Source: Macrostomum lignano
Lineage: Eukaryota
Direction of reading: 5' to 3'
DNA length: 50,947 bases
NCBI GenBank assembly: GCA_002269645.1
Contig: NIVC01004309.1
Span: forward strand, 1-50,947
A program made the translations under genes and the position numbers. Each line of letters opens with the position of its first letter. Position 1 is the stretch's first letter. Below are positions 1 to 50,947 of this stretch, one piece after another. The notes beneath the pieces were generated by a model, which was not told the origin of the DNA, did not search any database, and saw only the letters and a list, made by a program, of their open reading frames with translations.

Positions 1-900
1 AGTTCCACTTATATACTAAAGCTGACGTCGTGGTCCGGTGGGCGGGTTTGTCGACGATCTCCTCTAGGATTCTGCAACTCAACTTTCAAACCGGTACCAA
101 AACATGTCAAATGTCCCGACGATGCTACAATTTAAAATTCATTTTCAAATTTCAATTTTAAGTGCTTCAAAAAAGCAGAAAACAGCACAACCAGACAGCC
201 AGACAGATGTCTATATATCGCATTCCATGGACTTCCCACTTGACGCTATTTTGTATGGTTGCGCCACAACTTTTCTCCTATCTCTGCAGTGTATTTTCTT
301 TCCAGTGGGGGGTGGGAGCGTTCTCAGTGGCTGGCGTGTGTAACTTGGACCCTGGCTCACTGGCTGACTTTATAGATAATTGCGCAATGATATGGCTACT
401 GATAAGTTTTCCTGCCTTTCAATGGGCAGTCCTGTGTATTTGTTGGACATTGAAATTCAATGCATCAACTTGCAAGCAAGGCAGTGAACGTACACTCGAT
501 ACTTCAATGCTATAAATCAGACAGTTTCAAACGCTAACTGTTCCTCGAGTTTTAAACTTTGAGAGAGAAACTTATATTGCTGGAAAGATCTTGCAACGCT
601 GAGTTCGGGGATATAAGTTGTCTGCTTTAAATATGAAAAGAAAAAGCACATCATTTGAAAAACTACTTTCCATACTTTTAACTTTCTGCAAAGATTGTAC
701 TTTAATCTGCAAAGATTGTTGGGGGGAGGGTTCAACTTCTCACTGCTGCTGTGTATTGGAGGGTTGATTTAGATTGCGCAATGTTTTTGTTAACTTTACC
801 TGAGCTGATACTGACTGACTGTGAAATCGGTTGCGCAATGAATTGATTCAATTAGTTCAATATTTTTATCTGTGCCTTTTAACACAAGCTGTGCGTAGTT

Positions 901-930
901 CTAACCCTAACCCTAACCCTAACCCTAACC
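901..930. repeat. Interstitial telomere-type repeat (CTAACC)5
   Basis: Five tandem CTAACC, i.e. TTAGGG on the minus strand. Confidence 0.95.
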
Positions 931-1029
931 AACCCGAATGAATCTGGAGTTGAGTTGTTTGACGGAAAAAAATTCGATTAAGTCAGTTTAGCGGAGACGA
1001 TTTCAATGTTTTAATTCTGACGGAGAGAT

Positions 1030-1290
1030 TTTGTGTTTCGTGAGAGGATTTCGTGATGTTCAGTTTCACGATTTTCATGGTGTTCAGTTTCACGGAGAGG
1101 ATTTCGATCATGTTCAGCTTCACGGAGAGGATTTCTGTTTCGCGATAATTTATGATTGATTTCTGTTTTATGGAGACCATTTTGATGGATTTAAGTTTCA
1201 AGGAGAGGATTTCGAAGGAGTCCAGTTTCACGGAGAGGATTTCGATGGTTTTCAGTTGCACGGACAGGATTTCTGCTTCGCGCGGAGAGG
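1030..1290. repeat. Degenerate 30-bp minisatellite (ACGGAGAGGATTTCGATGATGTTCAGTTTC)
   Basis: Recurrent CACGGAGAGGATTTC at ~30-bp period. Confidence 0.85.
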
Positions 1291-1319
1291 ATCTTGATGG
1301 ATTTGGCATCTTCAATCAG

Positions 1320-2250
1320 TTAGAGAAGAGAGTAAAGAGAAGAATGAAAGAGAAGAGAGATGAGATGATAGAAAACAGAGTAGAAATGAGTGGAGAGATT
1401 AGACATGACAGATGGGAGAAAAGGAGTAAGGCGGGAACGAAGGAGAGAGAAGAGAAGAGGAGAGAGAAGAGGAGAGGGGAGATATGAGATAGCAAATGGA
1501 TACAAGAGAGATAATAGGAGAGAGAATAGATGAGGGATAAGAGCGTACAGAGGAAATAGAAGAGAGGGAGAGTAGAGGAGAAAGAAAGAGTGAGATGAGG
1601 GGATGAGGGATGAGAGAGGAGGGAAGAGGAGAGAGAAGAGAGGAGAAAAGAGGGAGAAAGGAGAGAGAAGCGAAAGGAGAAGAGAGAGAGGAGAGAGGAG
1701 AGAGATGAAAGATCATAGATGAGAGAGTTAAGAGAGGAAAGTAGTGCGGAGAGGAGAGATGAGAGATGCGATGAAAGAGATGCGTGAGAAAATAAGAGAG
1801 AAGAGATTAGAGATTAGAGATTAGAGAAGAGAGGGGAGAAGATGAAAGGAGCAAGGAGAGGAGAAAAGAGAGAATGGAGAGGATAGAAAAGAGAGAAGAG
1901 AAGAGACAGGGGATAGTGGAAAGAGGAAAGAAAGATGGGAGACAAGAAAGTAGAGTGTGAGAGCGTATTTGAGATATGAGAAATGAGAGCTGAGAGAAGA
2001 GAAAAGAGAAGAGAGAGAGAGGGTTAAGAGAGACGATAGATAAGTGAGTAGAGATGATATATGAGAGAGAAGAGAAGAGGGAGAGATAAGAGAGAAGAGA
2101 GGAGACAGGAGACAGGAGATGGTACAGACGAAAGACGAGGGAGAAGAGATAAATAAGGGAGTAGGGGTAGAGATGAGATGAGATGAGAGAGAGGAGAGAG
2201 AAGAGAGTCACGATAATAGCGAAGAGAGTAGAGAGGAGATATGATAGACG
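1320..2250. repeat. GA-rich polypurine low-complexity tract
   Basis: Almost all G/A; paralogous tract at 5390-6450. Confidence 0.9.
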
Positions 2251-2415
2251 TGAGAGTCTTTGAGCTATGGTCTTTTAAAGGTTTTGTAAAGAATTTGGAG
2301 ACGATTTGGAAGATAGGGTTCAAGGCATGGAATTTCAGTTGATGGATATTTCAGGAAATGGAATTCCGGTGATGGGAGTTCTTCCCTTTCTCCTCCGAAG
2401 GAGGAGTTCCACTCG

Positions 2416-3431
2416 TCTATATACTAAAGCTGACGTCGTGGTCCGGTGGTAGGGTGGGCCGGTGGGCCGGGTTTGTCGACGATCTCCTCCTAGGATTCTT
2501 GCAACTCAACTTTCAAACCGGTACCAAAACATGTCAAATGTCCCGACGATGCTACAATTTAAAATTCATTTTCAAATTTCAATTTTAAGTGCTTCAAAAA
2601 AGCAGAAAACAGCACAAACCAGACAGCCAGACAGATGTCTATATATCGCATTCCATGGACTTCCCACTTGACGCTATTTTGTATGGTTGCGCCACAACTT
2701 TTCTCCTATCTCTGCAGTGTATTTCATTTCAGCTGGGGGAGGGTCGCCGGCACTTGAGAATTGGCGGCCTACTTGCTCAGTGTTAAAAAGGGGTGGAGGT
2801 GCACACTGCGCGAGAATGGATGGCTTGATTTTTTAACTCATCACAGAGTGTACATTGCGCTCTGCAAGTAAGAAACGGGAAAACTTGCACCTTAATTTCT
2901 GCTTTTAATTTTCAAGCTACAGAAAAGTGAATCACACCGTTGGAAAGAGTTTGAAAAACTGAACAGAATGGTATAATTTTCTGTTCCGAAATCTCAACTG
3001 CATCAGAGCAATTTGTCATAGAAATTTTCTTGATTTCAATTGTGAAAATGTTAAGTGGCTGGGGAGGGGTTTCATTAATTTCAATTCTGACTGTGCAATG
3101 CACAAGCCTAGACTCTCCCTGTGCATTTGGGGAGGTGCATGGGCTATAGACTGTACTGTAGATCTTTACTGTACGCTTGCAAGTAACAAGGCCGACATAA
3201 ATGAATAAATTCGGCTAAATGCAGTGTACATTTGTGAGAACCGGGCTGCGACAGTGATGGCGCAATGCATATGCATCAACGGGGGCAGGCGATCGTTTCA
3301 GTAGCTCAATTTCGCTGGCCCAAGAGCTAGGGTTAGGGTTTCGATATGGAGTTCTGCAGATTCAACATTCCAACCATAGGATTCCGGGGATTTCAATTCA
3401 GCGGATTTCTCCTCCAACGGAGGAGTTCCAC
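2416..3431 (+). mobile_element. Helitron-like unit 2 (short, ~1.0 kb)
   Basis: 5' TCTATATACTAAAG directly after CTCG of unit 1; ends CTCCTCC-AAC-GGAGGAG-TTCCAC. First ~730 bp near-identical to 3432-4153. Confidence 0.6.
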
Positions 3432-4941
3432 TCTATATACTAAAGCTGACGTCGTGGTCCGGTGGGCCGGGTTTGTCGACGATCTCCTCCTAGGATTCTT
3501 GCAACTCAACTTTCAAACCGGTACCAAAACATGTCAAATGTCCCGACGATGCTACAATTTAAAATTCATTTTCAAATTTCAATTTTAAGTGCTTCAAAAA
3601 AGCAGAAAACAGCACAAACCAGACAGCCAGACCAGATGTCTATATATCGCATTCCATGGACTTCCCACTTGACGCTATTTTGTATGGTTGCGCCACAACT
3701 TTTCTCCTATCTCTGCAGTGTATTTCATTTCAGCTGGGGGGGGTCGCCGGCACTTGAGAATTGGCGGCCTACTTGCTCAGTGTTAAAAAGGGGTGGAGGT
3801 GCACACTGCGCGAGAATGGATGGCTTGATTTTTTAACTCATCACAGAGTGTACATTGCGCTCTGCAAGTAAGAAACGGGAAAACTTGCACCTTAATTTCT
3901 GCTTTTAATTTTCAAGCTACAGAAAAGTGAATCACACCGTTGGAAAGAGTTTGAAAAACTGAACAGAATGGTATAATTTTCTGTTCCGAAATCTCAACTG
4001 CATCAGAGCAATTTGTCATAGAAAATTTCTTGATTTCAATTGTGAAAACGTTAAGTGGCTGGGGAGGGGTTTCATTAATTTCAATTCTGACTGTGCAATG
4101 CACAAGCCTAGACTCTCCCTGTGCATTTGGGGAGGTGCATGGGCTATAGACTGATTTTCATATTGAGTGATTGGCTGGAGATAATATTGAGATTAAATAA
4201 ATGAATCACCGCAGTGTAAACTGCTTTTTTGACCCCCAATAACCTTCTTTTGCCACTCTGCCTGGGGCTTCAGCCAGTTTGTAAAAATAGCCACCCCAAC
4301 CTCCGCCCGCGGCCGCTGTGTATTGAGGGGTGGTGGGTGCGCGTGTTCTACGTTCAATGCAAATAAAACCCCCGCGTGTTGGCGGGTTGAGTTAAATTTA
4401 ATGCTTCCCCCGTAACGGGGGGTTGGGCTTGGACTGAGTGTACATAGCTGTTGTACAGTGTAAAAAGATAGATAGAACTGTGCCGAGATTCAATTGGTTT
4501 TATTATCGGCCCTGTGTATTAGCTGGGCAGTGAAATTCAATGAATAAACTTGCGAGCTTCTCTAGCAAGAAGTCGGGAAATCGGTAAATTTCAAACGCTA
4601 ACTGTTCCTCGAGTTTTAAACTTTGAGAGGAGAAACTTATATTGCTGGAAAGATCTTGCAACGCTGAGTTCGGGGATATAAGTTGTTTGCTTTAAATATG
4701 AAAAGAAAAAGCACAGCATTTGAAAAACTATTTCTATACTTTTAACTTTCTGCAAAAATTGTACTCAGTTTTGCGAGACGTAATAGATAAAGTTGGGGGA
4801 GGGTTCAACTTCTCACTGCTGCTGTGTATTAGAGGGTTGATTTAGATTGACTGACTGACTGTGAAATCAGTTGCGCAATGAATTGATTCAATTAGTTCAA
4901 TATTTTTATCAGTGCCTTTTAACACAAACCTGTGCGTAGTT

Positions 4942-4965
4942 CTAACCCTAACCCTAACCCTAACC
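4942..4965. repeat. Interstitial telomere-type repeat (CTAACC)4
   Basis: Same flanks (TGTGCGTAGTT) as 901-930. Confidence 0.95.
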
Positions 4966-5044
4966 AATGAATCCGGAGAGTTGAGTTGTTTGACGGAAAA
5001 AATTCGATTGAGTCCAGTTTAGCGGAGACGATTTCAATGTTTTA

Positions 5045-5360
5045 ATTTTGACGAAGAGGATTTCTGTTTCGTGGAGAGGATTTCGATGGTGTTCAGTTTC
5101 GTGGAGAGGATTTCGATGGCGTTCACTTTCGTGGAAAGGATTTCGATGATGTTCAGTTTCACGGAGAGGATTTCGATGATGTTCAGCTTCACGGAGAGGA
5201 TTTCTGTTTCGCGGAGATAATTTATGATTGATTTCTGTTTTATGGAGACCATTTTGATGGATTTAAGTTTCAAGGAGAGGATTTCGAAGGAGTCCAGTTT
5301 CACGGAGAGGATTTCGATGGTTTTCAGTTGCACGGACAGGATTTCTGCTTCGCGGAGAGG
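5045..5360. repeat. 30-bp minisatellite, paralog of 1030-1290
   Basis: Same GGAGAGGATTTCGATG unit. Confidence 0.85.
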
Positions 5361-5389
5361 ATCTTGATGGATTTGGCATCTTCAATCAG

Positions 5390-6450
5390 TTAGAGAAGAG
5401 AGTAAAGAGAAGAATGAAAAGAGAAGAGAGATGAGATGATAGAAAACAGAGTAGAAATGAGTGGAGAGATTAGACATGACAGATGGGAGAGAAGAGGGGA
5501 GTAAGGCGGGAACGAAGGAAGAGAAAAGAGAAGAGGAGAGAGGAGTTGAAGGGAGAGGATATGAGAGAGGAGATATGAGATAGCAGAGAGGAGACAGGAG
5601 AGAAAAGAAAGGAGGGATAAGAGCGTACAGAGGCAATAGAAGAGAGGAAAGAGAGGAGAGAGGTGAGAGGTGAGAGGAGAGAGATGAAAGATCAGAGATC
5701 AGAGATTCAAGAGTAGAAAGTAGTGAGGAGAAAGAAGAGGGTAAAGATGAGAGTGCAGAGAGGAGAGAAACGAGAGGAGACAGGTGATAGAAAAGAGTGT
5801 AAAAAAACAGGATATAAGAAAGGAGAGGGTGAGAGTGAGAGCATATAGGAAAGTGTAAAAGGGGAGAGAGAATAGATAAGTGAGTAGAGAAGAGATATGA
5901 GAGAGGAGAGAGGAGAGATTAGAGAAGAGATGAGGGGAGATAAGAGGAGAGAAGAGGGAATGGAGAGGAGAGAAAAGAGAGGAGAGGAGACAGGTGATGC
6001 AGTAGAAAGGGAAGAAAGATGGTAGATAAGAAAGGAGAGGGTGAGAGCGTATAAGAGATACGAGTAATGAAAGCAGAGAGAAGAGAGAAAAGGGAAGAGA
6101 GAAAGTAGAGCGGAGACGATAGATAAGTGAGTAGAGATGAGATATGAGAGAGGAGAGAAAAGGGGAGAGATAAGAGAGAAGATATGAGAGTAGACAGGAG
6201 AGGGTACAGACGAAAGGCGAGGGAGAAGAGATAAATAAGGGTAGAGATGAGATATGAGAGAGAAGAGATAAGCGAGAAGAGTAGGAATAGAGGAGAGAGA
6301 GAAGCGAGAGAAGGGAGAGAGGAGGGAGAAGAGAGATGAAAGATCAGAGATGAGAGAGATGAAAGTGTAGAGAGGAGTAATTAGTGAGGAGAAAGAAGAG
6401 AGTAAAAATAAAAATCAGAGCGCAGGGCGCAAGAGATGAGAGATGGGAGT
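5390..6450. repeat. GA-rich polypurine low-complexity tract
   Basis: Paralog of 1320-2250. Confidence 0.9.
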
Positions 6451-6613
6451 TGATAGATTGTAGAGGATTTGGAGATGATTTGGAAGATGGGATTCAATTC
6501 ATTGAATTTCAGCTGATAGGAGTTCTTCCCCTTCAGAATTCCGGTGATGGGAGTTCTTCCCCTTTCTCCTCCAGAGGAGGAGTTCCACTCGTAATCTACT
6601 AATCATACACTTA

Positions 6614-6666
6614 GATTCGAACCCAGGTTGCTGCATTAGCAGTCTGGTCTGTTCAGCTCTAGGCTA
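6614..6666 (-). mobile_element. tRNA-derived fragment (SINE head or tRNA-Ser(GCT)-like pseudogene)
   Basis: Minus strand reads ...CAGACTGCTAATGCAGCAACCTGGGTTCGAATC: a GACTGCTAAT anticodon-arm-like motif and B-box GGTTCGAATC. No complete cloverleaf. Confidence 0.5.
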
Positions 6667-6707
6667 GCTGTCATCGAAGTTATCAGTGAATTTGTACCAC
6701 TTAAATA

Positions 6708-7177
6708 GTTCAACACTCACACAAAGTCAGGTAGAGTAAAAAGTCACGAAGCAGTTATGAGTTATGACATAATCAATTTCTTAGGCAAGTCAGTACCAGT
6801 CTCTATAAAAGTTAACAATATGGTTACGCAATATAAATTGAGTACTGTGCTATGCTTTCACACTCAACGCTGTGACGCAATTCAATTGAGTGTCTTGTGT
6901 ATTGTGATGCAATCTATTTTAGAATCAGAATTCAACCAGTCAGTTTTTCTGCTAGCATTCTTACAATGCATTTCAATGCTTGACCTTTGCAAAAAAGCAT
7001 GTTTTTCGAATATTTAATCCCTTTAACATTGAGCAATTTCTTAGCCAAGATGCATGTACCGTCACGGAAAAATTTCTGATCGAACAGTGCAAGTTCGTAG
7101 AAAATCGGTCCAGCCATTCAGGAGAAAATCGATTTCGTACAAGCAAGCAAGCAAGATTTTCATTTTTAGTATATGGA
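6708..7177 (-). mobile_element. 5' fragment of the minus-strand Helitron family
   Basis: Homologous to 21150-21676 and 27990-28400. Minus strand starts A|TCCATATACTAAAAATG followed by a (TTGC)n microsatellite. Confidence 0.7.
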
Positions 7178-8438
7178 TAATGCGTCATGTACTTTATCAT
7201 TAGCAGCTCGTAGTCTATATAGGCGCATATAAAGCTCTCAACAGGCAACCTAAACGATTATATGCATATATTAACTGCTGGATGTCTTCGATGCATCTAA
7301 AGTTTAGTATAATTGACTAGCCAATTGAACCCCTTTCGGGTAATGCTGGTCAATTCTTCAACGAGTGATGCTGATTGTTTTTAAGAGCAAGGTGGCCAAT
7401 ATCGTAGAGTGAACAACTTAAAAGTTTATTTATCGCGCACTTACATTAAAAGTATTTATGCTTCCTAAGCATAAACAGCGATATACCTCGTATCTTTATT
7501 GCGTATCTAAACTCCACACAGCGTGTCCCAATGCCTAGGCAGTCACGCTTGCACTCGCTGCAACAAAGCATGCAAGCCTGCAAGTTTTTTAAGGCAGATT
7601 TTTAGTTGATTGACACTGCGAACTGTATAGCGTAAAACTTTCCGTTGGATGCGTTGAATTTTTTTTCTTCACAAGTTTTTGCTTTATCGCTATAAACTCT
7701 AGATTATTCAGAATTTTGAGCCTGTTGTATGCATAACTATACGCTTGTACAGTGTATCATAGCGTTGAGATGCAAAGGAGCTGATCGAGATACAGCCAAA
7801 TTGGCCAAAATGTATGAGCTCAGTACAAATTACGAAGTATTTTATTACTTTATTAAGTTTTTTATGCAATAATACGAGTAAATAGCAGAAGAGATCAATA
7901 TCAACCGCGTTTCAACTAATAAATGATACAAAATTTTACCCTTATCAGAAAGTGTGTTTACTACTTTAAGTAGAAATTGTGACAAGAGCCCTGACTCATA
8001 GGGGCCATGTATACAGTCGTCTGCAAGGACCGCTATAGAATACTCGCAGTAACAGGACAGTAAAAGTCAAAGATCGGGTGATGTTTTGGGAGGCCAATTC
8101 CCTGGAAAACATACACTGCGCAGTGGAATAGGAAAAAATCATTTTTTCTCACAAAATGAATGATCGCATTCGGCAGTGAAGATTAACCATTCTTTGAAAT
8201 GGCATATTACTCTGTTGTATTTTTTCTATACTGTTATCCTGTTATCCTGTACTGTTATTTTTTTCAAAGCCTAAAGCTAAAGTTGTAAATGCTCACAATT
8301 GTGGCTTTAGCTGATCTTTTTGTTCTGTTCCTTCTTGAATCAAATATGTTTGTTATAACAATCAAGCTTAAAATTCATACATGAAACTTTCCAACACTAG
8401 GTCAACAGGAATATGAAAAATGATATTGGTAAACGTGT

Positions 8439-8727
8439 ATAATAATAATAATAATAACATTAATTGATTGCAACCGACAGCTCAGCCGCAGCTATTGCGC
8501 GGCGCAGCTGAAGGCTGCGTACGGCTGTTCAGTCCAAGGACTGGGAGGTCGCCACACACAGCCTCAATTACCCCAGCTAATGCTGGCACCCATTTTACAG
8601 CTGGGTGAACTGAAGCAATGCAGATCGAGTTGTGTCTTGCTCAAGGACACAAATAGTTCCGAGTTGGTCGAGAATCGAACCCCCGACTTTCCAGTCATGA
8701 GTCCAACGCTCTAACCACTGGGCTACA
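8439..8727 (-). mobile_element. tRNA-headed CORE-type SINE with (TTA)n tail
   Basis: Minus-strand head GTAGCCCAGTGGTTAGAGCG...GGTTCGATTC (A and B boxes). CCCATTTTACAGCTGGGTGAACTGAAGC...TTGCTCAAGGACAC resembles the MIR CORE domain in reverse orientation. (AAT)n tail at 8439-8457. Second copy at 47425. Confidence 0.8.
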
Positions 8728-10668
8728 ACAATTTAATACGTATAGATATGTATAAGCATGAACTTACATGTATACCTGTAATAATGACTTAAAACTACCT
8801 GCAGGCAACATTTTAATTACAAACATGATTGATACATGCTGTGCATGCTAAATTAAAAGAATGGTAATCTTTACTGCCCCAGATCAAATTACGTGTGTGC
8901 TCAGGGGTCAACGGCCAATGGGACCGACTGCTTGCAGCTTCCCGCTCCTTGATTTTCTCGCAATGAACACTTGCCAATATAATTGAGCATGCGAGAGCTC
9001 ATCATCTACTTACCAGTAGAAAGTATAGAGTGTATAGTGATATTTTTGCGAGTCAATAAAAATTCGCTAAATTGACTAAATTCATGCCTTTGTTTCCAGG
9101 TTTGCTTTTATTTAAGGAAAACATCAGCTTTCTATCATGAGTAGCTTTCTATCATCTGGGCAACTGTTGGTTTACTGCTAGCGTAAAGTAAAGTAAGTAA
9201 ATTTAGATATTTGTATGTACACAGGCACGCTCTCATACAGGTGCAAAACGGTGTAACTTCACATTGATTTTTTCACTTTGTGGTGCATTTCTCTTTTAAG
9301 AATGTCGATGTTGATTAATATGTAGTCATAGGCATTTCAACAGTGAACATATGAGTAGATGCTTTTTATGCATACACATTTCTGCAGTAACAAACTACAT
9401 GCTTGCTAAGTGTAAATGTTCAGTGATTATAGACGCAGGCACCCCTTGAGTCACGGTTGAGAGTGATGGCTTTTATTCTTTCTGTTTTTTTCGAAAGCAG
9501 AGCAAATTCTCGCTTGTTGCTGATGCGAAGCTTACACGGGTTGATAATTTTAAACAAAAGTGAATTCAGACAGAATCGTGGTGCTGTTGTGGCAGATCCG
9601 GAATGCTAACACAAGCTTTGGCTTCCAAGTAGGAATCCGGTCCGCTCAAGGCTTGTTTGTGTCTCTTCGCAGCTCTCTTCTCTCTCTAATCTCCTCTCTC
9701 TCTCTTATCTTTTCTCTCCTCTCCTCTTCTCTCGTCTCCTCTCTTCTCAATTCCCTCTCCGCTCTCCCATCCTCCCAATCACATTCATACGCTAGGTCCT
9801 CTATCTGGCCCTTGAGGTAAAAAAGGTTTCTGACCCCCAGGTCTATCTATCCTTACGGATGTTTTTTGCGTAAGTTTACCTCTGGGCCGTTGGTTAAACT
9901 AGGAGTAAATCCAATTTGAATTCGCGCCAAAAAGAACGTCGTTTATTAATCGATAAACAACCGATGAGCTATATTTAAACATCACAAAAGCAGTGGCTCT
10001 GAGTGAATTGAGTACTTACCAGAGTCGATAACTAATTGAAAAGAATGGGAAAAATGGCCACCTCGCTAATGCATTCTGCTGCGATATTGGGTCTTCTAAT
10101 GAACTTTGCATAATTGCGAATCCTTAAAGTCAAGAAGGCATTTTTGTGTTCAAACTTTTTTCTGCATCAGTTGCCAAGCAAATCGCCGTTCTAGAAGACT
10201 TAGAAGTTCGTGGTTAATATTTGCTATAATTTTCCCCTTGACCAATTCATAGAAATTTATTGAGTAGCTGAACTTCAAGGTGCTCTGCTCTGATAAGGCA
10301 CGCTCGCTCCCTTCCTACTCAAAGACTCTAATTTCTCGGACTCTGAGACCAAGCTATTGGTTAACTCTGAGCATTTTTATTAAACAGGCGTTTCTCATTC
10401 GTGTCGCGAGTCAGAAGCAGCGCGAGTGTCGGACAAGCAAACAGAATAACAGAGAGGCCATCTTCTATGTTGTTTATTTAATGTCCAAGTCTGTAAACTC
10501 TGCTCGCTGCAAAACTTATCTGTCTGTCAATCAGCTGTCATGCCAAGTATCTAACTTTAAAAAGCTCTGCGATTCTGAATCTACTCAATATTTCCTACGG
10601 CTTGAACATAGCCTTGATTTGGTCTCGCCAATCTCATGCCCCTGACTCATATGATCACCATTATTATC

Positions 10669-11160
10669 CATAAATCTTACCTACCTGACTCATCCAATCT
10701 CATCTACCTGACTCATCCAATCTCATCTACCTGACTCACCCAATCTCACCTATCTGACTCATCCAATCTCACCTACCTGACTCATCCAATCTCATCTACC
10801 TGACTCATCCAATCTCATCTACCTGACTCACCCAATCTCATCTACCTGACTCATCCAATCTCACCTATCTGACTCATCCAGTCTCATCTACCTGACTCAT
10901 TCAATCTCATCTACCTGATTCATTCAATCTCATCTACCTGACTCATTCAATCTCATCTACCTGATTCATTCAATCTCATCTACCTGACTCATTCAATCTC
11001 ATCTACCTGATTCATTCAATCTCATCTACCTGATTCATTCAATCTCATCTACCTGATTCATTCAATCTCATCTACCTGATTCATTCAATCTCATCTACCT
11101 GACTCATTCAATCTCATCTACCTGATTCATTCAATCTCATCTACCTGACTCATTTAATCT
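10669..11160. repeat. 23-bp minisatellite (CTACCTGACTCATCCAATCTCAT), ~21 copies
   Basis: Direct reading of period. Confidence 0.9.
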
Positions 11161-11612
11161 ACAATCCAAAAATATCAAAATTATTACCCAATTGTCAAAT
11201 CTATCTATTGCCAATTTCTGATATCTTTCTAATGTAGTTACATGTAGCAAGAGAACAAGTCGCACGTTTTATACTGACTCACAGTCCTTGCATGAAGCGA
11301 TATAAAGTTCATTCAAACAAATGACTAAATAAGCTGTTCCCTTTAACTTTACCCAGGCTACCTGGGCTGCCAGATAGAAGGTTTATGAACAATAGGAGCT
11401 AGATAGTTTTACCTGGAGAACTTGTTTCGCTATATTTGGCTTCATGATCATCTATCTGATCGTGCACTTCCAGCATTTCCAAATGTGGGCGATGCGGCAG
11501 GGTTATCGTATTTTATAACTCTGCTTCCGTTGACACCCCAGCCTCGCTTCCGCTCTGCTCACGTCACATGACTGTTTGCCCGCCTCCGCCTGCCTGCCGC
11601 GCCTGTCTGACT

Positions 11613-11628
11613 GTCTATCTATCTATCC

Positions 11629-11676
<48 letters not shown>

Positions 11677-11677
11677 G

Positions 11678-11722
<45 letters not shown>
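11613..11722. repeat. (ATCT)n microsatellite
   Basis: Direct reading. Confidence 0.95.
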
Positions 11723-11724
<2 letters not shown>

Positions 11725-12260
11725 ATCGATCTGTTTTTTTCATCTCTAAAACTTGATTCGATTACCTGAAGGTTTAAACGTGGTGATCGCGTGATGTTGG
11801 CAATCATTAAAGTAGAGAGCGGAGAGCCAGAGTACTGCTCAATACAGAGGCAAAAATTTTACGGGGAAAAAGTGGTAAAAATATTATATAATAGAAATAA
11901 GTAAAACCTAATCAAATTGATGGCATCACTTTTGGACAATGAGAATTGCTAAAGAGGTGCTTCACTTGGTGTTTGATTTTGTTGTAAAAAATATTTTCTA
12001 TCCAAGCGTTCCATTTTCGATTACGGATCGCTATAATGTAGCGATAGAAAGCCGTAGCCGTTATTCATTTTTTATCACCGCAGACTGAACTTCAACACCC
12101 TCAATTGATAATATACCTATATGAGTCTAGACTCAAAAATTGTCAGATTTTATTTTGTATTATTATATTTTATGTGAGTAATTGGATTAGAAACTACTGG
12201 TTTACAAAAGTTTAAAAGGACAGAAAGAGGGACAGAGGAAGGGGGACAGAGGGAGAGGGA

Positions 12261-13335
12261 CAGAGTGAAACAGAGTGAAACAGAGTGAAACAGAGTGAAA
12301 CAGAGTGAAACAGAGTGAAACAGAGTGAAACAGAGTGAAACAGAGTGAAACAGAGTGAAACAGAGTGAAACAGAGTGAAACAGAGTGAAACAGAGTGAAA
12401 CAGAGTGAAACAGAGTGAAACAGAGTGAAACAGAGTGAAACAGAGTGAAACAGAGTGAAACAGAGTGAAACAGAGTGAAACAGAGTGAAACAGAGTGAAA
12501 CAGAGTGAAACAGAGTGAAACAGAGTGAAACAGAGTGAAGCAGAGTGAAACAGAGTGAAACAGAGTGAAACAGAGTGAAACAGAGTGAAACAGAGTGAAA
12601 CAGAGTGAAACAGAGTGAAACAGAGTGAAACAGAGTGAAACAGAGTGAAACAGAGTGAAACAGAGTGAAACAGAGTGAAACAGAGTGAAACAGAGTGAAA
12701 CAGAGTGAAACAGAGTGAAACAGAGTGAAACAGAGTGAAACAGAGTGAAACAGAGTGAAACAGAGTGAAACAGAGTGAAACAGAGTGAAACAGAGTGAAA
12801 CAGAGTGAAACAGAGTGAAACAGAGTGAAACAGAGTGAAACAGAGTGAAACAGAGTGAAACAGAGTGAAACAGAGTGAAACAGAGTGAAACAGAGTGAAA
12901 CAGAGTGAAACAGAGTGAAACAGAGTGAAACAGAGTGAAACAGAGTGAAACAGAGTGAAACAGAGTGAAACAGAGTGAAACAGAGTGAAACAGAGTGAAA
13001 CAGAGTGAAACAGAGTGAAACAGAGTGAAACAGAGTGAAACAGAGTGAAACAGAGTGAAACAGAGTGAAACAGAGTGAAACAGAGTGAAACAGAGTGAAA
13101 CAGAGTGAAACAGAGTGAAACAGAGTGAAACAGAGTGAAACAGAGTGAAACAGAGTGAAACAGAGTGAAACAGAGTGAAACAGAGTGAAACAGAGTGAAA
13201 CAGAGTGAAACAGAGTGAAACAGAGTGAAACAGAGTGAAACAGAGTGAAACAGAGTGAAACAGAGTGAAACAGAGTGAAACAGAGTGAAACAGAGTGAAA
13301 CAGAGTGAAACAGAGTGAAACAGAGTGAAACAGAG
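12261..13335. repeat. 10-bp satellite (CAGAGTGAAA) x107
   Basis: Near-perfect array with one variant unit at 12531-12540 (CAGAGTGAAG). Confidence 0.98.
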
Positions 13336-13668
13336 GCAGACAGATACAGACACAGCAGGAGAGAAGCAGTCCAGAAAAAGGCACTGAGGGAGTGGCAAAA
13401 GATTTGAAGCGAAGGTCTGCGTGGGCAGCCAGTGAGCAGTGAGATGTGGGAGCTGGCTGAGCGAGCTATTATAGGCCCAACTCCCTGGCGCAGGAGCAGG
13501 ATCTCACAATTCCCAGTCTGCGACTGCACTTGGCACCTCGTGCAGCCACAAACAGCAGCAATTTCTTTTAAAGAAGTTAATTCTCTCCACAATTTAATTT
13601 AATTTAAGCAACTTTCAAATCTGGGCTGCTTAGTTTAAAAAAAGTGACTTTCTGCCGTTGCTTCCGAA

Positions 13669-13732
13669 ATGCTGCTTCATCTGCGGCCTCAAGTGCTATT
13701 GCTGCTGACTCTGGCTTTGACTGCCACTAGCT
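13669..13732 (+). CDS. Neuropeptide prohormone, coding exon 1 (signal peptide)
   Basis: ATG...MLLHLRPQVLLLLTLALTATS + T, then consensus donor GTAAGT (phase 1). Basic residue followed by a hydrophobic core; phase matches exon 2. Confidence 0.8.
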
Positions 13733-13769
13733 GTAAGTATCGCTCATCTGGTCATATTGTCATGCCATG

Positions 13770-14125
13770 TTCTGCTCATCTGGTCATGTAATGGTCTACT
13801 AATCTAGTCATGTAATGGTCTACTCATCTAGTCATGTAATGGTCTACTCATCTAGTCATATAATGGTCTACTCATCTAGTCATGTAATGGTCTACTCATC
13901 TAGTCATGTAATGGTCTACTCATATTGTCATGTAATGGTCTGCTCATCTAGTCATGTAATGGTCTACTCATCTAGTCATGTAATGGTCTACTCATCTAGT
14001 CATGTAATGGTCTACTCATCTAGTCATGTAATGGTCTACTCATCTAGTCATGTAATGGTCTACTCATCTAGTCATGTAATGGTCTACTTATCTAGTCATG
14101 TAATGGGCTATTTATCTAGTCATTT
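13770..14125. repeat. 24-bp minisatellite (TCTACTCATCTAGTCATGTAATGG), ~15 copies, in intron 1
   Basis: Direct reading; source of ORF 13815-14261. Confidence 0.9.
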
Positions 14126-15041
14126 AATGCTTTGTTTATCCGCTTGTATCAGCAGCGCAATATTAGGCTTACTAAAGTATAATTCCTTTCCTAATTCATC
14201 TAAGCATGCCATCATCCGACAGTCTACTTATCTGTTCATCCATTATCTCCCAACAAAATAAGATTTCGTTGCAATTTTGACTGGGCTAAATTGCACACGA
14301 TCATAATTGATGCATCCACTCGATCCTATTGACAACTTCTTTAGATTGTTTTAATTGATGGCCCCTTAATCGCCAGCTTGTTAATAAATTTTCTACTCCC
14401 CAGTCAAACAGAAAATAACTTCCTCAGCGATTGCAGCGAGAAACCGAATCGGGACAGCTGTAGCGTGCCAGCCAGTCCCCCAGCAGCTCGTTAAAGAACT
14501 CACTAAAAGACATGATAAAATCTTAAGTGAGACAAATGCATTCTTCTTTACAACGTTGGCCTGCCCTAGCTGTCAGACTATGAATTATGAAGAGTACAAG
14601 AAAGGTTCTTCTCAGGCAGACTTGTTCGCCCGCACAGTTGATAATCTGATTTGTCTGTCTCTCTGTTTAGAATGCTATTGACGATCGTCCACGATGCCAT
14701 CCTGAACTCCATCTTTTTACTTCCATTTCGCACCTTCTCTGCCATTTAGAAACAATTTTTAACACATTTTCAAGCAAAGATTGAATAGTGCTTTCTCAAA
14801 ATTTTGTTGCTGCGGAATGCGTCAGAGTTTCAATGAGGAAGAGGAAGAGGATGAGGCGGCTGAGTAGTATCAAAATTTGCTCACGATCGAGTCCTAGTAG
14901 CGGTATTTGATACAATAAGTTTCATTGCTACATCGTCTTCAAAAAGACACTGTGTGCTGCAGTAAACACTGCATACTGATGTCCCTTCAGAAATTCTCTA
15001 CGCCATAGAAATTAGTTCAAGCTCGGTTTTTCTATGATAAT

Positions 15042-15169
15042 ACAATGGATAAATAATCAGCGGTCCCAGTGCGTGACAACGATTGTCTGGCGAGCGCCGG
15101 TAGGTTTTCTAGGCGCGAGCCATAGACAAATCGTTGTCACGTGCTGCGACCGCTGATTCTTTGCATTGT
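15042..15169. repeat. Imperfect palindrome (MITE-like)
   Basis: AATCAGCGGTC..GCGTGACAACGATTGTCT pairs with AGACAAATCGTTGTCACGTG..GACCGCTGATT. Confidence 0.75.
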
Positions 15170-15380
15170 TTTTCTGTTTGACGATCCTACAGACAATGCA
15201 TTGTTTGTAGTAATGGATTGTTATGCATTAAAAATGTGAATAATGATCGTCAAATTGCTAAACAATAACTTGGATGAAGAATTGTTCTGGTGGCAGCAAT
15301 AAAAACATGCTGTCCGAAAATTAGCGAATATACCCAAAAATGCGGAATTCACAGCCCTTCCTTCGCTTATCCTCTTTCAG

Positions 15381-15415
15381 ATAATGGGATCGCTTCAGCC
15401 GAGGAGAAAGCAGAC
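15381..15415 (+). CDS. Neuropeptide prohormone, coding exon 2 (35 nt)
   Basis: Acceptor CCTCTTTCAG, donor GAC|GTAAGA; encodes (Y)NGIASAEEKAD, phase 1 to phase 0. Confidence 0.75.
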
Positions 15416-15490
15416 GTAAGAGTGCCTGTAAATTACGAAAATTACGAATGTTCAATTGACTCAAGTGACTCAACTTGTTTTTTACTGCAG

Positions 15491-16255
15491 GTCCATTCGT
15501 TTGGTTGGAACTCGGTTGGCAGAAATGAACCTTCGGGTGACAAACTAACGCCTGTAGATGAGGCTGATCACATTGAAGCCAAAGAGAAGAAGTGGTTGGG
15601 AAATGGAATCAGGACCAAGCGCTGGCTTGGAGACGGGATCAGAACGAAGCGTTGGCTTGGAGACGGGATCAGGACCAAGCGCTGGCTTGGAGACGGGATC
15701 AGGACCAAGCGCTGGCTTGGAGACGGGATCAGGACCAAGCGCTGGCTTGGAGACGGGATCAGGACCAAACGTTGGCTCGGAGACGGGATCAGGACCAAAC
15801 GTTGGCTCGGAGACGGGATCAGGACCAAACGTTGGCTCGGAGACGGGATCAGGACCAAACGTTGGCTCGGAGACGGGATCAGGACGAAGCGCTGGCTCGG
15901 AGACGGGATCAGGACCAAACGTTGGCTCGGAGACGGGATCAGGACGAAGCGCTGGCTTGGAGACGGGATCAGGACCAAACGTTGGCTCGGAGACGGGATC
16001 AGGACCAAACGTTGGCTCGGAGACGGGATCAGGACGAAGCGCTGGCTTGGAGACGGGATCAGGACCAAACGTTGGCTCGGAGATGGGATCAGGACGAAGC
16101 GCTGGCTTGGAGATGGGATCAGGACCAAACGTTGGCTCGGAGATGGGATCAGGACCAAACGCTGGCTCGGAGACGGGATCAGGACCAAACGTTGGCTCGG
16201 AGACGGGATCAGGACCAAACGTTGGCTCGGAGACGGGATCAGGACAAAGCGCTGA
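15491..16255 (+). CDS. Neuropeptide prohormone, coding exon 3: spacer + 22 basic-site-flanked octapeptides (WLGNGIRT x1, WLGDGIRT x21)
   Basis: Acceptor TTTTACTGCAG. Spacer VHSFGWNSVGRNEPSGDKLTPVDEADHIEAKE-KK, then 22 x 30-nt units (15593-16252) each ending in KR, then TGA. Differences among the 21 D-type units are all at synonymous third positions. Confidence 0.9.
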   Translation, partial: VHSFGWNSVGRNEPSGDKLTPVDEADHIEAKEKKWLGNGIRTKRWLGDGIRTKRWLGDGIRTKRWLGDGIRTKRWLGDGIRTKRWLGDGIRTKRWLGDGIRTKRWLGDGIRTKRWLGDGIRTKRWLGDGIRTKRWLGDGIRTKRWLGDGIRTKRWLGDGIRTKRWLGDGIRTKRWLGDGIRTKRWLGDGIRTKRWLGDGIRTKRWLGDGIRTKRWLGDGIRTKRWLGDGIRTKRWLGDGIRTKRWLGDGIRTKR

Positions 16256-16530
16256 TCCTGAGGAATCGGTAAGATCTTTTGCGACGCGCTATAGAGCGCA
16301 GCATTTTTTAAACTTGCTTTTTTAACAGACACTGAATAGTAAATGCGTTGCTTTGGTTCATTTCAGATTGGAGCCACTGAAGCCTGCTGATCTTCTCAAG
16401 TGATTTTGATTTCAATGCGCTCAGCAGTGCACTGTTTTGAACTTTGAATTAAGGTGTCCTTGCAAAAACTTTGACACTTACAAACGAATCCCATCTTCAT
16501 TGCTGCCGCATATTATTCTATTTTCGGTTT

Positions 16531-16536
16531 AATAAA
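16531..16536 (+). promoter_or_regulatory. Candidate polyadenylation signal of the prohormone gene
   Basis: AATAAA ~280 nt after the stop. A possible 3'-UTR intron (GTAAGA at ~16269 to TTTCAG at ~16366) lies between. Confidence 0.4.
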
Positions 16537-17677
16537 TTCGAAAAAATCGGTCGAAAAGACGTCCTTCGAGCCTGCCGCAGTGCATCGGAATGCATATACT
16601 TTGGCTGCAGAGAGCCTGCCTTTTTGCTTCTTTTTTTAAAAAGCTCATATTTGCGCTCACTAACTCATCATCAGATTATCTACTATTAGAGTTACGTCAG
16701 GCCGTGCGTGACGTCCACAAGTACAGCGTATCCTAACACAGATAACCTACCGATGCATCATCAAATCAAAAGGTACACTTCCATAATTGCTAATAGTATT
16801 AAAACTCACGGCGAAGGCTCCATTAAGACCTGAGCTGTGCTAATATAGTAGAGGGCCGAGTGGACTGTGGCATTAAATGTGCCGCTCGTAAACTAACAAC
16901 ACGTCTGTGATTTTGTCTCAAACTATCAGTCTTATCTTATCTTATCGGGACACGGTGTAGCGATGCTATTTTTCGCAGTGTCATATCAGTTTTATTACTT
17001 TCATTTGTAGTAGTGAAAATCAAAAGCGTCCATGTTGGCCAAGACAGAAACATTTCTATTTACGATTAGGCGAAATAATAATAAACCTGTGCCAAAAAGT
17101 ACTGTCTACGCGTATGACACTAAATTATAAATATCACTAATGGTACAAATTGATACAAAGAACGTTTGCTATTCAAGAAGTATCTGAATTGTAGACCTTC
17201 CCCTGGTATAAATTGGTAACTCAGCTGGGCCTTAGAAAGTAGGGAAAAGAAAGCTACATCAGTGCACAGTTCGAATAGCAGTTCGGTGTCTGCCCACCTA
17301 TTTATAAATTATGCAACCTTTTAGAGCGCAAGAAAATAGCTACGGTTGTCATGCCATCGGCACGAAGTGATCTGATGGATCAGATGTAGAATACAGACAG
17401 TTTCTATCGTTTGTACACAGTACCTTTAGATCGTTGCACGTTTTTATGCTAGATCAACGTGCACTTTTATATAAATTGATTCTATCAAGCAAAATTTGTC
17501 CTAACTGTTTTGCAAGATGAGTGAAGAACGCAAATTAATTACTACAAGTGTACGCAAAAAACGGAGTTCTCTTCACTTTTTCCTACTACTAAGTAGGCAA
17601 ATGTGGGAATTTGAATATATTTTAATTATTACTCAATAAGCGTGTTTAGTTTTCATGTGCTTCAACAACAACAACAG

Positions 17678-18224
17678 CAGGAAAAGGTGGTGAAGTCGAT
17701 CTGGGTACCCCCGCACTGCGGCTTGGCAGGAAACGAGCAGCGAAAGAGGCGTCGACTCGGGCCCAGGACGGCATCAGAGTGCCGGCCAGCAGCAACAAGA
17801 AGTACATCCAGACAAGCTGGGCAGAGACAACGGCAGAAACCACAAGAGAAGCAGGGAAACGTACGGAGAACAGGGAGTGGCGCCCCAGCCGAAGGGCCTG
17901 AGCAAGCAGGATGAGGTTGACTTCAGACGTTTCAGGAGTGGCCACTCTATGGACCCTGCAGAGTACAGGAAGCGTATTGGTAGACAAGAGGAGGGTTGGT
18001 TTACGAGGTGAGCATGGAGGCCGAGACGCTTGAGCATGTCATGGAATACCCCGCCACGCGCAGCCTGAGGGAGAAGCTGGACCTGCATGAGTTACGGGAC
18101 TTGAGTAGGAGGCCAGGGAACGCGGTCAAATTCTGGAAGAAGATCCGTCCGGAAGGACATCACTAGTGGCTCGGTGCAAGGCGCACTCACACACATACAC
18201 ACAGCAGCAGCAGCAACAACAACA
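17678..18224 (+). mobile_element. 5'-truncated, frameshifted non-LTR retrotransposon (RNase H + degenerate CCHC; I-group-like)
   Basis: IWVPPHCGLAGNE matches the RNase H motif WVPxHxGxxGNE. Other frames give DEVDFRRFRSGH...YRKRIG and ETLEHVMEYP (decayed ETxxHxxxxCP), then a stop at 18164-18166 and a (CAG)n(CAA)n tail. Confidence 0.85.
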
Positions 18225-19399
18225 CGTGCCGGCCGCTGCCCAGACTCGGCATACTACCGAAACCGCTCTGGCATCGCGGTTGGTGGCAACTGTCGGCTCT
18301 GCAGCGTCAGCACAAGCGTCAGCAACAGCACCTCCTGCACCAGACAGTAGGACTCGGCTCGGATGATATGGCCTGCCAGCTGGAGTCGCCAACGGCTTAA
18401 CAGTTCGTTGGGACGGGACAGGGCGATGCGGCAATAGAGTGCCGCATTGCTGACTTGCTCGTGGCCGATCTTGCTTGCCGATCGATCTGGCTCGCGCAGC
18501 AGGCCAGCTTGCGTGCTTTAGTGCTTCACACACGCTGTACTCGTATTGTCAGCAGGCCTATACACAAACTCACACACGTTAGGTAGGCTTGTAAAAGTGC
18601 ATGTACACACTCAAGTGTATTGGTGGTTGTCTCGCATGAGCACAAATCGTAATTATCAAAAGCGGGTGAGTCGGAACTCAAAGTCAGATGCAACGTGAGC
18701 CTTTCCAAGCACCTAGCGAGCTTTCAGTAGTTGTCAGTTTTTCAATCTCAATCAACTATCTGTTTTGTTCGAGGTCCATCTGGATCTGGAGTTACAGTAG
18801 AAACTAGCAATCTAGTGCAGCCCCCCTTTGGGGCGCCCAATAAGAAAGGAGCAAAAATAGTTCACGGAAAACAATAAAAAAGCACAGTTTCTTAAACACC
18901 ACTTCCTTCTTCACTTTTAAAAATCACCTTAGCTTGTATTCGGGTAAAATTGTTACGGACAAATTTGTTTTCAAAGTGAAAGAATCATTTTTCTCTAAAA
19001 TTAACAAACAGACAACAAAATATAGCTTCCCCTAAATAGAAAATATTCCCAAGACAGCAAGCACCCCCCTCCAAAAGTAAACAACCGCAGATAGCAAGCA
19101 TCCTCTAATGCTCATAGCAAGCATCACCCCAGGTAAAAGCATCCACTCCACCCAGATAGCAAGCATCCTGCAGATAGCGAGCACCCCCCAGATATTATCG
19201 AAGCATCCACCCAAATAGCAAGCATCCTGCAGATAGCAAGAATCCCTAAATAGCAAGCATCCCTGGATAGAAAGAATCCCATACATGTAGCCAGTACCCC
19301 CCCCCCTCCCAGATAGCAAGTATCCCCCGTCAAGAGCAAGCATCCTCCAGATAGCAAGCATCCGCGAGACAGCAAGTAGCTAGTGCAAATGTTACCTCC

Positions 19400-20930
19400 G
19401 CTAATGCAATAATCGCTTTCTCAGGTTGTGCAACAATCCACGTCTCAGTGAGCGCAATAATCTCTTTTTTAGACAGCGCAATAATCAGCTTCTCAGCTAG
19501 TGCAATAATCCTTTACTCAACAAGTCCAAAAATCGATGTCTCAGCTAGTGCAATAGCCCTTTCTAATCTAGTGCAATAATCCTTGGCTTATCGAGTGCAA
19601 AAATCATTGGTTTATCAAGTGCAATATTCCTTGTTATCAAAGTGCGATAATCCTTGGCTTATCAAGTGCAATATTCTTTATTATCAAGTGCAATAATCCT
19701 TGGTTTATCAAGCGCAGTAATCTTTGGCTTATCAAGTGCAATAATCTTTGGTTTATCAAGCGCAGTAATCTTTGGCTTATCAAGTGCAATAATCTTTGGT
19801 TTATCAAGCGCAATAATCTTTGGTTTATCAAGCGCAGTAATCTTTGGCTTATCAAGTGCAATAATCTTTGGTTTATCAAGCGCAGTAATCTTTGGCTTAT
19901 CAAGTGCAATAATCATTGGCTTATCAAGTGCAATAATACTTGGTTTATCAAGCGCAGTAATCTTTGACTTATCAAGTGCAATAATCCTTGGTGTATCAAA
20001 TGCAATAATCTTTGGCTTATCAAGTGCAATAATCATTGGCTTATCAAGTGCAATAATCTTTGGTTTATCAAGCGCAGTAATCTTTGGCTTATCAAGTGCA
20101 ATAATCCTTGGTGTATCAAATGCAATAATCTTTGGCTTATCAAGTGCAATAATCATTGGCTTATCAAGTGCAATAATCCTTGGTTTATCAAGCGCAGTAA
20201 TCTTTGGCTTATCAAGTGCAAAAATCATTGGCTTATCAAGTGCAATAATCCTTGGTTTATCAAGCGCAGTAATCTTTGGCTTATCAAGTGCAATAATCTT
20301 TGTTTTATCAAGCGCAGTTATCTTTGGCTTATCAAGTGCAATAATCTTTGGTTTATCAAGCGCAGTAATCTTTGGCTTATCAAGTACAATAATCATTGGC
20401 TTATCAAGTGCAATAATCCTTGGTTTATCAAGTGCAAAAATCCTTACAGTAATCCTTGGTTTATTAAATGCAATAACCCTTGGTTTATCAAGTGCAGTAG
20501 TCCTTGGTTTATCAAGTGCAATTATCCTTGGCTTATCAAGTGCAGTAATCCTTGGTTTATCAAGCGCAGTAATCCTTGCTTTATTAAGTGCAATAATCCT
20601 TAGTTTATCAAGCACAGTAATCCTTGGTTTATCAAGTGCAATAATCCTTCCTTTATAAAGTGCAATAACCCTTGGTTTATCAAGTGCAATATTCCTTGAT
20701 TTATCAAGGGAAGTGATCCTTGGTTTATCAAGTGCAATAATCCTTAGTTTATCAAGTGCAATAATCCTTGGTTTATCAAGCGCAGTAATCCTTGGTTTAT
20801 CAAGTGCAGTAATCCTTGGTTTATCAAGTGCAATAATCCTTGGTTTATGAAGCGCAGTAATTCTTGGTTTATCAAGTGCAATAATCCTTGGTTTATCAAG
20901 TGCAGTAATGCTTGGTTTATCTAGCGCCAT
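19400..20930. repeat. 24-bp minisatellite (TTATCAAGTGCAATAATCCTTGGT), ~60 copies, inside unit A
   Basis: Direct reading; source of ORFs 19654-20658 and 19662-20930. Confidence 0.9.
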
Positions 20931-20971
20931 AATTCAGGTCTTTTTAATTAGTTTTTAATAAAAGCTAATAA

Positions 20972-21147
20972 AAAGTAGAAGACATTCTTAGAATAGAAAG
21001 TAGAAGAGATTCTTAGAATAGAAAGTAGAAGACATTCTTAGAATAGAAAGTAGAAGAGATTCTTAGAATACAAAGTAGAAGACATTCTTAGAATACAAAG
21101 TAGAAGAGATTCTTAGAATGCAAAAGTAGAAAAGATTCTTAGAATAG
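20972..21147. repeat. 25-bp tandem repeat (AAAGTAGAAGAGATTCTTAGAATAG), ~7 copies
   Basis: Direct reading. Confidence 0.9.
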
Positions 21148-22184
21148 ATTATATAATTCAACACTCACACCAAGTCAATTAAAGTCGTGTGAGTTAAAGT
21201 CACACGAAGCAGTTATGACATAATCAATTGCTTAGGCAAGTCAGTACCAGTCTCTATTAAAGTTAGCAATATGGTTACGCAATATAAATCAAGTGTTGTG
21301 CTATGCTTCCACACTGCGTTTTCAATACTGTGACGCAATTCAATTCAGTGTCAAAATTCAGCCAGTACACAGACGATAAATAAAAAGCCTATTGTGATGA
21401 TGCAATCTATTTCAGAATCAGAATTCAACCAGTCAGTTTTTTCTCTAGCATTCTTACAATGCATTTCAAGTCGAAAAGTTTGCTTGACCTTTGCAAAAAA
21501 GCTTGTTTTCGAATATTTAATCCCTTTAGCATTTAGCAATTTCTTAGCCAAGATACATGTACCGTCCCGGGAAAATTTCTGATCGAACAGTGCAAATTCT
21601 AACAAAATCCGTGAAGCCATTCAGGAGAAAATCGATTTCGTACAAACAAACAAACATCACATTTTTAGTATATGGACTAGCCATTTAGCCCCCCGCTGGG
21701 GAGCCCTAAAATGACACCAATTGGTTTTTATTTTGACACAAGAGTAACCTTACTATAATTATCCAAAATGTTGATTTCCATTAATCAAAAATTACCTTTT
21801 CTCATTTTGGCAAAAATAAATTGCCATGAATCAGAACTTTCATCAGCCAAAAAAGTTTCCTTCATCAGCCCAAAACCCTTTCTCAATCAGCAAATAGTGC
21901 TGATCCTTTCAAGCACAAACTCTTAGTGCATATCGTCGCTGGCCGGGCATATTCTTATCCGCAGCAAATATGCAAATCACTGACGGCCTTAGACCCTCTC
22001 TTTTAATTAGCCTAAATCAAAGAATGAAACCTTTAATAAATGCGCTGGTATTTCCTATTAGCAGAAATCAGCATCACTTGTGTGTACTATTTCAATATCT
22101 GAACTACATGAGCTACTTCAGCCGTACTACCTGACTATCTGACAATCGCCCAACAACCTAACACCCCTAACAATTCAGCCATCG

Positions 22185-23800
22185 TCCATGAGCCTTGTCA
22201 TCTTAGCAATTCCCCCAGTAAGCCTTGTCATCTTAGCAATTCCCCCAGTAAGCCTTGTCATCTTAGCAATTCCCCCCAGTAAGCCTTGAAATCTCAGCAA
22301 TTCCCCAAGTAAGCCTTGACAAGAATTGCTAAGAATACTTAGCTAACAATAGCTAATACTTGCTAAGAATTGCTGAGAAGCCTCGAGATCTCAGCAATTC
22401 CCCCAGTAAGCATTGACATCTCAGCGATTCTCCCAGTAAGCCTTGAAATCTTAGCAATTCCCCCAGAAAGAATTCACATCTTAGCAATTGCCGCAGTAAG
22501 CCTTGAAATCGCTGCAATTCCCCCAGTAAGCCTTAACATCTCAGCAATTCCCCCAATAAGCCTTGACATCTGAGGAATTCCCCCAGTAAGCCTTGAAATC
22601 TAAGCATTTCCCCAGTAAGCCTTGAAATCTCAGCATTCCCCCAGAAAGCCTTCACATTTTAGCAATTCCCAGTAAGACTTGACATCTTAGCAATTCCCAG
22701 TAAGACTTGACATCTCAGCAGTTCCCCCATTAAGCATCGACATCGCAGCAATTAAACTCGAGCCTTGACATCTACGCAGTTCTCTCAGCTGAGTAAGCCT
22801 TGACATCCCAACAACCCAACTCCCCTCCCCCAAGAATTTAGCAATCCCTTATGAGCCTTGATATCTCTGCAATTTCTTCATAAGCCTTGTCAACTCAGTG
22901 ATTCCATTCATGAGCTTTGATATCTTAGCAACTCCCATCTTAGCAAGTCTTTAGTTGATGGTTAACAGAGTGGTTATTCTATGATTGAACCAAAACTGAC
23001 CCTAAGCCCCTAACCCTAACCCATAAGTGAGTCTTGGCATGTTAGCAATCTCCCCCGTGAGCCTTGAGCCTGAGCATTTAAGTAACTTCCTCATAAGCTT
23101 TGAAATCTAAATTTCACTGAAAGCCTTGAACTGTCAGCAATTCCCTAAGAGCCAAAGCATATAACTAATTCGGCATTATGAGCAGGTACTGCAATCACAA
23201 CAATCCCCCTGAGCATTGAGCCACATTATAATTCGGATATCCCCCCACGAGCCTTTACAACTTAGCAATTCCCCAATGAGTATTTAATGTTAGACAGGCC
23301 TATTCATTTATATGGTTTACGTCTTACTCTTACCCTAACAATGTCGGCAATTCCCTCAAGAGCCACAGCATTCCAGAAATTATTTCCATGAGCCTTGACA
23401 GCAAATAATTTTAATGAGTCTTGATACCTCAGAAATTTCTCAAATGGAATTTGAAATCAAAGCAATTCTGCCCAGAATCACATCAGTATAGGAATTTCCC
23501 TCTGAGACTTGACAAGACATCTCAGAATTTCTCTCATGGGCCTTGATCTGGCCCATGGCCCAGTAAGCCTTGAAATCTCAATAATTCCCCAGTAAGCCTT
23601 GACATCTCAGAAATTCCCTCATTAAGATCGACATCGCAGCAATTAAAATTAAGCTTTGAAATCAAAGCAATTCTCCCCAGAATCACATCATTATAGCAAT
23701 TACCACTGAGCCTTGAGATCTTAGAAATTCTCCCATGAGTCTTGATATCACAGAAATTTTCCATACCAGCCTTGACATCTTAGCAATTCACATTGAGTAT
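22185..23800. repeat. Degenerating 30-bp minisatellite (CCTTGACATCTCAGCAATTCCCCCAGTAAG) inside unit B
   Basis: Recurrent AGCCTTGA..TC..AGCAATTCCCC; paralog at 30215-31700. Confidence 0.85.
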
Positions 23801-24741
23801 TTTATTCTCGACAGACCGCTTCTTTTATGGTTGACATGATGATTCTTTTGTCGCTTTTTCTTGTGTTGAGTTTTCTTCTGTTTAAAGTAGCATTTATTAA
23901 AAACTTACAGTGGTTTACCATCACCTTAGCAATGGTTTACCATCACTTTAGCGATGGTTCACCAGCAATTTAGCAATGGTTCACCAGCAGTTTAGCAATG
24001 GTTCACCAGCAGTTTAGCAATGGTTCACCAGCAGTTTAGCAATGGTTCACCGGCACTGTTCCGCAAAATCTGGGAGCAGATGGCTACTGATCTCCATATG
24101 CTTCTCAATAATCGAAACCATTTGAAATGTTTGCAACTTGCAGTTTAAAATTGATTTGCAATTCTCTTGCATATTTATTAATTCATTGTACGTCAGATTA
24201 GCACTGCTCACCCAGATTAGACCCTTTGCAAATTAGCACTTACAGCAGATTAGCACTGCTCTAGAAGACTAACGCAGCCCCAGCAAAAGTATCTTTAAAT
24301 TTAAGTGTTTACCATCTCCATGAATCTGCATAGGATGCAATCATTATTGTCACAGGTCACAAAGATAAATTCGCTGCTTCAATGCAGGCTCGAACTGCTG
24401 ACATCAAAGCATTCTGTTTGCTTCTGCTTGATACTGCCTGCCTACTGCGGCTATTGTGCCTATTGACATGTGGTCGAAATAATCTAGTTTAGCAACTTCA
24501 GCCGTTTGAAGTTAACCCCCGGAAATCGGCATTTATCCCCACAACAACCTGAAATTATCCCTTCATCTAATCCCGCAAAAAGACTGCAGTTATTTCTTAG
24601 CAGCCGGCATTTATCATCCACTTGCATTTTAAAACTTTTATTAAAATTAAGAATGCATACCCTCAGCGGCATAGAATTGTCCCCTTAGCCAAAAATATTT
24701 CACTTAGCAGCCGCAGAAATCCCCTAAACAACTTGTACTTA

Positions 24742-24837
24742 CAAAATCAGGTATTGAAAAGATATAAAAGGACTAAAGGATCAATGTACAGTATAGCAAT
24801 GTTCATAATATTTGTTTGTGGAATGACAGGACAGAGA

Positions 24838-24893
<56 letters not shown>

Positions 24894-26082
24894 GCGTATG
24901 CGCCCCAAATGTACTCTAGCTTAGAACACCAACAGCCGTTCACTCGCACCTCCTCCAGATAGTTGGACATTGAGAATGGGTTTGTGTAACTTAATGTGCA
25001 GAGCTTCAAGAATGTTAAGTTTATGCTCATTTTTGCTGTTGTCTATGACCTTGAAATGAGAGGTTATGTCTGGCTCATCACAACAACCATGGCATTGCAG
25101 CAAATGTTCCTGAATCGGAGAGTTTCGTTGCCTATGTTCCTTGGCTCTCGTGAGTAGGTGTCGCTTGGTTTTACCAATGTAGGTAATGCTCTGGTCAACA
25201 GAGCAACGAAAACGATAGATGACACCTGCCTTGAGAGCACATGGAACACGAGACTTTAAACTGCCAACGAATTGACTGACTTTATGAGTACGGAACAGTA
25301 CATGAATCTTAGTCTTAAAGAATTTTTGGCAAGTTTTGCGAATTTGCCTCTTGTGCCCCAGGGAATGGAAGACGAGAGTCATTCGTTGTCTGCTTCATCG
25401 GGCCTATACAGTATGTTGCTCTTGGTCGTTGCTGCACAACGAGTTTACCAACATTATCAATATTCTCACTGCCAATGGATACCCTATTAACTACATCATG
25501 AAGGTTATTGGTAATTTCTTAGATGAAAAAATTGAAAAAAAGCTTAAGCCTAAACGGCCAGATAGAGAACCAGGAGAACCAATCTTGACTCTTCCGTTTT
25601 TGGGCAACTCTTCGATTGTGTTTAAGAGGCAAATTCGCAAAACTTGCCAAAAATTCTTTAAGACTAAGATTCATGTAGTGTTCCGTACTCATAAAGTCAG
25701 TCAATTCGTTGGCAGTTTAAAGTCTCGTGTTCCATGTGCTCTCAAGGCAGGTGTCATCTATCGTTTTCGTTGCTCTGTTGACCAGAGCATTACCTACATT
25801 GGTAAAACCAAGCGACACCTACTCACGAAAGCAAAGGAACATAGGCAACGAAACTCTCCGATTCAGGAACATTTGCTGCAATGCCATGGTTGTTGTGATG
25901 AGCCAGACATAACCTCTCATTTCAAGGTCATAGACAACAGCAAAAATGAGCATAAACTTAACATTCTTGAAGCTCTGCACATTAAGTTACACAAACCCAT
26001 TCTCAATGTCCAACTATCTGGAGGAGGTGCGAGTGAACGGCTGTTGGTGTTCTAAGCTAGAGTACATTTGGGGCGCATACGC

Positions 26083-26132
<50 letters not shown>

Positions 26133-26175
26133 TCTCTGTCCTGTCATTCCACAAACAAATATTATGAACATTGCT
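24742..26175. mobile_element. Penelope-like element (PLE), 5'-truncated with inverted arm
   Basis: Arms ~24794-25352 (minus) and 25624-26176 (plus) are inverted copies. Flanked by direct repeat AACTTGTACTTA (24730-24741 and 26176-26187). Paralogous empty site near 32586. Confidence 0.92.
25353..26055 (+). pseudogene. C-terminal PLE ORF: RT thumb + GIY-YIG endonuclease
   Basis: PREWKTRVIRCLLHRAY...E...NGYP (PLE thumb) and GVIYRFRC...TYIGKTKRHL...EH...H...LEALHIKLHKPILNVQ (GIY-YIG). The RT core is absent. Confidence 0.92.
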
Positions 26176-26852
26176 AACTTGTACTTAATCTTCCACAGTA
26201 AATATCCACTCAAAACTCAATAGTTAGTTATAAGCCTCAGAAGTCTGCCATTATCCTCTAATTAGTCCGCAGTTTTCCCTCTCAGCAGTCTGCAGCTATA
26301 CGCTCATACGTCTGGAGGAACTACCTCAGCAGTTTGCAGTTGTTTCCCCTTTGCAATCTGCAATGATCCCTTCGACAGTCTGCAGTTCCCCTCAGCAGTC
26401 TGCAGTCATTTCATTTTCAGTCTACAACTTTACCATTAACGATTTTCATTCATTCTCTCAGCAGCCTGCAGTTCTCCTCTCGGCCGGCTCCTCAGTCTCC
26501 TCTGCAAACTGCAATTTTCTCAGCATTTTACGGCTCACTAATAAATTTTCGATACATATCGGCAGTTTTGAAAAGCTCAGCATTTAGCAATACCTTCAGC
26601 AGTTTTTTTCAGAATCGTCTGCAGTTTAGCAATTTCATACTTTCATGGAGCTAGACAATATACCCATTGATGGGATCAGTACGCTCGTAATACATGTACT
26701 TGAAGCAGTTTCTACAAATCAAATTTGCTTATCGACTTGTGCCAAACAGCAAAAATACATGTAGTTCATTAAGTGTGCCTTGTTAATTAAGCATAAAAGT
26801 TTCAATTAGTCGAAGCACAAGCTAAAATAAATAATTAGTTCAATTTTAATTG

Positions 26853-26934
26853 TCCGCTGCGAGGTAGACTCGAACCTGGGACCTTACGCCTATCCTAAAA
26901 CTGGTCCTAGTGCCTACAGTGCGGCTACTCCGCC
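26853..26934 (-). other. tRNA-like cassette inside Helitron unit B
   Basis: Minus strand GGCGGAGTAGCCGCACTGTAGG...GGTTCGAGTC (A-box-like and B-box); no closing acceptor stem. Confidence 0.6.
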
Positions 26935-27456
26935 TATTGATCGGAGGGCGACAAAATCAGCCATATATGCTTTGGCACTGCAGTCAAATACACAGCAGTG
27001 ATAGGCTGCTTAGTGCACGGGTTGTATGCAGGCAGAGCCAATGCGCAGTTAAGTAAAATCTATAAATTAGATTTAAGTCTGGAGGAACTAATTCACAGTC
27101 TGCAGTTCTTCTGTGGCCGGCACCTCAATCCCCTCAGAAAACTGCAATTTGCTCAGAATTGTACGGCTCACTAATCAATTTTCGATACATATCGGCAGTC
27201 TTGAAAAGCTCAGCATTTAGCAGCATTGTCTGCAGTTTAGTAATTTCGTACTTTTATGGAGCTAGACAATACCCATTGATGGGATCAGTTATACTCGAAG
27301 CAGTTTTTACAAATCAAATTTGATTAGTGGCTAGTGCCGAGTAGCAAAAAATGAATTGCTAATTAATAAAAAAATTTTCAATTGAAATTAAATAAAAAAT
27401 GTTTCAATTAGTCCAGGCACAAGCTATAAATTATTGAATTATTTGAATTTTTATTA

Positions 27457-27540
27457 TCCGCCGGGGAGGCAGACTCGAACCTTGGACCTTACGTCTAGCC
27501 TAAACCTAGTCCTAAGTGCCTACACTGCGGCTACTCCGCC
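27457..27540 (-). other. tRNA-like cassette inside Helitron unit B
   Basis: GGCGGAGTAGCCGCAGTGTAGG...CCAAGGTTCGAGTCTGCCTCCCCGGCGGA. Confidence 0.6.
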
Positions 27541-28733
27541 TATTGATAGGAGGACAACAAAATCAGCCATATATGCTTCAGAACTGCAGTTAAAATACAT
27601 AGCAGTGATAGGCTGCTCAGTGTGTAGGCGTGCAGGCGGAGCCAATGCACAGTTGATTGATTGAAATCTATAAATAGCAATTTTCTATGGAGTCCGCCAG
27701 TCAGAGCCAGGGTCAGAATGTACACACGCAGCCACTGAGCATTTTTTCTGCACTGAGCAGCCACTGAGCAGTCCAGTCAAGAATTCAAGCTAGTTTGCCC
27801 TACCATTAAAAGCATTGGGAAAACTCGTTTTTCGAATATTTAATACCTTTAGCATTAAAGCCGATTAAAGAAATTTTAACTGTCTTCTTTCCTGATAATT
27901 ACAAATCTTTTCGTAAAAACGCGATTAAAATTGTTCAATTGGTTCTATCTCTAGAACGTTATGCAAATACTAACACAAATTATCTTCGAGTGAAAGTCAC
28001 ACGAAGCAGCTATGACATAATCAAATACTCAGGCAGTCAGCATCAGTCTCAATTAAAGTTAGCAATATGGTTACGCAATTTCTGTCTTTCAACTTGGCAC
28101 AGTGTTTTCAACTTGTTGTGATGCAATCTTTATCAAAATCAGAATTCAGTCAGTCGGTTTTTTCTCTAGCATTCTTACAGCGCATTTCAAGTCGAAAGAG
28201 CTGCTTGACCTTTGCAAAAAAGCATGTTTTTCGAATATTTAATCCCTTTAGCATTGAAGCAGATCAAAGAAATTTTAACCATACAATCCTGGGCTGATTA
28301 CAAATCTTTTGGTGAAAACGCAATCAAAATCGGTGAAGAATTGCAATCTCTAGAGCGTTATGGACAAGCAAGCAAGCATACAAATATTAGAGATTTAGTA
28401 TATTTCCCCTCAGAAAACTGCAATTTGCTCAGAATTGTACGGCTCACTAATCAATTTTCGATACATATCGGCAGTCTTGAAAAGCTCAGCATTTAGCAGC
28501 ATTGTCTGCAGTTTAGTAATTTCGTACTTTTATGGAGCTAGACAATACCCATTGATGGGATCAGTTATACTCGAAGCAGTTTTTACAAATCAAATTTGAT
28601 TAGTGGCTAGTGCCGAGTAGCAAAAAATGAATTGCTAATTAATAAAAAAAATTTTCAATTGAAATTAAATAAAAAATGTTTCAATTAGTCCAGGCACAAG
28701 CTATAAATTATTGAATTATTTGAATTTTTATTA

Positions 28734-28817
28734 TCCGCCGGGGAGGCAGACTCGAACCTTGGACCTTACGTCTAGCCTAAACCTAGTCCTAAGTGCCTAC
28801 ACTGCGGCTACTCCGCC
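28734..28817 (-). other. tRNA-like cassette (duplicate of 27457-27540)
   Basis: Identical copy within the 1277-bp duplication. Confidence 0.6.
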
Positions 28818-30214
28818 TATTGATAGGAGGACAACAAAATCAGCCATATATGCTTCAGAACTGCAGTTAAAATACATAGCAGTGATAGGCTGCTCAGTGT
28901 GTAGGCGTGCAGGCGGAGCCAATGCACAGTTGATTGATTGAAATCTATAAATAGCAATTTTCTATGGAGTCCGCCAGTCAGAGCCAGGGTCAGAATGTAC
29001 ACACGCAGCCACTGAGCATTTTTTCTGCACTGAGCAGCCACTGAGCAGTCCAGTCAAGAATTCAAGCTAGTTTGCCCTACCATTAAAAGCATTGGGAAAA
29101 CTCGTTTTTCGAATATTTAATACCTTTAGCATTAAAGCCGATTAAAGAAATTTTAACTGTCTTCTTTCCTGATAATTACAAATCTTTTCGTAAAAACGCG
29201 ATTAAAATTGTTCAATTGGTTCTATCTCTAGAACGTTATGCAAATACTAACACAAATTATCTTCGAGTGAAAGTCACACGAAGCAGCTATGACATAATCA
29301 AATACTCAGGCAGTCAGCATCAGTCTCAATTAAAGTTAGCAATATGGTTACGCAATTTCTGTCTTTCAACTTGGCACAGTGTTTTCAACTTGTTGTGATG
29401 CAATCTTTATCAAAATCAGAATTCAGTCAGTCGGTTTTTTCTCTAGCATTCTTACAGCGCATTTCAAGTCGAAAGAGCTGCTTGACCTTTGCAAAAAAGC
29501 ATGTTTTTCGAATATTTAATCCCTTTAGCATTGAAGCAGATCAAAGAAATTTTAACCATACAATCCTGGGCTGATTACAAATCTTTTGGTGAAAACGCAA
29601 TCAAAATCGGTGAAGAATTGCAATCTCTAGAGCGTTATGGACAAGCAAGCAAGCATACAAATATTAGAGATTTAGTATATTTAGATAGAAGACTAGCCAT
29701 TTAGCCCCCCGCTGGGGAGCCTTGAAAATGACACCAATTGGTTTTTATTTTGGCATAAGAGTAACCTTACTATAATCGTCCAGAATATTGATTTCCATTA
29801 ATCAAAAATTACCTTTTCTCATTTTGGCAGAAATAAATTGCCATTAATCCGAACTTTCATTAGCCAAAAAAGTTTCCTTCATCAGCCCAAAACCCTTTCT
29901 AAATCAGCAAATAGTGCTTATCCTTTCAAGCACAAACTCTTGATGGATATCGTCACTGGCCGGGGCATATTCTGATCCGCAGCAGGAGCTCAATATGCAA
30001 ATCCCTGACGTCCTTAGACCCTCTCTCTTTATTAGCCTAAATCAAAGAATCAAACCTTTAATGAATGCGCTGGTATTTCCTATCAGCAGAAATCAGCATT
30101 ACTTTTGTGTACTATTTCATTTTTTGAATTACATGAGCTACTTGAGCTGTACTACCTGACTATCTGACAATCGCCTAACAATCTAACACCCCGCTCCAAC
30201 AATTCAGCCATTGT

Positions 30215-31700
30215 CTATGAGCCTTGACATCTCAGCAATCCCCCCGTAAGCTCTAAGATCTCAGCGATTCCCCCAGTAAGCTTTGACATCTCAGCAATTC
30301 CCCCAGTAAGCCTTGACATCTCAGCATTCCCCCAGTAAGCCTTAATATCCCAGCAATTCCCCCAATAAGCCTTGACATCTTAGCAATTTTCAGTAAGCAT
30401 TGATATATCAGCAATTACCCCAGTAAGCTCTGAGATCTCAGTAATTCCCTCAGTAAGCCTTGAGATCTCAGTAATTCCCACAGTTAGTCTTGACATCTCA
30501 GCATTTCCCTAGTAATTATCCCTATTGGCAGAAATCAGCATCACTTCTGTGTACTTTTTCATTATCTGAATTACATGAGCTACTTGAGCCGTACTACCTG
30601 ACTATCTGACAATCGCCCAATAACCTAGTAACCCCCCCCCCAAAAATTCAGCCATCGTCCATGAGCCTTGACATATCAGCAATTCCCCTGTAAGCCTTGA
30701 CATCTCAGCAATTCCCCCAGTAAGCCTTGGCATATCAGCAATTCCCCCAGTAAGCCTTGAGATCTCAGCAATTGCCCCAGTAAGCCTTGAAATCTTAGCA
30801 ATTCCCAGTAAGACTTGACATCTCAGCAATTGCCCCAGTAAGCCTTGACATCTCAGCAGTAATCCCATTAAGCCTCGACATCACAGCAATTAAACTCGAG
30901 CCTTGACATCACGCAATTCTCCCAGCGCAGTAAGCCTTGACATACGAACAACCCAACTCCCTTTTCCCGAGAATTCAGCAATACCCTTACAAGCCTTGAT
31001 AACTCAGCAATTTTTTATGAGCTTTGTCAACAGAGCAATTCCACAATGAACTTTGATTATATCTAAAAAAGTCTTTCCACCATAAGCCTTGAGCCTCAGC
31101 ATTAAAGTAACTTCCTCATAAATAAGCTTTGTAATCTGAAGTTCACCGAAAGCCTTGACCTGTCAGCAATTCCCCGTAGTAGAGCCAAAGCATTTAAGTT
31201 TCCCCCCCCCCCCCAAGAGCATTTTAGCAACTCCTTGATGGATCATTAATGATTGTCACGACGATCGCTCTATAATTGCTCTATAATCGCTCTATAATCC
31301 CCCCAAGAGCATCTTAGCAACTCCTTGATGGATCATTAATGATTGTCACGACGATCGCTCTATAATTGAACCCTAAGCCTAACCCTTGTAGTAGAATTTC
31401 AGCAATTCCCCAATGAGCTTCGGAAATGTTAGCAATTTCCCCATGAGCCTGAAAATTGAGTGACTAACCTTTTGATATCTTGGCACTTGCATTTCAACAA
31501 TTAATTTCTGCAATTTCACAAATGAAACTTGAAATCAAAGCAATTCTCCCAAGAATGACATAATTATAGCAATTCCCCCTGAGCCTTGAGATCTTATAAA
31601 TTCTACCGTGAGTCTTGAAATCACAGCAATTTCCCATACCAGCATTATGCTCGTAGCAATAGTCTTAGCAGTCTTAGCAGTCTAAGCAATTCCCGATGAG
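30215..31700. repeat. 30-bp minisatellite inside unit C
   Basis: Paralog of 22185-23800. Confidence 0.85.
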
Positions 31701-33148
31701 ACTTTTACGTTCGACAGGGCGCTTCATTTATGATTGATATGATGATTCTTGTTCGCTTTTTCTTGCGTTGCGTTTTTTTCTCTTTAAAAGTTTTTTTTAT
31801 TAAAAAAATTACAATATTTCACCATAGCTTTCTGCAGTTTTTGCAATGGTTCACCAGCATTTCAGCAATGGTTCACCAGCAGTTTAGCAATGCTTCACCA
31901 GCAGTTTAGCAATGCTTCACCAGCAGTTTAGCAATGCTTCACCAGCATTTCAGCAATGGTTCACCAACAGTTTAGCAATGCTTCACCAGCAGTTTAGCAA
32001 TGATTCACCAGCACTGTTTTGCACAATCAGTGAGCAGATGGCCACTAATCTTTGCTTATTGCCATATTGCTTCTGGATAATCGAAACCATATGAAATGCT
32101 TTGTCAACTTGCAGGTTAAAGTTGATTTGTGATCCCCTTACATATTTATTATTTTATTTTATACATCAGATTAGCACTGCTCTCCCCGATTAGCGCTGCT
32201 CCTAAAGCTTAGCGTAGCCCCAGCAAAAGTATCTACAAAATGAAAATGCTAAAAATTTGCATGAATCCTCATAAGAAACAATGATTATTGTCACAAAGAT
32301 AAATTCGCTGCTTCATTACAGATTCGAACTGCCGACCTTCTGCTAAAAGCCTTATACTATTCAAGAAGTTTAGTAACTTCGGCAGTTTGAAGTTAACCCC
32401 CCCCCCCCTCAGAAATCGGCAGTTATCTCCACAACATCCTGAAATTAGCTATCACTTCTAATCCCACAAACAGACTGCAGTCATACTCTTAGCAGCCTGC
32501 AGATATCCACTGTGCCGTCTAAAACTTTCATTAACATCAGCAAACTACAATAATTCACTCAGCAGTCCGCAGTTATCCACTCAACAACTTGCACCGGATT
32601 CTTCACAGCTATTATCCACTTTAAACTCTGTAGATAGTTATCCCCTCAACAGTTTGCTGCTATGCACTCATAAGTGTGGAGGAACTACCTCAGCAGTTTG
32701 TTCCATTTTTCCCTTTGCAGTCTGCATGAATGATCCCTTTGACAATCTGCAGTTCCCCTCAGCATCTTCTGTTCTCCTTTCCAATAATCTTCCAATCTTC
32801 CAATAATCTAAAAATGTGCTCAGCATTTTACGGCTCACTAAACAATTTTCAGTACATATCGGCATTCTTAAAAAGCTCAAATTTTAGCAATACCTTTAAG
32901 CAATTTTAACAGCATGGTCTGCAGTTTAATAGCAATTCCATACTTTCATGGTGCGAGGCAGTACTCGTTGATGGGATCAGTAATACACGAAGCAGTTTTT
33001 TTAAATCAAATTTGATAAGTGGCTTGTGCCAAGTAGCAAAAATTATTTGCTAATTAATAAAAAATGTTGCAATTAAAAATAAATAAAAAATATGTTACAT
33101 TTAGTCAAGTCACAAGCTACAAATGAATGAATTTACTTTTTTTAATTA

Positions 33149-33231
33149 TCCACCGGGGAGGCGGACTCGAACCTTGTACCTTACGCCTAGCCTAAACCTA
33201 GTCCTAGTGCCTACACTGCGGCTATTCCGCC
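33149..33231 (-). other. tRNA-like cassette inside Helitron unit C
   Basis: Homolog of 27457-27540 with B-box GGTTCGAGTC. Confidence 0.6.
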
Positions 33232-34118
33232 TACTGATGGAAGGGCGCAAAAATCAGACATATATGCTTCGGCACTGCAGTCAAATACATAGCAGTGATA
33301 GGCTGCTCAGTGTGCACAGTTTTGGTGCTGGCAGAGCCATTGCACAGTTAAGTAAATCTCTCAATTTCAATACTTTTAAAATGCACTGGCTGATTTCTCT
33401 CTTCCTCCAGAGTGCCTGCGCAATGCTTGGCACACTGCCTCCTGCTGAAAAGCTCAGAGTCAGTTTATAGCGAGAATATGCAGTACGCAGTTGTGGCGCA
33501 ATCATTTAGAATTGGAATTCAGCCAGTCAAGAATTCAACGCTGCTTGGCCTTCCATTAAAAGCATTTAGATAAACTTGTTTTTCGAATATTTAATACCTT
33601 TAGCATTGAAGCAGATTAAAGAAATTTTAGCTGTCCTCTTTCCAGATTATTACAAAACTTTTGGCGAAAACGCGATCAAAATTGGTCAAGAATTGCAGTC
33701 TGTAAAGCGTTACGAAAATAGATCTTTGACGCTTAAAGAGCTCGCTGCTAGCCTCCATAATAATTTTATTTTTGACCCCTGGTATGGTTGCGCAATTTAA
33801 ATAGAGTAATTATCTGGGCAGTGGGGCCCATGAGTTTTCTTATCATTTGGCTCTGGCGCAATCAATTAAAATTGGCAGTAAAGTTTCTGGCTGATAAAAT
33901 TTGCATTGAAAAAGGCCATTTAAAACAGTTTTTCGAATATTTAATCCCTTTAGCATTGAAGCAGATACAAGAAATTTTAACCATACAATCCCAGGCTGAT
34001 TACGAATCTTTTGGCGAAAACGCGATGAAAATCGGTGAAGAATTGCAGTCTCTAGAGCGTTATGGACATTCAAGCATACAAACAAACAAACAAATATTAG
34101 AGATTTAGTATATTTAGA

Positions 34119-34467
34119 CTAGCTAATTAGAGCTGGCTGCCAGCAGCCAGAATAATTTTTTTATTGCCCCCCTATAAGTGGAGCGGAGTGAGTTTTCTTA
34201 TCAGTTGGCTCTGGCGCAATCAATTAAAATTGGCAGTGAAGTTTCTGGCTGATAAAATTTGCATTGAAAAAGGCCATTTAAAACAGTTTTTCGAATATTT
34301 AATCCCTTTAGCATTGAAGCAGATACAAGAAATTTTAACCATACGATCCCAGGCTGATTACAAATCTTTTGGCGAAAACGCGATCAAAATCGGTCGAGAA
34401 TTGCGATCTCTAGAGCGTTATGGACATTCATACAAACAAACCTTAGAGATTTAGTATATTTAGAAGA
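34119..34467 (-). mobile_element. Minimal (~350 bp) non-autonomous Helitron unit D, followed by a partial 5'-end duplicate to 34528
   Basis: CTAG 34119-34122, a 10-nt spacer, then perfect hairpin CTGGCTG-CCAG-CAGCCAG (34133-34150). 5' end TTTAGTATATTTAGAAGA|T. Confidence 0.8.
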
Positions 34468-35389
34468 TAGATAGAGCGTTATGGACAAACATACAAACAA
34501 ACCTTAGAGATTTAGTATATTTAGAAGATAGAAGAAGTACTGCAGTTGTGTTCTGTGTGACACACTAAAAGTAGGGATCGAACGTCGTGCATGGATTTCG
34601 TCAGTCAGCCATAGTCCCTTGCCGTCCTGTCCCCCCACTCTCAGTGTGTACAGACGTTGATTTTGTGCTGTTATTTCTATTCTGGCGACATTCTCCAACC
34701 TATACGCTCGTATGAGGGATTTTGCGATTCAAATCTTTATTCGACTACTTTTTCTCAGTAGTCTAAATTGAATCTCACATTCTGTAAAAATGTTTTAATT
34801 TGGTGCTGAAACCAACTCTAAATGAAACTAGTGTCCTACTCGTATTTTAGTTATCCGTGAAGTCCATTATCTATGATTAAGACCAACCAAGACGGAAATA
34901 TCGTCGTTCTCGTTCGAAGTTGTGTTTATTTGAACTTTTGAATTTGTAATTTTTGGGTCAGTCCCAACAAGACACAGACTTGAAAAGTGCCTTCGTTCCT
35001 GACCTACCCATGCGTTTGCGTAGGGCTAATTTAAATGCAAAAAAACGGTTCATGGTTGCAACCACCGAAAACAAGACTCTTTAGAATTCACTCGCAAGCC
35101 TCCGCGCCTGTGATCAAGAGCAATAAACTCTGTTTGAGCAGCCCATTTCAACGCAAATAGCTCGTATATACTATGCATGGAGATCCAGCTCTGAGTGCGC
35201 GTGCTGCTGAGCATTTTCTCTGCCAAGCGGAAACTCTCAATGTTCTTCACATGGGCGGCCTTATCTGCCTCATACTGCGACTTCCTGCTGTTTTATAGAG
35301 CTTCTATTAAACTGAAGGCTTACATGCATGCTGACTTTCCCATGATCACTACATTATACATGTAGCTGTAAGGCTTCTCATGTCCGTCT

Positions 35390-37520
35390 GCTCTGGTGCC
35401 TGCCTTACCTCATTAGCTGTCTGTCTTCTCTCGCTTGGTGTCTGTCCTCTCTCATTTGATGTCTGTCCTCTCTCATTTGATGTCTGTCCTCTCTCATTTG
35501 GTGTCTGTCCTCTCTCATTTGGTGTCTGTCGTCTCTCATTTGGTGTCTGTCCTCTCTCATTTGGTATCTGTATTCTCTCATTTGATGTCTGTCCTCTCTC
35601 ATTTGGTGTCTGTCCTCTCTCATTTGGTGTCTGTCCTCTCTCATTTGGTATCTGTCCTCTCTCATTTGATGTCTGTCCTCTCTCATTTGGTGTCTGTCCT
35701 CTCTCATTTGATGTCTGTCTTCTCTCATTTGATGTCTGTCTTCTCTCATTTGATGTCTGTCCTCTCTCATTTGGTATCTGTCCTCTCTCATTTGGTATCT
35801 GTCCTCTCTCAGTTGGTGTCTGTCCTCTCTCATTTGATGTCTGTCCCCTCTCTTATTTGGTGTCTGTCTCTCTCATTTGGTATCTGTCCTCTCTCATTTG
35901 ATGTCTGTCCTCTCTCATTTGATGTCTGTCCTCTCTCATTTGATGTCTGTCCTCTCTCATTTAGTGTCTTTCCTCTCTCATTTGATGTCTGTCCTCTCTC
36001 ATTTGATGTCTGTCCTCTCTCATTTGATGTCTGTCCTCTCTCATTTGATGTCTGTCCTCTCTCATTTGATGTCTGTCCTCTCTCATTTGGTATCTGTCGT
36101 CTCTCATTTGGTGTCTGTCCTCTCTCATTTGATGTCTTTCCTCTCTCATTTGGTATCTGTCCTCTCTCATTTGATGTCTGTCCTCTCTCATTTGGTGTCT
36201 GTCCTCTCTCATTTGATGTCTGTCCTCTCTCATTTGATGTTTGTCCTCTCTCATTTGGTGTCTGTCCTCTCTCATTTGATGTCTGTCCTCTCTCATTTGA
36301 TGTCTGTCCTCTCTCATTTGATGTCTGTCCTCTTCTCATTTGGTGTCTTTCCTCTCTCATTTGGTATCTGTCCTCTCTCATTTGATGTCTGTCCTCTCTC
36401 ATTTGATGTCTGTCCTCTCTCATTTGATGTCTGTCCTCTCTCATTTGATGTCTGTCCTCTCTCATTTGATGTCTGTCCTCTCTCATTTGATGTCTGTCCT
36501 CTCTCATTTGATGTCTGTCCTCTCTCATTTGATGTCTGTCCTCTCTCATTTAGTGTCTGTCCTCTCTCATTTGATGTCTGTCCTCTCTCATTTGATGTCT
36601 GTCCTCTCTCATTTGGTGTCTGTCCTCTCTCATTTGATGTCTGTCCTCTCTCATTTGATGTCTGTCCTCTCTCATTTGGTATCTGTCGTCTCTCATTTGG
36701 TGTCTGTCCTCTCTCATTTGATGTCTTTCCTCTCTCATTTGGTATCTGTCGTCTCTCATTTGATGTCTGTCCTCTCTCATTTGATGTCTGTCCTCTTTCA
36801 TTTGATGTCTGTCCTCTTTCATTTGGTGTCTGTCCTCTCTCATTTGGTGTCTGTCCTCTCTCATTTGATGTCTGTCCTCTCTCATGTGATGTCTGTCCTC
36901 TCTCATTTGATGCCTGTCCTCTCTCATTTGGTATCTGTCGTCTCTCATTTGGTGTCTGTCCTCTCTTATTTGATGTCTGTCCTCTCTCATTTGATGTCTG
37001 TCCTCTTTCATTTGATGTCTTTCCTCTCTCATTTGGTATCTGTCGTCTCTCATTTGGTGTCTGTCCTCTCTCATTTGATGTCTGTCCTCTCTCATTTGAT
37101 GTATGTCCTCTCTCATTTGATGTCTGTCCTCTTCTCATTTGATGTCTGTCCTCTCTCATTTGGTGTCTGTCCTCTCTCATTTGATGTCTGTCCTCTCTCA
37201 TTTGATGTCTGTCCTCTCTCATTTGGTGTCTGTCCTCTCTCATTTGATGTCTTTCCTCTCTCATTTGATGTCTTTCCTCTCTCATTTGATGTCTGTCCTC
37301 TCTCATTTGGTGTCTGTCCTCTCTCATTTGATGTCTTTCCTCTCTCATTTGGTATCTGTCGTCTCTCATTTGGTGTCTGTCCTCTCTCATTTGATGTCTG
37401 TCCTCTCTCATTTGATGTCTGTCCTCTCTCATTTGATGTCTGTCCTCTTTCATTTGATGTCTGTCCTCTCTCATTTGGTGTCTGTCCTCTCTCATTTGAT
37501 GTCTGTCCTCTCTCATTTGA
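35390..37520. repeat. 21-bp minisatellite (TCTGTCCTCTCTCATTTGATG), ~100 copies
   Basis: Direct reading; source of all ORFs in 35380-37584. Confidence 0.97.
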
Positions 37521-38242
37521 TTCTTTCGTTTTATTTGATCAGTCTATAAATCATTGTACTACGCGCTCGTACTCCTCATTTTAGACATAAAAATAATGCT
37601 CAGACTTAAACAGAGAAAACTTTAATCAGTTGAATTTCTTCTCGTCCCAAATTATAGCCAACTGAAGTTTGGAGTGGATTGCTTGCCTGCAAACCCTCTC
37701 ATTTCGGCAGTGTGTCGTCAAGCCATTGTGCCAAGCCAACGACCATTGTACTATTTTCGCAAACAAGCGGTCGCTCAGTGAAGGTAAGACGCCTTGTTGA
37801 AAAAAAATTATTAAGAAAACCTTGCGCTACTGAGGAACTTTCTCTAGGAGGAACTTGCCAACAAGCCACAAGAAGCTGAGGTAACTCAGTCTGCAGAAGA
37901 GTCCAGAGGAAGAAAATTGGAATCATTTTTTTGCCGCACACAACGGGCAAAAAATTCAAGCATCCGACATCAGTTCTCAGCTGGGGAAGGCTGACATGTT
38001 TGCATTTGCTAAAACTATTTCTCTGCCACTCACTCTCCAGCTCTCTTTGGTGGACGCTCTGTTGACACAGCAAGGTGCAGCGGCTCGGGCGTGGGCCACC
38101 CACCGACCGCGCGGTTGAAACCAAAATTCTTTCACTGCAACTCAGCACCCAGTCTGCGGCCACCAAAAGCATACAAGCTAAGCAGCTTATATCTTCAGCT
38201 TAAGTAGAAACTATCCTAGGTTGTTTCTTCAACTGAAGATAC

Positions 38243-38244
<2 letters not shown>

Positions 38245-38279
<35 letters not shown>
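38245..38279. repeat. (GA)n microsatellite
   Basis: Direct reading. Confidence 0.95.
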
Positions 38280-38281
<2 letters not shown>

Positions 38282-38634
38282 TGAGAGGCTGTAGAAATTC
38301 TAGAACTCTCTTACCATCACTCGATTCTCTGAGCTGAGCTGCTCTTCCTACGGGGGAGGATTTAGTTTCATTGTACTATTAGGCTGAGCCCTGTATCCGA
38401 TGGCCAGACTGTATACTAGCGACTACCGATCTTTTGGTGTTTGGGCAGCTCAGCTAAACTTATTATCGATTTTTCCTCATTCATTCTTTATACCTCCCTC
38501 AGTCCTCACAGATGCCTGGCTTCGAAGGTAGATGAAAAAGATTTTGCGTTTTTTGAGCCACCCTTTTTCGATCGCGAACTTTTATCTGTTGGAATACAAA
38601 TAGTTATTCAGAAACTGCCGCCAATCAAAGCGAC

Positions 38635-38945
38635 AGTTGATCCACAGGTAGTGAGGAGGCGAGCAGCCAGGCCAGTCCCGCTGATCCCTCGAGCATGTAT
38701 ACGGATAGGCATGCAGACAGGCACTCGCTCACACGGGGTGTACAGGGGCCCTGACCTTCCTAATCGTCCAGCAAGTACACTCTCTGTGCCTTGGGAGTTG
38801 GTCCTGATGGACAAGAGATGCACTCGACACAATTAACGGCTCGTGTACAGCGGCAGACGTCGGATTGTTGCAGCAGGAATCGAATCCGGGACACTGTGGC
38901 TCTGCTCTGCCCTATAAATCCGTTATTTAGTAGCCATTACAGGAG
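38635..38945. repeat. Degenerate interspersed repeat, copy A (possibly old tRNA-SINE on the minus strand)
   Basis: Shares GATCYACAGGT, CCCGCT.AT, ATGCAGAC, GTGTACAG..GCCC.GACYTTC, a GYCC-TSAT-GGRC hairpin, AATTAAC and CTGCTCTGCCC with 42260-42530. A reverse B-box-like GGAATCGAATCC is present. Confidence 0.6.
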
Positions 38946-40534
38946 TACCGAATTCTGAAAATAAAAGTGCAAGTTTGATGAGTCGCTTTTTCTAAAAACT
39001 CAATCATATAACAGCTGGATGGAGCACTTTCATTTTGAGTACATTGGACCTTTGAGTCCAGCAGTGTCTTCAATTTTTACTCGACATCCCATTTAAACAT
39101 TGTACGTATGTTTGCTATGAACTTTTAAGGTAGAATAGGCGTAAAAGGTGTAAATTGGCCCCAACTTTCACATCATCAGGCAGTGTACGCCTTCTCCTAA
39201 TTATTGAACAAAAGCAAAGCAAAGCAGCAACCTCGGAGATCAACTGATCACTTTCTGTGCATCATTAGCAAGAATATTTACGTTACACAAAACATCAAGG
39301 CAGAGATAACTGACAAGCGAATTTCCCAATTGCGCAAAATATTGCCATGAAGAAGAGCACACAGAAAAGACAGCCTGCAAACAACTGCGCAGCAACATGA
39401 TGTTTGGTCTTGATCGCGCTTGACAATTATCCAGACAAAAAAGCATATTGGACAAATTCTAGGCGAGGCATGATGCTGGGAAAATAATCCCAGGATAGGA
39501 TGAAGTTTTCTGGCCCGAAGGGAGGGGGGATCTGCTGCACAGCAGCCTCAGCCAGTGGCTGGAGCGGCACCCAGTGATGGAGAGAGGAAGCTGCATGCGT
39601 GGAGATTTTTAATAGGCCTTTGGTATGCCTTCACTATTGAGCCTCAATGGGCCAGTGGGCCAGTGGGAGACTGAGACAGCAAGAGTTGAACAGGTAAATG
39701 GAGAAATTGGAGCCGAGTTCCCAGCAGCCTCAGCCGCCCTACGCCTAGCAGATCGCTTAGTCCTGGCTAATTATGTAAGTAGTCCCGCACCTTGCTTCCT
39801 CTCTCTCTTTTGCTTTAATGACATTCATTATCTATTCTGCCTTTGGGCTGTTCATGCCTGTCCATCTGCCCAGTGCGTCAATTAGGGTCTTGCATGAGCG
39901 CTGCTCATGATACTTACTGGTTTAGCTGACTAAGTGTTGAGCACCTCCATCTAGCTGCTGTGGGCTATTTTTAGTGAGATCGCTTCACCTGGGACTTCGA
40001 AATTGATTACTAAATATCTGTTTTACTAGCGTAGGGATGAAAAGTCAGGGCGCAGACTGTGCACATGCTGCGTGGGCATATTCATCCGGGCAGGTAACTT
40101 TAATAAGCTAATTAGAATAGTATCTATACAGAAATGAAAAAGAGGCGTGCATTTGTATGGCAAAGAATACAAGTCCTTCTCAACATGTAGATGTCCGAGT
40201 GAAGAAGAGGCTGCAACACGAGTATATGAAAATGAAACGAGTTTGAGATAGAAAGAAGCAAGGATGGCTACGGACTTGGGAGGAACAACCAAAAAGGACG
40301 TGGCATTTTTGCTTGGTAATTTGATTAGGCCTGCAACTGTGCACGGATCATAAAGCATCCTTGCTCGGCCCAGATCCTCTGGCCTGGCCTGGGCGTGTTG
40401 CTAAGACGCTGTGGATGCAAGACAAAAAACGCTTGGGTAGCAAACAGTTCTCTGGTTCTTTGTATTAGTACATGTGCATTCGGACTGGGCTACGAGCTGG
40501 CTCCTGTGTGTGATGAGACACTGTGTGTGTCTAG

Positions 40535-40830
40535 TGTGACATTGTGTTTCTGATATGACATTGTGGGAGTGCTTAATGTGACATCGTGTGTTTCCAATGT
40601 GACATTATGAGCCTGATTTGACATTGTGAGAGTTGTTTAATGTGACATCGTGTGTTTCCAATGTGACATTATGTGCCTGATATGACATTGTGGGAGTTGC
40701 TTAATGTGACCTCGTGTGTTTCCAATGTGACATTATGTGCCTGATATGACATTGTGGGAGTTGCTTAATGTGACCTCGTGTGTTTCCAATGTGACATTGT
40801 GCGTTCCCGATGTGACGATGTGACATTTGG
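40535..40830. repeat. ~64-bp higher-order tandem repeat built from ~21-bp GTGACAT subunits
   Basis: TGACATTGTGGGAGTTGC recurs at 40683 and 40747. Confidence 0.8.
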
Positions 40831-41489
40831 TTGCCCAATCAACCGATTCCCAGATTTCATGGACTAAAAGAGATTGCAATTTCGTTACACAGGAAAGTCT
40901 GAGAAAGGCACTTTATTTAGAGCTTCAAATGTGATAAGCAATATCTTAAAGGACATATGTGAATGCTATTTATTTGGAAATGTGCGACTTAGATCAACCT
41001 CGAGGATATTGCAGGGAGACAGTTGCTAAATAGGGCCTCCCTTGCACTGCTATTGGGAAGCTACAAGCCTTGCAGATATTATACACTGCTTCACCGATAA
41101 CCAACGAAACAATGATAAAAATCCAATGTATGTATCGTATTGCCATTCAACAGAAATTTATTTCCCGCCTAAATTTTCAATTCCAGCAGCGATGTTAACT
41201 ATCCCTCTGTAGCCCTGTGCTCATTCAGAGCAATGAATATATCCTGGAAAATACAAATTCAATGGATTAAAAGAAGGGTTGAGTTGAAATGCATTTCCTT
41301 CCTCCGCATGGGTGCATTTGATCTTTTCCAAAAATAAAATGAAAGACCGGTATGCCCGCTCTTATTGCATGTCTTCAATTGAATGATGATAAAATATACT
41401 GATACTTGTTTCAGTTATTTCATATACCGTCGCGGTAACTAGTCCATTCGCAAAACACCTCGATAATGCAAATACCATCAGCGAAAAGC

Positions 41490-41840
41490 ACCCTCAAACA
41501 CCCTCAAACATCCTAAAAAACCTTAAACACCCTCAAACACCCTCAAACACCCTCAAACACCCTCAAACGCCCTCAAAGACCCTCAAAGACCCTCAAAGAC
41601 CCTCAAACACCCTCAAACACTCTTCAACACTCTCAAACACTCCCATACACCCTCAAACACCCTCAAACGCCCTCAAATACCCTCAAATACCCTCAAACAC
41701 CCTCAAATACCCTCAAATACCCTCAAATACCCTCAAACACCCTCAAACACCCTCAAACACCCTCAAACACCCTAAAACACCCTCAAACACTCTCAAACAC
41801 CCTAAAACACACTCAAACACTCTCAAACACCCTCAAACAC
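41490..41840. repeat. 10-bp minisatellite (CCCTCAAACA)n
   Basis: Direct reading. Confidence 0.95.
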
Positions 41841-41889
41841 TGATTATCAACCCGTAAAACCCCATAAACCGTTCTCCCTCCCTTCGCAG

Positions 41890-42270
41890 GACCCTCTGCC
41901 CATGGCTGCACGATGCCTGCAGCAACTATTGGCGACTGGTCCTGTCTCTATTCACGCCAGAAAAGAGTGCCCGCGATACCCGGGCAGCAGCAGCAGCCGG
42001 GGTGGAAAAGGCGGCTACGGCATCGACAGCAGCTGCCGAAGGAGTTGACGACGACTCCGACGAGGTGTTCCTGCGCGAGCACCAGCGACAGCGGCAGCAG
42101 CAGCGGCAGCCGCACTGCCAGGAGCCCACACGGTTTGTGCGTACCAAATTTTCTAGACGAGATTCTCAACAATCGCAGCGCGAGCGTCAGCGCAAGAAGC
42201 GGCAACGAATGTGCCTCGGCGGCTTGCATCATTCGGACTCGAGAAGCAGTGATGGCGGCCCGATCTACAG
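41890..42270 (+). CDS. Putative internal coding exon (381 nt, phase 2-2), acidic then basic/Gln-rich
   Basis: Acceptor CCCTTCGCAG, donor CAG|GTGAAT, GC-rich and stop-free: TLCPWLHDACSNYWRLVLSLF...DDDSDEVFLREHQ...RERQRKKRQR...GPIY. Phase is compatible with the exon at 47806. Confidence 0.5.
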
Positions 42271-42530
42271 GTGAATGATATTCCTCTTCCCGCTCATTTC
42301 GCATCTTTACGTATGCAGACCCGCACTCAACACACACTGGGTGTACAGCGCCCTGACTTTCGAATCGCCAGGCAGAGTGTAGTGAGTGAGTGTGAGTGAG
42401 GGGTCGGCCCTCATGGGCGTGAGGTGCAAGACAAGCCTCAAATTAACCGAATCGAACCATTGTACCTTGATTTACCGCTAGGGCTGCTCTGCCCATGCAC
42501 TTTAACCGCTTATAACTCTATCATTTACGC
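42260..42530. repeat. Degenerate interspersed repeat, copy B
   Basis: Homology to 38635-38945 and 47148-47245; reverse B-box-like GAATCGAACC. Confidence 0.6.
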
Positions 42531-43356
42531 CAGGGGTTGGCAAGCTCTGGCCCGCAAAGCCTCTCCATCCGGCCCTCGGGTCCTTTGAAACTTCACAATA
42601 GCAATCCGATCCGCACAAGGTTTGCATCTCCTCTCAGCTCTATTCTCTCACCTCACCTCATCTTATCTGCTCTCTTCTCCTCTCTCCCCTCTCCTCTCCT
42701 CTCCTCTCCTCTCCTCTCCTCTCCTCTCCTCTCCTCTCCTCTCCTCTCCTCTCCTCTCCTCTCCTCTCCTCTCCTCTCCTCTCCTCTCCTCTCCTCTCCT
42801 CTCCTCTCCTCTCCTCTCCTCTCCTCTCCTCTCCTCTCCTCTCCTCTCCTCTCCTCTCCTCTCCTCTCCTCTCCTCTCCTCTCCTCTCCTCTCCTCTTCT
42901 CTCCTCTCCTCTCCTCTCCTCTCCTCTCCTCTCCTCTCCTCTCCTCTCCTCTCCTCTTCTCTCCTCTCCTCTCCTCTCCTCTCCTCTCCTCTCCTCTCCT
43001 CTCCTCTCCTCTCCTCTCCTCTCCTCTCTCCTCTCCTCTCCTATCCTCTCCTCTCCTCTCCTCTCCTCTCCTCTTCTCTTCTCTCCTCTTCTCTCCTCTC
43101 CTCTCTCCTCTCCTCTCCTCTCCTCTCCTCTCCTCTCCTCTCCTCTCCTCTCCTCTCCTCTCCTCTCCTCTCCTCTCCTCTCCTCTCCTCTCCTCTCCTC
43201 TCCTCTCCTCTCCTCTCCTCTCCTCTCCTCTCCTCTCATCTCTTTACTCGTATTCCTAGCCTCTTCTTTCTCCTATCTCTCTTCTCTGTTCCCTCTCTTC
43301 TCTCCCTTCCTCTGGCCGGCAGTTGGCCCTTTAGGTAAAAAGTTTTCCAACCCCTG
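42531..43356. mobile_element. hAT-type MITE with internal (CTCCT)n expansion
   Basis: TIRs CAGGGGTTGG...CCAACCCCTG; 8-bp TSD ATTTACGC / ATTTAAGC (7 of 8 match); subterminal GGCCCG motifs. Confidence 0.85.
42670..43238. repeat. (CTCCT)n pentanucleotide microsatellite
   Basis: Direct reading. Confidence 0.97.
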
Positions 43357-43969
43357 ATTTAAGCCGTGTCTCCCGAAGCTGCTCTGTTACTAACTCAGTG
43401 GCATTTGATTGCTAAACGCCATCACAAAATGACAAATAATTCAGTGCAGTTAAATTGAACCCATCTTTGGCCAGCATTATGTTATAGATAACCAATGAGC
43501 TTCTCTCCAGCACTGCATATCTACGGGGAATAGTTTAAAATGAATATCACAGATATATCTCGAATATATTACTTTCTTTCTTTAGTCCGGCTGCTCAGCG
43601 AGTTATAACTTTTTTCGAACGTGATCTCTTGAGTCTTCCGGCTCTAGTAGCTGTTTTTCTACCGCATATTCCTTGACTCATTTCCTCGAGACTTGATGAA
43701 GCTGTGATTTGGGCAATTTGGGACGTTATCAGCTCGCTCGTGCGGAGAGGATCTCTGATATCTATACTGCTGTGGGGCGGTGGGTAAGTTATCTCGCAGG
43801 TTTAGCAAATTCCGTCATATTTATGAGTCATTTTCCTCGTGACTTTTTGCGACCTCTGTATTTCTATCCCTGTCTTCCATTTCCGAAATTATTTTTTCGG
43901 TCTTGCTCATCAGGGATTTAGGATTAAGACTCTTAGCGATTAGCACAGCTTACAGCTTCAGTTACAGTT

Positions 43970-44480
43970 ATGAAGATTCGGAAGAGGTGCCTCGTGGGGA
44001 TTCGGAGGTGTACCGAGAAAATTCGGAGATGGTGCTACGTCAAGATTCGGAGGTGATGCTACGTCAAGATTCGGAGGTGGTGCTACGTCAAGATTCGGAG
44101 GTGGTGCTACGTCAAGATTCGGAGGTGGTGCTACGTCAAGATTCGGAGGTGGTGCTACGTCGAGATTCGGAGGTGGTGCTACGTCAAGATTCGGAGGTGG
44201 TGCTACGTCAAGATTCGGAGGTGATGCTACGTCAAGATTCGGAGGTGGTGCTACGTCAAGATTCGGAGGTAGTGCTACGTCAAGATTCGGAGGTGATGCT
44301 ACGTCAAGATTCGGAGGTAGTGCTACGTCAAGATTCGGAGGTGGTGCTACGTCAAGATTCGGAGGTAGTGCTACGTCAAGATTCGGAGGTGATGCTATGT
44401 CAAGATTCGGAGGTGGTGCTACGTCAAGATTCGGAGGTGATGCTACGTCAAGATTCGGAGGTGATGCTACGTCAAGATTT
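43970..44480. repeat. 24-bp minisatellite (CAAGATTCGGAGGTGGTGCTACGT), ~20 copies
   Basis: Direct reading; unit variants include non-synonymous changes (GTG/ATG). Confidence 0.9.
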
Positions 44481-47147
44481 TGAGAATAAAGTGACGCGCG
44501 TAAAGACACAGTGAAGCACGAGTGCTGACTATATTTATTACACGTATTACACGTTTTGTCGCGTACAAATCACTCAACTATCAACGAACACCCCGCTCAC
44601 ACAGTTTTCTGACCTCTTGACCCGTCTGAAAGTTGCTACTGCTAAGTTCATCGCGCACGAATTCTCTTACATCTCGTGCATCCGGAGTGGAGGCAAAGTA
44701 GACGAGCAGAAGCCGCAATCTGAGCTGGTGAGGATGCTGTTGGCAATTAATCGCCACAGGGCAAGAGAAAGGGAGCTCACTAGACTCAAGGAGAAGGCTA
44801 CTAGAATTTTCGCCCCTTCCCAGTAGAGAAAAAGAGCACAGCTGGGGGACGGAAGCTTGTCTTGATTGCAAACAAACCACTGCTGCAGCAGACTCTCCTA
44901 TCTGATGGTGTTGAACTCCAGAAGTCGGCATGCGAATTCTCTCCACTGCACGATGGGGCGACGAGAGGGGCGCTTGCGGGCAGAGAGAAAAGCGGTCTGG
45001 ACGAGAAAAAAGCCTTAGACTGAAGAGTTGGTTGGAGGGCAAGCGCTTTGGTGTCGGGCCTGGCCAAGCTCATGGCTATGCAGCGCTGCGCCTCCACCGC
45101 ACCCCGACTGGACTTCCGCCTCGATTTTGGAGTGATCTGCAAAGTCAAAATCCTCGACTAACCCCCTGCGCCCCCAGTTCCTCCTTCTCTGCGACTAAAC
45201 TGTGTGGAGTTCTGAACAAACCAAGAAAGTCAGAGGGTCGCTCAGTTTCGCTGCGGATTTTTTTCGGCTTCTCAAGTTCGAATAAACTCTTTGACTACTG
45301 GGTTAGAGCTCGGCTGAGAAAGGGCAAATTATTATAGGATTAGTCACGATTTGCTCGAATTCGATGACTTGAGTAGGACGCGGCGCACTCTTTCAAATTT
45401 TTGCTGTAACTGAACTGCAATTACTTTTTCCTCAAAGTGCATTGTAAATCCACCCGGGCTTTGTTTTAAAGGGCTTTTTGCATTTAATTCAAGATCTAAA
45501 AATGACTGTCAGTCAGATTTTCATCATTTTAATGGCTCAGCTTTATAATTCAACGCATCAAACAAATAAAGCTCTGGCAATGCTTCCTCGAGAACCTTTG
45601 CAATACATTTTCCAAGAGTTTGCTTCTAGTGGTCGTTGAAGTAGGTTATCCTTACTAGCTTAAACCTATAGAAGTTAGCTGATAGATCCTAGGCTCCTTG
45701 ATATGAAACAGGCACCCCTCTGTAAGTCATACGCTTGAAGCTGCTCGACTTTTGAACTTGGACTATATCTAGAGGCTGGACTGCGCTCTTAAAAGGCCTC
45801 ATCTTGAATGACCCTTCGGTCTGACCTGAATTTTAGTCCGGTTGCTCAACTCCGCTCTAAAGGCTCTAAAAGAGCTCAATTCTCAATTTCTATTCTTTCT
45901 CTCTTCTTACCTCTAACCCTTCTCATTCTTCTTCAGCTTTACTGACTTGAGACCATTCCATCATATAGGGCCTGCTGGCTGAGAGGCCGGGCCCAAAATC
46001 TTATTATACACAGTAAGAGCGAGGGAGGCCAAAAAGGGGAGAGAGCTAGGGGAGGGGGGCATTTCCTGGGGCTAGCAGTATAGGGAATCGTGCCACAGAG
46101 CCCCGCTTTAATCCCCGCCGCCACCGCTGTGTCCCACCTTCCTAAGCTATTATCCCATCACGGCTGGCGGCGGCGCAGGTCTGGGGTTGCTCGGGCAGGA
46201 AGACCCGATCCCTGGTACAAATCCGTGCCTGATTTTTGAGCAGCCCAGTCTAAGCTGGGGGTTGCTTGTGTGCTCAAGACACTGTTCAAACACTGATTTT
46301 CAAGAGCGCGCATACTAGTTTTATGCTCCGATGCTCTTTAAAGATTGCGTGAAGTGATTGCACCTCCTTGCGGTGCTATTTCAGCAATAAGTTCATGCTT
46401 AATTGAGTCCTAATTGAGCTGAAAAAAACTTCACAATGAGATGCTGCTTGGAGAACTAATGAATTTTATTAGCCAATTTCCCATGCACTGGGATGGCGTG
46501 CTCATCTTCAGTCGCCCTATGCCATCTCAGATGCTCATCCCTCATGCCAGCCACCTGACATGCTCTGTTCTTAGAAAAGATCGAATTCCGGATCGAACGG
46601 GTCAGCGTGTCGAAAATTCTCCCTCAGGAAAATCCATAGATGTTCCATTAGCAACAAAATGAACGGAAAAAGTATTTATAGCATGCTAGTTAGGATTTGC
46701 ACCTGTCTACTCATTTGGGTTCATTTTTATGCGTACTTTATCCAGTTCTGTGCTAGATTCCTCTCAACTCAACCAGCTGCGTTCAAATCTGTCGCAGGTG
46801 AACAGACGCTAAGAAGTTAGTTGGAAATTTGCGTGTGCATGCAACTCTGCCTATTTTCCACCGTTAAGTTGACGCGCTTCGATCCTAAAAAAATAATCCA
46901 GTAGGTTATGCCCTTATTCAAGTTTTTTTTGTTAAAGCGCACAATTAAAGTTCTTGTCCCGTGAAGTTTCTTGATTCGACGAAAAAAGCGTTCACTTGAA
47001 AAATAAAAACACTACTACTCAAGAACAAATCAAAGGTCAATAAAACATGTCCAACTGTCTACTTTAGCAAGCAGTAGCAACTCGAGACTTGTTTTTTCAA
47101 CTGTTAGCAGATCGGCTACACAAAGGACAAAATAATTGAATTAAGCA

Positions 47148-47245
47148 GGCACACGTTCTCACTGTGTGTACAGCGCCCGGACTTTCTCATGGTCAATGAC
47201 TGTACACTCTCTAGGCCTTTTTGTTGGCCCTCATGGGCGTAAATT
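47148..47245. repeat. Degenerate interspersed repeat, copy C (central domain only)
   Basis: GTGTACAGCGCCCGGACTTTC...CTGTACAC...GGCCCTCATGGGCG. Confidence 0.6.
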
Positions 47246-47424
47246 GCTCGAGCTTCAGGACCGATTGGGTTGGTATACAAATTGTGCGGCTCACGCTAGA
47301 AAATAGGTCAAGGTCTTGCGCGCCTGCACATGTGAGGCCTGCCATTGGTCAGGACTAGCTGCTTGGTAGACTGTCGATCAGTTCAGTGCACAATTAATTA
47401 CAACTACCCGAATTGGGCCAGATG

Positions 47425-47683
47425 TGCAACCGACAGCTCAGCCGCAGCTATTGCGCGGCGCATCTAAAGGCTGCGTACGGCTGTTCAGTCCAAGGACTGG
47501 GGGGGGGGGGTCGTCACACAGCCTCAATTACCCCAGCTATGCTGGCACCCATTTTACAGCTGGGTGAAGTGAAGTGATGCAGAGTTATGTGCCTTGCTGA
47601 AGGACACAGATAGTTCCGAGTGGGTCGAGAATCGAACCCCCGACCTTACAGTCGTGAGTCCGACGCTCTGACCACTAGGCTAA
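47425..47683 (-). mobile_element. CORE-type tRNA-SINE, second copy
   Basis: Highly similar to 8470-8727 (CAACCGACAGCTCAGCCGCAGC...GAGAATCGAACCCC...CCACTAGGCTA). Confidence 0.8.
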
Positions 47684-47805
47684 CCCTACTGATGCGATGA
47701 ACATAGCCGATGATCTTAAAAGTTGCGCTGACGTGAATCAAAAGGGTAAATATGCCTTAGAATTTATGAATAAGTTTTGCGTGCTGCGATCCAACCGCTC
47801 TCCAG

Positions 47806-48361
47806 ATACGTCAGCAGCCTGTCTCTGGAACTGCGCCAGGTCAAATCAAACGGCTGCTATTATTTCGCCGCCGATTCGTCCTATCCAGACGACAAGTTAA
47901 GCGATAGCGACGGCGATGACGACGACGATGACGGTGTCAGCCTGGCCAGCTCGGAGCCCATCGACCGGCTTTGGCCGGCGGCCGCAAAACTCGCCGCCGA
48001 CATGTCGATGTCGCCAGACGAGGTCGACGGAGCGCCGGCGGACCTGTTGGCGGCGCAACTGCTCGAACGTTTAGCTGACAACGATCTGTCCGGAGCGATT
48101 CGTCACTGCCGACTGCTGCTCACCTTCCAGCCGCATAGCGGAGAGGCTCGCGAGCTGCTGGCCACCCTGTCGGAGCGCGACCAGCAGCAGCGAGACGATC
48201 TGCTCGAGTCGAACTCGGAATCGACGGACACCGAATCGGAGACCTACTTCAGATACTTTCACCACGATCAGCACGGTCGGAATGAGGACGAGGCGGAGAG
48301 TAGGCGGACTTCGTCTGACGCGTCGGATCACTTTCTAGATGCTTCGTCGTCCTCTGACTGA
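47806..48361 (+). CDS. ERICH2: ERICH2-like (glutamate-rich protein 2-like) terminal coding exon
   Basis: GC-rich ORF with acidic tracts flanking APADLLAAQLLERLADNDLSGAIRHCRLLLTFQPHSGEARELLATLSE. This resembles the ERICH2 core APxxL...AxxxCxxILx[YF][EQ]PxxxEAxE as recalled from memory, with no search run. Acceptor CTCTCCAG at 47805; TGA at 48359-48361. Confidence 0.6.
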
Positions 48362-49763
48362 CGCTTTTCTATAGCTTAGCTTAACCCTGAAAATTATAAA
48401 TCCACAGAAGACTATATTAACCTGACCTTGGCTATGAACTCCTAAACACATTTGTTTACATTTGAATTGTTAGATTGTTATATATAGTCAGATGCTTTGA
48501 CTAAACTCGCATATCTTTCGAAAACAAATTTACCGGATTCTAAACATATAAAACTACATGTATGCATACAGCCAGTTTAGCAAACCTCGATGCTTTTCTA
48601 GCTGTCCGTTTAGTAGTTAAAAATACATTCGATCATTTTATTCAATTATAAATACGAGCGCTCATTTACAGAGCAGATATATTCGATCTTATTAAAAATA
48701 TAGCTACATGATAGAGTAATGTGTGTTGTTTTAAGCTTTCCATGGTCTTTTGAATTAAATAATAAATGGCAAGCAAGGAAGTCCTTGGTGGTAAGTTTGC
48801 AAGAACCAATAACTTATACAGCCACTACATGTAGATTAAAGTCAACTTGTGATTCCTACATGTATACAAACCGCGCATTAAAAATCGAACTCCATATAGT
48901 TAATGTAAAGCTTAATATGTACATGCAGCAAATAAGTGGAGGTGTGGCATAGGTAAATTTATTTATGTATGTATCGATGCGTGTGCGTACATAATATTTT
49001 TGAACACTGCATTTATTATTGCATATATATATGTAAAGTTACAGTACATGTTTGCATTTTAACTAAACAACTTTTTTAACTTAAAACTTTTTTAGGTTTA
49101 GGAGTCCTAACTCCTAAAAGCCTTTAATTATTTATTTTGGATTGTATGGCGAACAATTCTGCTTCGACATGAATGTATCTCGGCCCAGCAAACACATGCA
49201 ATTGCAAAGATTATCAACAAATATCACATGAGCATTCACATTTATCCAAGCAACTACCGGTAGAAGTAGCACTTTGTGGAAGAAAAAAAAATATCAAATC
49301 AACAAATATAAAATTTTATGCTTTCCGTTCCTGTATGAAAGATAGTTTTCTAATTTTAAGTTACTTGATAGGCTTCTTGAACTGAACAGTCCATCGAAGA
49401 CCCGCATTAAAATTTCAATATGCAACGCTGGAATGGCGTAACCTCAGATTATTAATTCTTAAAATTAATTCATATATTGAACAGACGGCCTATTTTAACT
49501 GATAAGTGAAAATAGTGTGTTTTAATTTTTTTTATAGAATAACTAGAACTACTATTTGTTATAAGTTACATGACAGGAGAGATTTTATTCGATTCTATGA
49601 AACTATCGTTCAACATGTGGCGGGCAGATCCCTCTTACTGAATTCGTATACGTCATCATCTGCATCAGTTTTTTAGATTAAAATTCGAAATTGATTAGCA
49701 TTAAGTATTAAATAATAAGTGCAATTGAAATATCACGCTCTAATTCTTAGTAAATTTTAGAGA

Positions 49764-49853
49764 ATGTCCGAAAAAGTCGAAAAAACGGAGAAGCAAGAGA
49801 ATGCGAAAGCGAATGGAAAAGCTAATGAAAAAGAAGCAAAGGAAGCAGAGCTG
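49764..49853 (+). CDS. Putative first coding exon of a gene continuing beyond the window (MSEKVEKTEKQENAKANGKANEKEAKEAEL)
   Basis: ATG 3 nt after acceptor-like TTTTAG; 30 codons of charged sequence; consensus donor CTG|GTGAGT (phase 0). No second exon recognised in the window. Confidence 0.6.
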
Positions 49854-50947
49854 GTGAGTTAATATGGAGTTAAGGTGTCCCCATTTCATTTTCTGGACTC
49901 CATAGGGCCAGAGTTGGGGTTCCTTTTTCAGAATTTACCTCTATTATTTATGGCCTATGCTATTGATAGTATAAAATAAGGTCTATCATTTATCTACAGT
50001 GTGTCATTTTTACTTTTATCTCCATCATCTCTATACAACCTATCAAATTTACTTTGGTTGTATGGCATTCTTTCATTGTGCGATTGCCTACAATTGTCCA
50101 TATGAAGGTTGAGGCTTTTGTTATATGAGGCCTAATAAAAATGACTGACAATCTTTATAGTCATTTATAGAATGACAGAAAGTGTACATTAGATTTGGCT
50201 AATATCTTTACAAATGTAGCCTATATGTTCAATTGAATATTATTATTTCAATGCTGCAGGCTCATTCCATATAAGCATGGTCGTAACATGACAGGTTATT
50301 TTTACTTATAAAATGAAATCTAATAATAGAATATACTAAACCAATATTTTAAATGAAAGATATATTTTGTCTAGAATATATTTATAGAGTTTCATATAGA
50401 TATCATCATTAGTATAGATGCTATTAAACCTTAAATGACACTTATGGTCGTAACGACAGGATTTTTGACATATAGAAACTAAAAGGTAAAAGTCTTATAA
50501 CATTTTTCATTTTTGATATTTTGCAATACATTTTTAAAATTTGACTAAGAACATCTTTAGAAATCATACTCTTTTATTAAAATATATAAACTCAAAAGGC
50601 AACAAAGATACAAAAGAAAAGGCAGCCTTATGGTTGTAACATTATGTCGTAACATATTTTTTTCTGTCAATTCAGTAACTTTGAGTACTAATACATTAAA
50701 AATATAATAGATTATTTGGTCAATAATGCTTTATCTGATGATGCAAACTATACTTTTATCTATAGTTGTTTCAACCTTCAAAAGCTTTCTATTTGTTTTT
50801 AAAAGTACAAAATCTTAATGATGTCTTTTGCTTCGAAAAATGTCCAATTTTTTACAAAAAATGACTTTTTGCCAATTGATAACATACTAATCCAACATTT
50901 TACCATTCCTTTATTCTTAGATTGTATATATTGCACAATATAAACAT

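Follow-up and report, generated by a model that had tools for sequence, protein, structure and literature searches.

Gene structure

The window, by which we mean the entire stretch of 50,947 nucleotides that was analyzed, carries on its forward strand a three-exon gene for a precursor of many short peptides. Most likely this is a real, previously unannotated gene encoding an undescribed peptide type. Splicing of positions 13669 to 13732, 15381 to 15415, and 15491 to 16255 (+ strand) yields 864 nt in frame, i.e., 287 amino acids plus the stop codon, a product identical to that of the original prediction, whose three-exon GT-AG model was thereby confirmed. The coding part of exon 1 (13669 to 13732) contains the ATG, the signal peptide core MLLHLRPQVLLLLTLALTATS, and the first base of codon 22, and it ends at a perfect GTAAGT donor at 13733. 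Intron 1 (13733 to 15380; 1648 nt, phase 1), bounded by GTAAGT and CCTTCGCTTATCCTCTTTCAG, separates it from exon 2 (15381 to 15415), which comprises 35 nt and encodes (Y)NGIASAEEKAD. Intron 2 (15416 to 15490; 75 nt, phase 0), with donor GTAAGA at 15416 and acceptor TTGTTTTTTACTGCAG, is itself in frame and free of stop codons. The coding part of exon 3 (15491 to 16255) contributes the acidic spacer VHSFGWNSVGRNEPSGDKLTPVDEADHIEAKE, a KK site, and an array of 22 peptide copies, and it closes with TGA as stop codon (16253 to 16255). Both acceptors are pyrimidine-rich CAG sites, CCTCTTTCAG followed by AT at 15381 and TTTTTTACTGCAG followed by GT at 15491.

As the original prediction had also stated, the signal peptide is encoded by a separate exon outside the ORF track; the ORF that follows 1.6 kb downstream lacks an ATG. 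There is no in-frame ATG in exons 2 and 3; exon 1 is therefore required, since it supplies the sole Met of the spliced product. Among 125 in-phase ATG...GT candidates for a first exon within 4.4 kb upstream, the stretch from 13669 to 13732 is the only one to agree with GTAAGT in at least 5 of the 6 positions. The ORF from 15290 to 16255 runs uninterrupted through intron 2, which, being in frame and stop-free, may be retained. A two-exon form keeping this intron could lengthen the spacer by 25 residues, leaving the signal peptide and the peptides unaltered. Trans-splicing of a spliced leader ending in ATG onto the exon 2 acceptor was ruled out, as it would be out of frame. The M. lignano spliced-leader sequence does not occur in the window.

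A candidate TATA-like element, TATTATAGG, at 13467 to 13475 (+ strand) precedes the ATG by about 195 nt, and a candidate AATAAA polyadenylation signal lies at 16531 to 16536 (+ strand), 276 nt past the stop codon; both were assigned from sequence alone. The TATA-like element sits just downstream of a (ACAGAGTGAA)x107 array (12260 to 13335). Intron 1 harbors a 24-nt minisatellite of 16 units (13752 to 14129) and a long hairpin (15051 to 15162).

Signal peptide and peptide array

Judged by a heuristic that uses only hydrophobicity and the (-3,-1) rule, the N terminus of the precursor has the features of a signal peptide, with R6 in the n-region and the h-region VLLLLTLALTA, where the 9-residue Kyte-Doolittle maximum reaches 3.12 (VLLLLTLAL). 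Small residues satisfy the (-3,-1) rule at ATS/Y and ASA/E, making cleavage by signal peptidase likely after S21 or after A-S-A28, sites that belong to exon 2. Behind the acidic spacer, the first dibasic site, KK (15587 to 15592, + strand), stands ahead of copy 1. The array itself (15593 to 16252, + strand) consists of 22 units of 30 nt, each encoding W-L-G-[D/N]-G-I-R-T-K-R: copy 1 reads WLGNGIRT, copies 2 to 22 (21 copies) read WLGDGIRT, and KR follows every copy. Convertase sites thus flank the whole series, with KK before copy 1 and KR after 22 of 22 copies. The prohormone layout originally proposed, i.e., signal peptide, acidic spacer, and copies flanked by dibasic residues, is therefore present. 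The claim that the peptides are not amidated likewise held up, as Gly is missing before KR, and we accordingly predict non-amidated peptides. The predicted [M+H]+ values are 917.484 for WLGDGIRT and 916.500 for WLGNGIRT, and the octapeptide is near neutral, with a pI of 5.8. The precursor contains no Cys, and a Pfam scan revealed no genuine domain, returning one repeat artefact, DAB2_SBM, for which no stretch passed alone.

An array of this kind might also be secreted without being cleaved, the intact polymer of the WLGDGIRTKR decamer serving, for example, as a matrix, mucus, or adhesive protein. Secreted proteins rich in repeats are numerous in flatworm genomes of this type, which speaks for such a polymer. 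However, a dibasic pair is strictly maintained at every unit boundary, KR here and KK in the M. lignano genes described below. Together with the KK before the first copy, these strict boundaries point to cleavage sites. Moreover, the precursor is small (287 amino acids) and has neither Cys nor a structural domain. We thus regard an uncleaved polymer as very improbable.

Selection on the coding frame

Purifying selection acts on the octapeptide and its KR sites. TRF reports the 30-nt array with 21.3 copies and a 92% match. Stop codons are absent from five of its six frames, so that openness by itself proves nothing. In the WLGDGIRTKR frame, however, every codon that departs from the unit consensus does so synonymously (35 of 35 differences), and the sole amino acid change between units is the replacement of D by N in copy 1. 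At the KR sites, too, the codons for Lys and Arg vary solely synonymously. Among copies 2 to 22, six of six variable columns fall on third positions; with 7 synonymous and 23 nonsynonymous sites per unit, (7/30)^6 is about 1.6e-4. None of the other minisatellites with periods of 21, 24, or 30 nt in the window has a frame that is both open and mainly synonymous in its variation, and the window contains no other gene for repeated peptides flanked by dibasic sites. The antisense ORF (15568 to 16332) was rejected: 30 of the 35 differences are synonymous and 5 are nonsynonymous in this frame, which has no ATG and no signal peptide. That it appears mostly synonymous is due to its third positions coinciding with those of the sense frame.

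These observations bear directly on the possibility that the locus is nonfunctional, either a 30-nt minisatellite that is open by chance or a recently dead pseudogene. The window is indeed crowded with minisatellites (79 TRF rows), the array is open in most frames, and the similarity among units could stem from recent expansion instead of selection. Such an origin is nevertheless hard to reconcile with exclusively synonymous differences in a unit dominated by nonsynonymous sites, with a frame that can be followed through a nonrepetitive spacer and across two consensus splice junctions into a signal peptide, and with homologous M. lignano arrays that share its register and also have an acidic spacer. 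Of all the explanations considered here, we find this one the least credible.

Relatives in Macrostomum lignano

An exhaustive HMMER (phmmer) scan of 1.84 billion proteins listed 150 proteins, and three of these 150 matches are true relatives, all of them Macrostomum lignano UniProt entries, with E values from 1.3e-49 to 5.9e-11. A0A1I8IJ38 (E = 1.3e-49) contains 11 copies of W[IL]GDGFRS-KK, A0A1I8FF56 (E = 4.9e-38) contains WLSDGFRN-KK, and A0A1I8FXQ2, which is named "Secreted protein" in UniProt, reads ...HEVADYRQET-KK-WLSDGFRN-KK.... The UniRef name of the first two is "ANK_REP_REGION domain-containing protein," and two of the three entries are chimeric or frameshifted gene models. Judging from these three matches, the DNA of the window probably comes from a flatworm. 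The other HMMER matches that we inspected are unrelated repeat proteins in which the motif is missing, such as those with bacterial GISGSGIRPK repeats or NLGTGIRIKR.

The arrays share 50 to 63% identity with that of the window, and local alignments against shuffled sequences gave z values of 13 to 15. BLASTP with an M. lignano relative resulted in an E value of 4e-15, the alignment extending into the acidic spacer, where similarity is undetectable beyond about 15 residues. All of these genes encode tandem W-[LI]-[GS]-[DN]-G-[FI]-R-x peptides in the same register, with a dibasic pair after each, and in all of them an acidic spacer with a terminal KK precedes the first copy (...ET-KK-W or ...LT-KK-W in the M. 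lignano relatives). Across repeat copies 2 to 5 of the alignment, no variation is seen at W, D, G, R, or the first basic residue; copy 1 of the window array departs from this by having N for D. The M. lignano peptides differ in having Phe at position 6 (Ile in the window), Ser or Asn at position 8 (Thr in the window), and KK instead of KR junctions.

Other searches returned no additional relatives. When the full spliced protein served as query in a word-indexed homology search, 0 matches were obtained; even the M. lignano proteins were missed because they have too few exact 5-mers in common with it. Two metagenome scans, with the single protein and with a three-species alignment, found nothing. 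The spliced protein has no exact match in a collection of 15 billion sequences, so that no independent gene model exists there. Exact lookups of the 321-amino-acid ORF, three other ORFs of the window, and the M. lignano proteins P0001 and P0049 had nothing on record, nor did an exact-sequence lookup retrieve the genomic locus of the relatives. When the chimeric M. lignano proteins were compared with the window by tblastn as a check for synteny, the peptide array alone was matched. The string "WLGDGIRT" and its substrings do not occur in 8.3 million full texts, and the M. lignano relatives have no functional annotation and no description in the literature searched. The original prediction had not recognized the peptide as belonging to a described family. 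This stands insofar as we found no published description, but it has to be amended by the three M. lignano entries that carry W[LI][GS]DGFR[SN]-KK arrays.

Comparison with known peptide families

Multicopy precursors of the FMRFamide, pedal peptide/orcokinin, and cnidarian GLWamide types are known from invertebrates. Like the window gene, they combine a signal peptide with near-identical short peptides between dibasic sites in one gene, and the copies, kept uniform by unequal crossing-over, differ synonymously. However, the peptides of these types are mostly amidated or have other C-terminal motifs, and they show no sequence relationship to the window gene. Fungal pheromone precursors of the alpha-factor type consist of Kex2-processed tandem peptides, many of which begin with Trp. 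They resemble the window gene in design only: a signal sequence is followed by tandem, non-amidated Trp-initial peptides after KR, but the fungal precursors contain Ste13 spacer dipeptides (EA/DA), whereas in the window array, Trp directly follows KR. A fungal pheromone precursor was therefore rejected, given the missing Ste13 spacers and the animal-like context (a 1.6-kb intron, Penelope-like remnants, and flatworm homologs).

The closest described peptides by motif are those of the planarian and schistosome 1020HH/npp-27 precursors. We compared the window gene with Smed-1020HH-1, Smed-1020HH-2, and Sma-npp-27 (Tables S2, S3, S5, and S8 of PMC2953531). Non-amidated 8- to 10-mers of this type, YLTGGIRY, QSYLTGGIRY, and YSYLKGGIRW, have been confirmed by mass spectrometry (Collins et al. 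2010, PMC2953531), and the Schistosoma peptide VPPYITGGIRY is also non-amidated (PMC2953531). In the 1020HH precursors, a signal peptide, an acidic spacer, and peptides flanked by KR or KK follow one another (PMC2953531), the same order as in the window gene, with short peptides at the C-terminal end behind the acidic spacer. The peptides of both are free acids with no Gly before the basic site, both types appear to be restricted to flatworms, and they have in common the 8-residue core aromatic-[LI]-x-x-G-[IL]-R-x (YLTGGIRY, YLKGGIRW, and YITGGIRY versus WLGDGIRT). The window peptide departs from the strict motif Y-[LI]-x-G-G-[IL]-R-[YWF], agreeing with it at L2, G5, I6, R7, and the aromatic position 1, so that of the two, only the relaxed form aromatic-[LI]-x-x-G-[ILF]-R is common to both. 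Whereas 1020HH peptides have Tyr as the first residue, Gly-Gly at positions 4 and 5, and an aromatic last residue, the window peptide has Trp, Asp-Gly (Asn-Gly in copy 1), and Thr, respectively, and its Asp4 and C-terminal Thr differ from every described 1020HH/npp-27 peptide. Copy numbers are also different (1 to 3 in 1020HH versus 22 in the window gene).

Pairwise BLASTP against 1020HH/npp-27 gave E values of 2e-4 to 4e-4, which are single comparisons that would fail correction for about 50 families, and Smith-Waterman alignment gave a z value of about 4 (p of about 0.004 to 0.006, 2000 shuffles), which would fail the same correction; for three control planarian prohormones, z ranged from -1.4 to 1.9. 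Because the similarity is not significant once some 50 prohormone families are allowed for, homology to 1020HH is unproven. The likeness to 1020HH that the original prediction had pointed out is real at the motif level (Collins et al. 2010), but statistically, a kinship with the planarian and schistosome peptides is only suggestive. Tentatively, the octapeptides of the window gene and of Macrostomum (W-[LI]-x-D-G-[IF]-R-x) may be viewed as an undescribed family of flatworm neuropeptides, possibly a high-copy and early-branching counterpart of the 1020HH/npp-27 peptides known from planarians, trematodes, and cestodes. The suggestion of a new peptide-receptor system would have to be modified accordingly: if the 1020HH link is real, the gene would instead belong to a known flatworm family, within which it would be divergent and amplified. 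The literature searched contains no receptor assignment for 1020HH/npp-27; studies on the deorphanization of schistosome GPCRs do not mention npp-27, and a search for strings of the GGIRY type returned noise only.

Proposed processing and significance

Taken together, the locus is probably a functional gene for a secreted precursor of multicopy bioactive peptides, most likely a flatworm neuropeptide prohormone. Transcription and splicing as drawn here, dibasic cleavage, neuronal expression, and receptor signaling are the steps that we infer, and they can be arranged in the following model. The signal peptide encoded by exon 1 would carry the 287-amino-acid precursor into the endoplasmic reticulum and would be removed near the exon 1/exon 2 junction, after S21 or ASA28. 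In the regulated secretory pathway, a subtilisin-like convertase of the PC2/PC1 type would then cut after KK66-67 and after each KR, and an enzyme of the carboxypeptidase E type would trim the basic residues. This would release 21 copies of WLGDGIRT, one copy of WLGNGIRT, and the acidic N-terminal propeptide. The octapeptides, which have no C-terminal Gly, would remain free acids and act on a putative receptor, either a GPCR or a peptide-gated channel.

A different route through the cell is suggested by the junctions themselves, all of which read R-T-K-R/W. RXKR is the consensus for furin, and constitutive processing outside neurons is therefore also possible; by the same token, the processing machinery alone does not indicate neurons. 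In that case, cells of a gland, the epidermis, or the reproductive system might secrete the product, with furin cleaving it along the constitutive pathway. Once exported, it could, for instance, attract other animals or act as a pheromone, serve in defense or against microbes, or form part of seminal or adhesive gland secretions. The high copy number would suit bulk export, and the M. lignano relatives, lacking functional annotation, leave room for such a role. Their junctions, however, are plain KK (FRSKK and FRNKK) instead of furin sites, so that the RXKR reading is not conserved in the family, and a near-neutral peptide of 8 residues (pI 5.8) is poorly suited to an antimicrobial role. In addition, the 1020HH/npp-27 peptides are neuronal: Smed-1020HH-1 and -2 are expressed in the cephalic ganglia and nerve cords, and pc2 RNAi lowered one 1020HH-2 peptide mass to 0.64 of the control (p = 0.0547) (PMC2953531). 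We therefore consider a furin-processed, nonneuronal product unlikely and favor the neuropeptide prohormone.

Since a signal peptide, a spacer, and peptide copies flanked by dibasic sites make up a textbook design, the conceptual gain is small. The gene does illustrate how annotation can lose such precursors: its signal peptide exon precedes, by 1.6 kb, an ORF without an ATG, and its sole database relatives, among the matches listed, are hidden in chimeric models under ankyrin repeat names. Flatworm neuropeptides and their receptors are relevant to regeneration and behavior in free-living species and are candidate anthelmintic targets in parasitic ones. If WLxDGxR is the macrostomid counterpart of 1020HH/npp-27, the sequence range of that family would be wider and would include an abundant, unmodified octapeptide. 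An orphan, flatworm-restricted ligand family would thereby be joined across free-living and parasitic lineages, and a simple, easily synthesized free-acid ligand would be at hand for deorphanizing flatworm-specific GPCRs.

Surroundings in the window

The window contains no tRNA genes and no Rfam matches, and no homologs were found for the ORF at 47774 to 48358. Remnants of Penelope-like retroelements near the peptide gene carry a GIY-YIG and an HTH_animal domain, and the best match of the Penelope-like ORF, with 51% identity, is in Logan run SRR31628435.

Gene structure and coding signal

Joining the three segments of the WLGDGIRT gene, an unannotated gene at 13669-16255 (+), in silico (13400-16500 was read) gave 864 nt, 287 codons plus TGA, and precisely the protein of the original prediction: MLLHLRPQVLLLLTLALTATS/YNGIASAEEKAD/VHSFGWNSVGRNEPSGDKLTPVDEADHIEAKE-KK-WLGNGIRT-KR-(WLGDGIRT-KR)x21. 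Exon 1 (13669-13732, +) begins with ATG and is followed directly by GTAAGT; exon 2 (15381-15415, +) is preceded by CCTTCGCTTATCCTCTTTCAG and followed directly by GTAAGA; exon 3 (15491-16255, +) is preceded by TTGTTTTTTACTGCAG. Intron 2 (75 nt) is stop-free and in frame, and its retention would add 25 residues to the spacer, leaving the rest of the product unaltered. A putative TATA-like element (13467-13475) and a candidate AATAAA (16531-16536) are sensibly placed 5' and 3' of the gene. Right after the stop, at 16267-16366, a donor-like GGTAAGA is followed 100 nt on by an acceptor-like TTCATTTCAG; this pair could delimit a 3'-UTR intron.

Minisatellites crowd the window (79 Tandem Repeats Finder rows), and the peptide array is itself recorded as one (period 30, 21.3 copies, 92% matches). 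Since it is free of stops in five of six frames, an open frame alone is no proof of coding. Three independent observations carry the weight instead: synonymous variation, a frame that continues beyond the repeats, and a unique first exon. Read as WLGDGIRTKR, the units depart from their consensus at 35 codons, every time synonymously, and the six variable columns of copies 2-22 all fall at third positions, which has a chance value of ~1.6e-4 given 7 synonymous and 23 nonsynonymous sites per unit. Copy 1, with N for D, holds the only amino acid change in the 22 copies. For the antisense frame, the count is 30 synonymous to 5 nonsynonymous differences, an expected echo because its third positions coincide with those of the sense frame. 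By the same test, no other period-21/24/30 array of the window showed mainly synonymous variation in an open frame.

The reading frame also extends 5' of the repeats through a nonrepetitive acidic spacer. As exons 2 and 3 lack an in-frame ATG, a start exon further upstream is needed. Of 125 phase-compatible ATG...GT candidates in the preceding 4.4 kb, only the proposed exon 1 passed a donor cutoff of at least 5/6 matches to GTAAGT. It codes for a predicted classical signal-peptide core, with Arg6 in the n-region and a Kyte-Doolittle 9-residue maximum of 3.12 at VLLLLTLAL; small residues at -3/-1 fit predicted cleavage following either S21 or A-S-A28. The exon 1/2 junction lies where the signal peptide ends, a common position for an exon junction in secretory-peptide genes. 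We regard the gene call as highly likely.

Relatives in Macrostomum lignano

A word-indexed homology search with the WLGDGIRT protein gave no match, and the exact protein is missing from a 15-billion-sequence collection. An exhaustive HMMER scan of 1.84 billion representatives with the exon 3 product returned many repeat proteins; after motif filtering and inspection, three true relatives remained, each of them a protein of M. lignano, a free-living flatworm. Two lie inside chimeric models labeled ankyrin-repeat protein, namely, A0A1I8IJ38, reading ...SGYDDDERLT-KK-(W[IL]GDGFRS-KK)x11, and A0A1I8FF56, with frameshift-broken WLSDGFRN-KK units. The third, A0A1I8FXQ2 ("Secreted protein"), reads ...GVHEVADYRQET-KK-(WLSDGFRN-KK)x4. 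Similarity was strong: E values reached 1e-49 (shuffle z, 13 to 15), and BLASTP gave 4e-15 with an alignment extending into the spacer. Aligned three ways, copies 2-5 show no variation at W, D, G, R, and the first basic residue, whereas copy 1 has N in the window sequence and D in the Macrostomum sequences. With tblastn, the relatives matched the array alone in the window and nothing syntenic, and two metagenome scans contained no relatives; the family so far therefore consists of the window gene and the Macrostomum proteins. On these alignments, the gene belongs to an unnamed Macrostomum WLxDGxR-repeat group. Its host is probably a flatworm somewhat removed from M. lignano, unless the gene is an unannotated paralog.

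No description of the peptide came up in the searched literature, where WLGDGIRT, WLSDGFR, W[IL]GDGFR, and their substrings are absent; in sequence databases, three relatives are detectable. The literature search found no Macrostomum neuropeptide catalog either. What is new is an undescribed peptide sequence; what is known is its textbook architecture. The gene should be useful for flatworm neuropeptide catalogs and as an annotation lesson, and it will not surprise a specialist.

Predicted processing of the precursor

The spliced product bears out the proposed prohormone design, having a predicted signal peptide, an acidic spacer, and copies flanked by KK/KR. In the secretory-peptide pathway, signal peptidase acts first, subtilisin-like prohormone convertases cut at KK/KR, and carboxypeptidase E-type enzymes trim the basic residues. 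The WLGDGIRT precursor would accordingly lose its N terminus to signal peptidase, be cut C-terminally of its KK/KR sites by such convertases, and have the exposed basic residues stripped. PAM amidation requires a C-terminal Gly, which these octapeptides lack, and they would be released as free acids, as originally suggested. The predicted products are 21 WLGDGIRT ([M+H]+ 917.484), one WLGNGIRT (916.500), and an acidic propeptide.

Variation in the array's Lys and Arg codons is likewise only synonymous, and the M. lignano relatives keep the basic pair, as KK; together these features favor functional cleavage sites at the junctions over a structural repeat. Every junction of the array reads R-T-K-R, a furin-type RXKR site, and this leaves room for constitutive processing and hence for the main rival, a secreted peptide of a nonneuronal kind. 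The Macrostomum junctions R-S-K-K and R-N-K-K, however, are not furin sites, so that the furin reading is unconserved, and we consider a nonneuronal peptide unlikely. The prohormone reading is best supported, and the gene is probably a neuropeptide precursor, although we infer the steps from a secreted, cleaved peptide to a neuropeptide acting on a receptor.

Comparison with 1020HH/npp-27

The proposed resemblance to planarian 1020HH peptides proved correct. The published peptides are YSYLKGGIRW, ...RYLKGGIRW, and NYLKGGLRF for Smed-1020HH-1, QSYLTGGIRY and YLTGGIRY for Smed-1020HH-2 (free acids by mass spectrometry), and VPPYITGGIRY for schistosome npp-27; their small precursors carry a signal peptide, an acidic spacer, and KR/KK sites, and 1020HH peptides are expressed in the cephalic ganglia and nerve cords (Collins et al. 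2010; PMC2953531). WLGDGIRT shares with them an 8-residue, nonamidated aromatic-[LI]-x-x-G-[ILF]-R-x pattern but does not match the strict family motif: it has Trp instead of Tyr at position 1, Asp instead of Gly at position 4, and Thr instead of an aromatic last residue, with 22 copies per precursor rather than 1 to 3.

Pairwise BLASTP gave E values of 2e-4 to 4e-4 as single comparisons, and local alignment gave a z of ~4 over shuffles (p ~0.005), compared with -1.4 to 1.9 for three planarian control prohormones. This similarity would fail correction for the ~50 known planarian prohormone families, and we therefore file the gene outside the demonstrated members, as one that would work like a 1020HH-type prohormone. 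Kinship is suggestive, plausible but unproven. The examined 1020HH and schistosome neuropeptide receptor literature assigns no receptor to 1020HH/npp-27.

Genomic surroundings

The context is animal-like in its 1.6-kb intron, its TTAGGG-type repeat at an interstitial position, and its Penelope-like element remnants (GIY-YIG, HTH_animal). The telomeric repeat, (CTAACC)x5 at 901-930, is consistent with a nonarthropod, nonnematode animal, flatworms included. Two head-to-head GIY-YIG open reading frames (ORFs) (24924-25394, -; 25306-26052, +) are near-identical over their C-terminal ~149 residues (two differences), and their best database relative (51% identity) has RT, HTH_animal, and GIY-YIG domains; they look like inverted Penelope-like retroelement remnants.

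A (ACAGAGTGAA) array at 12260-13335 (107.6 copies, 99% identity) ends ~330 nt 5' of the prohormone ATG and adjoins the putative promoter, and differences in its length might influence expression. Within intron 1, a 24-nt minisatellite (13752-14129; ~16 copies, 94% match) starts 20 nt past the exon 1 donor and has no coding signature, one near-open frame being mostly nonsynonymous and the others stop-filled. The same intron holds a long near-perfect hairpin (15051-15162; 34-nt arms, 88% complementary), single-copy within the window and without an Rfam match, whose 126-nt RNA folds at -72.4 kcal/mol (z = -10.1 versus shuffles); it could be a foldback/MITE-like insertion or an intronic hairpin RNA.

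A 195-codon open frame at 47774-48358 (+), acidic- and Ser-rich and coding-like, matches no Pfam family and has no homolog in a set of 5.8 billion proteins; it may be an orphan exon. A ~1.28-kb tandem duplication (27392-28600 and 28669-29880), both copies with identical stop-to-stop ORFs, looks like a dispersed repeat family, because pieces related to it also occur at 6.7-7.2 kb, 21.3-21.6 kb, and 33.1-34.4 kb. Four large arrays, at 35409-37521 (21 nt x100), 42666-43242 (TCTCC x115), 19499-20933 (24/48 nt x40-60), and 44021-44479 (24 nt x19), carry no coding signature; with so many repeat rows in 51 kb, they mark the genome as unusually satellite-rich.
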